The notes under the pieces were generated by a model, which saw only the letters and a program-made list of their open reading frames with translations, did no database searches and was not told the origin of the DNA. Positions 1 through 64,000 of a stretch of DNA of 64,000 nucleotides are shown one piece after another. Position 1 is the first letter of the stretch. The number at the start of each line of letters is the position of its first letter. The DNA comes from a virus (lineage: Duplodnaviria; Caudoviricetes). The translations under genes and the position numbers were made by a program. Where the stretch lies: IMG/VR virus record IMGVR_UViG_3300023218_000062, one strand, 5' to 3'.

Positions 1-19
1 GAAGAGAATTGTTTCCATG

Positions 20-436
20 TCATTCCATATACTTTTTAGCTTCTTTTTCTGTCAATTCGGTTCCGGTTTCTCTAACTAGAGAGGCAAAATAGATCGACAC
101 CATATCCTCTTCGGACGATGCATTTATACCCTGTTTTTTAAGCTCGTTTATAAAATGTTTATTCCAATCCATTTTAACACCGACTCGACCATCATCTTCT
201 ACAAAAACTTCAAAATCTGCCCAAGGCTCGTTGCTCTCTTTGAGGATTTCTTTTTCAGTTTTATAATTTTTATAACCATCCATTTCTTCCTCTATAGAAG
301 ATATTCTATCATTTATTTCTTTAAATGACTCATTTGCACCATCCGAAATTATTTTTGTATAATTTTCTACTCGTTGTTTTACTTCTTCTAAATCACTTTT
401 TAATTTTTGGATTTTCTTTTTGTTAAATATGTCCAT
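20..436 (-). CDS. Hypothetical protein with N-terminal coiled coil
   Basis: 138-aa ORF directly downstream of the clamp gene on the same strand; heptad-like N-terminus. Confidence 0.7.
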   Translation of the reverse strand: MDIFNKKKIQKLKSDLEEVKQRVENYTKIISDGANESFKEINDRISSIEEEMDGYKNYKTEKEILKESNEPWADFEVFVEDDGRVGVKMDWNKHFINELKKQGINASSEEDMVSIYFASLVRETGTELTEKEAKKYME

Positions 437-448
437 AATTAATACCCT

Positions 449-1189
449 TTATTCTTCACTTTCCGGAAATATATACATACTAAGACCATTAATCTTCAAC
501 AGCATAATACCCTTTCTACTTATTTTTATACATATACTATCCTTTCTTTTTCCTGCTTCATTTAACAGAGGAGATATAATTTTAAATTTATATTTCACAC
601 AAAATGAATCAGGTGAATCTGCATCTAGATTTTTATACGAGTCTGCCAACGATTGTGTAAGTATATCTTTTTCTATATCTGTTATATCACAATTAACTTC
701 ACCATTATCTTTAGTGTATATTTTAAACTCTTCAGCGCCCATCGCAGAAATGCCTTCTTTCAAGATTTTAAGATCTTTTGATTTTATATCAAAAGAATGG
801 TATAGAGGATCTCTGAGCTTTCTAGGTAATCCTTTTTCTGTCAACATCGAAGTGTTGAAGTTTACCGAAGTACGATCCGCCTTAATTTTTAATTTGGATA
901 CTACATTAGAGCCATCCTCTAAAGCTTTCACGTCAGCATATATTTCATATGGGAGTTTTGCTTTTGAAAACATATCTAACCTAGGGGATAATGATTGTAC
1001 CCTATTAGTATAGAGCGAATCGAATTCTAGAAAACTGAAATCTCCGGGCTCTATTAAATATACCGCTTTTTCATCCTGTTTAGCTCTGATGCCAGATTTA
1101 TCGATCATTAAAGATTTTATGTCCACTAGGGAACAATATTTTACTGCAAACGTTATTATATCTTTACTTGCTTCAGACAGTTTAATCAT
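449..1189 (-). CDS. Putative DNA polymerase sliding clamp (T4 gp45-like)
   Basis: 246 aa (clamp-sized), immediately downstream of the polymerase gene, alternating beta/alpha character. Confidence 0.6.
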   Translation of the reverse strand: MIKLSEASKDIITFAVKYCSLVDIKSLMIDKSGIRAKQDEKAVYLIEPGDFSFLEFDSLYTNRVQSLSPRLDMFSKAKLPYEIYADVKALEDGSNVVSKLKIKADRTSVNFNTSMLTEKGLPRKLRDPLYHSFDIKSKDLKILKEGISAMGAEEFKIYTKDNGEVNCDITDIEKDILTQSLADSYKNLDADSPDSFCVKYKFKIISPLLNEAGKRKDSICIKISRKGIMLLKINGLSMYIFPESEE

Positions 1190-1229
1190 AACTATTTTTA
1201 TACTCTTATATCCAATATATTATACATGC

Positions 1230-3830
1230 TTAATCGTCAAATTCCAAGAGTTCATCAGCTAAAATATTTTTTTCATTTGGAACTGCTTCACCAATAGCAT
1301 CTAATATGGTTTTAATTGGTTTATCTATCAAGCTCAAAAGCTGTCTATTAACATCGACATATGGTTCAAGATTCCTCCACCAATCAGGTATTAATTGTAG
1401 ATCTACAGGAATTGCTATAGCATTAAAATTTCCGAATTTTTTCTTCTTATAAAAATAGAATTTTTTGACTTTTTCACCAGAGCGTATCTTATAAGATTCA
1501 CCATCATTGTATTTTTCTAAACATATGTTGTAGAAAATGCTAGCTTTGGCCATGTGTGGAATGTATGCATCTTTATCTAGATTGTATGCACTGGTGTATT
1601 TTTCTATAGAATTTACCCCTGAAGGTACTCCTAGATCCAATACATTGCGTTTCTTCAAACTTTTCTTTAGTTCTACAATATCTTTCTTTACGAATTTCCA
1701 ATCTTCACCTTTTAAGAACCTTTCAAAAAAACTGGTAAGGGTTTGACGTATGTATTTTGGAAGATTAGTTTTTTTTATCTGGAGTCCCATAACTTTCATC
1801 TTATCGACTTCTTTCCCATCCAGACTAACTAAATGTAGCAAGTAATGTTTTTTAGCAACAAATATACCTTTATCGGATATCACTTCCTGTTCGGCTAGTA
1901 TGTAATTTTCTCTTCCATTAATACAATGAAATGCTTTTTTCATAAACTCAGGGTAACTATTATTTACTAATTTACATACTGCTCCCGCAACCGAACTGGC
2001 ATCTTCTTCATTTTCTGTCCCTGTAGCAAAAAAAATAGAATCTGTATCACCATAAACTATTGAATCTGAAGGGAATTTGTATTCTCCATCTAATACCTTT
2101 GCAATTCTCTTGGCCATATGTAAAAGAATTTCTTTACCTGTCTTGGTTGTAGATTCTGCCATTCGTACATCGAAGAACCTAAAATACTTGTTTCCAAACA
2201 CCCCATACATGGAATTTAACTGAATCTTTTTAAGATATTGGATGTTATCATAATATTCTTGCTTCTTTTTATATGCTGGATCTCCAGTTTCTTCATATTT
2301 TTTCCCCATTTCAGTTTTCAATTTCTGGTATTTTATTCTATCTTCAAACCAACTTGTCAGAATAGATGGTATTATTCCATCTTCTGATTGATCAAATATC
2401 GTGCCATGAGCAGATATGCTCCACTTATTCTGTTCAAGATATTCATTCCATTCTGCGGCTGTCATTGTAGCGTCATAGCCATTCTCGTACAGCGCAGTAA
2501 GCTCTATGTCGTTTTTATCCATTATGTGCTCATACGCTTTGTCATTCTCAAAAAATTGCCCCACAAGCATTTCAGGAGATATGTTCACTGCTCTCATTGC
2601 AGATGGATATAGAGATTTAATGTCTACTGAAGATATCCACTCGTGTAATCCTACTTGAGGATTTAGGACAAATGCACCTTCAAATTTTTTACCATGATCG
2701 TTTACCATATATGGGGCATCTGGTAATGCTACGCGTTCCGGTAGCTCATGTTTGCAAAAATTTAAAATGGCAGTGTCTGATATACTAACTGTGGTTAATA
2801 CAGATGAAATTCTATTTGTTACCATATGTGAAAAGTTTATGGCTAAGTTCATATATTTAAATTTTGCGTCCAAGCCTTTTAGAATTTCAGTATCTCTAAT
2901 GTTGTATTTTACAAATTGATCAAAATCCTCACGATATAGACGGTGTAGACTCTTTCCATAGTCCAGCTTTTCCATATCATCAAGCTCCTCTTCAGCCACG
3001 GCTTCTAATGAATATGAAGAACGCTGAGCAGCGTCAAACTTTTTAACCATTTGCATGAAATCTATCCAAACTCTTCCAATCGGTTGAACGTTTATTTGTG
3101 TGGACCCATACTGTTCGACTTCTATAACACCTACATCCTGATCTACTTCAGGGAAATTCATCATTCTTGTAGCATCTTTGCCAAATGCTTTCATTAATCG
3201 AAAGTAAATATATGGGGAATCAAAAAAATCACTGTTCCAACCGCTGATAATATCTGTACCATATATTTCTTCTACGAATCTAGTTAATAGCTCTTTCTCA
3301 TTTTTGAATATGTATATGTCTGCTTTATGCCCTAAGTGTTCTAGGTCTTTTGCCGTACAATTCTTCCATTTACCTTCTTTTGGTGGTACTGCCAAAACTA
3401 TAGATCTGTCAGTATGCTTATGATATAAAGCTATAGAATTTATTGGGGCATAAGGATTAGAGCTTCCGGCGTGGCCTTTAGCTGGGGCATAATCAACCTC
3501 AATATCAAAAAATGTTATATTTAAATCCTCAATAGGGCGTTTATAATATTTGTCTGAAAGTATTTTTAATTCTGGGGATATATCAGATTCGTATAATTGG
3601 ACCCCATGCTCCCTAAGTCGTTTGCGTTCTTTAAAAAATTCAAAAGGATCATCATATTCTATTTTTGTCAGTTTAGCCCCTTTAACTGACCTGTATTTTT
3701 CTTTTGACTCATAATCTTCTACAAAATAATTATAAGGTGCATCATATGTTACTAAAACCCTACCATTTGGGGTTCTTTCCCATACGTATACGTTTTTTTT
3801 ATCATTTGATGTTGCGGTGGAAATATACAT
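1230..3830 (-). CDS. gp43: Family B DNA polymerase (T4 gp43-like)
   Basis: ExoI FFDIEVD, ExoII GWNSDFFD, ExoIII YNIRDTE; polymerase motifs SVDIKSLYPS, KIQLNSMYG, YGDTDS. Confidence 0.97.
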   Translation of the reverse strand: MYISTATSNDKKNVYVWERTPNGRVLVTYDAPYNYFVEDYESKEKYRSVKGAKLTKIEYDDPFEFFKERKRLREHGVQLYESDISPELKILSDKYYKRPIEDLNITFFDIEVDYAPAKGHAGSSNPYAPINSIALYHKHTDRSIVLAVPPKEGKWKNCTAKDLEHLGHKADIYIFKNEKELLTRFVEEIYGTDIISGWNSDFFDSPYIYFRLMKAFGKDATRMMNFPEVDQDVGVIEVEQYGSTQINVQPIGRVWIDFMQMVKKFDAAQRSSYSLEAVAEEELDDMEKLDYGKSLHRLYREDFDQFVKYNIRDTEILKGLDAKFKYMNLAINFSHMVTNRISSVLTTVSISDTAILNFCKHELPERVALPDAPYMVNDHGKKFEGAFVLNPQVGLHEWISSVDIKSLYPSAMRAVNISPEMLVGQFFENDKAYEHIMDKNDIELTALYENGYDATMTAAEWNEYLEQNKWSISAHGTIFDQSEDGIIPSILTSWFEDRIKYQKLKTEMGKKYEETGDPAYKKKQEYYDNIQYLKKIQLNSMYGVFGNKYFRFFDVRMAESTTKTGKEILLHMAKRIAKVLDGEYKFPSDSIVYGDTDSIFFATGTENEEDASSVAGAVCKLVNNSYPEFMKKAFHCINGRENYILAEQEVISDKGIFVAKKHYLLHLVSLDGKEVDKMKVMGLQIKKTNLPKYIRQTLTSFFERFLKGEDWKFVKKDIVELKKSLKKRNVLDLGVPSGVNSIEKYTSAYNLDKDAYIPHMAKASIFYNICLEKYNDGESYKIRSGEKVKKFYFYKKKKFGNFNAIAIPVDLQLIPDWWRNLEPYVDVNRQLLSLIDKPIKTILDAIGEAVPNEKNILADELLEFDD

Positions 3831-3864
3831 TAAACTTTTATAATCAAGGTTATTTTGTCTTTAG

Positions 3865-3893
3865 ATTATATAGGTTTAAAAGACTATCGTCAA
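3865..3893 (-). promoter_or_regulatory. Sigma70-type promoter of the DNA polymerase gene
   Basis: Minus strand TTGACG-17 bp-TATAAT, 35 nt upstream of the ATG at 3830. Confidence 0.8.
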
Positions 3894-4514
3894 TTACAAT
3901 TTCCAGTTATCAGGATTCATCTCGAATCTTTTTGGGTCAAATTCGTATGGTTTTGTAGAACGGATTTGTAATCTCACTTGGGTTAAGGACCCAATATTTA
4001 TAGGAGCTATGCTATTTGCAAAATTGGGTGCAGTTGGGAATATCACTAATGTCCCGCGCCGTGGTCGGAAATTTATATCAAATGCCGGAAATTCTAGATT
4101 TCCACCATTGACTTCAAAATAAGGATCAAAATCTGGTTTATCATTATAATCATTTAACCATAAGATTCCAGTAAAATCTATTAAATTGTATCTAACCCAG
4201 CCTTTTTCCCTAGATTGCACATATCCATCAGTCTTGAGTTGTGTTGGTTCGTAGTTTGGAGGATACCATTCAAACATTAAATTATGGGTCCCCATATAAA
4301 TAGTATCAAATTTTTTTTCTAATTCATTTGTAATATGGTCAAATGTTTTCATTATTCTATTGCTGTTCAATCGACTGGCTAATATTGTTACTTTGGGTTT
4401 CCCATCTTGGCCTATCATTGGGACTGCTTTATCTACTCGTAAATCATCTAAAATACGTTCACATAGAAGGGGGGATATGAACTCCTTGATGATTAAAAAC
4501 GGTGTTTCTTTCAT
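3894..4514 (-). CDS. 2OG-Fe(II) oxygenase-fold protein with degenerate metal ligands
   Basis: FTGILWLND...GGNLEFP...PRRGTLVIFP...R matches the prolyl-hydroxylase-like DSBH pattern, but KTD and N stand where HxD and the distal H are expected. Confidence 0.7.
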   Translation of the reverse strand: MKETPFLIIKEFISPLLCERILDDLRVDKAVPMIGQDGKPKVTILASRLNSNRIMKTFDHITNELEKKFDTIYMGTHNLMFEWYPPNYEPTQLKTDGYVQSREKGWVRYNLIDFTGILWLNDYNDKPDFDPYFEVNGGNLEFPAFDINFRPRRGTLVIFPTAPNFANSIAPINIGSLTQVRLQIRSTKPYEFDPKRFEMNPDNWKL

Positions 4515-4541
4515 ATTATTATATTTAATTTGATGTGCAAA

Positions 4542-4549
4542 TATTTATA
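4542..4549 (-). promoter_or_regulatory. T4-type late promoter TATAAATA
   Basis: Exact TATAAATA 28 nt upstream of the ATG at 4514. Confidence 0.65.
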
Positions 4550-4558
4550 TTGAAAAAA

Positions 4559-5449
4559 TTAATCTGACAGTATATTTTGTTCTAGAACTATTCCTTCTGA
4601 GCTTATACCATTAGATTTTCGTACAATAAATTCTTTTAATTGTTCTTTTCCGGTATTTCCAATATCTACGTTTAATGATATTTTACTAACACCATTTTCT
4701 GTACATATTCCCGCATAAATTTCTCTACCCATAAATTTGAGTTTGCCCATCATACATGAGTCATCTATTTTTTCAAAATCTTCAACAATTATTTTATCTT
4801 CATCTCCCATGGTGTACTTTATAGTGGGTTTATCACTGAATGTTTTAATAGTTATCATGTTTTCTAGTTTTGCAGATTCGTTTACTTTTTCTTTCTTTTT
4901 TTCTTTAGAATCATCCTCGGAATTATCGTCTTCTTTTGTGTCTTCCTTATCAGGTTCTTGGTCTATTCCTATAATTTCCTTTAACGAATCCTTAAGTTCA
5001 TCCATATTTTCTGCTACCGGAATATCTTTACGATAACACACAATATCTACATGGCCCTTTCTATAAAACTCTTTAGGGCAATATACTATAACTGCTTTGT
5101 CACTTTCAACCACTTTTCCTAATTCTAATAAAGTTATTGGGGCTTTGCTATCTTCAGAAAAATACACAAGAACTACGTCTGCTTTTTCTATATTATCTAA
5201 TTCCCATGTTACCTGATCATAGAACTGTGTATTATCTATTGATTGTTCCCATACGCAATCCCAATCGTCTCTACGGGGGTTGTATATTGTTATTTTATGT
5301 TCATCTGAACTACATTCTTCTAAAAATTTTGTTACGACTGCTTGCCAGTCCTCGGCACCCCCCATATCGATGCTACCTAAAAATATTCTGATCGATTCTG
5401 ATAAGGAGCTTTCTCTACTAGGGGCTTTAATAATCTTTATATTACTCAT
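4559..5449 (-). CDS. Nucleoside 2-deoxyribosyltransferase-like (N-glycosidase fold) protein with acidic linker and extra C-terminal domain
   Basis: IFLGSIDMG...WQ, YNPRRDDWD, QVTWELDNIEKAD, PITLLELG. Confidence 0.8.
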   Translation of the reverse strand: MSNIKIIKAPSRESSLSESIRIFLGSIDMGGAEDWQAVVTKFLEECSSDEHKITIYNPRRDDWDCVWEQSIDNTQFYDQVTWELDNIEKADVVLVYFSEDSKAPITLLELGKVVESDKAVIVYCPKEFYRKGHVDIVCYRKDIPVAENMDELKDSLKEIIGIDQEPDKEDTKEDDNSEDDSKEKKKEKVNESAKLENMITIKTFSDKPTIKYTMGDEDKIIVEDFEKIDDSCMMGKLKFMGREIYAGICTENGVSKISLNVDIGNTGKEQLKEFIVRKSNGISSEGIVLEQNILSD

Positions 5450-5823
5450 TATTTACTAGCGCCTCTTAATCGTTTGTTAAACTGTTGTAGTCTTTCAGTC
5501 GGCGCTCTTCTTTTCGCTAGTTTAGTATGTCTTACCCTTTGACCTTTTTTATATCTAGATGCTTTCTTTCCAGCCCGTACTTGTTTTGGATCCTTTTTTA
5601 GTCCGCACTTCTGCGGATTTTTTACCAATCTTCCTTTACGCGGCCCTGACATACATCTAAACTGTCGAGCTAATTTATTACCATATCTTTTAAATTGTCT
5701 GGTAACACTACGCCTTTCTTTTCCACGAGAAATAGTTGGGGTCATAGATCCTTGTTTTTCTTCTAAGGCTATAAGTTCACCCGCTATATGTTCTACATAT
5801 TTAAATACTTCGTCTATTCTCAC
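5449..5823 (-). CDS. Highly basic putative prohead core/internal protein
   Basis: Very K/R-rich 124 aa; overlaps neighbours (coupled); reminiscent of the basic T4 gp68 type. Confidence 0.55.
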   Translation of the reverse strand: MRIDEVFKYVEHIAGELIALEEKQGSMTPTISRGKERRSVTRQFKRYGNKLARQFRCMSGPRKGRLVKNPQKCGLKKDPKQVRAGKKASRYKKGQRVRHTKLAKRRAPTERLQQFNKRLRGASK

Positions 5824-7124
5824 GGCAGCATCCCCCCGCTTCTTCTGTTTGGGGAACCTGTTGCGTTCGGGCCTTCTTGTCCTCGTCTATTTGAAATTAT
5901 AGATTTATTTTCGTCTGGTTCATCATTCTGTTCTTCTCTTTTTTTATTTTGGGCCATGCGTATTTGAGCGTTTAACTCGCGTTGTTTTAATGCTCTTTCT
6001 TGTGGGTCTTGGATGCTGCTTATTTCTCTTCGTTGTCGTCTAAGAGATGCTGCATCTACTTCACCTTCTAATATATTTGTCATAAACTCTCCGAATCCTT
6101 TTACCACTGATTCAGATACACTTCCGCGCATTTTGAATTTCGCAAGGTCTGCCAATTTTTTCGCTTCTTTTTCTTTTTCTTTTTGTTGTTTCATTTCTTG
6201 TTCCATTCTAGCAAGCTCTTCATGGTTTTTCATTTCTTCTTGCGCAGCTTTCATTGAATATTTGGCCTGTAGTGCTCTTGACTTTTCTGCTTCTGCTTCA
6301 TATTGCGCCCGGCGAGCTTCCGCTTCGGACGACAGCATTCCTATAATCTTTTTAAGCATGCTTTCTTCTTCATCTTCATCCCCGAATTCCATGCCCACAT
6401 CCTTGCCATCTTCTAAATCCTTATTTTCTGAATCTTCTTCACCAAAATCAACATTTTCTAAATCTTCCCCTCCGGCGTCATCTTTAAAAACCCCAAAACC
6501 TTCCTCTCCGGCTAAATCGTCTTCTGGGCTTTGCTCAGGTTTTGGCGATAATGTTGCATCCATTTCGTCAGGCTCCGATACTTTATCGGCGTTATAAATC
6601 TTGTCTTTGGGTATTTCAGGAAATTCTACGTTTACTATATCAAAGTTCTGCTTCAAATTATAAAGAACTTCTGCCATTGATACATTTCCACCATGGCCAC
6701 TTCGTCCTGTCATCTTATATTCTTCTATCTCAGCTAATTCTTGTGCTAGAGCAGTTTCAAATTCTTCTTGTTGGTCCCCTCTAACCGTAAGTTTCATCAA
6801 ATTACCTTCATCATCTTCGACACCATATGTCTGAGTGTTATCCTCATGCATCCTAGACTGGTTCTGAATGCCACTCAATTTAGAATATATTTGATCCAAT
6901 GAAACATTTTCTTTCAATGAAATCGAAAAGGGTGTTTTGATTTCTTTCATGTTAAGACCATTGGCAATCTTTCTGTTGTTTCTTTGTAGGAATTTAAGTA
7001 GTCCAACGTCTCTTTTTTTTGTAGGATAATCTTCTCTGCCTCTGTTGTCAGTTCGTACTGCGACTGCTCCTGCGCTTACTGATCCCCCCGCCGCTGATTC
7101 TTGTATTACTTTTTTATTCGTCAT
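5820..7124 (-). CDS. Putative protease-processed head protein
   Basis: N-terminal VIQE-SAAGG resembles the capsid LNE-SAAQG site; acidic linker and coiled coil; late promoter upstream. Confidence 0.55.
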   Translation of the reverse strand: MTNKKVIQESAAGGSVSAGAVAVRTDNRGREDYPTKKRDVGLLKFLQRNNRKIANGLNMKEIKTPFSISLKENVSLDQIYSKLSGIQNQSRMHEDNTQTYGVEDDEGNLMKLTVRGDQQEEFETALAQELAEIEEYKMTGRSGHGGNVSMAEVLYNLKQNFDIVNVEFPEIPKDKIYNADKVSEPDEMDATLSPKPEQSPEDDLAGEEGFGVFKDDAGGEDLENVDFGEEDSENKDLEDGKDVGMEFGDEDEEESMLKKIIGMLSSEAEARRAQYEAEAEKSRALQAKYSMKAAQEEMKNHEELARMEQEMKQQKEKEKEAKKLADLAKFKMRGSVSESVVKGFGEFMTNILEGEVDAASLRRQRREISSIQDPQERALKQRELNAQIRMAQNKKREEQNDEPDENKSIISNRRGQEGPNATGSPNRRSGGMLP

Positions 7125-7151
7125 TTTATAAAACGCTTGGTGTTGTGTAAT

Positions 7152-7159
7152 TATTTATC
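7152..7159 (-). promoter_or_regulatory. Late promoter GATAAATA
   Basis: 28 nt upstream of the ATG at 7124. Confidence 0.55.
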
Positions 7160-7604
7160 AAAAAAACTGATTTTTTTCTGTCAACACTCGAAATTCTATT
7201 CCTTTACTTTTACACCATTTCTCTGCCGCATCCCATTTATGTTGATTAACAATATAAGTATATTGTTCTTGCATGCGCCTAGACGATTTCTTGGCTTTAC
7301 TTGGTTGTGATTGCTTAAATGGTTTAATTTCTATGAGGTGCTTATGATATTTTCCATTTTTATCTTTTAATACTAAAAAAATATCTGGATAATATATTGA
7401 AGACACCAAATTTCCTGTTCTTGGATCAGGTTTGTAATATTGAATAGGTATTTCCTCGGATGCCCACTTTATGATATTTGGATTATTATCACAGAATTCA
7501 AAAAACTCTAACTCCCACGAAGACATATATCGTATAGCAGAAAGGTCACCTAAATATTTGTCAGGTTTTTTAGGTGTATACAATCCTTGTATCCAACCAG
7601 CCAT
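7158..7604 (-). CDS. gp4: Head completion nuclease (T4 gp4-like, TnsA-N fold)
   Basis: YMSSWELEF, WASEEIPIQY, YYPDIF, LIEIKP, VNQHKWDAA, FRVLTEK. Confidence 0.9.
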   Translation of the reverse strand: MAGWIQGLYTPKKPDKYLGDLSAIRYMSSWELEFFEFCDNNPNIIKWASEEIPIQYYKPDPRTGNLVSSIYYPDIFLVLKDKNGKYHKHLIEIKPFKQSQPSKAKKSSRRMQEQYTYIVNQHKWDAAEKWCKSKGIEFRVLTEKNQFF

Positions 7605-7607
7605 TCG

Positions 7608-7886
7608 TTATAATATAACGCCCATAATATCACTATGGCGAAGCATTAAAAGTGTTTCATCATCAAATTCTATATATTTTCCGGTGCCATTTGCAAAAAA
7701 GATTATATCGCCAGTATCAACTTCGAGCCCTTTTTCTTTTTTACCACGTACTATTCGAGTTCCCTTAGATACAACTTCACCTTTCATACAGACTTTGGCA
7801 CTTTCTGGTATTATTAAACCAGAAGAAGTATTTTTTTTAATTATGGGTCTCACGAATATTTCATCTCTTAAAGCTTTCTTTTTCAT
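7608..7886 (-). CDS. groES: GroES-like co-chaperonin
   Basis: 92 aa; mobile loop TSSGLIIPESA, GEVVSKG, GDIIFF, SDIMGVI. Confidence 0.9.
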   Translation of the reverse strand: MKKKALRDEIFVRPIIKKNTSSGLIIPESAKVCMKGEVVSKGTRIVRGKKEKGLEVDTGDIIFFANGTGKYIEFDDETLLMLRHSDIMGVIL

Positions 7887-7914
7887 TGTTTAATCCTATT
7901 TAGACGGTCAGATA

Positions 7915-7922
7915 TATTTATG
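7915..7922 (-). promoter_or_regulatory. Late promoter CATAAATA
   Basis: 29 nt upstream of the groES ATG. Confidence 0.55.
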
Positions 7923-7945
7923 TTAAGAGTTAATATGTGTAGTTT

Positions 7946-8722
7946 TTAGGACAATATTGGGCCTTGTGGCCCACCAGTCCCCGGTAATCCTATATCTATA
8001 CCAGTATCAAAATCTCCTATATCTGGTAGAGGGCCATTTATAGATGAATCTATAGGTGTTACCTCTGGCTTATCCGTTTTTTCTACACTATATGCGTCAT
8101 AAGTAAAAGTCATAGAAATAGTATTGACATCAGATATTGTCATATCTAAGTCATCTGTATTAATTGTTGTAATTTTAGGATTGGCGTAGCGATATTTAGT
8201 TAATGTGTTCACTCCTTCATGTACTATTTCTATTTTATCAATTATTCCTAGTTCACTTCCATTTCTTAATGCTCCAATGGTCTGGCGCTCTTCCAAAAAA
8301 TTCTTACTTGACCCAGTAACATTAGCCAGTTGGCCAGTGTTCACTAATGGACTCACGGCTTCCATATAGGCATCAATAATAGTGTGGGAACGATTAGAAG
8401 AATCATCATAAAATGTAAGAGTTAAATCACCAAATTCGGTTTTAGTTGCTACTTTAGTACGATATCCATAAAAATTCACGTCTTTGTACTCTATATTAGG
8501 ATTTATCCTAGTAGCATGCTTTATTGCAAGAAGATTTGTTACTAAGTTTAATCCTCCCCCTCTGCTGCTGCTATGCACTGCTTCTCCATCACTTCTGAAT
8601 TCGAATCTAACAAAAAAATTAAATTTTAATTTTGGGGACTCTGATTCTGCAAATTTGTCCATGATGTCTGATGCACCGGGACCAGTACCATTATAAAGAC
8701 TTGGAAACGGAAATTTGCCCAT
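7946..8722 (-). CDS. Tail tube-like protein (gp19/gp48/gp54 fold)
   Basis: PKLKFNFFVRF, KTEFGDLTLTFYDDS, ISMTFTYD; adjacent to the tube gene. Confidence 0.65.
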   Translation of the reverse strand: MGKFPFPSLYNGTGPGASDIMDKFAESESPKLKFNFFVRFEFRSDGEAVHSSSRGGGLNLVTNLLAIKHATRINPNIEYKDVNFYGYRTKVATKTEFGDLTLTFYDDSSNRSHTIIDAYMEAVSPLVNTGQLANVTGSSKNFLEERQTIGALRNGSELGIIDKIEIVHEGVNTLTKYRYANPKITTINTDDLDMTISDVNTISMTFTYDAYSVEKTDKPEVTPIDSSINGPLPDIGDFDTGIDIGLPGTGGPQGPILS

Positions 8723-9255
8723 TATTGTTGTACCTGTCTATTATCTATCTTTTCTTCTAATTTGCATTTAATAGTACAATTTATTAAATATGGCATTAGT
8801 GCTCTGTGGTTACTCCTGCGAAAGGATCCATCACTAACTCTGTCATATATATCTGCCATGACTTTGTTAAAAATTTCATATCTTTCTGGGAATTGTTGTT
8901 TTAAAGTTTCTTCTAGCTTCTCTATTCCTAAACATTTAATTGTTACCTTTGGCTTGTCTTCTTCACGTATATTTTTATTATTTATAAAGCTAGTTAAAGG
9001 CGTATCATTTGGTAATTTTAGTAATTGTAAAGCAGAAGGATTATTTCTTCTTATGCACGATGATATCAATTCTAACAATATCATACCCTTGGATATAATA
9101 CCATTCCCTGTATCATTTAAAATATCATTGAAAAAATCTTCTTTTTTAATTTTATTACGGTCAGTAGTATTAAACAACCCGCAAAATACATCAAAAAGGC
9201 ATTCTATGTTTCGGAATGTATCCTTATTTGAATCTTTTTGTTTCTCAATATTCAT
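8722..9255 (-). CDS. Hypothetical protein
   Basis: 177-aa ORF overlapping the next gene by 1 nt, with a late promoter upstream. Confidence 0.65.
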   Translation of the reverse strand: MNIEKQKDSNKDTFRNIECLFDVFCGLFNTTDRNKIKKEDFFNDILNDTGNGIISKGMILLELISSCIRRNNPSALQLLKLPNDTPLTSFINNKNIREEDKPKVTIKCLGIEKLEETLKQQFPERYEIFNKVMADIYDRVSDGSFRRSNHRALMPYLINCTIKCKLEEKIDNRQVQQ

Positions 9256-9283
9256 CCTTTGATGCTATTTCATCATATGAAGG

Positions 9284-9291
9284 TATTTATA
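9284..9291 (-). promoter_or_regulatory. Late promoter TATAAATA
   Basis: Exact match 29 nt upstream of the ATG at 9255. Confidence 0.6.
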
Positions 9292-9322
9292 AAAAAGCCC
9301 GAAATAAAATTGCGGGCTTTTT
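9292..9322. terminator. Intrinsic terminator after the tail tube gene
   Basis: AAAAAGCCCG-11 nt-CGGGCTTTTT, with A/T tracts on both sides. Confidence 0.75.
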
Positions 9323-9344
9323 ATTAATTGCGACTAGTAAATTT

Positions 9345-9941
9345 TTATCTATTAGCGCCGCCTGTTGCCTTGTCGGCAAAGTTAGTACCCGGCAATAGAT
9401 AGGCGTGATCATATCTTATTTGAAGAGTTGTTTTTACCGTTTCAGATGTTTGGTAATCTATATTACCAAAATCTGCATTATTTATAGCACAACCCTCAAG
9501 TTTCCATGTTTCAAGAGTAATTTCTGTTGGGTTATGATCCCCATCTAACATGTCCATATCTAACGCAAACTTATAAGCTTCACCTGATCTGGCTTGCCCT
9601 AAAAATGCACCAGATGTTGGTCCAATCAATCTCTGTTGCCGTTCCATTTGATCCACTATAGCCTGATGTACTAATCCACCAATATCTGGTTCTAATGTTA
9701 TACTTATTGGTTGAAAGGTATATTTTCCTTGTAAATACGCACGAGAATTATAACGATCTAATATTATTTCGTCATATTCTACTTTCGGTCGTTCGGCATT
9801 AATCGCCATTGAGGTCAACCCTCTAACTCCGGCAGAAAACCCGTCAAACTTAAATTCGATTCTCCAGCGATTTTTATAAAAGGGTTGTAAAATTCCGCTA
9901 CTTTCACCACCCGGTATACCCATGTCTGATATAGTTGCCAT
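9345..9941 (-). CDS. Tail tube protein (gp19-like)
   Basis: MATISDMG...ILQPFYKNRWRIEF, GKYTFQPISITL, LQIRYDHA; SD AGGAG upstream. Confidence 0.8.
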   Translation of the reverse strand: MATISDMGIPGGESSGILQPFYKNRWRIEFKFDGFSAGVRGLTSMAINAERPKVEYDEIILDRYNSRAYLQGKYTFQPISITLEPDIGGLVHQAIVDQMERQQRLIGPTSGAFLGQARSGEAYKFALDMDMLDGDHNPTEITLETWKLEGCAINNADFGNIDYQTSETVKTTLQIRYDHAYLLPGTNFADKATGGANR

Positions 9942-9988
9942 ACTTATTAACTCCTAAATAACTTTTTAATAATATTATGTCTCATTAT

Positions 9989-10024
9989 TATTTATTAAAA
10001 TGCTTATAATAAAATTCATAAATA
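9989..10024. promoter_or_regulatory. Divergent late promoters
   Basis: AATAAATA on minus (9989-9996) toward the tube gene; CATAAATA on plus (10017-10024) toward ORF 10046. Confidence 0.5.
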
Positions 10025-10045
10025 TTCTAAAGTAAATTATAAGGT

Positions 10046-10786
10046 TTGTTCATGAGCAAATATACAAAATATAATCAGGCTGCACTGTTATTCCATGCTG
10101 TAATAGATAATCTCGATAATAGTCATTTCGTTTATGATGAAAAATTGGGTGAGTTAAAGTTCAATGTGGGAAAAGTTGCTAGAAATGCATCATTTTCTCA
10201 TATCAATATATATGTAATTGGAACAAATGACAAGGAACAATATATCAAGCCAGCTAAATTAAAAAATGGTTCTGGTGAGTTCGCCGTAGTGGTTAGGGAC
10301 AAAGACTTTCCATCATCAATTAAAGAGGTTGATAAATTCTTAGAATCTTCTAATAGAAGTATGGATATTATCAAAGCCCTTGCCGAAATCATTAGAGTAT
10401 CTCCAGCAAATGATACTGCAACTGGTTCATCTTCTACAAAAACGGAATATGAAAAAGAAAAATATTATAATGATAGAGATACCTTTGAGAAAATGTATCA
10501 ACTGGGTGTCAAGAAGATGCAAGAGAAAATAGAATCATTCAAATCATCTTCTAAAGAGCTTGAGGATAAAATAGAAAATACTGGAATATCATCACGAAAG
10601 GCTACCTATAAAATGGCTATAAAAAATCTCAAAAATGATATTATAGGTGATGGTATTAGCAAATTTAAATCTAATTTTATAAAAGTATTGGATGAAATTG
10701 ACCCTGATTTTAAAGATCACCTAAATTCAGATAATAAGAAAAGATTGAATTCTAGGATAGCACAGTTTTATTCAGAGATTGCGTAA
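10046..10786 (+). CDS. Hypothetical protein (likely start ATG 10052)
   Basis: 246-aa ORF with phage-like codon usage; no recognised motif. Confidence 0.7.
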   Translation: MFMSKYTKYNQAALLFHAVIDNLDNSHFVYDEKLGELKFNVGKVARNASFSHINIYVIGTNDKEQYIKPAKLKNGSGEFAVVVRDKDFPSSIKEVDKFLESSNRSMDIIKALAEIIRVSPANDTATGSSSTKTEYEKEKYYNDRDTFEKMYQLGVKKMQEKIESFKSSSKELEDKIENTGISSRKATYKMAIKNLKNDIIGDGISKFKSNFIKVLDEIDPDFKDHLNSDNKKRLNSRIAQFYSEIA

Positions 10787-10807
10787 AATCTATTAACCCT
10801 ATATAAT
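10779..10807 (+). promoter_or_regulatory. Sigma70-type promoter of endonuclease copy 1
   Basis: TTGCGT-17 bp-TATAAT, 21 nt upstream of the ATG at 10828. Confidence 0.7.
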
Positions 10808-10827
10808 ATATCAAAAAGTGTTTAATT

Positions 10828-12507
10828 ATGCCTGTAACGTGTAAGATATGTAACAGAGAATTTGCTACACAAATAACAAATACACATCTTAAAACCCATG
10901 GTGTCACAACAGAACAGTACAAAGAGCGTTTTGGGGTAGATTCTCTTTCGTCTAAAGAATATATAAAACAACGTTCGCTTAAATGTCGAGGAACCAATAA
11001 CCCTATGTATGGCAAGAATCATTCAGCCATTTCTAAGACACAAATGTCTAATAATCGAAGAAATAAACCCGGCAGAACTGGTCCTATTTCTGATATCGGG
11101 AAACAAAATATAATGCTTGGCGTGGAGAAGAGAGAAGAAAAATATTCCAGCGGAGAGCTTCAGAGGACGAGTCATAATTTTACCGAAAATGACCGAAAAA
11201 AAATATCAAATTCTGTGAAATCTTATGCCAAAGATCATCCAAATGAGTTATCTGCACGAGGGTCAAAAGCATACAAAACCGCGTTAAAAAATGATAATTG
11301 GATGGCGCCCATGACCCGACTTAAAGCTGATGACCCGGTTAAATATTATTATTTGCGGAAGCAGTCATCAGAATCAATCAAAAAGGCCAATGATCTGAGA
11401 TCAAAAAGGCTTAATGAGAAGATACTTAATAATATATCAAAATCTAATTTTAGTGTATTAGGGGATATACTATCTGAAAAAACTGGACTTCATACATATA
11501 ATTTGATGTGCAATGTATGTAAAACCAAGTTTTCATACACTCGCCAATATTTTACTGATTCCAAGTTTAATCCTGAGTGCTGCCCAGCTTGTTTTCCTAG
11601 AGATCGTAGTACTAGTATTGCAGAGGATGAAATTGCAGAATATATAAGCGCATTTCCTGTAAAAGTAGTACGAAACGACCGAACAATATTAGATGGGGGT
11701 CGTGAAATTGATATGTATTTGCCAAATATAAATCTGGCGATTGAATATAATGGATTATATTGGCACTCCCAAAAAACTCTTGAAAGTGCTAATCGAGATA
11801 AACACGCGGATTATTATAAGTATTTGGAATTACACGCCAAGGGGGTACAACTGATTTCTATCTATGAAGATGAATGGATAAAATCAAAGAATATAGTTAA
11901 AAGTATTCTTAGATATAAGCTAGGCATGGTAAGTAATAAAATACATGCAAGAAAATGTGCTGTACGAGAAATAACCACAGATGCTGCGCGGGCGTTTTTA
12001 AATCAAAACCACATTCAAGGATATAATAAATCTAAAGTTAAATTAGGATTATATTTTAACGGCAATATTGTGGCAGTTATGACCTTCTCCAAAGGAAACC
12101 TATCTAGAAAGTCATCTGCGTGGGAAATAGATCGGTTTGCATCATTATTAGACACATCCGTAATAGGTGGAGCCAACAAATTGTGGAATCATTTTCAGAA
12201 AACGTATGATCCTACTGTGGTTGTTTCATATGCCGACAATAGATGGTCAAATGGGAAGTTGTATGATATATTGGGGTTTTCTTTTCAAAAAAACACCGTT
12301 CCGAATTATTGGTATTTTAAACCGAATGAATTAAGGAGGGTACACCGTTTTACGTTACGCAAAAACTCTTCTGATTATAAAAATTTAACCGAATATGAAA
12401 ATAGATTATTACAAGGATATCTACGGATATGGGACTGCGGAAGCTCTAAGTGGATATGGGAAAAATCACATCCTGAAAAACCCCCTGTTAAAGGGGGTTT
12501 GTTTTAG
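10828..12507 (+). mobile_element. Free-standing Hef-like homing endonuclease gene, copy 1 (Zn finger/NUMOD3 + Vsr-like nuclease + GNAT/Mom-like domain)
   Basis: CKIC...H...H finger; GTNNPMYGKNHS (NUMOD3-like); EIDMYLP..LAIEYNGLYWHS..YEDEW; C-terminal NHIQG..LGLY..VMTF..EIDRFA..VSYADNRWS. Confidence 0.85.
12476..12505. terminator. Bidirectional terminator shared by the sheath gene and endonuclease copy 1
   Basis: AAACCCCCT-5 nt-AGGGGGTTT with flanking A/T tracts, inside the last codons of the endonuclease ORF. Confidence 0.75.
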
Positions 12508-14639
12508 GCAGTTGGCACACTTTCGATGCTACCAACCTCTCCCACATCAGCACTCTGCAACACAACTCTTATTGGTACAAAAATAAATTCTACCGCTAGA
12601 GTAGGCTTAAGAGCAACGTCAATCCATAGTTCTTTTCGTTGTACTCTATCTGGAGTATTATTTGTAGAGTCACTTAGAGTAGCAAAGTCTTGTAAAGCTC
12701 TGGTATTCAATAATCCGTTTAGAAAATTGTCCACGACAGCTTTTGCCTGATTTCTAGTTATCTGGTCATTAGGTTCAAATAAGAATGGGAAGACTGCACG
12801 TCTAACTTCTCTCTTAACAAATCTCAGCATACGCTCGACATTTATCGATTCTCTTGAAGATACAGCAGGCGCAGCGGTTTTTTGTCCCATAACCAGAATC
12901 CCTCTTCCATTAATTCTCGCGATAGGATTAATGTTTTTCGGAAATTCGTATAGTGAATCACGTTTTCCGCGATCTAAGTTTTCTACTACGAATGTAGTTG
13001 GAGTTCCTAAAACACCAGAAACATATCCCGTATCTGTCAAATGCGGGCATGTTCCTCTTGAAGACCCTGCAGGGGCAAACCACAGTTCACTTTCTCGGTC
13101 ATTAAATGCGATTACTCGTAAAGCCGTAGCTGCAGAGGTAGTCAAAATATCTTTACCATCTATGTTAGATGATATTCCATGGCCATACCAGTATGCCAAA
13201 CCAACATCTGTATTACGTGATGATACCGCCCAGTTAATTATGCTATTTAAGCCAGAAGGTGGTTTGTCAAATGGAGTTTCCCCTATTACAAATACTTCGT
13301 CTAGCATATCATCTGCTAGTCGTACTAGTTCATCAACTACTTCTGGATATCCCGGACATGCTAACAGATTAAAGTTAAATGCATCAGGATTTCTAAGACC
13401 TAAATCTGGATCATTAACGGCCGCTTGTAGGCGTTCTACGATTTCTGCCTTCCGCTCTTCATTAGTTGTACCTAACTGCGTGAATTTTCTAAATTCCCAT
13501 GTTAGCTCATATTCATCTGCTGCAGTTTCTACAATTGAACAAACTTGTTCAGAAGTATATTCTGTTGTATCATCTATTGCAGCAAACAATCCTTCAAATT
13601 GCCCAGTCGCCGGTTGGCTAAACCCATCCGGAAACATGGGGAGAGGGTTGGGACCCTGACCCGAAACGGGGTCTGCAAATGAAGAAAACAGATTTAGTTC
13701 ACTAAACAATCCTTCTACGCCAGATATATCTTCAGTAATTTCTACAGATGATGTTACTCCCTCAAGTGCAGATGTTATTCTAAGTCTTCCAGCATTAAAG
13801 CCAATAGTTGCGTTTCCACTTAGCTCTAAATTGATATTATCAATCAATTCACCAAATGTTTGTATTTGAGATCCCACTAATGATATTGCTTGTGGTGTTC
13901 CATTAATAATGAAATTAGCAGCGAATACACTATTATCATTTGACAGCCCTGTTACGTCAGATCGTGTAAGAAATCCGCCTGATGTATCAAATATAACTTC
14001 TTGATAACCAGCAACGTCTCCGGTGTGATCATTTAAAAACGCATCTCGAAAAAGATTATTATTTCCAGTTCGTCCCTTAGAAGAGAAAGAATAGCAATCA
14101 AATACTTCTTGTAGTGATTCTTCCAGCAAAAGTTTTACGTCAGCACCATTTATAGTAGTTTCTATATTTTGTCCATTAAGATCATTTTCTGCATTAAACT
14201 CATCAAGATAATCTGCGAAAAGTTCATCAAAAAAATTGCAGGATTCTGAAATCTTTTTATTAAAAAGGGTTCTTATTGCTTCAATGTTATCATTTGTATT
14301 AACATTTGCTCTAACTACTATGGCTCTGTTCCCGATTTCAAGAAATTTATTTAAGGCGTCCAAGCCATATTCATTTCTAGCATCTCCGTGGAATGGTTCT
14401 CCTTCGGCACTTTCTAAATATCTAGGAATACCATAAAGACGTAAACTTTCACTTATAGATGTTACTTCTCTATATACACCATGTTCATACGTTCCCAATG
14501 CTGGTGTTACGCCGTCGGGTTGAGTTTTTTGCTCTTCAGTTGCTATGAAAATAACGGGAAGTGCTGTTGCTCTACCCGGTGCGAAAAAACTCTCGTCTAC
14601 TATAGTTACACTAGTGCCCGGACTAATTAAATCTGCCAT
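12504..14639 (-). CDS. gp18: Contractile tail sheath protein
   Basis: LISPGTSVTIVDES, FNLLACPGYP, WFAPAG..RG, INVERMLRFVK, FLFEPND..TR, DVALKPTLAVEFIFVP. Confidence 0.95.
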   Translation of the reverse strand: MADLISPGTSVTIVDESFFAPGRATALPVIFIATEEQKTQPDGVTPALGTYEHGVYREVTSISESLRLYGIPRYLESAEGEPFHGDARNEYGLDALNKFLEIGNRAIVVRANVNTNDNIEAIRTLFNKKISESCNFFDELFADYLDEFNAENDLNGQNIETTINGADVKLLLEESLQEVFDCYSFSSKGRTGNNNLFRDAFLNDHTGDVAGYQEVIFDTSGGFLTRSDVTGLSNDNSVFAANFIINGTPQAISLVGSQIQTFGELIDNINLELSGNATIGFNAGRLRITSALEGVTSSVEITEDISGVEGLFSELNLFSSFADPVSGQGPNPLPMFPDGFSQPATGQFEGLFAAIDDTTEYTSEQVCSIVETAADEYELTWEFRKFTQLGTTNEERKAEIVERLQAAVNDPDLGLRNPDAFNFNLLACPGYPEVVDELVRLADDMLDEVFVIGETPFDKPPSGLNSIINWAVSSRNTDVGLAYWYGHGISSNIDGKDILTTSAATALRVIAFNDRESELWFAPAGSSRGTCPHLTDTGYVSGVLGTPTTFVVENLDRGKRDSLYEFPKNINPIARINGRGILVMGQKTAAPAVSSRESINVERMLRFVKREVRRAVFPFLFEPNDQITRNQAKAVVDNFLNGLLNTRALQDFATLSDSTNNTPDRVQRKELWIDVALKPTLAVEFIFVPIRVVLQSADVGEVGSIESVPTA

Positions 14640-14676
14640 GTTCTCATACTCCTATAAAAATATGTTATTATAATCT

Positions 14677-14684
14677 TATTTATT
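14677..14684 (-). promoter_or_regulatory. Late promoter AATAAATA
   Basis: 38 nt upstream of the sheath ATG; SD AGGAG present. Confidence 0.5.
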
Positions 14685-14710
14685 ATCTATGTAATAGATT
14701 TTCCGAAAAA

Positions 14711-15511
14711 TTAACGTTCGGGTGGATCTAAATCATCAACATCGAATAATGTTTTATACCCATCTTCCGCATCACCACCCCTAGCTGCAGCAGATTCTTT
14801 AAGCTCTTGTACGGAAGATATATCTAATTGTTCTAGAGTTTGTATCCTTGTTTTTATTTTTTGGATTATATTTTCTCGTATTAACACCGGAGCAGACATC
14901 CATGCCAAAAATTGAAATGTTAAAGTTGTTGATAATATTCTAGAATCATTTCCTGCTGGATAGTTTTCTTCTAGAGATATACCATTTAACCGAACATAAT
15001 TTAGCGCGGTCCAATCATCTGGATCATCAGATGTATTAAACTGTAATTCTGGCCGAAACATTAAAAATATTTGTTCAAGCAATTCGTACTTTTGATAAAT
15101 GTTGGATGCTAATATGTTAAGTTCCACACCAAAATAATATGGTATTGGCATCAATTTTGTAACAGTTTTTAAATCATCTGGAAATACTCCGCCGCGCGGG
15201 AATGTGACATGAGTATGAGTAGTTCCTTGTCCTTTCATTCTATCTGTGGCCATCTCTATGGCAGTTATGTGGGCTGCTATTGATGGTAATTTTACTGGAG
15301 TATTGGGATTATTATCGGCTAATATATGAGCTACTACACGATCTTTTGATCCGTGTACGACTGGTACTCGTATAAGGTTAGAATTTGATCCACTTTCGTT
15401 TTTTCCTGTTGAGACTTGAACCCCAGAAAATATAGCCATGAATTGAACAAGATATTTTTCTATTTGTGCTTGAAAATAATAATCGTTTAAGCTTGAGTTT
15501 TCAGTTGTCAT
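14711..15511 (-). CDS. gp15: Tail terminator / sheath stabiliser (T4 gp15-like)
   Basis: YYFQAQIEKYLVQF..IFS, RVPVVHG, PIPYYFGVEL, ELLEQIFLMFRP. Confidence 0.8.
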   Translation of the reverse strand: MTTENSSLNDYYFQAQIEKYLVQFMAIFSGVQVSTGKNESGSNSNLIRVPVVHGSKDRVVAHILADNNPNTPVKLPSIAAHITAIEMATDRMKGQGTTHTHVTFPRGGVFPDDLKTVTKLMPIPYYFGVELNILASNIYQKYELLEQIFLMFRPELQFNTSDDPDDWTALNYVRLNGISLEENYPAGNDSRILSTTLTFQFLAWMSAPVLIRENIIQKIKTRIQTLEQLDISSVQELKESAAARGGDAEDGYKTLFDVDDLDPPER

Positions 15512-15535
15512 GTTTAATATACGTTATATTGATAT

Positions 15536-15543
15536 TATTTATG
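15536..15543 (-). promoter_or_regulatory. Late promoter CATAAATA
   Basis: 25 nt upstream of the ATG at 15511. Confidence 0.55.
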
Positions 15544-15555
15544 TGATTTTATTTT

Positions 15556-16376
15556 TTACGGTGGTGCATTTTTATATGGGTGGCCAGTAGGTAGTAGATT
15601 TTCTAAATTAAGCTTGTGCAGAGCCCACCCCTCCAACTTCTGGCGATCTGATTCACTCGGTGCTTGTGCTAGATAACCTCGCATTGCTATGTGGCCACTG
15701 AACCTGATGTTCCCCGATCCTAAATCAGCAGCGGCCGAACCATTTTGATTTTCAGTGTTGGCGGTTGTTTCCGCTCCACCATTGAGCCTAAGTCTTATAA
15801 GACCATCACTATACTCTTGGCCAGCCATCACCCACTGTGATAAAAGTATAGATTGTTCAGTAAACCTTGCGGATCCATCCCAATGATACGCAATAACATT
15901 CGGTCCTGAGCCTGTATCCCTCATCATCAAGTTGTGCCATCCAGCACTGTTGTCCCCAGATATGGCGGCATTAAACCATAACGTACCAAGATCAGATGCA
16001 TTCGTTGGCAAAAAACCGCCCAATCGTAGTAGCTGCCATCTATCGCGCCAACATCAAAACCGTTATCAAAATTCCCGGACATAGGAGTCCCAGTAGAAAA
16101 CTCAGCAACGTCGCCAACAGTCGAGTCATTGACAAGCGCTACGCCGGAGGATGCACCGAACGTAAATGAACCACCATTAACATCTTGTAGTTGTGTCAGA
16201 TTTGTACCATCGTCGGTTCTAAAGTTTTGTTCAGTGGTATCGAACCATATAGAACCAGATATATCGGCAGGTGTCCATGTGCCACCCACGACACTCTCAG
16301 ATACTGATGGTGTAGGTGTAGGCGTAGCACTCTCAGATACTGATGGTGTAGGAGTTGGTGTAGCACTCTCAGATAC
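15556..16376 (-). pseudogene. Interrupted LamG/lectin-like virion domain, the in-frame continuation of the protease gene
   Basis: After the TGA at 16377-16379 the frame continues through TPSVSES repeats into WTPADISGSIWFD. A one-base shift at the T6 run (16010-16015) joins it to the frame ending SDRQKLEGWALHKLNL..LPTGHPYKNAPP. Confidence 0.7.
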
Positions 16377-16430
16377 TCATGGTGTAGGTGTAGCACTCTC
16401 AGATACTGATGGTGTAGGAGTTGGTGTAGG
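16292..16430. repeat. Tandem coding repeat for a [12 protein letters not shown] linker (4 units of 30-36 bp)
   Basis: cactctcagatactgatggtgtagg at 16292, 16328, 16364 (variant carrying the stop) and 16394. Confidence 0.9.
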
Positions 16431-17747
16431 TATTACGTTTACATCCGACCCGATTTGGAAATATTCTTTCCCATCTTGTATTATACTAAGTTGATCTGAA
16501 CTAGGATCTTCTATAGGAAAACTTATTATAGTCGATGTGGGATCTGTATCATCATATGTAAATGTTTCATCCCATTGACGTATTTTAAGTGCTTGTGCTA
16601 TACGATCTATTCTACATGCAAAAGCATTTATTGCATCTTGACTGCCTGCAAATGCTAGCCCAACTATTTTTTTAACACCATTAAATTCTGCTATTAGTGC
16701 AGATCCAGAATCTCCACCATCAATTATGCCATCACTCCCGTCAGAATGTTGGTAATGTATTATATCCCCGAATGGAATTGAAAAACTCCCATTATCAAAT
16801 CCCACATTTATATTAACGCTCAATCCTACCGCTTCTATTGTGCAGGCAGGATCTGTTCCCCATCCCTTTGGTCCTGTTGTTCGTCCCACAGAAAACATTT
16901 TCGGTTTGGGAGAATCTAATAAACTGTCTATTTCTAACGTAGATGCAAATGGTAAAAATTCGTTGGATTCAGTCACTCCCGAAGGATGGTGTATTTTGAA
17001 CGAATCAGTTTCACTTATATTTTGTGGATTCATTATAAGCAGTGCAACATCTACATAATTCATTCCACCGTCATTGCGAATAGGGTGATATCTTTTAATA
17101 TCAGATGATACACTAATAATGTTATCTGCGAATCCAGTTCCGCTTCTTGCTCTCGCAGACGAAGAGTATGGTTGGCCATCCACAGGCCAATTAAATTCTT
17201 TTTTTGTATTATATGGATTATTACTTTCTTCATTTTTATCTCGATTTGAAGTAAATAATAATTTATCTACTACAACATGGGCATTAGTTACACCTACAAT
17301 TTTATCATCTATATTATCCACTCCAAAAAATCCTAAAGTCCCAAGACTGAAACCCGTCGGCGCTCCTGAAGAATTAACTGCCCAATCAAGCGGAAACTTT
17401 ATTATTTCTTGGCCGCCCTTTAACGGTGTAATTAATGATGGGTTTCCTCGTAATTTCAGTATATCTGGGTCATTAGGGTCAGAAAAACATCCCATGAATT
17501 TTATATCGGCTATTTCTTTAACATCAGTTTTAATTCTCATTCCGTCGATTTCGAGTTCTTCGGGAACTATTTCAGAAGGTGATAGTTGATTTAGAGGTTT
17601 TTTTTCAGAAACACTTACTCTTATACATATCTCTTCTGTTTTTTCCCCATTTTTTTCTTTTCTGGAGATTGATATAGATTTACAATTGTATTTATTTTCT
17701 TTAAAGAGTTTTTCTATTCTGTTTTTTATGTTTTTATTGATATCCAT
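16377..17747 (-). CDS. Chymotrypsin-fold serine protease with N-terminal pro-domain (NAL1-like)
   Basis: Intact triad motifs VTNAHVV, YVDVAL, GGDSGSAL; LGTLG strand; pro-domain IRVSVSEKKP..L...IVP..I.G..IKTDV.E. Confidence 0.85.
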   Translation of the reverse strand: MDINKNIKNRIEKLFKENKYNCKSISISRKEKNGEKTEEICIRVSVSEKKPLNQLSPSEIVPEELEIDGMRIKTDVKEIADIKFMGCFSDPNDPDILKLRGNPSLITPLKGGQEIIKFPLDWAVNSSGAPTGFSLGTLGFFGVDNIDDKIVGVTNAHVVVDKLLFTSNRDKNEESNNPYNTKKEFNWPVDGQPYSSSARARSGTGFADNIISVSSDIKRYHPIRNDGGMNYVDVALLIMNPQNISETDSFKIHHPSGVTESNEFLPFASTLEIDSLLDSPKPKMFSVGRTTGPKGWGTDPACTIEAVGLSVNINVGFDNGSFSIPFGDIIHYQHSDGSDGIIDGGDSGSALIAEFNGVKKIVGLAFAGSQDAINAFACRIDRIAQALKIRQWDETFTYDDTDPTSTIISFPIEDPSSDQLSIIQDGKEYFQIGSDVNVIPTPTPTPSVSESATPTP

Positions 17748-17750
17748 TTT

Positions 17751-20700
17751 TTAATTCTCCCATGTTATAAAAATAGTAGAGATTCCACTTAAATTTGATG
17801 GTGTAGGTGTAGGTGTCGGTGTCGTGGGTGTAGCACTGTTAGATATTGATGGTGTTGGAGTAGGAGTAGGAGTTGTGCTCTCAGATACTGATGGTGTCGG
17901 AGTTGGTGTGGCACTCTCAGATACTGATGGTGTTGGCGTTACTGTTGGCGTAGGGCTGAAGCCACTGCTTTGTGTAGGCGTGGGTGTAGGAGTTGGCGTA
18001 GTAGGTGACAGTAATGGTGTTGAACTTGGGTTTGGCAACATTACGCTGTTATTTTCACCACATTCAAATTCTGATGCAAATACTTGTAATATATCTTCAT
18101 CGTTTGATTCATTTAAAGACACACGATTTGATACATCAATGGATACCCAAGATGTTTTAAATATATCAGGATGCTTCTTATTAAGTGAAACTGAACGTTC
18201 TAATAATTCAAAGAATATATCATTTATTTCTGATGGTGTAAATGATTCATATATAGATTTATAAAAATCTCTAATGTCTTCAATTCTTTCTAAATCAAAT
18301 TTATCTACAAATTCTTCGATATCAACTTGCTGCCATTCTCTTGAAGGATCAAATAATATATCCATAGTCAAATTTATAATTTCAGATTTATCCATAAGAA
18401 CTCTACCATTATACATTCCAACTCTAGTAGTGGCACCATCTACTAAAGTGTCAAAGCGAATTCTGCTTTCGCTAGGAAGAAGAGATTCCATATCAATATC
18501 AAAGTCATCATTAAGTACGACTCTTTCAGTAGAAGCTTCTATAACTTTTTTCCATAATAATCTATCTACCCTAGATGATTGGTTTTTCCTAATTAATTTC
18601 CATGACCAATGTTTGTTACTTAATTTGAGATTTTTATTGTTCATTCTATCGCGTAGAGTATAGTCTTTACTAAGACGCAATATATAATTATTATTATCTT
18701 TTACTGTTCTGCTAAGACCTTTAATTGTAACTAAAGAGAATCTTGTGGGTAATGTGTTATCCTCTGGATCATATGTACTTCCAAATAATACGCCATACCC
18801 AGTTCCTTCATCTCTAAATCCGTGTATTATAGCGAACGGCTCTGACATTATTTTATATTCTCGTTCCGCATCAAATAATGTTAACGCTGTATCTTCTAAC
18901 AACTTTTCTGAGCGCATGTCAGATACCCAATAAAAATATACATACTCTTCTTCTAACGAGTTTACATTAAATTTTCTAACTCTAGTGTGTGGATATATTA
19001 TAATATATTTTTGTTCTTCTATTTCTTCATCAGTTGGCTCATGCGGCTCTTTAACAAGAGTTAACATGTCTTTTTGTTGTATATTTCCATCAGTTATTTC
19101 ATCATTTATCATACCTTCTAAAACTGTTGGAGTATCATATATTATTTGCTGAAAAAATTTTCCGTTAACATATACATCTAGCACATCTCCGGATGAGAAC
19201 ATATGTGTATCGCGAGTTTCTTCATATCCTGTTATCGGAAATTTACTAACTACTGTAATCTCTTCTTTCCATATGGGTTCTTGTAACGTTCCGATATTCT
19301 TATAGACTATTCTTCTAGGAGATCCAGTAATCTTTTCCGATAGTTCTATTCTTCTATTTTCATCTTCTTTAACCCGTTCTACATATTCTTCGGGTGAAAG
19401 ACTTGTGCTTATCCATTTGTAAAAAGTCACATCGCCAAAATCTTCTAATTGGCCCCATACTAAGCTTCTTTCATCCTCTGTTAAATAAATATTTTCGTCA
19501 AAATATGGTTTATAAAATTTTCTAGATGTATCTGCCCATACTTTTCCAACTTGTTTTGTATTCCAGTGGTTTTGTGACACTCGATCTTCATTTAGGTCAT
19601 TTGTATATTTTGCCGGGTCAGTTGGTCTCTCTATATCTATTGGAAACTCTCCAAGGGGGTTATGTTGGTCTAACGCTGGGTTCCATATCGGGATTTCTTT
19701 CAATACCTTTTCAGGTCTAGTAGTTTCAATTAAACGCAATGGATTTTCTTCCTCATATGCATATGTTAGTGTTATTATTGTAACATTTTCCCATTGGTCG
19801 AAATCATCGGCTATAAACTCTAAAATTGTAGAATTTATAAATCTAAATGATAAACCTTCACTAGCATTTTTTTCTTTTCCATCCAAAATATAGGTTACTA
19901 TAGCTCCATATGCTGGTTTTGATAATTCTACAGATTTATACCCTGTACCTCTTTGGAACGGCGTAAATTTCGCAATACTCTCGGCGTTAAATATAATTTC
20001 TTGTTCTTTGGCATCGAAAAAATATCCATTATGTGGCTTCATTAATTCAATTACATCTGGGAGATTATTCCACCTATCTACGTCATTTAATCTGATGGCA
20101 ACCGCATTTCTGGTTAATAGACCACCTGTTGGTGGGGCAAATTCAAGTCGTAGTTCTTTTTTAACTACATCGTCAGTTTTTAGTTTTATTTCCGGATAGG
20201 CTTTTCTCTTGGAATCACCAAATTCACATAGTCTATATGCCCAATATTCATCTACACTGACATTATCTAATAGTCTATGTCCGGTAAATGCTGATAAAGA
20301 GTTGTTTGTCCCTTTATTTTGTATAAATGATTTCCAAAATATAAACTGAGATTTTTCATCTATTCCAAGATCAAACATAAATTGATCTGGCCCGCCATAC
20401 CCAACAGACTCTTTTGCTTTTATAGCCGTTTTATCCGTTTCTATTGATTTGTATGGATCATAATAATATCGTATATCTTCTATAGATTTTTCTATACTAT
20501 CTATTAAAGATTCATTATTTAATACTAATCCTCCAACGCTGGGTCTTCCGGTTTTATTTTTAGGTTTTAAATATTCTAACAGAACTCTAGGTGTTGCTAT
20601 ACCTAAAAACGAATCATATATTAATTTACCGCCGGTAGTATATGAGTCAAAATTGCATATATGTCCAACATCAAATAACGATATGCTCCCGCCGCCTATA

Positions 20701-23700
20701 TTTTTATCGGTTTCCTCAGTTACCATTATTTTTGATTTGGTATCTTTTCGATACAGTAAAACATCTTCTAAATCTAAGCGTATTAGATTTGTATCAAACA
20801 AAGAATGCTTTTGGAAAATATTGGATGATGTGTTTGATTGCGTATAAGACTCTAAAATTCCTGTTTCGTGTTTTACAGAAAATTGATTTTTATATGGGTT
20901 TAATATCCTATTAGGGAACTTTTTATTTTTTCTGAATATGCTAATCGTTATATTTCCACTGCCACTATTAAATTTTATATTTTTACCACTGAGAGCATCT
21001 CTTTCAGTAAATGCTAGCTGAATATTTCCACTATTTGTGATTATTACATAGTATGGGATAAAACTATTAAATGGTGATTTTAATTCATTCGGAACCACTC
21101 CGGTACCATTATTACTTTCATTAATAGAAACTCTATCGCCGGTTGAATATATAATTTCGGTTCTTGGTATAAAAGAATCAGTATTAACGTCTACGTCAGC
21201 TTCTATAGATGGCGTAGAATTCAAATTTGCCAATAATAGTTTGTTAGCCCATGATATATATTTTTCTACCTCTACTTGCCAACTGTTTCCTCTACCGGTT
21301 TCTTCATCTATATTGTCTTGTCTTTGGTTTTCTGATATTACACCGATATATTCGAGATAGTCATTATAGCCTAGGATGAAATCCACTAAGTTTTGTAATC
21401 TGGATATTATGATATTACCAGTATATTCATGCACGGTTCTAGTGTCTGGTTCATAGTGTCTGAAGGGTACGTCTGGATCCCCGCCCAGAGGTCTGAATGT
21501 TCTCAAGAGATTTCCGATCCAAAAGCTTCCAGCGCCGGTAGATAAATTTTTCAATGATTCATTATCCAGAGCTTTATTTTGCGTCTCTGCAATACGAAAA
21601 GTAAAATCATTTAATTTAATAATATAATATGGTTTATTTTTATCCAATGCACCGGGCAACACTCCATCAGTATCCAAATATACTTCTTGGCCTGTTTCCC
21701 ATGGAATGGTAATAGAATTTTCTGGTATTATTATTCCATCAATAATGTCAGAAGAAAGCATTACATTTTCTTCTACTCGTATAGAGGTTGTAATATTGTC
21801 TCTAGAAAACAATACCGACTCTACGGTATATGTTCCATTGAAGTTTTGAGAGTTTTGTATTTCTATGGTATCTCCCACTTTGAAGTATCTAGTTTGGTTT
21901 CCTTGTAACACAAATACTTTTTTAAATTCTAATGGTGCTAATCCTGAAGTTGAGGCAAAACCCCCTTTTATGTTTGAAAAAAGCGTATCTGATGCAACAG
22001 AAATGCTTGACACATTGGGGTCAGTGTTATTACTTTCTATTACAATAGACCCACTTTCTAAAAAGACAATAGCATTTTCAAGCTGGTTGTTCAGTGATTC
22101 GATTACTGTTTTAATATCAGGTGGATTTTGAGAATTACCTGCCACAAATACAGTGGTAGATATTTGTCCATCTATTTCTATTTCAGCGTGATAATTTGAT
22201 GTTAAATTTGTTATAGTATTAAAAGACAAGGCATCGCTATAAGTAGCTCTCCAGAATCCTTTGGTACTAGATATTTCAGCATCCTGTAATACATATGATG
22301 AAATTCCAAAATTTGAATCAGTTAGTTGTCTGAATTCATAATTTTGTGGATGAAATGTTTCAAGAGACGTACCTTTTCTAGGTGTTTTTGCTTCTAATTC
22401 AAATACCCAATTACTACTGTCATATACTGACCTTATAGCTCTAGAAGGGATTTTTCTTATAGAAGCTTTTATGGAAGAAAATATTTTATTTTCTTTGGTA
22501 TTATCTGTTATTATATCAACTGAAAAATCTTTATTAGTTATATCAATTGGATCACCCTGAACTTTTAATGTAGTATCATTAATGAAAGTATTAAACAAAT
22601 GTGATAATCTAGGTTCCCATGTTCTCCATATAGTTCTGTATAGAGAAGAAGCCCCATCCAACTCGTTAAATCTATTATGGTGTACAATCCACTGTTGAAT
22701 ACCATGTAATACCTGTGGTACCCCCTTATATTGTTCACCATGAAATATAGTATTTTTATGAGACTCTATTTGATGTGTTTTGGTATCTACCATTAAACAA
22801 TCTACTGATTGAAGTTGATTTCCATAAGATTTACTAAAAAATCTTATGGGGTCTAATTTATATGAAATTTTTATTCTAGAATATAAGTAATTTATAGAAT
22901 TTTTCCATTCCCACTCTTTATGACCATCTTGGCCAAATAAAAAATCTGCATTAGGGGTTTTTATAAATTCTTGACTTGACTTATCGAATATGGGCTTAAA
23001 TTTTGGTTCATTGGACAATGAACCATCCCAATATGGTGGTATGAGTTGATCTGGTAATATTTCATTAATAATATCGTTAGTTATATTTACTGGGACATAT
23101 GAATAAGCATATTCAGCTTCTCCAGAATTTCCGCTCGAAATATTTCCATTTGGTAGCTTTTCACCTGTTGGTACTACTCCAGATAAAACATTTTCCCACA
23201 TGAAACGGTTCCATTTAGCTAAAGATAAGGGTTCTACATTTAAATATACCGAATCCCACCACGAAGGTTTATTATCATAGCCTTGCATTCTCCATGGCTC
23301 CATGTTAGGGAATGGAGTATTAAATAATTTTTCGTATAGTGCTTGCCAAGAACCTTTTGATGTTGTAGAAGCCTCTCCCAAAACTGGATGATTTTCTACA
23401 GTATTGTTTACGTAATTCCATGTGAACGGATCAGAGCTATCAAATATATCATTTTGTAAAGCCTGTTCTCCACAAAAATAATTCAAAAATTCTTTTCTTT
23501 CTAAATTGAAGAATTTTTCTGTTCCTTTAACCCAACTGATATCATATTGTTTGTTTACAGTTTCAGATATTTTTTTAGATACTTCATATAATTTATTTTC
23601 TACTTCTAATATATAATCAGCTATTAGCCTTTCTAAGTCTATAAAATTCCATGATGCGTTCTCAACAACATATAAATCAACCGCGTTTTCTATTGAATTC

Positions 23701-26700
23701 CCTCTTATTAAAAAATCCCCCTCAGAGAAATTTAAAATATTAGGAAATGGATCATTAACTGACGTGATTTTTTGTTTATTCTTTGTCAGTTTTTGGAAAG
23801 TTCTTATTTTTTCAGAAAGATTAAGTTTTACTATGGCTCTATGCCCATCATGGTGTAATATAGACCATGAATCTCTAATCTTGTATAATTGTGGCTCATA
23901 GAAGTTAGTTAGACGTATTACACTAGATGTAGCAATAATATTTGCTATGCCACTTTCATCGAAATAAGATGTTGAATCACCAAAAATCCTATCTAATCTA
24001 AAATCATTTTTGATGTATTCTATTATAGTAGATGGTGTGATATTTTTTTCTAGGATTTCTGGTAATATATCTAATACCCTGTTTTCTATTGCAAATAATA
24101 TATTTTGATATTGAGAACCTGCAAAATCTATAACATCGTTTACACTCACATTTCCTGAAGTTAATGCCGAAATTAATAAATCCCAATTTCCATTATGTTC
24201 TTTTATGGTCCCACCGATTCCCTCATTTATGTATGCTAACGCATGAAATATATTTTGAGAATTTCCGATAAGCATCGGATCACTTTGCACCAATTCTATT
24301 GTTCTAAAATGTCGGAAAACATCTATTAAACTAATTTCTTTTTCCAGCTTATGTTCTATATTGTAAAACCACGGATTAGGGATGTCCCAATCGGGTCCTA
24401 CCTTCTGTGGAACATATTGTTCATTTTTTCTGCCACGCCTCCAAATAGATTTTATTACACCATCTGTCAAATCTTTATAGCAAAGAAGGGTGCCATCTTC
24501 TTCTATTAATCCATGCTCAAATATAAAATCACTAGAATTTCTTTTTGTGGCTAATCTCCTAAAAACATAATTGTTTATAATAGCGTCATTTGATTCCTTA
24601 AACCAAAATATAGAATTGGATTTCTTTAGTGGATTTCCAAATATATCATACAATTTAAATTGTGGATATTGATTAATCTGCGTTTTGTTTTGTTCTACTC
24701 TACGATCATCTGAAATATTATAAGCATCTATTCCATAATCGGTTAGAACATTTACATCTTTTTTACCTATATCCTCTTTAAAATATTCTCCTAATTCGAT
24801 CCTAATTCTATCATCAGGCCCAGTTATTATATTTTCATCCAATTCTATATGGGTAGTATATTTACTATTAATACTTCCTTCATTAAAACGATCAAATATT
24901 CTTTCACCATTGATGTATACTCGTAAGTCTCCTTCTTGAAAATCTTCAAATAAACATATATTATGTAAACTCGGGTCAAATTCTAATCGCAGTCCTGCAT
25001 ATTCATTTATTGGATTAAACTCTTGGAAATTTAGTCCAATTATGCTTTCATATTCTTCTCCATTAGTATTTGTTGCAGTATACGAATTTATTACTTCAAA
25101 TAGCATAGGGTTAATTTCTTTATCTACGCTGCTCGAAGTTATTTCTTTAACGCCATTAAATATCCAATGATCATGATTGGGGTCAAACACATCTCCTTTA
25201 CTAGTGCGGCTGGGATAAATCAATGCCCCGGCTGGAGAATCTGAAAGATTAAAAAAAGATCCTAATATTTCAATTTCAGTGACATATCTTTGGTTAGGTT
25301 CAGGTTGTATGAATCTAACATCTTCTACTATGTACGTCGCATTATTATTATCAAATCCGGCAAATACTATCTTATCTCCGGAAGTAATATGTGATTCCAT
25401 GTTACCATATTTTTCTGGTAATCTAACTGTACTTGGCCCTGTATAGTCTAATTTATTGTCATTGTCTAATTCTATATTAGCTATTTCAAAAAGGGTTGGA
25501 CCTTCTTCAGTTGCTATATGAGTTTCGGATACAGAAGGTGAATATTTCCAATTATATGAAAAACTAGAAAACGCTGATAACTCAAGATATGATTCATATT
25601 CAATAATTGGCATTGCTGCTTGACGACTCAGTGATAAAGTACTTAGCTGATTTTTATGTGCCCAGTGATTATTTCGCGTCCAATCATTTTCTTCTAAATC
25701 GTTTATATTATCACTAAAATTTAATAATATAGAAAAATTTAAAATTTTATTTATCCACTGCCCTTCTACATATTGTTTTAATATATCATTAGAGTTGGTA
25801 TCATGCCAAAAATCATTTTCTGCAACTGTTGTTTTTTCTTCTAAATCAATTTCCCTAAAAATTGTAAATTCTTGATTATGTGCTGTAAAAAAATCCATGT
25901 TCCCATTAATGGTTATGCTGTTACTAGTATAAGAGTTTATTGTATAGGTACCTTTATTAGGCCCAGTTTCTATACTTATTTTATAAGATAAATTTGGGTC
26001 TAATACTGTAGTCAAATCTATATTATTTTGAATTATTGTGGATGCCCCTAAAACAGTATCTCCAGAAGTTGATAGTATTTTATTTTTCTTTATCCATATA
26101 GCTTTACCTATATCAAACACATCACTTTCTTGCACGGTAATTGCACGATTAGAATTTTTTAGATGTAAATATTTTTCTAATTCAAACGTAATTATAGGAT
26201 GTAATGAAATTTTTAAATAATTTTGTCCAATTAAATCATCTGAAAATACTAATGTTGTTATATTTGTTGTCGTATCGAAAAATACTTCTTTTACAATAGC
26301 AAGCTCTTGTATACTATTTTCAGTTGAATATAATGCAATAATCTGCCCTTCATTTATTTCTTGTAGATCTGAGCCTATTACAGAAACACTATTATTAGAA
26401 ATTGTGTGTATTGAAAAATCTAATTTAACATATTCAAAAAATCCAGAAAACTCTGGAACTATATTGTCATCTACTCTAGTAAGAGTTGTATCACTTTTTC
26501 TCACTAAGGTTCTTGTATTTTTATTAGTATCAAATACTATAAACAATCCGTCATCTTCATTGGCAATAATAGTATAAATGGAATTTGCGGATTTCGTATT
26601 TTGAACAACATTGAAAATTGAATTCTTCAATTGTTCAAAACGACCTTTTGAGTTATTTTTTTCGCTTTTGATGGTTATATATTCTGGAGAAGAATTTTGA

Positions 26701-27119
26701 TCTGTCCAATAATAATCTTGAAAGTTTATTATTTTATCAATATCAATAGGTGGATAAAAATTGAATTGAAGTGTTTTCCCCCATTCTTCAAAAGTGTCTA
26801 TATTAATACCTTCATTTTCTAGGGTCCTCATGAATTGTTCAAATGTTAAAAATTCAGAGTTATTTCCGGTTTTCTTTTTTATAACTGGTTGTAATTGATT
26901 TTTCTTAAGAAATTCTCTATTTTCGGGTATTTTGTTTAATATTGCATTCTGCTTTTCGCGACCTACATAACCGGTTACCTTCTCAAAATTTCTCTTAGTG
27001 AAAAATCTATTGAATATATTATCTGATATACCTTCTAATACATCAGTTCTAATATGTTCTGGTATAAGAGACGTAGCATCTACTACTTCTCCGGTTTTGT
27101 AATCATTATTTCTTGGCAT
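17751..27119 (-). CDS. Giant baseplate wedge/structural protein (gp7-like), 3122 aa
   Basis: Directly downstream of gp6; [16 protein letters not shown]-terminal motif; C-terminal Pro/Thr linker. Confidence 0.75.
17797..18005. repeat. Pro/Thr/Ser linker repeats at the C-terminus of the giant baseplate gene
   Basis: TPTPTP and TPSVSES units; 17911-17933 is identical to 16327-16349 and 16393-16415. Confidence 0.85.
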
Positions 27120-27155
27120 TATTTCTTGACGTTACTTTTAATTGTATTGTAGATT

Positions 27156-27163
27156 TATTTATC
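27156..27163 (-). promoter_or_regulatory. Late promoter GATAAATA
   Basis: 37 nt upstream of the ATG at 27119, overlapping the gp6 stop. Confidence 0.5.
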
Positions 27164-30092
27164 ACAGCCGTTGTTTTATGGTTTTAGAGTCTAATTTTTG
27201 CACTAACTCTACATCATCTACACTTATACTAGGTTGCAAAATTTCACTTTCTTTAGCGACTATCTCAAATAAATCCCCGAAATTATTATCCGGAGATTTT
27301 GGTACTAGTACGACTGATTCTATTTCAGACGATAATTCATTGTGTATAGCTGACGCCAATTCTGTAAAATAGAATGGCTGCCCAAAATTCCAAGCATTTA
27401 TGTTGAAAAACCTATTGACAACAGTAACTATATCGTTTTTTATTCTATTGTTACTTGATACACTATTAGGTGATTTTACTACTTTTATTATGGCTTGTAG
27501 TTCTCGGTTGGCTTTGGAGCCTATTATGGCTTTTATTTTTCCGGGATGTAATATAAGACTATCAGATATCATTTTATTTTCTATAAGATCCCCAAAAGAA
27601 GATTTCAGTTCAAATGAGGATGGTGGTATTGGTTCATTTTCTATTCTTCCATTGAGCCATTCTCTTACATTGCTATAGTAGCCGCGAGTTATAATGAATG
27701 AATCTATTATATTGGTTGCGGTTGGATCTATTAAATGATATCTAGGAGTCCTATGTAGCCATAAGAAATTTAAACCTTCTACACCCCTTTCTCGTTTCCA
27801 CAAACGATCCTCTGATGGTTTGCTCTGTTCTTCTTGCCATTCTTCCACTATACCTTCCCTAAATGGTACAAACTGCCATGGAGAATTGATATTCTCTCTA
27901 GAAAAATATACGTATGATGTTTCTGTCAATATATAATCTAATGATACTGAATCAGGTATACCATTTTCATCTTCATCTGTGGGGAGAATACTCAAACTAC
28001 TAAAGTCACATACTCCAGTATTTACACCTTTGTCAAATCTCTTTCCTTGGATTACAAAAAATCTTTTATTCTCTGAAAGGGTATTTCCATCTGACCCGAC
28101 ATTGGCTTTTAATATAACAATATTATCCTTATTGGAATTCAATGTATCATATGTTATTACTCTTTTCTCACCATTGGTAGAAGTAAATATTATTTCTTCA
28201 CTATGCGCGGTTAAATCTTTTGTTCTAAACGTTACTAACCAACTGTTGTCTGATTGTGATTCTATTGAAATACTCCAATCAGTTGGTTCAGTTGCTATTT
28301 GAAAGCTCCATCTATTATCAGATTGATCATTTTGGATATTCAATCTCATATATATGGTATTTGGTGCTGATATTATTATATTATTTAATGCTGCTGATAA
28401 TTCCACTAACTCTTCTTCAGAAAAATTGAATTTGATAAATTCGGGAGAAACTCCATTTAATATCATAGAATTATAAAAGTCTTGTCTTCTGAATATGGGT
28501 TCTATATGGTTAGATATGATGGAGTTAATTAATGGAATATTTAGTCCTCCATCTTCGGCAGGTAATTCATCAGACGTTATATTAAATGTTTTTTCTTGTG
28601 TATCAAAGAATAATACTAAATCGTCACCAAAAAGTTTTACATTTTCATAATATTCTTTGGGATCATGCCAGCCTATGAATTTTGAATCTCCCGCAAATGT
28701 TCTATTAATGGCTCTTAATTTCAGAATGCTATTATTCTGAAGCATAAATTCATTATAGTCTCTCCCGTTTACCATACGATCTTGTGTATAGTATACTGAG
28801 GGGGCAACTTCCCTAATTCTTTCTATTGACTCTGTTGGGGCAGAATTTTGTATGGGTGAAAATAAACTAAATGTAAATGTAAAGGATTCCAATCTACCTT
28901 CATCGCCAGTATAGCCAAACCCACCTGATTTATTCTGGATAGCATTTCTAGGAATTGCTAGTGATGAGTTTTCACTATCAAACTCGGTCACTCGATACCA
29001 TACATCAAATTTACCCGACGGAATGTTTGCAAAATTTCCATCGCCGAATAGAAGTTTTACGCCATCATTTGCGAGTGTTTCAATTTCATACTTATTTCTA
29101 TTCGGTGAGGTATTAAATAAAATATTTTGGGAATTAGCAACATCAACTTGTTGCCATTCTCCTTGTCTGGGTTCATTATATCGCTCTCCCCCTGATATTA
29201 TTTCATTAGTCTCGCTGTCTATATTGTTAACCCAAACGTCAGTTTCATTTATTGATGTAGCATCTATAATTTTTTCTTGGTTAGGTAATATCCCATCAAA
29301 TTCAAATGTTTGTCGCTGTAAGTTTCCTTGTTTGGTTAAAAAGAAAAATCCAGTGTTGTTCGATGAATCGCCTAGCCCATCGCTAGCGTATAAAATGTTC
29401 ATTTTCTGGTTTCGTTCTGGGCGCTTTTCTTTAGGACCAAATTCCGACAATTCTGCACTTACTAGTTCCATATTATGTGTTACGTTAGAAACTGTTATAT
29501 TATAACCAATGGTTTCATTTCTCAATGGATTATTTGTAAGGGTATATAATTCGAATAAAACATCTTGGACTTGAACTCTGTCAGACGGAAGAACTGTTCC
29601 AAATTTTTGTTCCATAACCTTTTCCATGACCGATATGAATTGTTCTTTCCAATTTGGATTATTTGGATCATTCCATAGTATAGTGGTATTGGTTAAATTA
29701 TTACCATTACTGTCGAAAACGTTTTCTGTAGTACTTATAGACGTTATCTTTACTAGACCTCTTGCAGGTATTAATCTTGATGGGTTATAAGATATATACT
29801 TGGCTAATCTTAATACGGATTCTTTTCGTTCTGCCGTTGATAAAAAATTTTCGTGTGTATTAAGGTCTATTCGATATGCTAATAATTCTCCAAGATAAGC
29901 AAACAATTCTATTATTGCTATCATATCAGAGGTTTCAATGTAGTCGTTAAAGTCTTCTGGATAATATAATTTCAGATAATCAACCATAGATTGTTTTATG
30001 GTTTCATAATCCCAAGCCTTAAAGTTTATTTCTTGAAAGGCATCGTATGCTCTTTCCCAGTTTTCTGCAATGTTTGGTTGTCTCTTATCCAT
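27162..30092 (-). CDS. gp6: Baseplate wedge protein (T4 gp6-like)
   Basis: DYETIKQSMVDYL, ELFAYLG, FLSTAERKESVLRLAK, ESIERIR..AP..YYTQDRMV...DY. Confidence 0.9.
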   Translation of the reverse strand: MDKRQPNIAENWERAYDAFQEINFKAWDYETIKQSMVDYLKLYYPEDFNDYIETSDMIAIIELFAYLGELLAYRIDLNTHENFLSTAERKESVLRLAKYISYNPSRLIPARGLVKITSISTTENVFDSNGNNLTNTTILWNDPNNPNWKEQFISVMEKVMEQKFGTVLPSDRVQVQDVLFELYTLTNNPLRNETIGYNITVSNVTHNMELVSAELSEFGPKEKRPERNQKMNILYASDGLGDSSNNTGFFFLTKQGNLQRQTFEFDGILPNQEKIIDATSINETDVWVNNIDSETNEIISGGERYNEPRQGEWQQVDVANSQNILFNTSPNRNKYEIETLANDGVKLLFGDGNFANIPSGKFDVWYRVTEFDSENSSLAIPRNAIQNKSGGFGYTGDEGRLESFTFTFSLFSPIQNSAPTESIERIREVAPSVYYTQDRMVNGRDYNEFMLQNNSILKLRAINRTFAGDSKFIGWHDPKEYYENVKLFGDDLVLFFDTQEKTFNITSDELPAEDGGLNIPLINSIISNHIEPIFRRQDFYNSMILNGVSPEFIKFNFSEEELVELSAALNNIIISAPNTIYMRLNIQNDQSDNRWSFQIATEPTDWSISIESQSDNSWLVTFRTKDLTAHSEEIIFTSTNGEKRVITYDTLNSNKDNIVILKANVGSDGNTLSENKRFFVIQGKRFDKGVNTGVCDFSSLSILPTDEDENGIPDSVSLDYILTETSYVYFSRENINSPWQFVPFREGIVEEWQEEQSKPSEDRLWKRERGVEGLNFLWLHRTPRYHLIDPTATNIIDSFIITRGYYSNVREWLNGRIENEPIPPSSFELKSSFGDLIENKMISDSLILHPGKIKAIIGSKANRELQAIIKVVKSPNSVSSNNRIKNDIVTVVNRFFNINAWNFGQPFYFTELASAIHNELSSEIESVVLVPKSPDNNFGDLFEIVAKESEILQPSISVDDVELVQKLDSKTIKQRL

Positions 30093-30096
30093 TTAG

Positions 30097-30471
30097 TTAT
30101 CCAAAAAAGTTCAATTTTATATCTAGTGTATCATTAAAATTAAGTTCTAAGTATAAAAACTCTATTCGTATATTTACAGTTTTAGCATCAGCCTCTGGTT
30201 CTATTGAAAAATTTATAGGTTGTATTCTAGGATCAAAATTCAAAATTTCTATGACATCTTCTTCTATAATAGATAGTGTTGTATCATCTAAGGGTTCAAA
30301 TAAAAGATCTGGTATTCTAGAACCAAACCGAGGCATCATTACTCTTTCCCCGCGTTTAGTAAAAATATAATTTAATAAATCTTGTTTTACCAAATCGGAA
30401 TCTTTAAGCATAATACTTTTATTTTTTTGATACTGATTAAAGGAAATTCCTTTATAAAAAACTTGGTCCAT
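30097..30471 (-). CDS. gp25: Baseplate wedge protein (T4 gp25-like)
   Basis: LVKQDLLNYIFTKRGERVMMPRFGSRIPDLLFEPLD...FDPRI. Confidence 0.92.
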   Translation of the reverse strand: MDQVFYKGISFNQYQKNKSIMLKDSDLVKQDLLNYIFTKRGERVMMPRFGSRIPDLLFEPLDDTTLSIIEEDVIEILNFDPRIQPINFSIEPEADAKTVNIRIEFLYLELNFNDTLDIKLNFFG

Positions 30472-30548
30472 TGTTATACTTATTTAAGTTAATTATATTT
30501 ATCAAAAAGCAAAGAGCCCCGTCCTTCAGAGCGGGGTTGACAAGAGAA

Positions 30549-30899
30549 TCATCTTCTCCAGAATGGACCTCTATCATTAACATCATCTCCTTCAATTCTA
30601 CCAATGGGTTCTGTATTCCTTTTTTCGCCATCATTGGTATATTGATCTATCCAGTCTACATTGTTTTTATATCCATCATTTTCTTCATTTTGTTTATCAT
30701 CCTCTACGTCACCTTGATCTATTTTCATAACTCTAGGCCACGGTTCATGCATAGGTACCCTGTTAGTCCATGGTGAAATTTCTGTTAAAGATACTTTTGA
30801 TTCCATGGCTATAGGAGGCTGTGCAGATTCAAATAAAGGTGCGAAATTTTCAAATTCTCGTACCACTTCTTCATTTATAGTCCATTCATTAGTATTCAT
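30549..30899 (-). CDS. Small acidic protein coupled to gp5, possibly a detached spike C-terminal segment
   Basis: ATGA overlap with the gp5 stop; contains NRVPMHEPWPR. Confidence 0.6.
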   Translation of the reverse strand: MNTNEWTINEEVVREFENFAPLFESAQPPIAMESKVSLTEISPWTNRVPMHEPWPRVMKIDQGDVEDDKQNEENDGYKNNVDWIDQYTNDGEKRNTEPIGRIEGDDVNDRGPFWRR

Positions 30900-33436
30900 A
30901 CGATTTGATTCAATCCATTTAAAAATTCTTGGTAAATTACAGCAGTAGCTGTTAATTCACTATAATCGAAGTTGTTTACCTGACCTTGGTCATCTTGTAC
31001 TAGTTTATTTAAACTATTAATTGTTCTAGAATGATCTGCAAGTTCATTTTGTAGCTCTACTAATGGTTCTAAATCTTCAAAACCTATATTAGCATTATGT
31101 GAATCTACTAAACCATTATATTCTTTTATCTCATCCCGAAAACTATTTATATTTAGAGTATATCTCTCTATTTCGGCTCCATTATCTGTTACTGTTGCAC
31201 TCGCTAAATTAGACAATGCAAAGTTGATTTCTTCAATTATGTCTTTAATTTGATCAACTGCAGATTCAAATGCATTTTCGCCTGTAGCAACCCCGGAGGT
31301 TAAATTGTTTAATGATCTATCTAGTTTATCTTTATGCCGCTCTGCCCAATCTTTGAAATTATTAAGTGTCCAACCACCTAGATCTGCATTTATAGTACCA
31401 AATAAATTTGTTGGTATGGGATTGAAACTGTCTATGTTTAATGGGTCTGCAACATTAATACAAAAATCAAAATTAAATTCAGGTAGATTAATTGCAGAAA
31501 GTTGTAAGCTAGGTGGTTGTGGAAACTGTGGAAGCGATGGTATAACAAAACCATCTGGTAAAGGGTTAAGCCATTTATCTACCATAGTTTGTAGACTCTG
31601 TTGAGTAGTAAACATGAAATCATTCACATTAGTTTCTATTTGTTCTAAGCTCTTGTTAATGTCGGAAATACGGGTGTCTAATTTTCCTGTTGTGTCGCTT
31701 ATTCCATTTTGTACTTTCATTAACATTTCATTAACAGCATCCATTTTTATTTCACTCTCATCAAAAGACACATTCACACCACCATCTATTCTTAAGCATT
31801 GGCTGGAGAGCAGTTCTCCATCAATGCCCGGTTCTCCATCTATTACTTCGAACCCTGTATACACTTGTTGTGCTATTTCTTTGCTACTCTGCATTACCGC
31901 TTGTCCAACGGTAAATATGTTTATGGCGGGGTTCCTCATTGTTATCTGATTCTGTCCCGCATTAGATTTTAGTTTCATATTCTTCTCTAGAGCTTCTAAT
32001 GTCATATCACCTTCAAATGACTTTAATGACATTTCTAATTGTGAACCTATATCAACTTTTCCTGTATATGAATATATTTCAGTATCATTTACAGCTTGTA
32101 TTATATTATCATCACCTGAAAATATAGATGTATCACCTGAAGCATTATGATAATAATCCCCCTCTATAGCTATATTATAATTGCCGTCATTTATAACAAA
32201 ATCTATTCCGGATTCTACTTGAGTTTTAAGTCTATCTCCAACACTTATAAAAGAACTCTTCCCTATTTCTATGAAGTTATCTTCTTGCACTAACCCCCTT
32301 AAATTCTTTTCCACCATTAAATGTGTGTCGCCCGTTGAATGTAAACGTATTTCACCATCTTTGGGCTTTTCATCTTCGAGTTTTTCTTGTCCCTCTGTAT
32401 CACCAGAGTACATGTATATTCCCTTTTTAGCCTTTACTCGAAAGGATTCATCTGTAGAAAAGTTTATGTCTTTTTCAGCATGTGCAGAAATGCGCCTTTT
32501 AGAATATATGTCTATATTTCCATTACTATCAAATTCTATGAAATTATTTCCTTCATTAGTTGAAAGATATATTCTTTCATTAGTATCATCAAATATTAAT
32601 TGGTGTCCCGTTGACGACCGTATTCGTATTCTATTATTGTATGCTCTATCATCCATGGATAGAGCATGAAATCCCGGCGTAGACAATCCGTACACTTTTG
32701 ATGCCATAAAGGCCCCGAGCGCTTTATTAGATGACCAATCATAACCATGCGAACCTAATATATCTCTAACCCATTCATCACGTTCTTCAGGTGCGATGTT
32801 TGGATATTGTTCATCTATATAATCCTCTAAACCTTCTGCTGGTATAGATATATCTTTTGGAATGGCACATGCTTGATATTCTGCTTGTCTCGTCTTCCAC
32901 TCTCTAGATTCTTTATCATTCTCAAAGGCGGTGCTAGCGTTTGTATAATACGGTTCTATAGGATCACATGTTGAAGATAATGGACCATCTGGCTCTCCGG
33001 CCGGACTTTCCCATTTATATCGCCCATGCATTAATGTATGTGTTTCTTGGTGACTAGGTATACAACCCAGCCATACTCTACGTCTTTCATCACCATCTAT
33101 TTTAGCTACAAGGACTACTGCTCCTTGTTCTGGTATTCCCCAAAATCCGTATGACACTGCCCCCTTTGTATTTTCTAGACCTTTACCTGCACCTCTAGTG
33201 AAACTAGAGTTTGATACTGTACCGGCTAGCGGGGATGCACATACGGCCCACGGAAGATGATGTAATTTTTTAGGACTATCATTAAGATTAGGACAATATA
33301 TTCGCAACCTTCCATTTTGTAATGGATCATCCGTATCTACAACCACACCTAGAGTTATAGAATCATGTGCAAGAGTGCCTCTACCTGCATCTAATTGTTT
33401 ATTTACAATGTCTATTAATGTTTTAGAATCTAACAT
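30896..33436 (-). CDS. gp5: Baseplate central spike (gp5/VgrG-like; no lysozyme domain seen)
   Basis: OB-fold GVVVDTDDPLQNGRLRIYCP..LPWA..IPEQGAVVLV; beta-helix GHQLIFDD..NFIEFDSNGNIDIYS; long helical C-terminal extension. Confidence 0.85.
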   Translation of the reverse strand: MLDSKTLIDIVNKQLDAGRGTLAHDSITLGVVVDTDDPLQNGRLRIYCPNLNDSPKKLHHLPWAVCASPLAGTVSNSSFTRGAGKGLENTKGAVSYGFWGIPEQGAVVLVAKIDGDERRRVWLGCIPSHQETHTLMHGRYKWESPAGEPDGPLSSTCDPIEPYYTNASTAFENDKESREWKTRQAEYQACAIPKDISIPAEGLEDYIDEQYPNIAPEERDEWVRDILGSHGYDWSSNKALGAFMASKVYGLSTPGFHALSMDDRAYNNRIRIRSSTGHQLIFDDTNERIYLSTNEGNNFIEFDSNGNIDIYSKRRISAHAEKDINFSTDESFRVKAKKGIYMYSGDTEGQEKLEDEKPKDGEIRLHSTGDTHLMVEKNLRGLVQEDNFIEIGKSSFISVGDRLKTQVESGIDFVINDGNYNIAIEGDYYHNASGDTSIFSGDDNIIQAVNDTEIYSYTGKVDIGSQLEMSLKSFEGDMTLEALEKNMKLKSNAGQNQITMRNPAINIFTVGQAVMQSSKEIAQQVYTGFEVIDGEPGIDGELLSSQCLRIDGGVNVSFDESEIKMDAVNEMLMKVQNGISDTTGKLDTRISDINKSLEQIETNVNDFMFTTQQSLQTMVDKWLNPLPDGFVIPSLPQFPQPPSLQLSAINLPEFNFDFCINVADPLNIDSFNPIPTNLFGTINADLGGWTLNNFKDWAERHKDKLDRSLNNLTSGVATGENAFESAVDQIKDIIEEINFALSNLASATVTDNGAEIERYTLNINSFRDEIKEYNGLVDSHNANIGFEDLEPLVELQNELADHSRTINSLNKLVQDDQGQVNNFDYSELTATAVIYQEFLNGLNQIV

Positions 33437-33439
33437 ACG

Positions 33440-35323
33440 TTAAACCAATATATCCGTTCTTAGCAGAGTTAATTTTTGGAATAGTGCCCCAGCTTTTATT
33501 ATATTTTCTATTTTATATATATGCATCCATTCTTTATGGTAAAATGCATCATCAGTAATAGTATCATTATCTTCTATGGGTTTATGCTGTATTATTATTT
33601 TTGCATATATGGGGAGAACTTCTGGTAGTCTATAATGTACAGCATTACCTTCTTCACCATTGGCAACATCTTTCGGAGATCTAAATAAATCTGACAGTAG
33701 ATTAGGATTCCCCCGTATAGTTATCTCTATTGTAGATTGTTGTGTATTTTGTATTGGATACTTTGTTTTTATAGTATCTGCTAATTCCCTAGGGTATTCT
33801 ACCCCGAGGGTTTTTATATTCAATATATTTGCACGATTTCCACTATATCCAACTTTAAAAAACTCTGTATTAGGTTCACGTTCTGCGCTAATAGTCTCTC
33901 TTTCTGCACCGAATGATAATCTTCCTGCTTCGGTGTCAATAACATCTTCGATTACAAGTAAAGAATTTGATCTCTGGAGTGTTCCATTGACTGTTATTAA
34001 ATCATCTCTATTTACCATATTGCTATTTTCAGAAGAATCATTGGTTTCAAAATTTTCTGAACCTTCAGATTGGTCCGCATTACCTGCACCTTTGAAAAAA
34101 AACGTAAACGGCTCCTTAGACGATTCTGCTGCATAGCCACTGTTAAAACCATCGACCTTATTTTTTGGTAAAAAATAATTTTTAATCCATATATCATATT
34201 TTATTTCATCTAACAATCTTCTCCATGTCAATCCGACTTTGTAATCTTTTTTTGCACCTTCTCCAGTGGTTCCTCCCCTAGCCTGTATACCGATCTGTCT
34301 GGAATATCCCATTATTCTGTCTATTGTATCCTGAATATTCTCCCCATATCTTGTTGGAATTACTCTCACCCCAGAAATATTTTGCCTTTGTTCGGGTTGT
34401 TCAAAAGGCAAATTTCTATTGTCTATGATCAATGGTTCATATTGTTCATCGACGTGTACTTTATATTGTATAGGTAATTTTTCTGCTTTTATTTGTTCAA
34501 TATCTTTTATCTTATCTGTGAAGTCATCTCTAATAATACCTTGCCATATTTGGTATTGCTTATCATGTATCTTATTATTCTCGTTTAATTCTAATTCAAA
34601 GGCTTCAAAGGCTTGTTTTAAATTCGTCATTGGTTTACTTTTTTCTATTCTTTCCTTTCTTTTACCCTCTTTTTCAGAATCTTCTTCTTTTCTAGATTTT
34701 ATAGAATTACCTTTCGGATTTGATTCAGGAATCTCTTCATGTAATTGTCCGTCTTTATGGGTGATAGTTGTGTTATATATTCTTGTATAACTTGTATAGT
34801 GTGCTTTTGCATTATATAAAGGTATTACATCACAATCGTAAAAATGCATGTTCCCTGCTAATTTATGTTCTATTTGTGAGATAGAAAAGAATAATGGGTT
34901 TGGTGATATAATTTCATTATCATTTTTATCTGTTATAAAGAATAATTGCATGGAAAATGTTATATTTTCCAATGAAGTGCTTAATATCTCTAAAACATTT
35001 TGCTTTAGAAATGTCAAAAATTCGCCAGAGGTGGTATCCGTTATGATCAGACTACCACCAGAAACGGTGGTATTGACATGTTCTCCAGTCCAATTAAAAT
35101 CAAAACGAAAATCTTTTACTAAAAATCTACTGGGTGCCGTTTCCTTTTTTATGTAGTCATTTACGACTACTATACCTTTACCTCCACCAATGCTTTCACC
35201 CTCTGGACCGTCTTCAAGAGACAGTGGCGTATTCTCTGCATCATCGGTTTTGGCAAACGCAGCAATCACAAAATAAGTTGTATAACTGTTTGGTGATTCT
35301 AATGGATTGGTTGGTAAAGACAT
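33440..35323 (-). CDS. Putative baseplate hub protein
   Basis: Position between gp53 and gp5; C-terminal ITIRGNP motif typical of hub proteins. Confidence 0.55.
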   Translation of the reverse strand: MSLPTNPLESPNSYTTYFVIAAFAKTDDAENTPLSLEDGPEGESIGGGKGIVVVNDYIKKETAPSRFLVKDFRFDFNWTGEHVNTTVSGGSLIITDTTSGEFLTFLKQNVLEILSTSLENITFSMQLFFITDKNDNEIISPNPLFFSISQIEHKLAGNMHFYDCDVIPLYNAKAHYTSYTRIYNTTITHKDGQLHEEIPESNPKGNSIKSRKEEDSEKEGKRKERIEKSKPMTNLKQAFEAFELELNENNKIHDKQYQIWQGIIRDDFTDKIKDIEQIKAEKLPIQYKVHVDEQYEPLIIDNRNLPFEQPEQRQNISGVRVIPTRYGENIQDTIDRIMGYSRQIGIQARGGTTGEGAKKDYKVGLTWRRLLDEIKYDIWIKNYFLPKNKVDGFNSGYAAESSKEPFTFFFKGAGNADQSEGSENFETNDSSENSNMVNRDDLITVNGTLQRSNSLLVIEDVIDTEAGRLSFGAERETISAEREPNTEFFKVGYSGNRANILNIKTLGVEYPRELADTIKTKYPIQNTQQSTIEITIRGNPNLLSDLFRSPKDVANGEEGNAVHYRLPEVLPIYAKIIIQHKPIEDNDTITDDAFYHKEWMHIYKIENIIKAGALFQKLTLLRTDILV

Positions 35324-35698
35324 TTACTGTATTGGTTCTCTTCGTATGTTTCTATTTACTAGTGAAGATAATGTGCGATCTACTGATGGTAATACTATTT
35401 CTTTGCCTGTCACAAATTCTTCTTCTAAATCTACTATATTATTATATTGCAATATTAACCAAAATAGATTTGGTCTCTTATATACTCTAAATGCCAATAG
35501 GTCGGGTCGGCCAGAAAAAATTTCAGGAATTTTTATTCGTATGTCAGTAGAAGTATCCTTGCGCAAATCCCTGCGCTCCCACCAACCTAATTTATCACCT
35601 TTAATTTCGGTAGTTCCTCCGTTTAACATTCTAGAGTTTCGTTTGGCTAAGGATGTTTTATCTTTGAATAATTTAAATCTGTTATTTTTACCAGCCAC
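35324..35698 (-). CDS. gp53: Baseplate wedge protein (T4 gp53-like, LysM-like)
   Basis: GRPDLLAFRVYKRPNLFWLILQYNNIVD...TGKEIVLPS. Confidence 0.85.
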   Translation of the reverse strand: MAGKNNRFKLFKDKTSLAKRNSRMLNGGTTEIKGDKLGWWERRDLRKDTSTDIRIKIPEIFSGRPDLLAFRVYKRPNLFWLILQYNNIVDLEEEFVTGKEIVLPSVDRTLSSLVNRNIRREPIQ

Positions 35699-36398
35699 CT
35701 AGTGTACCCGCCCTGAATTTGGTTATGTCAAATTCTCTCATCTCCTCGATTGACCTAGCTTCTTTTAATGTAACTGATACTGGCCAAATTATAGGAACAT
35801 CATATTTATTATCATTCGTTCTTATGTAATCCACATCTTCTGGCTCTTCAATGTTTAAACTCACTATCCTTACTTTTATTTTATTAAACCAATCACCCAA
35901 CCCCGTCAATGTTAATCTCGACGGCGTTTGTGTTGCATTTAGCTGGCCCCCACTCTGCTCGGGCATCCTCCACCCTCTCAATCGTTGCACATACTTCCAA
36001 TTTTTAGTTGCTTCGGCGTTAGATCTAGATACAAATCTTCCGTTTATAGAAAATTCTCTACTAGGAGTTCCCATGTATATCAGCATATTGGCGGCTTGTC
36101 TTATATCGCCAATTTCAAAATAGGATACGCTACCTGATTCTGATACTGTAGGTTGAACCTCGAATATGACATCTCCTGTTTTTTCACCTATTACCTGTTC
36201 TATTGTAGTTGTATTTTCTATCAAAATTCCTCTTCTATTAGGATCACCGGGTAATTCGGGCGCAAATGATTGGGGGCCGTCAATCGCCGTGGTGCTCGTA
36301 GTAGTAACCTCCCTTGTGGTACCAGTGCTTTCGTCAATATCATTTCCAGTTAATATTATTCTCCTATTTTTTGGAATTATTGATTTGTTTGCAGCCAT
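35688..36398 (-). CDS. Putative tail tube initiator / baseplate protein (gp48-like)
   Basis: FEVQPTVSESGSV.Y, YMGTPSREFSINGRF, VPIIWPVSVTLKE; first gene of the baseplate operon. Confidence 0.55.
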   Translation of the reverse strand: MAANKSIIPKNRRIILTGNDIDESTGTTREVTTTSTTAIDGPQSFAPELPGDPNRRGILIENTTTIEQVIGEKTGDVIFEVQPTVSESGSVSYFEIGDIRQAANMLIYMGTPSREFSINGRFVSRSNAEATKNWKYVQRLRGWRMPEQSGGQLNATQTPSRLTLTGLGDWFNKIKVRIVSLNIEEPEDVDYIRTNDNKYDVPIIWPVSVTLKEARSIEEMREFDITKFRAGTLGGW

Positions 36399-36423
36399 AA
36401 GTTTATTTTAATATTGTATAACA

Positions 36424-36477
36424 TATTTATCCTAATATTTAATTTCTATTTTCAACTTTTAATTAAAAGAATAAATA
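36424..36477. promoter_or_regulatory. Divergent late promoters
   Basis: GATAAATA on minus (36424-36431, 26 nt before 36398); AATAAATA on plus (36470-36477, 29 nt before 36506). Confidence 0.6.
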
Positions 36478-36505
36478 GTTTCACCTTAAATAATAAACAA
36501 CTAAT

Positions 36506-37483
36506 ATGGAAAACCATACACAACAACAAAACAACCCTCTTATAGAAAAAAATAGGGCTGCGATCCCCGGAGTAGTATTCCGCCTTCCGTCTAGAGGAAA
36601 AATATATGATGAGGGCGTTTTAGCTGATAATGTAGAAGATGGCGAAGTAGTAGTTTATTCAATGAGGCTAAGAGAAGAACTGAAAATGAAATCAGTAGAT
36701 TCAATTCTACAGGGAACTGCAGTTTCGGAATCTATTCAATATTGCGTCCCTGAAGTTATTGATCCACTAAAATTATGTCCTGAAGATGTGGATTATTTGA
36801 TAACTGCCATTAAAAAGATGACTCACGGTAGTAATTTCAAATATAAAAATCATTGTATGAAATTGGATGATCAAGATAACGAGTCCAGCCCGGACAATGC
36901 ATTAAATGAAATGAGTGAAACTGCTAGAACTGAAAATATTAAACTCCCTGAAAATGAAAACAAGTCCACAGAAAAAGCGGAAAACAAAATAGAGAGTAAT
37001 ATAAACAATTTAGGGGAAAATAGTGATATATGTGAATTCAATATATCTTTGGATTTCTTTTTGAATAATGCTAAAGAGTTAAACCTTGAAGAATATCAAG
37101 AAAAAAATCGTTTAGATCTCAATAATTTCTGTATAGAGTTCCATCCTATTACGTTCAAGGATTTCAAAGAGCTTAACACTCTTAATCTTCAAGATCAGGA
37201 AAATATGACCGATGAAGAATACTTCAATTTTGTTAATGAATTTAGTAATATCAATATTTCAAGAAGAATAAAAAAGGTTGACGACATCACAGATTCACAA
37301 ATGATACATGAATGGGTAGAAACCTTGTCATTAGCTGATAGAGAAAAAATATTTAATAAAATTGCCGAGCTTCAGGACTGGGGTATTGATTTTAAATATA
37401 ATATCAAATGTGAAAAATGTGGAAAAACTAAACAGACGGATCAAACTTATATTAATCCTTTGTATTTTTTTTTAACATATTAA
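36506..37483 (+). CDS. Baseplate hub assembly protein (T4 gp26-like)
   Basis: FRLPSRGKIY, EVVVYSMRLREE, DVDYLITAIKKMTHG, C-terminal CEKC. Confidence 0.75.
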   Translation: MENHTQQQNNPLIEKNRAAIPGVVFRLPSRGKIYDEGVLADNVEDGEVVVYSMRLREELKMKSVDSILQGTAVSESIQYCVPEVIDPLKLCPEDVDYLITAIKKMTHGSNFKYKNHCMKLDDQDNESSPDNALNEMSETARTENIKLPENENKSTEKAENKIESNINNLGENSDICEFNISLDFFLNNAKELNLEEYQEKNRLDLNNFCIEFHPITFKDFKELNTLNLQDQENMTDEEYFNFVNEFSNINISRRIKKVDDITDSQMIHEWVETLSLADREKIFNKIAELQDWGIDFKYNIKCEKCGKTKQTDQTYINPLYFFLTY

Positions 37484-37515
37484 AAACCCGTAATCAGGAA
37501 CAAATATCAAAATAT

Positions 37516-37722
37516 ATGTACGCATTACGGAAGGGTAGTAAAAATCTTATACAGAGTGCTATACACATTTCGTATTTTATGCGGGGTAGTATTCAATATG
37601 AGGATGTTCTAGAAAGAACCTTTTTTGAACGAAATGAAATGATTAACTATATCAATGACAGGATAAAAAATGAATCACAAAAATACAAAGAAAGCAAAGG
37701 ACAGCTTCCACCCATATACTAA
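37516..37722 (+). CDS. Baseplate hub assembly catalyst (T4 gp51-like)
   Basis: Small ORF after the gp26-like gene; YFMRGSIQYEDVLERTFFERNEMINYI. Confidence 0.65.
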   Translation: MYALRKGSKNLIQSAIHISYFMRGSIQYEDVLERTFFERNEMINYINDRIKNESQKYKESKGQLPPIY

Positions 37723-38419
37723 TATAGTTTCGATAGATCCATCTACTATATGTTCTGGAGTTTGTGTTAATGGAAAATTATATACAGTTACCCAACATCA
37801 GGTTGCATATACTAAAAACGATAGACTAAAGCGCTGGTTTGAGAGTTCTTCGTCTGTATGTGACATAATAACTTATCCCGCTAGAATAAAAACTGATACT
37901 TATTCAAATGAAGAAATATCCAAACTTAGCTATTATTCCAATATATCCAGTATTATTATAAATGCTATAGCTTCTAATATATCTGATCCTAGAAAGACGA
38001 TAGTGTTATTGGAAGGCTATAGTTATAGTTCTAGGGCCGGGCATTTAATTGATTTAGTAGGGGTTTCTACACTTATACGTCTAGAGTTATTAAATCTAGA
38101 ATACAATATAAGAATAGTAGCTCCTAGTGAGTTAAAGATGATGTCAGCAAAGTTGAGTTATGATCCTATAAATGTTGGAAAAAGAAAACCTAAATTAGAA
38201 TGGAGAAATAAAAAAGGGGTGTCTGGTGGTTCATTTGATAAACATGACATGTTCAATGCAATACTGGATAGCAAACATACTACATCACCGTGGAAAGATT
38301 TTTTGAAAAGTTCGGCAGACGATATATTATCGATGAAATCTATCCCCAAACCTATTGAAGATGTTAATGACGCTTTTTTATTATATAAAATATGCGAAAA
38401 TGATATTATATATTACTAA
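37670..38419 (+). CDS. RuvC-like (RNase H fold) Holliday junction resolvase
   Basis: IVSIDPS, VLLEGYSY, KHDM, IEDVNDAF acidic catalytic set. Confidence 0.8.
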   Translation: MNHKNTKKAKDSFHPYTNIVSIDPSTICSGVCVNGKLYTVTQHQVAYTKNDRLKRWFESSSSVCDIITYPARIKTDTYSNEEISKLSYYSNISSIIINAIASNISDPRKTIVLLEGYSYSSRAGHLIDLVGVSTLIRLELLNLEYNIRIVAPSELKMMSAKLSYDPINVGKRKPKLEWRNKKGVSGGSFDKHDMFNAILDSKHTTSPWKDFLKSSADDILSMKSIPKPIEDVNDAFLLYKICENDIIYY

Positions 38420-38724
38420 TTTAAATCGTTGCTACTAACCTGAAGCTTCTTAAGATGATCTAACATTTCTTCTAAGGTTTCAATTGATGTATATATACTC
38501 GCTTGAACTTTCCTGTCCTTTAAACTAGATTTCAGTTGATGATCATCTAAAGCATAATTACTACTCAAAAGGTCGTGTAATTTTATTATTGGAAGCGTTA
38601 TTGTATTCCTGAAATGATGTTCTGTAGAGTTATAATCCGTCTCAGTAATCATTCCGGCATACTTTTTTAACCATGACTTTGTTTCTTCATCCAATTTATT
38701 CATACTATTTCCTGTGTAAACCAT
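38416..38724 (-). CDS. Hypothetical protein (likely start ATG 38703)
   Basis: The second Met has a GGA upstream and lies 29 nt from TATAAATA at 38732-38739. Confidence 0.6.
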   Translation of the reverse strand: MVYTGNSMNKLDEETKSWLKKYAGMITETDYNSTEHHFRNTITLPIIKLHDLLSSNYALDDHQLKSSLKDRKVQASIYTSIETLEEMLDHLKKLQVSSNDLN

Positions 38725-38731
38725 TTTAATA

Positions 38732-38786
38732 TATTTATATTATAGATTAATTAAGAACAAAATCTTGGTTGTTTTTCTGATAAATA
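38732..38786. promoter_or_regulatory. Divergent late promoters
   Basis: TATAAATA on minus (38732-38739); GATAAATA on plus (38779-38786, 27 nt before the ATG at 38813). Confidence 0.6.
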
Positions 38787-38812
38787 ATCTCATATTGATT
38801 ATCAAATTAAAA

Positions 38813-40150
38813 ATGAAAATACAAAATATATTTCAACTAGTAGAGCAGACTCTTATTGAAATCTCGAAATATGGTGGAGAATCTGCTACTCATATGACTG
38901 ATAACGATTATCAAAGAGTTAAACAATTTCTGGGTAAGGTATTAGAAAAAATTCGCACAGAAAGTGATACTAATAGTATGCACCTTAAAAATTTAGCTGC
39001 TGCTCTGCAAAGTATTAGAAATGAATCAGCAGAAAAATATATGTTTGGTATATCATCATCTATTAAAAAATCAGCCGCCAATTCAGCCGATAGAGAGGAT
39101 GATGAAAAAAGGATACCTGCATTTTCAGGGCCAGAAGAAAAGTGGAGATCCATTGGTACACGACAGGCAGAAAATGTGGCATTAGTAGCTGATGTATTAG
39201 ACGACATGGGGTACGCCAACAAAGATTATGAGAGAGAAACTTTTAGAATTATTGATAGTCCGGCCATTGCTAGGATACGAGATATAGTCCGTACTGGCTT
39301 TGATAATGGAATGTCTACTGTAGATCAAGCATATAAAAAATTTGATGATCTTAAACATATTTATTCCGGAAAATCAGAACATCGCTTACAACCAGAGGAA
39401 GAACAATTATATGACCAAGCTGCCGTTAAAGAAATAACACCCAACGTAATGTCATTTTTAGCACAAATCATAAAAAAGAGAAAAAAAGGTGAAAAATGGC
39501 ACGAACATATAGATCCTCGTAATTATGAAAACGTCCGAGATAAAACCATAGGATACTTTACATATGATCCACATGAGGCTGCAGAAGATTTAATAAAGTT
39601 GAATTTAGCTATAAAAACTAAATCTGGTACATATACTCTGAATAGGGAAGGAATCAAAAAAACAGTAAAAGATTTTATAGAAACTGCCGAATCTTTGTTA
39701 TCCGGAGCAACATTGGTTGACCCAAGAAATAAAACCGGAGCACCCGGAGAAAATGAACGAAAAGTTCGAAACGTTATAGAATTCACCAAAAAACATTTTT
39801 CGGACAGAGTGTGGGATATGGCACAAAAAAATGTTTTCGAACTTATGCGAAACTTAGATGGGTCTGTAAAGAGTGCTTTAAGATTTTATATACAAACCAA
39901 AGACGAAATTGCTTCTAATACTGATACTCAAATAACAAGACACCAAAGAAATGTTGAAAGAACTATCATAGGAACCGTAATAGATTTTGCAACAGCTAAG
40001 TTTATTTTACGTAAAATGTTGTTTGATGCATCAGCAGTACTTGGTAAACCCAAGAAAAATGTCCCTAAAAATTTCGTCTTCCCCAAAGATGTTGCACTTG
40101 CTGGAAGAGCATATAGTAGAGGAGATCATAAAAGTAAATCCAGAGTTTAA
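38813..40150 (+). CDS. Hypothetical late protein, possibly an internal head protein
   Basis: The ORF track starts at TTG 38765, but ATG 38813 fits the late promoter; N-terminus MKIQNIFQLVE. Confidence 0.7.
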   Translation: MKIQNIFQLVEQTLIEISKYGGESATHMTDNDYQRVKQFLGKVLEKIRTESDTNSMHLKNLAAALQSIRNESAEKYMFGISSSIKKSAANSADREDDEKRIPAFSGPEEKWRSIGTRQAENVALVADVLDDMGYANKDYERETFRIIDSPAIARIRDIVRTGFDNGMSTVDQAYKKFDDLKHIYSGKSEHRLQPEEEQLYDQAAVKEITPNVMSFLAQIIKKRKKGEKWHEHIDPRNYENVRDKTIGYFTYDPHEAAEDLIKLNLAIKTKSGTYTLNREGIKKTVKDFIETAESLLSGATLVDPRNKTGAPGENERKVRNVIEFTKKHFSDRVWDMAQKNVFELMRNLDGSVKSALRFYIQTKDEIASNTDTQITRHQRNVERTIIGTVIDFATAKFILRKMLFDASAVLGKPKKNVPKNFVFPKDVALAGRAYSRGDHKSKSRV

Positions 40151-40151
40151 A

Positions 40152-40190
40152 TTGACAACTCCCTTCCCTCCCTGAAGGAAGAGATCTTCT
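40152..40190 (-). mobile_element. Solo IS200/IS605-like right-end hairpin
   Basis: Minus strand AAGATCTCTTCCTTCAGGGAGGGAAGGGAGTTGTCAA: imperfect hairpin ending in GTCAA, like IS605-family right ends. Confidence 0.5.
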
Positions 40191-40214
40191 TTGCTTTTTT
40201 GATAACTACAAAAC

Positions 40215-40245
40215 TTGACACACCTATCTCAAGCATGTATAAATA
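40215..40245 (+). promoter_or_regulatory. Overlapping sigma70 and late promoter with no downstream ORF
   Basis: TTGACA (40215-40220)-17 bp-TATAAA, the -10 box being part of TATAAATA (40238-40245). Confidence 0.75.
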
Positions 40246-40247
40246 AT

Positions 40248-40590
40248 CCTGTTCCGGATTGTACATGAAATTCGGAGCGACTCACAATTTGGAAAATCTC
40301 GAACAGGCTGCGCATAACGATTTTGTAGACTGCCGGAACGAGCCGATACTACGATGAAAATGGTATCCTTGAAGTGCTCTAAGGTCTGGATGAGAGATTG
40401 ATACGCTGAATAAGGCTTACGAGATTAGTTGATAGTGTATCAAATCTGGACTCATCGAAACGTTGTCATCATTCATCGTGATGATAGGGGCTCTAGATCC
40501 ATTTGGATTGTGTGAGAGTCGGCGGTTGCTATCATGTAATGGCGATACCCTCAACGACAGTACGAGGGAATCACGCCGATCTGTCTAGGT
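40248..40590 (+). ncRNA. Candidate large structured ncRNA of unknown family
   Basis: ORF-free and GC-enriched; helices 40248-60/40295-307, 40345-51/40361-67, 40389-407/40434-56; three-way junction 40519-40579; loop GACAG pairs with CTGTC at 40581-40585. Confidence 0.7.
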
Positions 40591-40607
40591 TGGAGTGGGC
40601 AATTTCC

Positions 40608-40829
40608 TAATTAAAATTTAATTTTATTTTAATAAAAATGGGGGAGGGGAGGATTGTAAAAACTCTTAGAATTTAGGGTTTCAACTCTTAGAAATTTACT
40701 CTCAGAAGTTAAATCGAAAACAACAATTGTAAAAAAAGACAATAAAAATGCGAGCGTCAGCGAGTATTTTTATTGTCTCTCTCAAATGAAAACAATTTTA
40801 AATTTTCAGCCAAAAACTGCGTTTTTGAC
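40608..40829. other. Origin-like module
   Basis: 32-nt pure AT tract 40608-40639; GGGGGAGGGGAGG 40640-40652; ACTCTYAGAA x3; 13-bp perfect hairpin 40737-40778. Confidence 0.5.
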
Positions 40830-40862
40830 GGGAGTTCTTTTTACAAGAACTCCCTCTTCTTT
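40830..40862 (+). terminator. Intrinsic terminator-like hairpin
   Basis: GGGAGTTCTT-5 nt-AAGAACTCCC followed by TCTTCTTT. Confidence 0.65.
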
Positions 40863-40943
40863 ATTACTGGTATTATATGTAATAACATGATATAATAAAA
40901 TACCTGTACAATATGAAAGTATTTTTATAATTTGGAGAAATAA

Positions 40944-42608
40944 ATGTCTTTACTAAATGAAACTGAACTCTTAAATAAAAAAGAGGAAGAGCTTATAAAC
41001 AATTTAAAAACAAGAACCATAGACAATAGTTGGAGTACTATATTACCCAAATATTCGCCTAGAGATTCACAAAAACATGTAATGCAATGGATTAATGAAT
41101 TACCTGCAAATGTTAAATACGTGATGTGTGAGATGCCTGTAGGTGGAGGAAAATCGCCCCTCGCCATGGCATTTAGTGGTTACATCAATAATGGAATGGG
41201 AAATGCCTTTATAATGACACCACAAAAGACATTGCAACGTCAATACGAAGAATCATTTGAAAAAGAAATATTAGCATCGGTATACGGGCGTAATAATTAT
41301 AAATGCGAATCAAAAAATACTACATGTGATGTTGGTTCTGATATAAAACCCAAATGTGAATCATGCCCTGCAAGTCAAGCCAGAGAAATAGCTTTAGCTT
41401 CACCTAATATGATTTTAAATTATAGTATTGCATTGACATATTTTAAGTACCTCAGACATAAAATACCTGCACGGGATGTCATGATATTTGATGAATGCCA
41501 TGTATTGGAATCACATTTGGTAGAATTCAGTTCATTGAATATTAGCAAGAATATGTGTAAGAAATATTTAGTAAAATTCAAAAAGCCGAAAGATTCTGAT
41601 GATGCTATTCATTTTTTGGAAAATGTATATCATCCTGCTGTATGTGAAAAAATTAGTGAATACAGAAAACACATAATGCAATTAGAGAATTCTTTTACCA
41701 ATAAGTTATCTAAGGCCGATATTAAAGTAATAAAAGCCTACAAGGCTGCTACAGAGCATAGAGACACAATTCAAGAGGTATTATCTACTGATAGAAAGTA
41801 TTTTGATAGAAAGTATGTTCTCATCGTAGATAATGATTACTTTAAATTTAAAGAATTATTTGGTAAAAACAATTTTAGAAATTTATGCTTGCCTAAAGCT
41901 AATAGGTTTTTATTCATGTCTTCTACAATATTGGATAAAGAAGGTTTCTGTAATGATTTAGGCATTGATCCTGAAGAAGCTGCAATGATTTCGGTAGATT
42001 CAGAATTTAATGTAGAAAACCGAGAAGTGGTATATAAACCCATTATAAAAATGAATTATGGATGGCATAGCCAAGAGCGATCCAATGATAGAAAGAAAAT
42101 GATTAAAACAATAAATCATATCTGTAATCATCATAAAGACGAATCAGGTATAATTCATACTGGAAGTTTTCAAGTATCAGATTGGATATTACATGCCATT
42201 GATGATACCCCACATGAAATAGTCCATCATAATCCTAGTGGTGAACGATCTAGAGATGATGCAATTGAATATTTTTTGGAGAATTCTCAATTGAGGCCAA
42301 TGATATTGGTTTCACCTTCTGTTACTGAGGGTATGGATTTGAAGGATGATCGTGCTAGATTTGGAATCATTACCAAGGTTCCATATCCATTCTTGGGTGA
42401 TGCATGGGTTAAAAGACGCATGCAACTGTCCAAAGATTGGTATAACCGTCAGGCTATTACAGGAATAATTCAGGGTTGTGGGCGTGTTGTACGATCCAAA
42501 GAAGATTGGGGACAGGTATATATCCTTGATGAGTCGTTTTCATATCTTTATAAACAGACGGTAAAGATGATCCCTCAATGGTGGAAAGACGGACTAATTG
42601 TACTCTAA
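40944..42608 (+). CDS. SF2 DinG/XPD-like helicase
   Basis: Motif I EMPVGGGKS, II DECH, III SST, V SPSVTEGMDL, VI QGCGRVVRS; Cys cluster C..C..C..CP. Confidence 0.9.
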   Translation: MSLLNETELLNKKEEELINNLKTRTIDNSWSTILPKYSPRDSQKHVMQWINELPANVKYVMCEMPVGGGKSPLAMAFSGYINNGMGNAFIMTPQKTLQRQYEESFEKEILASVYGRNNYKCESKNTTCDVGSDIKPKCESCPASQAREIALASPNMILNYSIALTYFKYLRHKIPARDVMIFDECHVLESHLVEFSSLNISKNMCKKYLVKFKKPKDSDDAIHFLENVYHPAVCEKISEYRKHIMQLENSFTNKLSKADIKVIKAYKAATEHRDTIQEVLSTDRKYFDRKYVLIVDNDYFKFKELFGKNNFRNLCLPKANRFLFMSSTILDKEGFCNDLGIDPEEAAMISVDSEFNVENREVVYKPIIKMNYGWHSQERSNDRKKMIKTINHICNHHKDESGIIHTGSFQVSDWILHAIDDTPHEIVHHNPSGERSRDDAIEYFLENSQLRPMILVSPSVTEGMDLKDDRARFGIITKVPYPFLGDAWVKRRMQLSKDWYNRQAITGIIQGCGRVVRSKEDWGQVYILDESFSYLYKQTVKMIPQWWKDGLIVL

Positions 42609-42682
42609 GAGACTGTCTAATTGTACCTTACATGTATCATGGAGCATTTTTCTTGCCACGGCGAACGTTTTCTCATTCTCTA

Positions 42683-42711
42683 TTGACAACGATAATTTTA
42701 TATGATATAGT
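42683..42711 (+). promoter_or_regulatory. Sigma70-type promoter
   Basis: TTGACA-17 bp-TATAGT with extended -10 TGn. Confidence 0.75.
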
Positions 42712-42738
42712 AAATAAATTACAAAAATATAATATAAA

Positions 42739-42855
42739 ATGAAAATTCAAAAGATCTATATTATAGAGAATACAAGTGTTGCCCGAAATGATAAATTATG
42801 CCAAAGTTATGTTGGATTTATAGAACGTGATAGTGTAAAAAAGGTTAAATGCTAG
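42739..42855 (+). CDS. 38-aa small ORF absent from the track, possibly a gene remnant
   Basis: MKIQKIYIIENTSVARNDKLCQSYVGFIERDSVKKVKC, between a strong promoter and a terminator. Confidence 0.5.
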   Translation: MKIQKIYIIENTSVARNDKLCQSYVGFIERDSVKKVKC

Positions 42856-42860
42856 AAATA

Positions 42861-42886
42861 AAAAAACCCGCGTTTGGCGGGTTTTT
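42861..42886. terminator. Bidirectional terminator
   Basis: AAAAAACCCGC-5 nt-GCGGGTTTTT between convergent genes. Confidence 0.8.
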
Positions 42887-42911
42887 AATTGCTTCTCGTT
42901 CTTAAATAAAG

Positions 42912-43880
42912 TTAGTCTTTAATATATAGTCCATCGCCTACTAATGTGTTTGGTGTGAGATTTGAACCACCATCAGTACTCTTAGACTGCAGTATACTCG
43001 CCTCCGATATTTTTATATCATTAGAACTTTCACTAACTCCGTCTTTTCTCAATTCCGAGAATGATATCATTAGTTTACTACTTCCCCTGACCAATGCTGA
43101 ATTATTGATTGCACCCGATAAATCAGATTGTTGTATATATGCACTGGATCCGCCACTTATTTCAATATTATTGTTATTAGAGTTTTTAGATTCACAGCCT
43201 GAGAGCAATACAACGGATTGTAGTAACACGGTAATATTGTTTAACCAAGAAAGGGCACCACCACTAAATGTAAACTCTTCACCATGTTTATTACCACTAT
43301 TTCTAACATATGATTCAAAATCCATCGAAACAGACGAATTGTTGAATAGTAAAATCCCTCTACCCATGGCATTTTCTATCCCTGCTCGCTTACCACTCAA
43401 TAACGGATGGTTAGAAGACGCAAAACTAAGTTTTGACGAATTACTGATAGAAAACAAATCCCTTCTATTACCGATATTGTTATTACCTGACTCCGGTGTC
43501 CCGCTTTCATCCATTCGCAATCTAGCCGCGAATAATGGAAATATTGTTTCAGATCCGTCTATAAACGGAATGCCGTCTGGTAAACTTAGCAAAAATTCTC
43601 TGGAAACTACATTTTCATCTCCTTCAGAGGTCAGAATAACATTTCTAAAATTATTTCCTTTGAACTCTAGATTTTCTTCAATGTAATAACCATCCAACAT
43701 TCTTATTTCAACTTCTTTATTAATATTACCGAATTGGTTGAGATAATTGAATGCTGCATTGAGAGTAGAAAAGTCTCCATTATTTCCTACGGTAAACATA
43801 TTTTGTTCGGGTGTGCTGGCATTCGAAGTTATTTGCTTTTTGATGGGTCTTTTAGCATTTTCACCATCGTAAACATACAT
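42912..43880 (-). CDS. Tail fibre/tailspike-like right-handed beta-helix protein
   Basis: FTVGNNGDFSTLNAAFNYL opening motif followed by S/N/G-rich beta-helix-type repeats. Confidence 0.65.
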   Translation of the reverse strand: MYVYDGENAKRPIKKQITSNASTPEQNMFTVGNNGDFSTLNAAFNYLNQFGNINKEVEIRMLDGYYIEENLEFKGNNFRNVILTSEGDENVVSREFLLSLPDGIPFIDGSETIFPLFAARLRMDESGTPESGNNNIGNRRDLFSISNSSKLSFASSNHPLLSGKRAGIENAMGRGILLFNNSSVSMDFESYVRNSGNKHGEEFTFSGGALSWLNNITVLLQSVVLLSGCESKNSNNNNIEISGGSSAYIQQSDLSGAINNSALVRGSSKLMISFSELRKDGVSESSNDIKISEASILQSKSTDGGSNLTPNTLVGDGLYIKD

Positions 43881-43942
43881 GCTTTTTTGGATTAAGGTTT
43901 GTCATTAGTATCATTCCCTTTAAGTTTTTGTGCGGTTCTTAA

Positions 43943-43950
43943 TATTTATA
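43943..43950 (-). promoter_or_regulatory. Late promoter TATAAATA
   Basis: Exact match upstream of the beta-helix gene. Confidence 0.6.
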
Positions 43951-43968
43951 GAAACTGTTTTAAACAAA

Positions 43969-46134
43969 TTACTTTTCTACGATATTAGAGAATCCATTTT
44001 TGAGTTCGATTTCTACACGTTCATTGAAAGAACTTTTAATTTCATCTCGATGTGATATTACGAACATTGATAGTTTATTATTCTTAGCGACATCCTTGAT
44101 GACTTTGAGTGTCTTTTTGACGCCTACATTACTTAAACCAACATCCAAACATTCATCTAGAATGAAAAGATTTATAAAATTATGTTTTGATTGAAGAACG
44201 TCTCTAAATGCTAATGAAAGGGCAATATTGATCCTAGCCTTTTGACCGGATGATAGATTAGAATAGGAAATTTCTTTACCAAATTGACTAATTTCTGTAG
44301 ACAGATCAGAAGTAAATTTAGCTTTATGTGGAAGCCCCATTAAATTGAGATAACCTTTTAATCTTTCATTCAAGAAAGGAAGGTACTTATCCATTAATGC
44401 TTTACGAATAAACGAATCCTTTTTAGTCAATAATTTTAACAAGAATTCCTGATGATTTATTTCATCAATTAGATTATCTATATCTTTATCCTTATTGTCT
44501 CTAGGTTCATATTTAGAAAGAGATTTTAATGTTTTATCGTATGGATTTTTTTGATCTTTAAGATATTCAAGTTTATCTTCTAGACTACTCTTTTTATTTT
44601 TTATTTTAAATAATTCTTCTTCAGATGTAAACAAACATTCTTCTTCTTTTTTATTAAACTCTTCTTTCAATTTTTTTTGTTTGTCTTGCAAACCATCCAA
44701 TTTTAACCGTTTAGTATATATTTCATCACTTTTATTTTCATATGGATTACTAGATTCTTCCAAAGATTTAATATCTTTCTTTAGTTGATCCTTTTTTGTA
44801 GCATAACGGTCAATTTCTACTAATGACGAAAAATCCAATGAAGATTTCGATTCTTTGATATTTTTTTCTAAAGATTCGATATCTTTATCAAATGCGGTTA
44901 ACTTCTTTTGAATATCATTTCTAGAAGTAGCTAGAGTTTCAATATTTGATTCTACAGTTTTAAGTTTTTCCTTGGCATCTTCATAATCTTGTAAACAATA
45001 AGGACATTTAGATTTTTCTAATTCCTTCTTTTCTTTAGACAACTCATTCATTGATCGATCAATGTCTTCATATTCACTCTGTAGGGTTTTCTTTTTTAGT
45101 TTATGATCCTTTAATGTAGTTTCATTCTCTTCTACAGATGTTATTATTTTTTTCTGTTCATTTAATTTTTTTGCAGAAATAGAATAGTTGGATAACTCAT
45201 CTTTCTTCTTTGCAATATTTTTCTCTTTATCTGATTCAAATGAGTTGGCTTTGTTGGTTTCTTCTTGTATTCTGTCAAGTTCATCTGTTGTAGATTTCAC
45301 TTTCCTTTCGATATCATCTAATTCTTTTTGTGTGTTTTGGAGATTCTTTAAAGATTCTAATTCTGAATCAAAATTTATTTCACCAAGAGATTTAATATTA
45401 TTTTTAATATCATCAATTTGTTTTTGGGTAGATTCTACCCATGCCGCATGGTCTTGTTCAGCTTCTTCAAGCTGTTTTTTGTGTCGTGTATGTTCTTCTT
45501 TAATATCCTGATTACTTTCTTTGGCGTATTCGAGATCTTTTTTATTATTTTTTATTTTTTCTTTTAAGATATCCGCTTTATTGCTTAATTCTGTATATGA
45601 AAATAACTCTTCTATGATCCCTCGTTGTGTCGCTAATGGCATTTTCAAAAATGCATCCCCACCTGCGACATATGCAACTATTTTCCCAAATATTTCAAAA
45701 GGAATTTGTAATATATGTTCAGCAATGAATTTATTTGCATTTGAAACACTATCAGGTGTTATATCCGTTCCATTTTCTTCAATTTTGACCCCATCTCCAC
45801 CCATTGCTTTATTTTTTCTAAATCTGTATATTTTGTATCTTTTTTTTCCAGCTTTGAGTTCTACAGTAACCAACATATCTTTATTATTGATATTATTGAT
45901 CAATGCATTCTTTTTAGGGTTATCAATTCCTATAGCTTTGTCATATAAGGCCACAGATATTGCCATGAGAATGCTACTTTTTCCAGAACCATTAGAATCA
46001 AGTTCACCATTAGAAGAGGCATCATAATTAATACCAGAGATCAAGGTGGGATCATTTCTTTGTAAATCTATTTCAGTTTCATTATTTCCATATGATAGAA
46101 AATTTTGTATTTTGATTTTTTCAAAAACAATCAT
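43969..46134 (-). CDS. gp46: Rad50/SbcC-like recombination ATPase
   Basis: Walker A GSGKS, CPYC zinc hook within the coiled coil, signature LSSGQ, Walker B ILDECLD, H-loop SH. Confidence 0.95.
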   Translation of the reverse strand: MIVFEKIKIQNFLSYGNNETEIDLQRNDPTLISGINYDASSNGELDSNGSGKSSILMAISVALYDKAIGIDNPKKNALINNINNKDMLVTVELKAGKKRYKIYRFRKNKAMGGDGVKIEENGTDITPDSVSNANKFIAEHILQIPFEIFGKIVAYVAGGDAFLKMPLATQRGIIEELFSYTELSNKADILKEKIKNNKKDLEYAKESNQDIKEEHTRHKKQLEEAEQDHAAWVESTQKQIDDIKNNIKSLGEINFDSELESLKNLQNTQKELDDIERKVKSTTDELDRIQEETNKANSFESDKEKNIAKKKDELSNYSISAKKLNEQKKIITSVEENETTLKDHKLKKKTLQSEYEDIDRSMNELSKEKKELEKSKCPYCLQDYEDAKEKLKTVESNIETLATSRNDIQKKLTAFDKDIESLEKNIKESKSSLDFSSLVEIDRYATKKDQLKKDIKSLEESSNPYENKSDEIYTKRLKLDGLQDKQKKLKEEFNKKEEECLFTSEEELFKIKNKKSSLEDKLEYLKDQKNPYDKTLKSLSKYEPRDNKDKDIDNLIDEINHQEFLLKLLTKKDSFIRKALMDKYLPFLNERLKGYLNLMGLPHKAKFTSDLSTEISQFGKEISYSNLSSGQKARINIALSLAFRDVLQSKHNFINLFILDECLDVGLSNVGVKKTLKVIKDVAKNNKLSMFVISHRDEIKSSFNERVEIELKNGFSNIVEK

Positions 46135-47189
46135 GATAATTCCTTATATATTTTTTTCAATTTTTCTGGTTTTATATTATCAGAGGTTATTTTATCCAGT
46201 AATGTTGTTACAATTTCTGTGGTAGACTCTGATTTTAAATCTTCTGGATCAATATTATCTCCTATAGTATAATCTTCTGTGGGTTCTTCTAGACGTAATT
46301 CACGTAGAGAATATTTTTGTATTAAATAATTTTTAATCTCTAGAATATCTTCATAGCCTAATTCTTTATCGTCTACTATACATTTGACTATAGCATTTTT
46401 TCTAAGTATTTTTTTAGGGGATGAAATTAGATCAGAAAAATCACAACTAATATAAGTCGGAGCGTCTTTCCAATTTATAAACGTTAAATCATCTGTCTCA
46501 TATTCATATATTGCCATACCTCTATTTGTATCATTGGCGTCACTATAATCCATAGGAAAGGTGTTACCCAAATAATATACATTACCTTTATTCTGTCTTT
46601 TATGGAAATGCCCGGTAAAAATTCTGTCAGGTTTTTTAAAATCTTCATGCTCTGGTCCATGCTCTAAAATTTTTGTTTCGCCTGTGACAACGAAACCTTT
46701 AAATTCAAAGTGCCCGTATACAATATCATGTGAGTTTATATTTTTAATTTGCTCGGGATATTCGTCAGAAAATAGATATGGACAAAATAAACATTTCTTG
46801 TTTCCTATAACAGTAGAAAAGTTATCATCAATAATAAACATATTATCAAAGGGCTCAAAAATTCTAGTGTTGAATGAGTTTCTTGTATTTCTGTATACCA
46901 GATCATGATTTCCAATGATAAAGAAAAACGGAACAGACAGATTTTCTTTAATATGTTTGATACATTTGTGAGACCAATCCAGAGTTTTTCCAGATATCGA
47001 ATCTCTATGTTCAAACCAATCCCCACAAAAAACAATATGATCCACTTTATGTTTTTTACATTGTTCCACGAACCATTTTATAAAATTAAAGCAGTCCCTA
47101 TTATGTATTTCACTACTATTTTTTCTACCTAAATGAATGTCAGTAAATATTCCTGCTTTAGTTAACGTTTCAAATTTGATTTTTTTCAT
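46131..47189 (-). CDS. gp47: Mre11/SbcD-like nuclease
   Basis: DIHLG, GDWF, GNHD, GHFE, GHFH. Confidence 0.95.
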   Translation of the reverse strand: MKKIKFETLTKAGIFTDIHLGRKNSSEIHNRDCFNFIKWFVEQCKKHKVDHIVFCGDWFEHRDSISGKTLDWSHKCIKHIKENLSVPFFFIIGNHDLVYRNTRNSFNTRIFEPFDNMFIIDDNFSTVIGNKKCLFCPYLFSDEYPEQIKNINSHDIVYGHFEFKGFVVTGETKILEHGPEHEDFKKPDRIFTGHFHKRQNKGNVYYLGNTFPMDYSDANDTNRGMAIYEYETDDLTFINWKDAPTYISCDFSDLISSPKKILRKNAIVKCIVDDKELGYEDILEIKNYLIQKYSLRELRLEEPTEDYTIGDNIDPEDLKSESTTEIVTTLLDKITSDNIKPEKLKKIYKELS

Positions 47190-47194
47190 TTTGT

Positions 47195-47848
47195 TTATAT
47201 ACTTTCTGAGGTATGTAGTTTTTTAAAACTTGGATCATGTCGTTCAGATTTTTCAGATATTTTTCTATTGAAGAACTCGAACATATTAGTTTTTTTATCT
47301 ATGTCATAATCTATAAACTCACGTTCAATCTCTGTAAGTATGTTATTGCGGGCATCATTATTTTCGATTAGCATTTCAATATGTTTTTGTAATAGATTTC
47401 TAAATCCATCGCTCATCTTATTTTCTTTAACGCTTTCTTCATACGCATTAGTAATCATTTCTTGATAATGTTTTTCGTGAAATGAATGGGAAGGTAATTC
47501 GCCTTCTTTTACAAGCATTGCATCTCGGATGTCTCTGTGGGCTTTCTCTTGGTACAAATATTGCCAAAATGCACGTTTAATAGTCTGCGTAAAATATGCA
47601 AATGGGTTGTCATATTTTTCAGGATTAAATGAATTCCATACTTTGCATACGATATAAAGGGCGTAACCTTCCATATCATCTACATACGTATATCCACTAT
47701 ATTTCCCTTGAGATGAATATCGTTTTACTAACAACATTATCATGTTAGCAAATTTATCTGTCATAGCACCCTGTTTTTTACTTTTGATGATTTCTTCCAA
47801 CATATCTTTATTATTGATGTAATTTTTTTTCTTAGTCTTTTTAACCAT
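47195..47848 (-). CDS. gp55: Late transcription sigma factor (T4 gp55-like)
   Basis: NYINNKDML, YTYVDDM, FNPEKYDNPFAYFTQ; gene order 55-47-46 as in T4. Confidence 0.9.
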   Translation of the reverse strand: MVKKTKKKNYINNKDMLEEIIKSKKQGAMTDKFANMIMLLVKRYSSQGKYSGYTYVDDMEGYALYIVCKVWNSFNPEKYDNPFAYFTQTIKRAFWQYLYQEKAHRDIRDAMLVKEGELPSHSFHEKHYQEMITNAYEESVKENKMSDGFRNLLQKHIEMLIENNDARNNILTEIEREFIDYDIDKKTNMFEFFNRKISEKSERHDPSFKKLHTSESI

Positions 47849-47884
47849 ATCAGATTCTCCATTATATTTTAATTATGATTAGAT

Positions 47885-47913
47885 ATTATATATGCATGAT
47901 TTTTTGTAATCAA
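47885..47913 (-). promoter_or_regulatory. Sigma70-type promoter of the gp55-47-46 operon
   Basis: TTGATT-17 bp-TATAAT; SD GGAG before the ATG. Confidence 0.75.
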
Positions 47914-47937
47914 GCAATGTTTTATTATTGTTTGAAC

Positions 47938-47945
47938 GATAAATA
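47938..47945 (+). promoter_or_regulatory. Late promoter GATAAATA
   Basis: 35 nt upstream of the ATG at 47980. Confidence 0.55.
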
Positions 47946-47979
47946 TTTGTAACCCATGAATTTTTAATATATTACTAAC

Positions 47980-50900
47980 ATGTCGTCAGAAAGAGAATTA
48001 AGTGATTTGTTCCAAAAAATGATCAGAAAGCTTGATAAGATAGCTGATTCTGGTTCTTCTTCATTTGCATCGTATGGTGGCGACTCTCAGTTTGTGAGAG
48101 ATGGCAATACAAGCCATGATCCGATAACTGCTGTAAGAAGTACAACTAGAGAAATGGATAATTTCAGAGATTCCATACGGAATGTTATGGATATCAATAA
48201 GAAAATATTTAAGTCTATGTTGGATGGTATACCAGTATATGGAAAATATAATAAAGCCGTAAGAGATGCTACCGAAGAAATAAAAAAGCAGTCTAAGGGG
48301 CAATCAGATGCATTCAAGAAATCCGCACATGCGATGAATGAGTTTGTTTCAAATGTGGGAGCTAATTCTAAATCGTTCGAAAAAGTAACAAATACTATGG
48401 CTAAGGTATATGATTCTACTAATAAATTAAAAGATTTAACCAAGAAAAGAACAGCCTTAGAATCAGAAATAAATTCCTCCCTAAAAAGACTGGGAGTGCG
48501 ACAGGAAAAAATCGACTCTGAATATAGGGATATTCCAAAAGTTTTAAAAAATGTAAAAGAACGAATTAAAGCGGAAACTGATAAGGGCACTAAACGAGAA
48601 TTAGAACAAACTAAGAAAAAATTAGAAAAACTAAATGAAATACCTGAAGCTGTTGCACAACTCAGCGCGGTAATGAATGATAATCAGCTGAAGAAGTTGG
48701 CCGAAAAGCATCCAGAATTAAAATCTATATTAGATCCCTTGTTTAAAAGACTAGACACTCTTTTGCGCGTAGAAGAACTAGGCTATAAACGTAGTACTAG
48801 CATAGATGAATTAGAATCTAAATTAGAAGACTCCACAGAATCTAATGATGGACTGAAAGGGGCATTATCATCATCAACTACTTGGATGCAAAAATTAGGT
48901 AAAATGTTTGATGAACGCTCTAGGGATCTAGAACGGGCATTAAATAACTTACGTAAATCGCTGGGAGCAGCTTTAGGCGAGAGCATTTCTAAGGAAGCTA
49001 ATCTGCTAATGATTAGACAGAGGTTTACTGGCAATACAAATGAATATTCGGCCCGCATACCTGCGCTCACTATGGGAATGAGTGAAGCCGACCTTCTTGG
49101 ATCAGTAGCAGAAAATCGAAACGTCATTCGGAGAATTGCACAGGATAGTGGCATGGCCGGTGGGGCTGGAGAATTATTACACTCTAATCAGTTGAGGGAG
49201 TTACAAAGACTTTCTAGAGAAATGGGCTATATGGGCAAAGATGGCTTAGATAACATAATAAAAATCTCTGATAATTTGCGCGTATTAGGCGTAAATTTAG
49301 ATCCCAAAAACATAAAAGATTCTGTAGAATTTTATAGAGATACCTTTAAAGACCTTGGAATTACTCAAGAACAGATGAGGAGATTTTTTGCTGATATGAG
49401 CAGCGAAGGAATGTTAAGAGTATTAAGTGCAGGGGAGGATGCCAGATTAGCTTCTATTGAATCAATGCAGGATGAAGTTGAATTTAGGGGAAAATTGGCA
49501 AGAGTGCTTAACCAAGAACTAGAGATACAACAAAAGAGAGTTAGAGAACTTGCAGGTCTAGCATATGGTGGGCCGGGTGAGGCTATAAAGCGATCTATAG
49601 GTGTCCAAATTTTAGCTGAGCAGGCTGGCATGGATCAATCAACAGTAAGATTGTTGGGGGAACAAACGAGAACAGGGGGTGTGAGCTTATCAGGTGAAGA
49701 AAGGCAGGCAGCAGCCACAAACTACAATAGATTGGTCGGAGATATTGGGGGATTATTACATGATGCCGTTCGTGCTGATGACACTGGTATGAGAGCAATG
49801 CTGACTCAAGTTATGGGCATGGCAGGTGTTGAAGGTAGAGACGCAGTAGAAGCATATATCAGAAGAGGTGGAGATTTAGGTGAGTTAAGTGTTGAGGATG
49901 TTTTAAGCTCAGCACGGGCTGAAACAGAAAGAACTGCATCAGAAGTCGGAAAATGGGGCCATGCCACAGTAACTACTCTAGAACATATGCAGGGAGCTTT
50001 ACAGAGTTCAATAGGAAAAGCGGCCGGTGGCATAATTTCCGCAATTTGGGAGGCGGTAGGTGTAGGGATAAGCGCCGGTCTCGCCTCTAGAATTGCTCGC
50101 CATGGTTCTATCATTGGTGGCCGTGGCACTCGATCATTTGGCCGCCGCGCGATGGGTATTGGAGGTAAAATTTTACGCGGAGGAGGCCCCGTAGCACTAG
50201 CCGGTATAGCGGCATCATCTTTAGCCCCAGAAGGCCCCCAAGGTGATCTTCTTCGGACAGGAGGAAATACTGTCTCTGGTGCCGGGACGGGAGCACTTCT
50301 GGGGTCTGCTATCGCACCCGGATTAGGTACTGTAATAGGTGCGGCTCTAGGAGGTCTTGTTAGTGGCGGTTTAACAATTAATGCAAATAGGAAAAGAGGT
50401 GAAGAAAGACGACGGCAGCAACTGATGACCAGAGCGGTCTCTCATATGGCCATGGGAAATTTCGGTGCAGAGCAAACACCCGAACTCACCGAAAGAGAAA
50501 AACAGCTACGAAGTGATTACGAAGAAGCATTTCGTAATAACGACCAGAGTAGGATGAGAGCTATAATGAATCAACTTGAGCATGGTTCTCATGGTTTAAG
50601 GACTAGAAGTTTAATGGAAAACATAGATAGGTTTTCAAATATGCGGAGGGGAAGACTTGTTCCATCAGGAACAACCATTACAAATGAAATGACTGGTGAA
50701 GAAATCCCTATGTATAAAGCAGTAGAAACGGAAAGGTCTAAAAGATATGCTAGAGCAATAGAAGAGGATATTACTAGCTATTTAGATACCGAAGAATTCG
50801 CGAATTTAGCAGTTCGTGAGCCAATAGAAGTATTATTACGCATGATAAAATCAAATAGTATAACATTGGAAAATGAAGAAGACACCATTAAAATGCTTAA

Positions 50901-51102
50901 CGCAAGATTAGAAACTATAGCGTTAAATACAGAATTAGGTTACAAAAAAGTTGATGAGGGCAATCAGGATATGAGAAATCATTTTAGTAAAATGTCAGAA
51001 GATGAAATAAGAAATGCTATTGAATCATCTCTAACGGCACAACGAAACCAAGCACAAAATAGAATAATAGGACAAACCAGAAATTTCTCAGAACGAGAAT
51101 AA
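47980..51102 (+). CDS. Probable tape measure protein
   Basis: 1040 aa, largely helical/coiled, with a Gly/Ala-rich hydrophobic segment GAGTGALLGSAIAPGLGTVIGAALGG. Confidence 0.7.
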   Translation: MSSERELSDLFQKMIRKLDKIADSGSSSFASYGGDSQFVRDGNTSHDPITAVRSTTREMDNFRDSIRNVMDINKKIFKSMLDGIPVYGKYNKAVRDATEEIKKQSKGQSDAFKKSAHAMNEFVSNVGANSKSFEKVTNTMAKVYDSTNKLKDLTKKRTALESEINSSLKRLGVRQEKIDSEYRDIPKVLKNVKERIKAETDKGTKRELEQTKKKLEKLNEIPEAVAQLSAVMNDNQLKKLAEKHPELKSILDPLFKRLDTLLRVEELGYKRSTSIDELESKLEDSTESNDGLKGALSSSTTWMQKLGKMFDERSRDLERALNNLRKSLGAALGESISKEANLLMIRQRFTGNTNEYSARIPALTMGMSEADLLGSVAENRNVIRRIAQDSGMAGGAGELLHSNQLRELQRLSREMGYMGKDGLDNIIKISDNLRVLGVNLDPKNIKDSVEFYRDTFKDLGITQEQMRRFFADMSSEGMLRVLSAGEDARLASIESMQDEVEFRGKLARVLNQELEIQQKRVRELAGLAYGGPGEAIKRSIGVQILAEQAGMDQSTVRLLGEQTRTGGVSLSGEERQAAATNYNRLVGDIGGLLHDAVRADDTGMRAMLTQVMGMAGVEGRDAVEAYIRRGGDLGELSVEDVLSSARAETERTASEVGKWGHATVTTLEHMQGALQSSIGKAAGGIISAIWEAVGVGISAGLASRIARHGSIIGGRGTRSFGRRAMGIGGKILRGGGPVALAGIAASSLAPEGPQGDLLRTGGNTVSGAGTGALLGSAIAPGLGTVIGAALGGLVSGGLTINANRKRGEERRRQQLMTRAVSHMAMGNFGAEQTPELTEREKQLRSDYEEAFRNNDQSRMRAIMNQLEHGSHGLRTRSLMENIDRFSNMRRGRLVPSGTTITNEMTGEEIPMYKAVETERSKRYARAIEEDITSYLDTEEFANLAVREPIEVLLRMIKSNSITLENEEDTIKMLNARLETIALNTELGYKKVDEGNQDMRNHFSKMSEDEIRNAIESSLTAQRNQAQNRIIGQTRNFSERE

Positions 51103-51131
51103 TTTTTAATATATCAACCACACATTAAATA

Positions 51132-51139
51132 CATAAATA
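51132..51139 (+). promoter_or_regulatory. Late promoter CATAAATA
   Basis: 25 nt upstream of the portal ATG. Confidence 0.6.
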
Positions 51140-51163
51140 TCATCATATTGAATAATATATAAA

Positions 51164-52906
51164 ATGGCAATTACCAAATTTTATAAAGTAGTAAGACCCC
51201 AAGGAAAAGACTCTGAAGTTTATACAAACCAAGATTTATATGGATCTGGTGGCGTGTATGGAAGAAGCTCTTGGTACAATAGGATGGTCAATGGATCCGC
51301 TTCTCGTCGTAATCAATATAGAGAATATGATTCTATGGACAATGACTCTGATATCTCTTTAGCGTTAGATTATATTGCAGAAGAGATGACAGGGAATAAT
51401 CCTAAAGAAAAAGATGCTCTTGAGGTGAAAATAACACCACAGCCAAACCAAGAGATAACGACTACTACATCAATGACTCTCAGAGCAGCATTGCAGACAT
51501 TCATAAAGGTCCAATGTTTGGAAAATAATAGATTATTTAATATATGTCGCTCCACTATAAAATACGGAGATTTATTTTTTATACGTTCTAGAAAAAATAA
51601 CGGAAAATGGATATATGCACACCCCAAAAATGTTGAGAGCGCCATTGTTTCTAAAGAAGATGTTACAAACGTTAAAGCATGGAATATAAAAACTGAGGTA
51701 GAAAGTACACCATATAGAAATTTTACTGGAGCATCTTACTCTAATCCGTATTCTAGCGAAGAATCACAAATGGCACAACCATTTTTAGCAAAAGATGTTG
51801 TTAGATTTAGTTTATTTGACGAAACTTCTGAAGAAGCACCATTCGGATTATCTATTTTGAGGCCAATATACAAACCATTTAAACAGAAAGAACTTTTAGA
51901 AGATTCAATTGTTATATACAGAATTCAGAGAGCACCTGAACGAAGAGTGTTTTATATTGATGTAGGTAGATCTCATCCACATAATGTATCTCAAATTTTA
52001 GAAAAGGTAAAAAATGATTTTAGACAGAAAAGAATTCCTACGACTCACGGGCATGGACATGGCCACCACGGGGGACATTTCAAGAATCAGGGCCAGTCGC
52101 AGGTAGATGCGGTTTATAATCCACAATCCATGCAGGAAGACTTTTTTCTGGCGGTGCGGCCTAATGCTACTGGAAGTCGCATTGAGACTCTACCGGGCGG
52201 TCAGAATTTAGGAAATTTAGATGATTTACATATATTTTTTAGAAAGATATGGAGAGGCTTGAAAATACCCGAGAGCTATATTAATACTCTTGAAGGTGAT
52301 GGTGGTTCAGGGACTTTTAATGATGGTAGAGTGGGTATTGCCCTTATGCAAGAAGTTAAGTTCAGCTTATATATTGAGAGGCTACAGTCGTTCATAGAAA
52401 AAACTTTAGATGAAGAGTTCAAACGTTTTATATATGAAAATGGAATAAATATAGATCCTACAATATATAAAATCACATTACCGTCGCCGTCTAACTTTAA
52501 GAAGAGTAGAGATCAAGAAATTGATACTGCACTTATTAATACCTATATAAATGTTAAAGACGATAATAATTTATCTAAGAGATTTGCCCTCAAGAAATAT
52601 TTGCAACTTACTGAAGAAGAAATGAATCTCAATGAAAGAATGCTTAGAGAAGAAAAGGGTCTCCCTATCAACGGTGGAAGAGAAGACATGCCTAAACTAT
52701 ATAACCCTGAAGAAGCAGAAGCTGGGGGGTTCGAAGGCGGGTTAGGTGGCGCTCCTTCAATGGGAGGAGCAGAAGGCGGCCTTGGTGGATTAGACGATGA
52801 AAACGAAGAGGGAGAAGACCTTGGTGGATTAGAGGACGAAGCCAGCCCCGAAAGGATGAAAGGCGACGAGGGCGAAGAAACTGAAACACCAGAGAACACA
52901 TCATAA
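51164..52906 (+). CDS. gp20: Portal protein
   Basis: LLEDSIVIYRIQRAPERRVFYIDVG, MQEDFFL, IETLPGGQNLGNLDDL. Confidence 0.97.
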   Translation: MAITKFYKVVRPQGKDSEVYTNQDLYGSGGVYGRSSWYNRMVNGSASRRNQYREYDSMDNDSDISLALDYIAEEMTGNNPKEKDALEVKITPQPNQEITTTTSMTLRAALQTFIKVQCLENNRLFNICRSTIKYGDLFFIRSRKNNGKWIYAHPKNVESAIVSKEDVTNVKAWNIKTEVESTPYRNFTGASYSNPYSSEESQMAQPFLAKDVVRFSLFDETSEEAPFGLSILRPIYKPFKQKELLEDSIVIYRIQRAPERRVFYIDVGRSHPHNVSQILEKVKNDFRQKRIPTTHGHGHGHHGGHFKNQGQSQVDAVYNPQSMQEDFFLAVRPNATGSRIETLPGGQNLGNLDDLHIFFRKIWRGLKIPESYINTLEGDGGSGTFNDGRVGIALMQEVKFSLYIERLQSFIEKTLDEEFKRFIYENGINIDPTIYKITLPSPSNFKKSRDQEIDTALINTYINVKDDNNLSKRFALKKYLQLTEEEMNLNERMLREEKGLPINGGREDMPKLYNPEEAEAGGFEGGLGGAPSMGGAEGGLGGLDDENEEGEDLGGLEDEASPERMKGDEGEETETPENTS

Positions 52907-52985
52907 CTCAGTACTAGGATCCCCATAAGAACTTAGATGAAAACAGTTTTTTATCTTTTTTGAAAAAAATCTAAATAAATATATG

Positions 52986-52993
52986 TATAAATA
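52986..52993 (+). promoter_or_regulatory. Late promoter TATAAATA
   Basis: 25 nt upstream of the ATG at 53018; SD AGGAG. Confidence 0.65.
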
Positions 52994-53017
52994 TTAAATT
53001 ATTACAAGGAGTTATTA

Positions 53018-53686
53018 ATGAATACAAAATCTAGAAAGTTTTTAGAACAGTTTATTAAAGAGCATGGTGCAGCACAGGGTTATAGTGAAAAGTTGGATGA
53101 ACTGTTTAGTGATTATTTAACGGAAAATTTTTCAGGTATTATTGTTGAAGATCACGAAAATAGAATGACCGCATCTGAAATGGCTAAGCATATAAAGAAG
53201 CTTTACAAAATGTGTGAAGATGAAAGCATTGAAAAGAAATTTCTTAAGCACCTAGGTAAGGCAGTAGATGTTGATAATTGCTCTGAAAAAGATATCAAAA
53301 AATGTGCCGAAAGGTTATGTAAGGAAAATGATGCAAAATGTGATGACGTTATCCACGAATTAGAAGATATGGTAGATTACGCATATGATGAACCGGATGA
53401 CGAAGACGAGGACAATAAAAAGTCAGAAAAGAAGTTAGATGAGGCTACTAAGGGTTCCATTATACGTAAGGGCAATGAAAAAATGGTGGTATTAGACAAT
53501 TTGGGTGGCGGAGATGTGAGAGCCGCCCGCATACATCATGGGAAACCATTATATCGGACTTCAACTTTAGTTAGGAGTGGATATTATGTTGATACTGGTG
53601 AAAAAATTAAAATAAATGAGCCTGTGTCTTCTAGGGAGAGAGATCCCTCTAGTGGGGGGTTTGAAGACCATTCAGTCAGCCTATGA
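53018..53686 (+). CDS. Hypothetical head-cluster protein
   Basis: Late promoter and SD; acidic, Cys-containing N-terminal half. Confidence 0.7.
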   Translation: MNTKSRKFLEQFIKEHGAAQGYSEKLDELFSDYLTENFSGIIVEDHENRMTASEMAKHIKKLYKMCEDESIEKKFLKHLGKAVDVDNCSEKDIKKCAERLCKENDAKCDDVIHELEDMVDYAYDEPDDEDEDNKKSEKKLDEATKGSIIRKGNEKMVVLDNLGGGDVRAARIHHGKPLYRTSTLVRSGYYVDTGEKIKINEPVSSRERDPSSGGFEDHSVSL

Positions 53687-53692
53687 TTATTT

Positions 53693-53863
53693 ATGAAAAT
53701 ACAAAACGTCTTAGATACCGGCCCTAAGAAGTCTGCCATGGATTTGTGGATGGATAATTTGTATACTACAAGCGGCAAAAAGAAAAAGAAAATTCTTCCT
53801 AAACAGAAAAAAATATTTTTTGGAACTGATTATGGACCAGATGATAAGAGGTATAGGAAATAA
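53693..53863 (+). CDS. 56-aa basic small ORF absent from the track
   Basis: MKIQNVLDTG...DKRYRK; its TAA overlaps the ATG of the next ORF (TAATG). Confidence 0.55.
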   Translation: MKIQNVLDTGPKKSAMDLWMDNLYTTSGKKKKKILPKQKKIFFGTDYGPDDKRYRK

Positions 53864-54090
53864 TGAACAGATTATTCAGACGAAAAATATTAGAACGAAT
53901 AGATTATTTTAATTATATCAATCCAGATATATTCTATGATGATAAAAAAGATAATGATAAGAATAAAAATAAAACGTCAAAAAAAGTATCTAAGGAAAAG
54001 ACATATAGGAAGGGCAATAAGCATTTGTCAAAGAAACAGGCAAAAGATATTAGAAAGTATATGCAATATTCTAATGCTATAAGTGAATAA
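53863..54090 (+). CDS. Small basic hypothetical protein
   Basis: 75 aa, K-rich, coupled to the upstream ORF. Confidence 0.55.
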   Translation: MNRLFRRKILERIDYFNYINPDIFYDDKKDNDKNKNKTSKKVSKEKTYRKGNKHLSKKQAKDIRKYMQYSNAISE

Positions 54091-54091
54091 T

Positions 54092-54099
54092 TATAAATA
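54092..54099 (+). promoter_or_regulatory. Late promoter TATAAATA
   Basis: 31 nt upstream of the ATG at 54130. Confidence 0.6.
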
Positions 54100-54129
54100 A
54101 TGTTAAATAATAAAAAAGGTAACTTGATT

Positions 54130-54849
54130 ATGCAAAAAGAGAAATTAACAAAAGTAATTGATGGTTTAGCTGAAGGTAATGATGTTAAAAGTCTTTTGTC
54201 TTCGATAATTACTGAAAAAACTAGGAAAATTTTAGGAATTGTCACAGAAACGGATGAATCAATTCACATTAAAAACAATGATGTTTTTGTTGGTAAACAG
54301 AAAGTTGGAAGTTTTACCGTAGAAGGCGATGACATTGAATTTGTTGATAGTGAAGGGAATTCTAAGACTTTTTCTACGGATAATGAAATGATGGAATATG
54401 TAGCTGCGTTGAACGAAGGTGAAACTGCAAAAATTGCTGTACAGCGTAGAGAAGATCGTTTGAAAAAAGTACATAACCGTCCACACGATAAAGATTCTCC
54501 AATGGGAGAGTATAAGAGAACCAAATTGGCGTCATATCATAAAGATCCTAGAATGGAAAATCCTAGTAACCATGAACATGGAAAGGATGACCCGTCAAGC
54601 AAGGATCTGAATGATACTTCAAGTGGTGGATCACAGAAATCTACAGATGGTCCTACAGGAGACTATGATAAACATGAACTATCTTCTAAGCATAAGGATA
54701 GTAGAATGGAAAATCCTAAAAAAAATGAACATGGTTTGGATGACCCATCTTTTGGTGATGAGATTACTTCAGGTGGTAAAGAGGGGTCCTCACCAGATAA
54801 AGAATATGATATAAGAAAAAAACATAAAAAAAATGACCACACGGTGTAA
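54130..54849 (+). CDS. Putative prohead core protein with internal duplication
   Basis: Immediately upstream of the protease gene (gp67/gp68 position); HKD(P/S)RMENP..(H/N)EHG.DDPS occurs twice; start moved from 54100. Confidence 0.6.
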   Translation: MQKEKLTKVIDGLAEGNDVKSLLSSIITEKTRKILGIVTETDESIHIKNNDVFVGKQKVGSFTVEGDDIEFVDSEGNSKTFSTDNEMMEYVAALNEGETAKIAVQRREDRLKKVHNRPHDKDSPMGEYKRTKLASYHKDPRMENPSNHEHGKDDPSSKDLNDTSSGGSQKSTDGPTGDYDKHELSSKHKDSRMENPKKNEHGLDDPSFGDEITSGGKEGSSPDKEYDIRKKHKKNDHTV

Positions 54850-54857
54850 GTGATAAT

Positions 54858-55487
54858 ATGCAAACTCTTATTGAACATATCTCGCCATCCGATGCTCACA
54901 TAGTATGCGAAAATGCAAATGATTCTAAGTCCATGTGGCTTAACGGAATCTTTATGCAAGCAGATGTACAGAATAGAAATAAACGAGTATATCCAGTCTC
55001 AGAAATGACAAATGCTGTGGCCAAAGCTTCAGAAACCATTAAAGAAAATGGTGGAATTTTTGGAGAACTCGACCATCCAGCGGAGCTAACCATAAACATG
55101 GATCGAATATCACATGCCATCAAAGAAATGTATGTTGATGGAAACAATGTGTACGGTAAAGCACAATTACTAAAAACCCCCATGGGATTAATTGCAGAAG
55201 AGCTTGCACGTTCTGGAGTTCGTTATGGAATATCAAGTCGCGGTGCCGGTCAAGTGAATGAAAGTGATGGCCAAGTAAGCGGGTATATATTTGTTACTGC
55301 TGATCTTGTAGCAACCCCCTCTGCCCCCGGCGCATTTCCAAAACCCGTTTATGAAGGACTACAAAACAGCAAAGAGGGAAATAGAGTTCTGTCTCTATCA
55401 GAAAGCATGCAACACGACGAATCTGCACAAAAATATTTTCAAAAATCTATTATACAATTTGTTGAAAATGTTTTTAATAAAATGTAA
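54858..55487 (+). CDS. gp21: Prohead core protease
   Basis: GIFMQADVQNRNKRVYP, GELDHP, GISSRGAG, DLVATPSAPGA. Confidence 0.97.
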   Translation: MQTLIEHISPSDAHIVCENANDSKSMWLNGIFMQADVQNRNKRVYPVSEMTNAVAKASETIKENGGIFGELDHPAELTINMDRISHAIKEMYVDGNNVYGKAQLLKTPMGLIAEELARSGVRYGISSRGAGQVNESDGQVSGYIFVTADLVATPSAPGAFPKPVYEGLQNSKEGNRVLSLSESMQHDESAQKYFQKSIIQFVENVFNKM

Positions 55488-55490
55488 ATG

Positions 55491-55536
55491 TTGAAAAAAC
55501 ACACCTTTCATGATATGATATCATGAAAGGTGTGTT
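55491..55536 (+). promoter_or_regulatory. Sigma70 promoter embedded in a perfect 19-bp inverted repeat
   Basis: TTGAAA-17 bp-TATGAT with TGn; IR arms 55498-55516 and 55518-55536. Confidence 0.75.
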
Positions 55537-57041
55537 CAATTATTATAATGTCTGCAGAAGAGTTATATTTTCTAACCGAAAAATACCCCCCAAGACGCAG
55601 CACATCTAATGTGCGTATAAAATATCCTAAAGAATACGAAAAACTAATAGAATTAACAAGTTTCTTACCTGATACTGCAACAACATCCCAACGCTTATGG
55701 CATGTTCGCCATGATAAATTTGAATTCCCTATATGTGAACATGAAGATTGTATTAAACCCACAAAATGGACTCCATCATATTCAGATTATGCACGCTTTT
55801 GCTCTACAAGATGCTTCAATAAAAATAAAACAAAGAATGCAGAAATTAACAAACATCGTAAAAACATAGAAAAGTACGGTGAAAACTATGAAGATTTGAC
55901 GACATTAGATAAAATGAAACTAACTAATGTTAAACGATATGGTGTGGATAACCCATTTAAAAATGTCAATAGGATACGAAAAAGAAATAATGAAAAATAT
56001 GGATGTGATTTTCATTTTCAGCAACATTTATCCGAAGACTCTTTGAGTAAATTGAATGATAAAGAATGGTTAGTTGAAATGAATCATAATCAGAAACGTA
56101 GTTGTGTAGAAATTTCAGAAAAATTAGAGGTTAATAATTCTACAGTAAATAAAGCAATGTATAGACTAGGGCTTATACCTAGTTATCTCTATTCATCAAG
56201 TTACTCTGAGAAACAATTAGCAACATATTTAAAAGATCAGCATATTACAGTAGTCGAAAATGATAGGTCTGTCATAGCCCCGTTAGAACTGGATATTATG
56301 CTACCAGATTACAATCTAGCGATAGAATATTGTGGATTGTACTGGCATAATGAACTGCACAAAGATAATAATTATCATGAAAATAAGTACAAAAAATGTA
56401 AAGAGATAGGAATTGATTTATTAACCATATATGAAGATGAATGGCATGATAAATCTGAATTAATAAAAAAGATGATAATGCATCGAATAGGAATGAATAC
56501 AGCTACTAAAATATACGCTAGAAGTTGTAAAATAGCTGAGGCGTGTTCAATGGATAAAAAAGAATTCTTTGATAATACGCACATTCAAGGAAATGGCCCA
56601 AGTTCTATTAATGCAGGATTATATCATAATGGTAGTTTAGTGGCTTGTGTGGGGCTGATAAGAACTAAAAATGAAAAAATGGTATTGAATAGATTTTCTA
56701 CAAAATATATTGTCCCCGGAGCATTTTCGAGATTGTTAAAATATATATTAAATAAGTATAAACCAAGCGAAATAATAACATTTGCGGATCTTAGATGGGG
56801 AGATGGGAAATTATATCAAGCTAATGGTTTTACATTAGATAAAAAACTAAAACCTGATTATTATTATGTTTATCAAAATAAACGATTTCATAAATTTAAT
56901 TTTAGGCATAACAAACTCAAAAAACTATTATCTTATTATGATAATGATAAAACTGAACATGAAAATTGCGTAAACAACAATATTTTCCGAATATATGATT
57001 GTGGAAAATATAGATACGTTTTAGGAAATGACTATAAATAG
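55530..57041 (+). mobile_element. Free-standing Hef-like homing endonuclease gene, copy 2 (start GTG 55530 or ATG 55548)
   Basis: C..C..FCS..C finger; KRYGVDNPF repeats; ELDIMLP..LAIEYCGLYWHN..YEDEW; GNAT/Mom-like C-terminus. Confidence 0.85.
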
Positions 57042-57072
57042 ATCATAATAATAATAAACAGTAGTAATATTT

Positions 57073-57097
57073 GGCCCCGTTAATTGGGGCCTTTTTT
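57073..57097 (+). terminator. Intrinsic terminator
   Basis: GGCCCC-7 nt-GGGGCC-TTTTTT. Confidence 0.8.
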
Positions 57098-57152
57098 CGT
57101 CCCTAAAAATAACTTCTAAATATAAGTGCTTATACAGACGAGGTAGCATAAC

Positions 57153-57509
57153 ATGGAATATAAAGAAGAGTTTTTTGGAACGTTAATTTTGAAAGTAGTA
57201 AGGGATGATAAAAACCCAAATAAAGAGTATGTAAATTGGGTTATCGTCGATACTGAAAAGACGGTGGATAGAGAAAGAGAAATAGAAGATGGGGATTTCT
57301 TACAAGTTTTTGATGGCTCTGGCAGATTGATGTTGAATAAAATAATATATAGAGATTATGATAGTTTATATGATCATAGACATGGTATCCAATTATACAA
57401 TGGAATGCGCGTGGCTTGGTTACCCACGGGAATAGAGACTGGATTTTGGAGAAGTCTTTTTTTAGATCAAGCTAGAGCAAGATTGCTCAAAAGAGATAAC
57501 GAGGATTGA
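57153..57509 (+). CDS. Hypothetical protein
   Basis: 118 aa; SD GAGG upstream. Confidence 0.7.
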   Translation: MEYKEEFFGTLILKVVRDDKNPNKEYVNWVIVDTEKTVDREREIEDGDFLQVFDGSGRLMLNKIIYRDYDSLYDHRHGIQLYNGMRVAWLPTGIETGFWRSLFLDQARARLLKRDNED

Positions 57510-57697
57510 TAGTGCCATTATTTGAATTTAAATGTAATAAGTGTAACAAGAGCATTGACAAAATAATGTCATTTGCAGAATCAGAAAAATATGTTGTTCC
57601 ATGTGAATGTGGAACAGGAGAAATGAAGAAAACGTTAGTTAACCAGTTCAATGTGAAATATAAAGGAAATTGGTTTTCAAAAAATAAGACATATTAA
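57506..57697 (+). CDS. FmdB-like zinc ribbon protein
   Basis: PLFEFKCNKC...PCECG...FNVKYKGNWF. Confidence 0.75.
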   Translation: MIVPLFEFKCNKCNKSIDKIMSFAESEKYVVPCECGTGEMKKTLVNQFNVKYKGNWFSKNKTY

Positions 57698-57698
57698 T

Positions 57699-57725
57699 AA
57701 AAAGGGGAGAATTTCTCCCCTTTTT
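57699..57725. terminator. Bidirectional terminator
   Basis: AAAAAGGGGAGA-ATT-TCTCCCCTTTTT. Confidence 0.8.
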
Positions 57726-57883
57726 ATTGCACAACTTACTGATAATATAGATTTTTTATTAGTATAGATAAACGTTATAGAAAAAAAATGAAAATATTAT
57801 ATAAAAATATAATTAAAAAAAATCCAATAAAAACAAGTACTTATAAATTAATTAAATTATTGTAAATTATTTCTTTTGATTGT

Positions 57884-57891
57884 AATAAATA
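57884..57891 (+). promoter_or_regulatory. Late promoter AATAAATA of the scaffold-capsid operon
   Basis: 46 nt upstream of the ATG at 57937; SD GAGGAG. Confidence 0.5.
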
Positions 57892-57936
57892 ATTTACGTA
57901 AATTTTATACTCAAAAATTAAGAGGAGAATTCAGAC

Positions 57937-58881
57937 ATGGATGAGTTGCTGCAAAAACTAGTCGAAAGTGAGCTTCTGACCGAAGATACCAAAAAACAAC
58001 TGGAAGAAACTCTATCGCGGAAGATGGAAGAAAAAGCTCAGCAAATAAGAGAAGAGGTCGAGGCTGAAGTTAAGACCGACCTCGCTGAAAAATATGCACA
58101 GGATAAAGAAGAGTTGGTTGAAGCAATGGACACCGCTCTGGAAAAAGCTCTAAATGAAGAAATAGCAGAACTTAAAGAAGATATAGAACGGTTCAGAGAT
58201 CTGGAAGCTGAGTATGCTGAGAAGTTAGTGGAAACTCGTCAGCAGATGGCCGAAAATGTAAAAAATGATATGACCAAGCTCTTAGAAGGATTGGACGCTT
58301 ATGTTGATCAAAGATTGCATGCAGAGCTTGACGAACTCAGGGAATCAATTGAAGATGTTCGTAAAGAAAATCATGGGCGTAAGATTCTAGAAACAATCGG
58401 TGAAGAATACCGAAGAATGTTTACTGAAGAAGATGACTATGAACAGAAAGTGCTGGAAAAAGAAGAGGCCTTAAACAAAGTTAACGAACAGCTTAAAGAA
58501 GCAAAAGATAGATTAAGATCAGTTGAACGTGAGCAGAAGATGGAAGATGTACTTGAAAGTTTATCTGGTCAGAAAAGAGAAGTTATGGCTGCAATTCTGC
58601 AAGGTATTCCAACAGAACGCCTTGATGAAGCGTACCGCCGTTACATTGGTAAAGTTTTAAGAGAATCTAATGAAGATAGTTCGGAGAAGGATAATTCAGT
58701 ACTTGCCGAAGGAAAAAACGAGGAAAACACGGATAGTGATGATTTTGTAGTAGCAACCGGTGATTCTAAAGTTGTTGTTGAAGATGTTGACACAATAACA
58801 GAATCGGTTGATGGCTTCCCAAATTATAAACTTGATGAGGTAACTCGTAACCGTTTGAAAATACTGAGTGGTATCAGTTAA
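57937..58881 (+). CDS. gp22: Prohead scaffolding protein
   Basis: Acidic coiled coil immediately upstream of the capsid gene. Confidence 0.85.
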   Translation: MDELLQKLVESELLTEDTKKQLEETLSRKMEEKAQQIREEVEAEVKTDLAEKYAQDKEELVEAMDTALEKALNEEIAELKEDIERFRDLEAEYAEKLVETRQQMAENVKNDMTKLLEGLDAYVDQRLHAELDELRESIEDVRKENHGRKILETIGEEYRRMFTEEDDYEQKVLEKEEALNKVNEQLKEAKDRLRSVEREQKMEDVLESLSGQKREVMAAILQGIPTERLDEAYRRYIGKVLRESNEDSSEKDNSVLAEGKNEENTDSDDFVVATGDSKVVVEDVDTITESVDGFPNYKLDEVTRNRLKILSGIS

Positions 58882-58939
58882 CCAATAATAGTGTGTAAAA
58901 ACATAATAGTTAATAACAATAATAAAGGAGACTATAAAA

Positions 58940-60379
58940 ATGGACGATAAACAAACACTAGTAGAAAATTGGAATGAGACCAAGGATGTCCTTCTTAGCG
59001 GGCTTAAGCCTTCACAGAAAGAAATCGTTGGGCCTCTTCTAGAAAACCAGCGCAAGCATATGTTGAATGAATCTGCTGCACAGGGTGCGGTACAATCTCA
59101 TGATGTAGCAAACTTTCGTAAAACATTGCTTCCGATGATTCGCCGTATTATTCCCGGAACAATCGGGAGTGAAATCGTAGGTCTTCAGCCTATGTCAGGA
59201 CCTGTATCACTTGTTTATACGCTGAGATACAAGTACGAAGAAGATATGACTCATAATCCTGATCGTTCACCATTTGGTGGATTTGATATCGAACCGGGGG
59301 ATGAAGCTTTTGGAAATGACAAGTTGATTCGTCAGTTCTATGCTGGACAGGTTGCAGAATCAGGTACACCATTTGAAGGTATTGATCAAACTGCAGGGGC
59401 TTCTGGTATTGCAGGGCCAAATGCTGCTGAAGCTGATATTGACGCTGATACAGCCGATGGTCAGGGTTGGCACTCTGAAGAAGACGTAACCACATATGAA
59501 ACTGGAACTACACTATTCGGTGAGCCAGTTGGTGGATCGTTGAAGGGTGGTTCTGGTAGCTTGATAGAAGGTTCAGGCGGACGTAAGATGACCCTAGAGA
59601 TCATCAACCAAGCCGTTGAAGCTCATACCCGTAAGCTACAAGCAGGTTGGACAATGGAAGCAATGCAGGACATGGATAGCCAGCATGGTATCGATGTTGA
59701 GTCAGAGCTTACCAAGGCACTATCTGCTGAAATCGTGCAGGAAATTGATGCTGAAATCATCACTGACCTTCTTTCACTAGCAGGAACAGTCAGAACATAT
59801 GATTTTAACGCAACAGGTGGTTCTAATGGTTATGCACCAGCCTTCGTTGGTGACCGTTTCGCTAACCTAGGCGTTCGTATCAACGAAGTTGCAAATGAGA
59901 TTGGCCGTAAGACACGTCGTGGAGCGGGTAACTATATCGTTGTATCACCAATGATTGTTTCTGTTCTACAGTCTGCAGCTAAAGCAGTATTCGCTCCAGC
60001 AGTTGAAGGTAGCTTCAAAGGACCCAACAACACATATCTAGCCGGTATTCTAAACGGTCAGATTAAGGTCTACAGCTACTTGTGGAACGCTGCACAGCCA
60101 ACTGATGGTGAAGTATTTAGTGCAGGTCAGGGTCTTGGAAATGATCAGGTCCTAGTTGGATACAAGGGTGGTAACGGTGAAGTAGATGCCGGTTACTGGT
60201 ATGCACCTTACATCCCACTGATGAGTACAGGCGTTGTTGTTAACCCAGTTACCTTCCAGCCTGTAATGAGTCTAATGACCCGTTACGGTAAGGTTGCTCT
60301 AACTGACACGACAACATCTCTCGGGAATTCTGCGGACTACTATGGTAAAATTAATATTACTAACCTAGCATTCATTTAA
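58940..60379 (+). CDS. gp23: Major capsid protein
   Basis: VGLQPMSGPVSLVYTLRY, VEAHTRKLQAGWTMEAMQD, EIDAEII, YWYAPYIPL, TRYG. Confidence 0.98.
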   Translation: MDDKQTLVENWNETKDVLLSGLKPSQKEIVGPLLENQRKHMLNESAAQGAVQSHDVANFRKTLLPMIRRIIPGTIGSEIVGLQPMSGPVSLVYTLRYKYEEDMTHNPDRSPFGGFDIEPGDEAFGNDKLIRQFYAGQVAESGTPFEGIDQTAGASGIAGPNAAEADIDADTADGQGWHSEEDVTTYETGTTLFGEPVGGSLKGGSGSLIEGSGGRKMTLEIINQAVEAHTRKLQAGWTMEAMQDMDSQHGIDVESELTKALSAEIVQEIDAEIITDLLSLAGTVRTYDFNATGGSNGYAPAFVGDRFANLGVRINEVANEIGRKTRRGAGNYIVVSPMIVSVLQSAAKAVFAPAVEGSFKGPNNTYLAGILNGQIKVYSYLWNAAQPTDGEVFSAGQGLGNDQVLVGYKGGNGEVDAGYWYAPYIPLMSTGVVVNPVTFQPVMSLMTRYGKVALTDTTTSLGNSADYYGKINITNLAFI

Positions 60380-60404
60380 TCCGCAAAAGAGTTAAAACCC
60401 CCTG

Positions 60405-60431
60405 AAAGCCCTGCAGTTGCAGGGCTTTTTT
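60405..60431 (+). terminator. Intrinsic terminator after the capsid gene
   Basis: AAAGCCCTGCA-GT-TGCAGGGCTTTTTT. Confidence 0.85.
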
Positions 60432-60452
60432 ATTTCTATAAAAGGAACACTG

Positions 60453-60511
60453 CAAACTACTTTCGTTTTCAAGTTCAAGCTATTATAATAAATATATCAA
60501 AAGGTAGTTTG
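60453..60511 (+). promoter_or_regulatory. SD-sequestering hairpin with a late promoter in its loop
   Basis: CAAACTACTTT (60453-60463) pairs with AAGGTAGTTTG (60501-60511); AATAAATA at 60487-60494. Confidence 0.65.
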
Positions 60512-60513
60512 TT

Positions 60514-62121
60514 ATGAAAAAAGAATATTATGATTATATTGTTAACGAAATAAAACTAAGGCCCAAGAATATAGATTTGGGCACAAATAATGTACAGGAT
60601 ATAGAATGTCTTTTATGTGGTAACACATTTAAGGCAGGCGTGAAAGGTAAGGTAAATAATTATAGAAAACATGGGATGAAAGGGTGTAAAGAATGTACTT
60701 CAATCCAAAGATATGAAAATATAAGAAATGATAGAATAAAAGAATTAGAGGAAAAATTTGAGCTATATAATATTGACCCTAAGACTGTAAATAATATGTC
60801 TATGGTTAAAGTTCGCAATAAAAAATGTGGTCACTTTTTTAAAGTAAAATACGGAAATCTATTAAATCGTGACGTAAATTGCCCCATATGCAACACAGAA
60901 CGAAAAAGAGAGCAATTTAGACAATTTAATGACGAGCGCCATGAAGAGTCATACTTATTGAAAGAAGGTTTCGACGCATATAAACAGAAAGTGTATAAGT
61001 TCACTAGAGAAACATATAGAAAACATAAAGACAAGATCAATCCTGAGAACCATACAAGAGTATTAAGTGGTGAGAAAGGCTACCATTTAGATCATATCAT
61101 ATCTGTAAGAAATTCCTTTGATTTAGGAGTCCCACCAGAAGTATGTGCAGATTATAGAAATATGCGCATGGTGAAATGGAAGGATAATAATAAAAAGTGG
61201 AAGCGCTCTTCTCTTAGAATACCAGAACCCTATTATCCATATGTTAATAATACATCAGATGAATTTATAAAAATAATGAACAATTCTGTAAAAACAGATT
61301 TTAATGCATATGTAGATTTCTCTAAATTCATGCTGACCCTATATAATGAAAAGGAAAAATTTGGTATATATTACGCTCCACTTTCTACTAATACACAGCA
61401 GATATTAGGCTCTAAGAATTATTTTAAGCAGATGAAGGAATACTTTGCTGAAAAAAGTATCACATTATTAATAATATTTGAAGATGAATGGATCAAGAAT
61501 AGATTATTAGTTATCGACAAAATACAACATTATATGAACCAGAGTGAAAAGACTACCATATATGCTAGAAAATGTGAAATACAGGAAATAGGAGTAACTG
61601 ATAAGAATAGTTTTTTGAATGCAAATCACATACAGGGTACTTGTGTAAGTCAAATAAATTTGGGGGCCTTTCATGATGGAAAATTGGTAGCAGTTATGAC
61701 ATTTTCTAAGCCTAGAATATTGATGAATAAAAAAGAGCAAGCTGGAGGCGTGTATGAACTTGCGAGATTTGCGACAGATGTACAATATCGTATACCGGGA
61801 ATTGCCTCTAAATTGTTGAAACATTTTCAAAGAAACTATAATTATAGTGAGATATATTCATATGCAGATAGGCGCTGGTCCGATGGTAACCTTTATGAAG
61901 TATTGGGATTTGAGAAAACAATTGTCAACCCACCAAATTATCATTATATTATAAACAACCAACGAAAACACAGATGGGGTTATCGAAAGGATGCTTTGAA
62001 GGAGAAATTCCCGGAGAGATATAATAAAGAGTTGACAGAATATCAAAATATGCTTGAAATGGGATATGATAGAATATGGGATTCTGGTTCGATAAAATAT
62101 GCAATATATAATAGTTATTAA
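60514..62121 (+). mobile_element. Free-standing Hef-like homing endonuclease gene, copy 3 (HNH + degenerate Vsr-like + GNAT/Mom-like)
   Basis: CLLC/CKEC and C..CPIC ribbons; YHLDHIIS..RN..DN HNH-like motif; FEDEW retained; same C-terminal domain as copies 1 and 2. Confidence 0.85.
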
Positions 62122-62149
62122 TTATATCAACAAATGTCTCATTTGTCAA
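62121..62149 (-). promoter_or_regulatory. Perfect-consensus sigma70 promoter facing antisense into endonuclease copy 3
   Basis: TTGACA-17 bp-TATAAT with TGn; palindrome ACAAATG-TCT-CATTTGT at 62130-62146. Confidence 0.8.
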
Positions 62150-62160
62150 CAATTAGTTTT

Positions 62161-62303
62161 TTGGACGAGAGGAACTACAGATGCCTCTCATTAAGGATTC
62201 CTCCTTCCTAGAAATGTTAATTGCTGCATTTAAATCTGCATTTTGAAAGCAATGTTTTGGTTTGAGAAGTGATTTCTCTAGGAAGTAATTTTGGAATGTC
62301 ATC
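62161..62303 (-). mobile_element. tnpB: Decayed IS200/IS605 tnpB 3' end with right-end-like hairpin
   Basis: Two frames give DIPKLLPREITSQT and CFQNADLNAAINISRK (TnpB TSQT and RuvC-III DxNAAxNI motifs), followed by the hairpin GAGAGG..CCTCTC and GTCCAA. Confidence 0.7.
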
Positions 62304-62350
62304 TCCAGATCAAATCAATTATTTGTTTAACAACATTTCGGTATTCATCA

Positions 62351-62719
62351 ATGATCGATTATGATGAAGAAGGATCGAAACCAAGTTGGATACATGTTAT
62401 GTATGCTCCTAAATTAAAGAGTGGAAAACATTTTGAAAGATTAACAGGATTTAAATTAGATGATCTGATTATGTATGCGGCAAAAATATCCAGTAATAGA
62501 TCACTTCCACAAGCTGCCCGTAGAAAGTTCTCTAAAGAATTCTCTGCGAGAGTATGGGAAGAAGACACGTTTGCGCATGATTTTGTATCATTCGTAGGTA
62601 ACACTGAAACATATTTACCAGACCTTCTCAGATATAGTAATTGGGGTGTATATAACAACATTCCAGTAATAATAGATTTAGGATTAAGCAAAGATGTCTA
62701 CATACAACACTACTCCTGA
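62351..62719 (+). pseudogene. 5'-truncated kinase-like (APH/ePK fold) gene
   Basis: Only C-lobe motifs are present: PDLLRYSNWG and VIIDLGL. The N-lobe is missing and a TnpB scar sits directly upstream. Confidence 0.55.
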
Positions 62720-62748
62720 TGGTGTTTCTAACTTAACACAAACATGTC

Positions 62749-62756
62749 TATAAATA
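62749..62756 (+). promoter_or_regulatory. Late promoter TATAAATA
   Basis: 31 nt upstream of the TTG at 62787. Confidence 0.6.
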
Positions 62757-62786
62757 TCAGAAGGAAATAAAAAGGGTTATATAGTT

Positions 62787-63131
62787 TTGAAAAATATCAA
62801 AGAATTATCTTTTTCGGAATATTACCGTTCGAAACAAAAGTTGTTAGAAAGGGCGGAAGATACACCTAGGATGTACTCGGTATATGAACTTACAACATAT
62901 AAGAAAGTTCCGTTAAAAGATTCTTATGACGAAGATGATAAAACCTATATTAGCTTTAAACCCAAGGACCGGATAAAAATATTATGGGAATATGAAGATA
63001 TTTATTATCCTACTGCTAGAAATTTTGTGGTATTATCTGAAAATAATTCTAAAACGTATTATCCCTGTTGGGGAAGCAAGAAGCTCTTAAAATGGGTTTT
63101 GGTTAATACTAGAGAGGTTACTGATGAATGA
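62787..63131 (+). CDS. Hypothetical protein
   Basis: 114 aa; late promoter; overlaps the next ORF. Confidence 0.7.
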   Translation: MKNIKELSFSEYYRSKQKLLERAEDTPRMYSVYELTTYKKVPLKDSYDEDDKTYISFKPKDRIKILWEYEDIYYPTARNFVVLSENNSKTYYPCWGSKKLLKWVLVNTREVTDE

Positions 63132-63483
63132 AATACAGTTAAATCCAACGGTGTATAAAAATCCATATAATGAAAAAGATTTTTTAAAAATGGGTGACAA
63201 GATAAACAAATTATGTCATAAAAAATTTGATGTTCATTATCTATATATTTTACAAAATGAATTAGAATCTATAGATAATGAAAATAATAAACTATTCAAT
63301 AAAAAAATAAGAAATGAATTAAAATCCCGAATGTTAGAATATACAAAATATTCTCCTTGTGCAGAAATTTTTTATTCATCTATATTTTGTGAACTATTTA
63401 ACACTTATAAAAATGAACCGTTATCCGATCTTATTTTTTTTATTGAAAGATTAACATTAATGTCTAAAAATGCTGAAGAATAG
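63124..63483 (+). CDS. Hypothetical protein
   Basis: 119 aa, coupled to the upstream ORF. Confidence 0.65.
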   Translation: MNEIQLNPTVYKNPYNEKDFLKMGDKINKLCHKKFDVHYLYILQNELESIDNENNKLFNKKIRNELKSRMLEYTKYSPCAEIFYSSIFCELFNTYKNEPLSDLIFFIERLTLMSKNAEE

Positions 63484-63529
63484 AATAAATATTAGTTAGT
63501 GTTCTAAGGGGTTTAAAAAGATTTTAATC

Positions 63530-64000
63530 ATGATGGATATTCTAGAGTTTTTAAAAGAGTATGGTGTAGGGGGTATAATAGGTCTAGCTATTGGTGGGGG
63601 GCTTTATGTTTTATGGCAATCATATGTGAAATATATTTTCAAAAAATTGTATGATAGATACGACACTAAGCATGATATTAAAAAAGAAAAGAATTATCTC
63701 GACAACAGAAAAAAGGCACTCCAATCTCAAGAATTTTTCCCCAATATTAAGTTTAAAATGAATGTAGATATCCCATCAGAAGATTTTTCCATCGATGAAG
63801 GCCGAAGATGTTTATACAAAAACATTATGTTGGCATTATTTGAATCATATTATAATAATATGATTGAATTTTCTAGGGGGTTAGACACTTCATGGGATAA
63901 CAATGAATGGGCAAATTCCCTGAATAGTGTAAATTATAAAATAATCGAAGATTTCAAGGCTAATTGTGCTCAGAGAGAAATACCTAAAGATATAGTAAAA
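63530..64000 (+). CDS. Partial single-pass membrane protein running off the window end
   Basis: MMDILEFLKEYGVGGIIGLAIGGGLYVLWQSYVK...; open for 157 codons to the end; AATAAATA at 63484-63491. Confidence 0.7.
   Translation, partial: MMDILEFLKEYGVGGIIGLAIGGGLYVLWQSYVKYIFKKLYDRYDTKHDIKKEKNYLDNRKKALQSQEFFPNIKFKMNVDIPSEDFSIDEGRRCLYKNIMLALFESYYNNMIEFSRGLDTSWDNNEWANSLNSVNYKIIEDFKANCAQREIPKDIVK

Follow-up and report, generated by a model that had tools for sequence, protein, structure and literature searches.

A candidate large structured RNA of no recognised family beside replication genes of uncultured jumbo phages

What is encoded by ~360 nt of phage DNA into which a promoter points and in which no ORF is conserved? 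The region (40250-40612, + strand; the RNA core) is part of a 64,000-nt stretch of DNA, analyzed at full length and referred to as the window, and lies within a replication/recombination module that contains genes for a RuvC-like resolvase and a Rad3/DinG/YoaA-type helicase as well as gp46/47-like genes. A sequence-only reading of this DNA had proposed that it specifies a functional and highly structured RNA outside any recognised family. Both parts of that proposal held up, as covariation among relatives exceeds its controls and Rfam 15 offers no match. The description of the region as free of ORFs also stands: the longest ORFs in the core have 32-45 aa and are broken by 1-nt indels in close relatives. 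The GC content of the core, in 200-nt windows, is 0.44-0.47 versus 0.26-0.34 in the flanks, which upholds the reported enrichment, although the earlier estimate of 45-50% was slightly too high (measured, 0.44-0.465).

The sigma70-type promoter previously described as pointing into the element is present at 40215-40245. It is composed of the -35 hexamer TTGACA (40215-40220), a 17-nt spacer with a conserved CAAG motif, and TATAAATA (40238-40245), and the transcription start is predicted to lie near 40250. The exact composite occurs once in the window, and TTGAC together with TATAAATA is retained in nine of the 10 relatives for which upstream DNA was available. TATAAATA itself is not enriched in the window (14 found versus 15 expected). 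The looser class TTGAC-9-TCAAG-4-TATAAT occurs seven times as compared with 2.2 expected, a count reached by none of 100 shuffles, and one of these sites precedes a gp55/47/46-like operon. The earlier suggestion that the RNA may be made throughout infection was read solely from the promoter sequence.

Eleven sequence-distinct full-length homologues and four partial ones were found, all from contigs of uncultured jumbo phages, and gene order is constant in them: a 445-aa orphan protein, the RNA element, and a Rad3/DinG-type helicase. The clade carrying the element consists of uncultured T4-like jumbo phages, and the element is restricted to this one clade in the collections searched. Neither blastn with the locus nor tblastn with the 445-aa protein found anything among 50,697 phage records. 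The pattern CGAACAGGCTGCNCA was too unspecific in viral contigs and gave chance matches only. Matches to the pattern GAACAGGCTGC-N(55-85)-AAGGTCTG numbered 19 in viral and >120 in bacterial sequences, and among these viral loci the covariance model R1 added just one weak 18-bit match (L142). Since the other motifs were found only at loci of this phage clade, the remaining matches to the pattern are regarded as chance.

The 445-aa protein belongs to no Pfam, PHROG, or NCBIfam family, and its fold has no Atlas, PDB Foldseek, or BFVD match. The best VIA-align Z score was 5.5, which is under the stated noise level, and winged-helix-like rows at Z 3-5 were not accepted as evidence. It is tied to the RNA by adjacency alone. 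The RuvC-like protein (249 aa), encoded ~1.8 kb upstream, matches only a phage Holliday-junction resolvase family. The RNA is conserved more strongly than its neighbor: between the window and the relative L126, the RNA is 93% identical and the adjacent protein only 69-74%, and ~65 RNA columns are invariant even where the adjacent protein falls to 21-29% identity. Such constraint is the pattern of RNAs that bind partners or catalyze reactions.

Secondary and tertiary structure of the core

As MAFFT misaligns several helices in divergent members, we relied on covariance-model alignments and on a swap test. Covariation backs ~11 helices, one kissing loop of 5-8 bp, and one pseudoknot, and the covariation among relatives is far above the shuffled and slid controls. 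In the 3' half, 92.6% of cells pair versus 71.6% after shuffling and 39-49% after sliding, with compensatory changes in 28 of 39 pairs and a covariation score of 0.59 versus 0.22. The corresponding values for the 5' half are 93.3% versus 78.0% and 33-42%, with a score of 0.49 versus 0.20; in neither half did any of 500 shuffles score as high. The swap test, which covered 15 helices in eight lineages, gave 809 as compared with 583 ± 12 for deranged partners (0/7391 as high). The pairs are kept by compensatory change, which points to a structured functional RNA. The single-sequence minimum free energy (MFE) of -112.3 kcal/mol (z = -2.17) was equaled by three of 100 shuffles.

The 5' domain begins with the P1 hairpin (40251-40278), formed in the MFE fold by 40251-40260 with 40269-40278. 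A hairpin of different sequence occupies this position in every lineage (the stem has, for example, 12 bp in L132 as against 7 bp in L133), and own partners score 7.9 as compared with 5.1 for swapped ones. A longer first helix drawn previously (40248-40260/40295-40307) can be formed in this sequence with 12 pairs and one mismatch; however, it is not conserved, the conserved 5' structure being the local hairpin, and the claim that the predicted start falls on a long-range first helix was wrong. Of the helices drawn by hand, this is the only one that was not upheld.

P1 is followed by an unpaired junction, J1 (40284-40311), with the invariant segments ACAAUU (40284-40289), AUC, and CAGGCUGC, the last within GAACAGGCUGC (40301-40311), as judged from alignments A6 and A12. 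CAGGCU of J1 could pair with GGUCUG at 40383-40388; both sides are invariant, hence there is no covariation signal either way. Two other pairings of J1 were rejected. The long-range pairing of CAAUUUGG with CUAGGUUG in the single-sequence MFE fold fails because UAGG pairs locally with CCUA and co-changes with it in L273, and the pairing of UUACAAU with a downstream AUUGUAA is found in only three to four lineages by sequence inspection.

The variable P2 hairpin (40312-40333), whose basal GCA/UGC covaries with ACA/UGU, is optional: it is present in the window, L127, L132, L271, L273, L276, and L277 and deleted in L001 and L133. P3 (40340-40343/40376-40379) varies as GAGC/GCUC, AAGGG/CCCUU, GAGAUG/UAUCUC, and GAAGC/GCUUC, among others, and encloses P3a (40345-40351/40361-40367), in which five of six pairs show compensatory change. 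The near-invariant AAGGUCUG at 40381-40388, in which GGUCUG never varies and the second A is a C in L276, leads into P4 (40389-40461), a long hairpin whose apex keeps a CGRGA motif and after which a GAAAC is conserved. Nine of its 15 pairs show compensatory change, with 94-96% of cells paired. P5 (40463-40487) has compensatory change in seven of 10 pairs and 96% of cells paired. Both the 7-bp helix corresponding to P3a and the long hairpin previously placed at 40389-40456, our P4, were thus recovered as covarying helices.

The loops of P3a (40352-40360) and P5 (40472-40478) each carry one half of a kissing loop, in which CGAUGAA (40352-40358) pairs with UUCAUCG (40472-40478). Seven compensating variants were observed, namely CGAUGAA/UUCAUCG, AUGAUGAA/UUCAUCAU, CGAUGAG/UUCAUCG, UGAGAG/CUCUCA, AGAAC/GUUCU, GAAAAGA/UCUUUUC, and AGAGUA/UACUCU, the last read from the L277 sequence. 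Of the three divergent lineages, two (L273 and L276) have an own partner that no foreign one outscores in either direction. The contact may be made within one molecule or between molecules.

The 3' domain opens with P6 (40489-40494/40515-40520), which encloses P6a (40497-40500/40505-40508). Four of the six P6 pairs show compensatory change, 98% of cells are paired, and variants include GGCUCU/AGAGUC, GGUCCU/AGGAUC, GUAGU/ACUAC, and AACUCU/AGAGUU. The three-way junction that follows (40520-40578) is built from P7 (40520-40524/40574-40578), P8 (40526-40532/40539-40545), and P9 (40548-40552/40564-40568), with compensatory change in three of four, eight of eight, and five of five pairs, respectively, and its architecture is reproduced by single-sequence MFE folds in eight of 10 lineages. 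GACAG in the P9 loop (40556-40560) pairs with CUGUC (40581-40585) to form an H-type pseudoknot (40556-40585), for which there are also seven variants: GACAG/CUGUC, GGCAG/CUGUC, GAUGGU/ACCAUC, GGUAG/CUACC, GAUAG/CUAUC, UGCUG/CAGCA, and GGUGA/UCACU. The junction with its arms at 40526-40545 and 40548-40568 and the loop-to-3' pseudoknot had both been found by hand in the single sequence; here, the former covaries and the latter is kept by the seven compensating variants.

The domain closes with P10 (40586-40609), in which UAGG (40586-40589) and CCUA (40606-40609) frame a near-invariant 16-nt loop, UUGGAnnGGGnAAUUU. The stem is invariant in 10 lineages, whereas L273 alters both outer pairs yet keeps the pairing (ACGG/CCGU). 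A GGAN/NUCC alternative was discarded, as its fourth pair is U-U in several lineages. The element therefore continues past the end assigned to it by the sequence-only reading, as its 3' hairpin ends only at 40609, with conserved features up to ~40864. For only 11 sequences the comparative signal is unusually clean, and with two covarying tertiary contacts in it, it already provides a dependable map of both the secondary and the tertiary structure.

Downstream elements and evidence of transcription

Immediately 3' of the core is the P11 hairpin (40610-40633; AUUAAAAU at 40610-40617 with AUUUUAAU at 40626-40633). A hairpin is found at this position in the MFE folds of 10/10 lineages and, by sequence reading, in L277. 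Its sequences are unrelated between lineages (e.g., CUAAUAU/AUAUUAG, UUUUAUC/GAUAAAA, and CCGGAU/AUUCGG), these pairings being read off the folds. Next comes a polypurine box (40634-40652) that consists of an A-run, U, G5, A, and G, with AAUGGGGGAG at 40637-40646; it is unique in the window and occupies the same place in all 11 lineages, 25-45 nt past the core. A C-rich partner for the G-box was seen only in the window (40158-40173), upstream of the promoter, and was rejected as it is missing in the relatives. The invariant AUG of the G-box opens a short ORF that is unlikely to be coding because the position of its stop varies (peptides of 5-31 aa).

The box is followed by an AT-rich variable region (40653-40734; AT 0.69-0.80), which opens with a conserved UAAAAAC(U/C)C and in this lineage contains direct repeats of AACUCUUAGAA, 22 nt apart. 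Such repeats (14-16 nt, offset 22 or 14) are significant against shuffles in the window, L124, L126, and L127 (P <= 0.003), whereas in the remaining seven lineages they are marginal or missing (P = 0.05-0.7). A long A-U-rich hairpin, H2 (40735-40785), has a stem whose sequence differs in every lineage, whereas the motif at its apex, GCGARCG...AGYGAG, is kept; the core and H2 may be parts of one transcript. Downstream of the promoter, the + strand has a single canonical intrinsic terminator, a 10-bp stem and a U-rich tail at 40830-40864. If this is the real end, the primary transcript would perhaps be ~610 nt long. A TATAAT-like box was read by eye at ~40878, between the RNA and the helicase gene; it is absent from the promoter-scan list.

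Transcription of the element, as claimed previously, is weakly supported by salt-lake metatranscriptomes. Two runs from two studies contain contigs of 319 and 207 nt that lie entirely within 40284-40600, and they weakly suggest that the element exists as RNA. The evidence consists of assembled contigs rather than reads, and such contigs give no strand, ends, or level; the 3' end of the RNA could not be fixed from them. The two contigs terminate at 40599 and 40600, within the conserved P10 loop. Because one DNA run also has contig breaks, at ~40491 and ~40601, the end that the two contigs share near 40600 may have arisen in assembly. It can also be explained by strain variation in the assembly graph, since 40600 is the variable n of GGGnAAUUU.

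Possible roles of the RNA

The best explanation in our view, to which we assign a probability of roughly 45%, is that the RNA is a stable folded particle that acts in trans. The core would be the gene for a new, large, and compact phage RNA, transcribed rightward as a separate unit from its own promoter, non-coding, and distinct from a leader of the helicase gene. Its independence from the helicase is suggested by the terminator, the H2 hairpin, and the TATAAT-like box that lie between them. P1 to P5 would form one domain, clamped by the P3a-P5 kissing loop across the long P4, and P6 to P10 a second one, built on the three-way junction and locked by the pseudoknot. Such a fold would display the invariant or near-invariant unpaired ACAAUU, CAGGCUGC, AAGGUCUG, and the 16-nt P10 loop. 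These surfaces might bind a conserved partner, conceivably a phage or host protein, a nucleic acid, or further copies of the RNA through the kissing loop, although partner binding is a weak mechanism. Its start site, its 3' end, its action in trans, and both the existence and the identity of its partner are points that we infer.

The main, if doubtful, competitor is an origin transcript. The structured 5' body would run into the polypurine box and AT-rich region, where a persistent RNA-DNA hybrid would prime leading-strand synthesis, combining the logic of ColE1 RNA II with the R-loop logic of T4 oriF/oriG, and the 445-aa protein and the DinG-type helicase would act there. The setting lends this idea some context. 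As in ColE1 RNA II and T4 oriF/oriG, a promoter, a structured RNA, a purine/G-rich segment, and AT-rich DNA are found among replication genes, and the promoter class is shared with the gp55/47/46-like operon. In addition, the A-run/G-run box is invariant in every lineage at its short distance from the core, and the AT-rich region carries significant repeats with 22-nt spacing in this sub-clade. In T4, oriF and oriG pair a middle-mode promoter with an AT-rich unwinding element and give rise to R-loop-forming transcripts, iterons are found at oriE, and origins are located near points of diverging transcription (PMC3016281). The AT-rich region here is ~400 nt away from the promoter and does not follow it immediately. 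Gene orientation here likewise switches, at ~36.4 kb, and at the corresponding position cultured relatives have retained a long non-coding gap with predicted structure. However, T4 origins have no sequence motifs in common with one another (PMC3016281), which fits poorly with ~65 columns that are invariant across very deep divergence, and the rRNA-like conservation seen at unpaired positions sits poorly with a primer role. This tertiary fold far exceeds ColE1 RNA II and T4 oriF/oriG in both elaboration and conservation, and T4 origin transcripts, unlike this RNA, are not known to be structured. To our knowledge, no primer RNA requires a kissing loop, a pseudoknot, and invariant loops, which also counts against an origin.

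Several details of the locus likewise argue against an origin transcript. The repeats are not significant in seven of the 11 lineages. The TATAAATA box would sustain RNA synthesis into the late stage of infection, at which T4 turns off its R-loop origins, and the metatranscriptome contigs end before the polypurine box. No conserved antisense regulator equivalent to RNA I of ColE1 was found. The minus strand has one weak promoter-like site (40287-40258), whose hexamers, by reading, fall in sequence that differs in most relatives, and promoter-like sites in its region are fewer than in shuffles (2 found versus 4.2 expected). The conserved elements 3' of the core (P11, the polypurine box, the repeats, and H2) count against the reading as a trans-acting particle, as they could mean that the unit acts in cis on DNA.

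It is improbable that the fold is the catalytic core of a ribozyme, whether one that cleaves itself, for instance to generate the 3' terminus near 40600, or one with a different RNA as substrate. Large ribozymes are typically of this size, with a double tertiary lock and invariant unpaired nucleotides, and two independent metatranscriptome contigs end in the conserved P10 loop, although the DNA run breaks at nearly the same place. Moreover, none of the Rfam models for hammerhead, twister, pistol, hatchet, HDV, glmS, group I/II introns, or RNase P matched. A hammerhead-like reading of CUG...GAAAC flanking P4 was dropped because the ANGA core is missing.

A cis-regulatory leader, that is, a very large riboswitch-like or protein-binding leader that controls read-through into the helicase gene, is very improbable. 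The helicase gene begins ~330 nt downstream on the same strand and the RNA is always directly upstream of it, but the canonical terminator and two further hairpins intervene, the spacer varies in length and sequence, and no known riboswitch matches. Promoter-like sequences also precede the helicase by eye, in the window and in relatives, whereas the promoter scan lists none on the + strand there. Least credible of all, and disfavoured, is the view that no RNA is involved and that the conservation is due to chance or to an element at the level of DNA (a cruciform or protein-binding sites): DNA hairpins would covary likewise, but G-U pairs are used in the + sense throughout (read on the other strand, the G-U and U-G positions of P5 and P6 would become A-C mismatches), folding is better for the + strand (z = -2.17) than for the minus strand (z = -0.93), the kissing loop and pseudoknot are single-strand tertiary contacts, the promoter points into the element, and the RNA-library contigs are confined to it.

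Comparison with known RNAs

RNAs of more than ~300 nt with a complex fold are rare outside rRNA, RNase P, tmRNA, and introns, and each new class of large RNA, such as OLE, GOLLD, ROOL, and HEARO, has opened new biology or structural principles. The Rfam scan that the sequence-only reading had called for assigned no family to the window or to five relatives. Specifically, none of the 4227 models of Rfam 15 matched anywhere in the window at the gathering threshold, including those for GOLLD, ROOL, HEARO, OLE, raiA, tmRNA, RNase P, 6S, group I/II introns, self-cleaving ribozymes, riboswitches, and pRNA. At E <= 10, the only row within 40250-40612 was a microRNA model of 15.6 bits (gathering score 69), which is not credible, and the five relatives gave no matches at E <= 1. 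Literature searches found no description of this RNA. The RNA is a new family, and its descriptive type is that of the large "ornate" RNAs of unknown function.

The RNA resembles ROOL, GOLLD, OLE, and raiA in that it has several hundred nucleotides, multiple helices and tertiary contacts, a phage or environmental origin, and its own transcription unit. However, none of their covariance models match this RNA. Kissing loops are among the inter-subunit contacts of ROOL and GOLLD, so the kissing loop here could also act between molecules. ROOL and GOLLD are reported to assemble as RNA-only multimers (bioRxiv 10.1101/2024.12.08.627333). While ROOL and GOLLD are usually encoded beside tRNA genes, this RNA is flanked by the orphan protein and the helicase, and ARAGORN found no tRNA or tmRNA genes in the 64-kb window. 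Unlike the ornate RNAs, it sits at a fixed place in a replication/recombination module.

The pRNA of phi29 is likewise a phage-encoded structured RNA with a loop-loop pairing that covaries among relatives. However, it has 120-174 nt and is encoded at a genome end beside packaging genes, whereas this RNA lies by replication genes in a T4-like, myovirus-type genome, and no match to the pRNA model (RF00044) or to any other Rfam model was listed in the core. A group I intron in a T4-like phage is also a pseudoknotted multi-helix RNA, and there is a short local resemblance at ~40548-40590. By covariation, 40548-40590 corresponds to P9, its loop, the 3' strand of P7, and the pseudoknot; the helix order differs from that of a group I intron, and no Intron_gpI match was obtained even at E <= 10. 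Furthermore, the element is intergenic, between two complete ORFs, and thus has no exons. As for the omega-RNA/reRNA of IscB/TnpB, no adjoining gene for an RNA-guided nuclease was recognised, and HEARO did not match.

The closest parallel in cultured phages is one of position. XacN1 and Xoo-sp13 (Xanthomonas) and RAS14 (Stenotrophomonas) share the gene order baseplate hub, small ORF, ~245-aa protein, ~350-aa protein, gap, and helicase, and their helicase is 47% identical to that of the window. All three share a conserved non-coding gap of 700-820 nt that has a G-run and for which structure is predicted (z = -2.96). In these phages, a C-run upstream is the partner of the G-run in a long-range helix of 13 bp, whereas such a partner was not found here. 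Models R1 and R2 gave no match to the XacN1 locus, the one of the three on which they were run, and none of the motifs shared by this RNA family were seen in the XacN1 gap. At this locus, XacN1, Xoo-sp13, and RAS14 therefore appear to have a structured RNA candidate of a different kind.

This comparison leads to a broader proposal that, taken as a whole, we consider unlikely: a position-conserved "replication-module RNA" of jumbo phages, encoded between an orphan protein and a DinG-type helicase, would be essential in genome replication or its control, and its sequence would be unrelated, or unrecognisably diverged, in XacN1-like phages. It might take the form of an RNA-organised origin, of an RNP with the helicase or the orphan protein, or of a self-assembling multimer joined by kissing loops. 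If true, it would represent a new functional class of viral RNA. With a fixed place in the replication module here and a different candidate RNA in cultured jumbo phages, a dedicated large replication RNA is now experimentally addressable.

The locus, its promoter, and evidence of transcription

The candidate structured RNA (the element, 40250-40612, + strand) lies in an intergenic stretch at 40151-40943 that is flanked on both sides by + strand genes. The upstream ORF ends at 40150, and we place its start at the ATG near 38813, which gives a protein of 445 aa, while a helicase of 554 aa begins downstream of the element at 40944. The promoter proposed in the sequence-only reading matches the sequence exactly: TTGACA at -35 (40215-20, +) is followed, after a 17-nt spacer, by TATAAATA (40238-45, +), and this composite occurs once in the window. 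A promoter-like class with T(C/A)AAG in the spacer, 4 nt before the -10 box, has seven sites in the window against 2.2 expected, at 40215-40243, 54526-54554, and 60461-60489 (+) and at 1219-1247, 3865-3893, 25861-25889, and 47885-47913 (-); one of them stands before a gp55/47/46-like operon. The proposed lack of ORFs and raised GC content were also borne out. The longest ORF within 40250-40612 has at most 45 aa, the short ORFs there contain 1-nt indels in close relatives, and GC is 0.44-0.465 in the element versus 0.26-0.34 in both flanks. A single-sequence fold gave -112.3 kcal/mol on the + strand (z = -2.17; - strand, z = -0.93), and this predicted energy by itself is a modest signal.

Metatranscriptome contigs of 319 nt (40284-40599) and 207 nt (40392-40600) came from two salt-lake runs of different studies. 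Both match the window at ~95% identity without extending beyond the element, and the flanking genes were unassembled. These contigs, which reveal neither strand nor true ends, fit an abundant stable RNA. Their shared end may be an assembly artefact, since contigs of a DNA run likewise break near 40491 and 40601 and position 40600 is a variable site. The ends of at least six independent metagenomic contigs (L004, L128, L129, L131, L133, and L275) also fall inside the element, probably because co-occurring strains have almost unchanged sequence there; assemblies likewise break within the highly conserved rRNA genes.

Relatives and the conserved fold

The locus DNA had no similar sequence among 50,697 deposited phage genomes. 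Homologues on uncultured phage contigs were reached through the downstream helicase in IMG/VR (L001), through a 3' sequence block in IMG/VR and JGI metagenomes (L132 and L133), and through homologues of the upstream protein and their contigs (L124-L127, L271, L273, L276, and L277, with partial copies in L128, L129, L275, and L278). The 11 full-length copies, distinct in sequence, all share one gene order: a RuvC-like 249-aa protein, the 445-aa orphan, the element, and a Rad3/DinG/YoaA-type helicase. As the contigs span 246-298 kb and carry T4-like gp46/47 genes, the genomes carrying it are T4-like jumbo phages. Metagenomes of lakes, salt lakes, sediments, soils, and microbial mats, from ten studies in all, gave word matches to part of the locus. 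In L001 (2744-5455), and also in L002 and L004, the helicase gene encodes 903 aa versus 554 aa; the insertion responsible follows the Walker A region and resembles an intein that includes a homing-endonuclease-like part.

The element is conserved more than the neighboring genes: it is 93% identical between the window and L126, where the adjoining protein is 69-74% identical, and ~65 invariant columns persist where the upstream protein falls to 21-29% identity. That protein (38813-40150; AF2 pLDDT 78) belongs to no recognized family, its fold is unmatched in PDB, BFVD, and the Atlas, and its homologues, about a dozen in 1.8 billion representative proteins, are all of this phage clade; it is a true orphan and therefore uninformative on function. 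Models built on five to seven members recovered each remaining member at 36-105 bits, and on unrelated loci they gave a single match. This match, of the 3'-domain model to an IMG/VR contig (L142:1206-1322) at 18.3 bits (E = 0.002), is weak and probably spurious.

A concordant structure model came from RNAalifold, from single-sequence folds made independently, and from comparison by hand. From the 5' end, hairpin P1 is followed by an unpaired junction with invariant ACAAUU and CAGGCUGC, the optional hairpin P2, and P3, which encloses hairpin P3a. The near-invariant AAGGUCUG lies between P3 and the long hairpin P4, with GAAAC next 3'; then come hairpin P5, P6 enclosing P6a, the three-way junction of P7, P8, and P9, and hairpin P10 with a near-invariant 16-nt loop. 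The P3a loop forms a tertiary pairing of 5-8 bp with the P5 loop, and the P9 loop forms one with the nucleotides immediately 3' of P7; both covary, each in seven sequence variants. The latter is the pseudoknot of the sequence-only reading. Its first helix (40248-60/40295-307) can be drawn in the window but is not kept by relatives, which have a local hairpin with unrelated sequences there; its remaining four structural claims all held.

Counted on covariance-model alignments, 92.6% of cells were paired in the 3' half (71.6% shuffled, 39-49% slid), with two-sided change in 28 of 39 pairs, and 93.3% in the 5' half (78.0% shuffled, 33-42% slid). The covariation scores were 0.59 versus 0.22 and 0.49 versus 0.20, respectively, with 0 of 500 shuffles this high in each half. 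Because the model structure guides such alignments, we added an alignment-light swap test. Scored within their own lineages, the 5' and 3' strand windows totalled 809, against 583 ± 12 for partners from other lineages (maximum 624 among 7391 derangements). Pairing in relatives, in both halves, stands above the shuffled, slid, and swapped-partner controls. No Rfam family, tRNA, or tmRNA matched in the window, nor any Rfam family in the relatives searched. The earlier description, a functional RNA of no recognized family, was right in kind, its more specific proposals being conjectural, and the element represents a real and new family of large, structured RNAs in phages.

Transcript extent and possible function

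Conserved features continue 3' of 40612 in every lineage: hairpin P11, with sequences unrelated between lineages; an invariant polypurine G-box (A-run, U, at least five G, then AG), unique in the window; a UAAAAAC(U/C)C motif; an AT-rich variable stretch; and H2, a long A-U hairpin that keeps its apical GCGARCG...AGYGAG while the stem changes. The sole canonical + strand terminator is at 40830-54, so the primary transcript may be ~610 nt. An invariant AUG in the G-box begins a very short frame (MGEG..., 40638-40676 in the window, and in relatives) of 5-31 codons with a varying stop position; it probably does not code, its first four to nine codons being conserved because the underlying RNA sequence is. 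The C-rich tract CUCCCUUCCCUCCC (40158-40173), right past the stop of the 445-aa gene, shows approximate complementarity to the G-box (40640-52) but was rejected as its partner, being upstream of the RNA promoter and missing in relatives.

On comparative evidence, the element is established as a folded RNA that is very strongly constrained, unpaired nucleotides included, a pattern that points to recognition of a conserved partner or to catalysis. We favor, at roughly 45%, a stable trans-acting folded RNA that would form an RNP or an RNA-only particle. The main rival, an origin or primer transcript, is possible but less likely. The replication-module setting, the promoter class common to the gp55/47/46-like operon, the polypurine box, and AT-rich direct repeats (offset 22 nt) all suit it, and T4 has promoter-plus-unwinding-element origins and iterons (PMC3016281); however, the repeats are significant in the window's sub-clade (P <= 0.003) and not in most others, the promoter box is late-type, and both the depth of conservation and the elaborate tertiary fold speak against such a transcript. 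Catalysis by the RNA itself, as a ribozyme, would suit the constrained unpaired nucleotides and is improbable. A group I intron was rejected (no exons, no model match, a different helix order), as was an omega-RNA, there being no adjoining RNA-guided nuclease. A cis-acting helicase leader is very improbable, given the intervening terminator and promoter-like sequences before the helicase, which were seen by eye only, the + strand promoter scan listing none there. A DNA-only element or chance is the least credible reading of all.

A syntenic gap in cultured phages

Judged by the helicase (47% identity), the nearest relatives in culture are phages XacN1 and Xoo-sp13 of Xanthomonas and RAS14 and CM1 of Stenotrophomonas. 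XacN1, Xoo-sp13, and RAS14 share the gene order of the element's locus, with a 700-820-nt non-coding gap in the matching position (L279:3233-3916, L280:1720-2416, and L281:1606-2425, respectively). The gap holds a different ~500-nt structured non-coding region, conserved among the three, whose predicted structure has 97 pairs, 27 of them compensatory (z = -2.96 in XacN1), and is closed by a 13-bp long-range C-run/G-run helix of AAUAAACCCCCCG with CGGGGGGUUUAUU. It matched no Rfam family and carries no RNA annotation, and in XacN1 a small minus-strand ORF is called within it. The element models, run on the XacN1 locus from among the three, gave no match in its gap. Whether diverged homologue or analogue, the gap makes the locus accessible in culturable phages.

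Follow-up and report, generated by a model that had tools for sequence, protein, structure and literature searches.

A conserved module of covarying hairpins and a purine tract between a large structured phage RNA and a DinG-like helicase gene

Introduction

What lies between a large structured RNA and the helicase gene next to it in an uncultured T4-like phage: an origin of DNA replication, or a further part of the RNA gene? The question is raised by a gene-free gap of 793 bp (40151-40943) in the window, by which is meant the whole stretch of viral DNA analysed here, 64 kb in length. The gap houses a promoter, the large RNA and, downstream of the RNA core, a series of short elements referred to below as the module. 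A reading made from the sequence alone had taken these elements for an RNA-primed replication origin, with an AT tract as unwinding element, a G tract as the anchor of an RNA-DNA hybrid, iteron-like repeats and a hairpin. In the present analysis the same elements were followed through related phages, and their conservation, pairing, strand and neighbours were compared.

Results

Setting of the locus

The neighbourhood is that of a T4-like phage, with gp46/47-like SbcCD subunits, a gp55-like late sigma factor, a RuvC-like resolvase and a baseplate hub. The features of the gap and of its two flanks are listed in order.

38765-40150, + strand: open reading frame of 461 aa, left flank of the gap, without a function by family search
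40215-40245, + strand: promoter of the RNA gene, with TTGACA at 40215-40220, a 17-nt spacer and TATAAATA at 40238-40245
40253-40600, + strand: core of the large structured RNA, with metatranscriptome contigs at 40284-40599 and 40392-40600
40586-40609, + strand: hairpin H0, stem UAGG/CCUA closing a conserved 16-nt loop UUGGANNGGGNAAUUU
40610-40633, + strand: hairpin H1, which is the AT tract, with an 8-bp stem AUUAAAAU/AUUUUAAU and an 8-nt loop
40634-40663, + strand: conserved purine tract AAAAAUGGGGGAGGGGAGG, then conserved AUUGUAAAAAC, both from the 17-lineage comparison
40653-40736, + strand: A-rich, G-poor spacer, with ACTCTYAGAA three times, at 40662, 40684 and 40698
40737-40778, + strand: hairpin H2, a 14-bp AU-rich stem with a tip of C-G, tandem G.A/A.G, G-C, C-G and the loop GUCA
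40811-40827, + strand: 7-bp hairpin CAAAAAC/GTTTTTG, common only to the window and its closest relative (L011), not conserved
40830-40864, + strand: terminator-like GC hairpin of 10 bp with a T-rich tail, stem at 40830-40854
40891-40896, + strand: TATAAT, the -10 element of the helicase gene's own promoter, as read from the sequence
40944-42608, + strand: Rad3/DinG/XPD-like helicase gene (phrog_2488 at 6e-113; PF13307 and PF04851 in homologues)

For the 461-aa protein on the left, searches of PHROG, Pfam and Atlas gave no assignment and IMG/VR yielded no relatives; nothing in these results pointed to an initiator. On the right, the helicase gene does adjoin the module, as had been noticed; it starts at 40944, and its product is Rad3/DinG/XPD-like. 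The module is enclosed by a block of + strand genes (36.5-42.7 kb), and the gene map of the window has its strand switches at ~36.4, ~42.8 and ~47.9 kb, so that transcription does not diverge at the module itself, contrary to what had been supposed. Nor was a GC-skew inflection found at 40.6 kb, the sign of the skew following gene orientation exactly throughout the 64-kb window.

Database searches did not place the RNA or the module. A blastn search of 40100-41000 against GenBank phages gave zero matches, and a search for tRNA or tmRNA found none. Rfam returned 0 matches over the whole window at gathering thresholds; with E values up to 10, the interval 40000-41000 yielded only sub-threshold hits at chance level, the best scoring 22.5 bits against a gathering threshold of 60. 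By these searches the large RNA is a member of no described family, and the module likewise fits no known RNA family.

The module across 17 lineages

In total, 17 independent lineages, all of them uncultured T4-like phages, were compared. They came from IMG/VR and a pattern scan of JGI metagenomes, from contigs coding for helicase homologues (55-93% identity), and from a search by the G-tract motif, through which five distant lineages with helicases 44-51% identical were gained; overall, the identity of the DinG/XPD-like helicases to that of the window spans 44-93%. Further matches to the G-tract pattern (L022, L023, L025-L027, L030-L032, L034 and L036) proved unrelated, and several of them are plain terminators or parts of coding regions.

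The RNA core motifs, the module and a same-strand helicase gene directly downstream occur together in 17/17 lineages, the five distant ones included. H1, the purine tract and H2 keep one order in these independent lineages, and the distance from the module to the helicase gene is always 250-330 nt. On this comparison the module elements exceed chance, since they recur in a fixed order across all 17 lineages. The proposal that the module is coupled to the structured RNA as a real functional unit is thus borne out by co-conservation in fixed order, whatever the function of the unit may be.

Hairpin H2 and the strand on which it acts

The 13-bp perfect stem (40737-40749/40766-40778) that had been described as presenting GCGAGCGTCAGCGAG is present and reaches 14 bp with a G.U pair, and its loop sequence occurs once in the window. 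Covariation was measured on an unforced MAFFT alignment of nine lineages, in which 96.7% of the cells were paired and 12 of 18 pairs had changed on both sides, a result equalled by 0 of 500 shuffles. When the partner was slid by 1-3 columns as a control, pairing fell to 37-52%. The covariance model R1 found H2 in exactly one copy per locus in 274 kb. By these measures H2 is the best-supported element of the module.

The tip of the hairpin is built on a common plan in the different lineages, with an R.U pair, a C-G pair and tandem G.A/A.G pairs (or G.A, G.G/G.U, A.G), above which follow an R-Y pair covarying between G-C and A-U and a further C-G pair. The loops seen are GUCA, GUUA, GUA and GAA, that is, a GNA/GNNA cap. 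Interchange between a GNA triloop and a GNYA tetraloop is unusual in RNA families.

The non-canonical pairs carry information on the strand. At the pair adjoining the tip, 6 lineages have G.U and 7 have A-U, and the tandem G.A pairs would read C.U/U.C on the opposite strand. Together, the G.U and G.A pairs imply that H2 works in single-stranded nucleic acid of the + strand, for which RNA, as a transcript from the promoter at 40215, would be the simplest carrier. Fold z-scores are strong on both strands (-4.2 and -5.7) and so offer no strand discrimination. A terminator or small RNA of the minus strand was also considered for H2 and was rejected, as the A run before H2 is unconserved and the G.U and G.A pairs fit the + strand only.

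The tip of H2 contains GCGTCAGC at 40754-40761. The strict motif GCGNNAGC/GCGNAGC stands at the tip in 9/17 lineages, in the forms GCGTCAGC, GCGTTAGC, GCGTAGC and GCGAAGC; a variant at the closing position is found in 6 more (A-T in five of them, an A.A mismatch in L028), and 2 differ altogether. Bare GCGN(N)AGC is not rare in the window, with 23 sites against ~12 expected, and only its conservation at the tip of H2 was counted. The stability of this mini-hairpin motif is extraordinary in DNA and lower in RNA; it occurs at the origins from which G4, St-1 and alpha3 start primase-dependent synthesis of the complementary strand, at ssiA of RSF1010 and in the hairpin promoters of N4, GCGTTAGC being the octamer of St-1 and alpha3 (PMC13037366, a 2026 review). 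The match between the H2 tip and the mini-hairpins of primase origins is a resemblance.

Hairpins H0 and H1

The stem of H0 covaries among lineages, in which UAGG/CCUA, CGG/CCG, AAG/CUU, GAG/CUC, GGG/CCC and GAGGC/GCCUC were found. Beside it, the 32-nt tract of 100% A/T (40608-40639) is present as described from the sequence, but its proposed role as a conserved unwinding element is not borne out in the relatives. The slot between CCUAA and AAAAUGGGGG, which in the window is occupied by this tract, folds end to end as a hairpin in 15/17 lineages, with stems that are unrelated from lineage to lineage (for example AUCAUCC/GGAUGAU, GUUGAU/AUCAAC and CUAAUAU/AUAUUAG) and a mean z-score of -2.7 against dinucleotide shuffles. 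The GC content of H1 ranges from 0 to 0.43 across lineages, so that AT-richness is not the conserved property; what the relatives share is a hairpin with a covarying stem, with GC up to 43%.

The purine tract

The G tract GGGGGAGGGGAGG was found at 40640-40652, as had been reported. AAAAUG followed by a run of at least 5 G occurs in 17/17 lineages, most of them continuing with AGGGAG, and a conserved UNUAAAAAC follows the purine tract. Judged by this alignment, the G tract is the most conserved part of the module, although the length of the G run differs among lineages (G5AGAG, G6AGA, G8 and G9). The tract contains a strong GGAGG, which is a very strong Shine-Dalgarno look-alike.

The purine tract is probably single-stranded, in that the comparison yielded no conserved pairing partner. 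Pairing with a 5' pyrimidine run was tested with negative outcome: for the long-range helix between the G tract and the pyrimidine run before GAACAGGCUGC that was predicted by RNAalifold, cognate pairs were no stabler than non-cognate ones (permutation p=0.81). Two other candidates were rejected. Pairing of ACAAUUU (40284) with GGAUUGU (40652) is available in the window and its closest relative and in no other lineage, and pairing of UUUCCU (40603-40608) with the G tract, which appears in many single-sequence folds, conflicts with the covarying stem of H0.

The spacer and its repeats

The three copies of ACTCTYAGAA at 40662, 40684 and 40698 were confirmed, and they are the sole exact copies in the 64-kb window. 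They amount to three 10-11-mers spaced by 22 and 14 nt, and the longest repeat of the window's spacer, 11 nt, has p=0.018 against dinucleotide shuffles. Across lineages, the spacer varies from 37 to 90 nt with an A content of 0.29-0.59 and a G content of 0.04-0.15. Repeated 7-mers in the spacers total 105 against 36 +/- 7.5 expected, being significant in ~8/17 lineages, and their sequences are unrelated. The identification of the repeats as iterons is not upheld, for they are lineage-specific, and neither sequence nor spacing nor presence is conserved.

Promoter, RNA ends and downstream elements

Upstream of the RNA core stands a sigma-70-like promoter, the -10 element of which, TATAAATA, also fits the T4 late consensus. 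It was missed by a consensus promoter scan because position 6 of the -10 element is A, and the same architecture is seen in the relatives. The promoter is followed by the RNA core of ~350 nt, which is GC-richer and free of open reading frames and the motifs of which are conserved in all relatives.

Of the two metatranscriptome contigs, which come from separate studies, one ends at 40599 and the other at 40600. Both ends are inside the loop of H0, upstream of the module, and they precede the G tract by ~40 nt rather than follow it. A DNA contig of another run extends to 40896, past these ends. The coincidence gives a weak hint that the abundant RNA species may exclude the module, a hint that is weakened further by the DNA contigs of a fourth run, which also break at 40601-40604. 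The coincident ends were the only RNA-contig evidence used; the missing RNA cover over 40601-40943 was not counted. No RNA runs turned up for 40601-40900 taken alone, which was given no weight in either direction.

Downstream of H2, the 7-bp hairpin and the terminator-like stem that had been noticed in the window are both present, the latter with a T-rich tail after it, and neither is general. Among the relatives, L012 alone has a terminator comparable to that of the window; those of L020 and L024 are weaker, and in most lineages none precedes the helicase gene. In 15/17 lineages the interval from the RNA promoter to H2 showed no intrinsic terminator; the hits of the terminator scan in L013, L015 and L020 lie inside the structured RNA and were read as RNA helices. 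As there is no clear terminator after H2 save in the window and L012, read-through into the helicase gene is likely. Sigma-70-like promoters precede the helicase gene in the relatives as well as in the window.

Discussion

The stretch is best read as a transcribed 3' extension, or leader, of the large phage RNA gene, acting as single-stranded nucleic acid of the + strand, and this reading is given about an even chance of being right. An R-loop origin, a leader switch of the helicase gene and a translated mini-ORF come after it, in that order. The 3' extension is favoured because H2, H1 and H0 show covariation or consistent pairing, because the pairs of H2 are strand-specific and because the linkage to the core and the helicase gene is fixed; it is favoured also because the hallmarks of a DNA origin, namely AT-richness and repeats, are unconserved. 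Conservation, covariation, strand specificity and a fixed order are established by the comparison, as are the linkage to core and helicase gene and the absence of a terminator between them. The following course of events is proposed.

Transcription would start from TTGACA-N17-TATAAATA, pass through the ~350-nt core and continue into the module. The module would then fold into H0, H1, an exposed purine tract (AAAAUGGGGGAG...), an unstructured A-rich spacer and H2 with its tandem G.A tip, and in most relatives, which have no terminator, the same transcript would reach the DinG-like helicase gene. The stable core would probably be freed by a cut in or near the loop of H0, a presumed processing site. 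The remaining piece could serve as a docking platform for a protein or for the 30S subunit, both of them candidate partners, with the H2 tip as a specific recognition or stability element. Control or stabilisation of the helicase message downstream, or of the 3' end of the RNA itself, might be the role of such a platform.

Three observations stand against a 3' extension: the RNA contigs end at 40599 and 40600 (a weak hint), the tip of H2 is a DNA mini-hairpin motif with an interchange of loops that is unusual for RNA, and neither a pairing nor a binding partner was found for the purine tract.

The foremost alternative, a refined form of the reading made from the sequence alone, is a putative RNA-primed R-loop origin, which is considered unlikely. 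By analogy with ColE1 RNA II and CSB II, the purine tract would hold an RNA-DNA hybrid with the pyrimidine-rich template, H2 would fold on the displaced + strand with its mini-hairpin tip signalling the loading of primase or helicase, and the DinG-like helicase would act on the R-loop. The retention of the purine tract in 17/17 lineages, the motif at the H2 tip (9/17 strict and 6 variants) and the conserved synteny with the helicase would all suit an origin, and the stop of the RNA contigs ~40 nt upstream of the G tract is a weak hint in the same direction; the frequent G.U at one pair of H2, however, suits RNA better than DNA. Lineage-specific direct repeats in about half of the spacers recall T4 oriE, which has an early promoter and direct repeats, but they are absent or non-significant in ~9/17 lineages. 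A strand switch lies ~4 kb off, and T4 oriE, oriF and oriG are also near such switches; against an origin, the GC skew of the window mirrors gene orientation without an inflection at 40.6 kb. The R-loop origins of T4 need a promoter and an immediate unwinding element; here the AT tract is not kept AT-rich, and 350 nt of folded RNA come in between. The -10 element TATAAATA, moreover, suggests late as well as early expression.

Regulation of the helicase gene in cis is rated quite improbable. Read-through would carry the module as a 5' leader, in which the purine tract and H2 would be the site for a regulator, which might be the helicase, or would change between alternative pairings, and so set read-through into, or translation of, the helicase gene. 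The constant position of the module, 250-330 nt upstream on the same strand with no terminator between in most lineages, is what such a leader would look like, but in those relatives that were inspected a separate promoter for this gene follows the module. The minimum-energy fold of the window, which pairs the G tract with the pyrimidine-rich 3' arm and tail of the terminator at 40830-40854, resembles an anti-terminator; this fold is of little weight, as any purine tract pairs with any pyrimidine tract by means of G.U, and conservation extends neither to the terminator nor to its complementarity with the G tract.

Translation of a mini-ORF or leader peptide from the AUG at 40638, or from an AUU/AUG five nt after the first GGAGG, with the act of translation rather than the product being what matters, is hardly credible: the AUG is invariant in 17/17 lineages within an otherwise pure purine tract that holds a strong GGAGG, and every lineage is open from it for 5-31 codons beginning MGEG... 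or MGG..., yet no Shine-Dalgarno sequence lies upstream of the AUG, neither length nor sequence is kept beyond four residues, and indels of lengths not divisible by three change the reading frame but leave the nucleotide motif UNUAAAAAC intact, which points to conservation at the nucleotide level. The frame is thus not kept, and the purine tract, as far as the alignment tells, is not a conserved ORF.

Returning to the 3' extension, the RNA gene reaches beyond its GC-rich core, a second conserved module accompanying the core down to 44% helicase identity. This module consists of two or three covarying hairpins, a purine tract and a tandem G.A tip and is always beside the DinG-like helicase gene. 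As handles on the function of the RNA it offers the specific tip of a hairpin, the exposed purine tract and a site at which processing is likely. If this RNA reading is true, the locus adds a further large phage RNA with a modular 3' domain, and it is a caution against calling AT tracts, G tracts and short repeats origins without comparative data. If the origin reading is true instead, the locus would be the first T4-like phage origin set by a conserved structured RNA together with a conserved single-strand DNA signal, and a primer system like RNA II or CSB II in a T4-like jumbo phage clade. To our knowledge, no sequence-defined, RNA-primed origin is known in T4-like phages, and T4's own origins share no motif.

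Comparison with known systems

Like T4, the present phage has homologues of gp46/47 and gp55. The likeness to the origins of T4 is limited. At oriF and oriG, a MotA middle promoter, with its MotA box at -30, is directly followed by an AT-rich unwinding element, the whole spanning ~100 bp and having no sequence specificity (PMC3016281). The promoter here is of the type TTGACA-N17-TATAAATA, sigma-70-like or late-like and with no MotA box seen; the AT tract lies 390 nt past the promoter, behind the ~350-nt folded RNA, and its AT-richness is unconserved, whereas the elements that are kept are specific in sequence and structure. By promoter type, intervening RNA and unconserved AT-richness the locus falls outside the oriF/oriG type. 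The origin oriE requires an early promoter and contains 12-nt repeats at even spacing, the role of which is undefined, and several T4 origins, including oriE, oriF and oriG, are situated near strand switches (PMC3016281). A sigma-70-like promoter of the early mode is nearby in the present case too, its -35 and -10 elements being conserved in relatives; in contrast to the evenly spaced 12-mers, there are three 10-11-mers at 22/14 nt which are unconserved across lineages, although spacer repeats as such are enriched overall and significant in ~8/17 lineages. The locus resembles oriE only loosely. From an origin of the iteron type, as in lambda or plasmids, it differs in that the repeats and the AT tract are unconserved and the upstream 461-aa protein matches no family.

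In ColE1 RNA II and at mitochondrial LSP/CSB II, a long folded transcript starts at a dedicated promoter and contains a G-rich run some hundreds of nt downstream. A G-rich segment downstream of a dedicated promoter is likewise found in 17/17 lineages, and G5AG4AG2 of the window resembles G6AG8 of CSB II. In contrast to CSB II, the sequence after the tract is A-rich, not G-rich, and the variable length of the G run (G5AGAG to G9) does not allow a uniform hybrid G-quadruplex. The G tract is the one feature on which this analogy with ColE1 RNA II and CSB II depends.

Strand-specific hairpins with a GCGNNAGC/GCGNAGC tip connect the module with G4, St-1, alpha3, ssiA of RSF1010 and the promoters of the N4 vRNAP. 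The elements of the G4/St-1/alpha3 type act on single-stranded DNA genomes or as extruded hairpins, while the present phage is a double-stranded T4-like one. In addition, and different from the mini-hairpin origins, the motif stands here on top of an AU-rich stem of 14 bp that has tandem G.A pairs and in which one pair is often G.U.

As an RNA gene, the locus has counterparts in the large 'ornate' RNAs ROOL, GOLLD, OLE and raiA of bacteria and phages, with which it shares a promoter-driven, ORF-free RNA of several hundred nt, encoded by a phage genome, with a structure supported by covariation and of unknown function. It is set apart from them by the lack of an Rfam match and by the conserved downstream module of H0, H1, purine tract, spacer and H2. 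We know of no fixed DinG-like helicase neighbour for ROOL, GOLLD, OLE or raiA.

For the purine tract, a parallel is provided by STAB-SD of Bacillus cryIIIA and the 5' stabiliser of phage SP82, in which a strong, untranslated Shine-Dalgarno sequence stabilises the transcript. The tract of the module differs from STAB-SD in being internal rather than near a known 5' end, unless cleavage at H0 makes one; what it has in common with STAB-SD and the SP82 stabiliser is a strong GGAGG in a purine tract of a non-coding transcript, with no conserved ORF behind it.

Expression of the RNA core

The core of the large structured RNA (window 40284-40600) was recovered as contigs of ~95% identity in two salt-lake metatranscriptome runs (X19 and X20) from two studies. 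Flanking gene sequence was not attached to these contigs, which suggests that the core RNA is more abundant than its neighbours.

Helicase gene and the sequence preceding it

The DinG-like helicase, usually ~554 aa, reaches 901-903 aa in one lineage. The added residues belong to an intein carrying a homing-endonuclease domain (PF05204, PF05203 and PF14528), inserted after approximately residue 60 of the helicase, close to the Walker A region.

L001 1744-4455: intein-bearing helicase, also found in L002 and L005-L008 (proteins P0009 and P0022)

In many lineages, a short motif lies downstream of the covarying hairpin H2, either AAAUGAAAA or a stretch of A and then of T; this motif may represent an UP-element-like portion of the helicase promoter.

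Window 40779-40800: AAAUGAAAA or A run then T run, also following H2 in L010, L011, L024, L029 and L035

Outlying loci

The phage locus L019, whose helicase shares 58% identity with that of the window, bears three tandem copies of TATACAAGA (L019 1-30) ~200 nt upstream of the helicase gene, with GCGAAGC present on the opposite strand. The G tract and H2 were both absent from the 220 nt available for this locus. At L022 5301-5340, the G-tract pattern matched by chance, and the locus is not related to the family; the tract there belongs to an ordinary terminator, of which it forms the 5' arm, and a GIY-YIG homing-endonuclease-like ORF comes next.

Promoter of the RNA and the tract upstream of it

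Upstream of the RNA promoter and 3' of the upstream ORF, a pyrimidine-rich tract (CTCCCTTCCCTCCC) with a hairpin occupies window 40160-40205, and 12-bp pairing between this tract and the G tract is possible. A 40-nt piece of the region (40166-40205) recurs within a single lake metagenome run, where three separate contigs carry it, so the piece may represent a terminator-like repeat.

The -10 element of the RNA promoter is the full octamer TATAAATA (window 40238-40245), preceded by a good TTGACA -35 element, and the octamer is kept at the same promoter position in L001, L009, L011-L013, L015-L017 and L020. Since TATAAATA is also the consensus of T4 late promoters, the promoter sequence is consistent with dual expression, in which the large RNA may be transcribed early by means of sigma-70 and also late by means of gp55.
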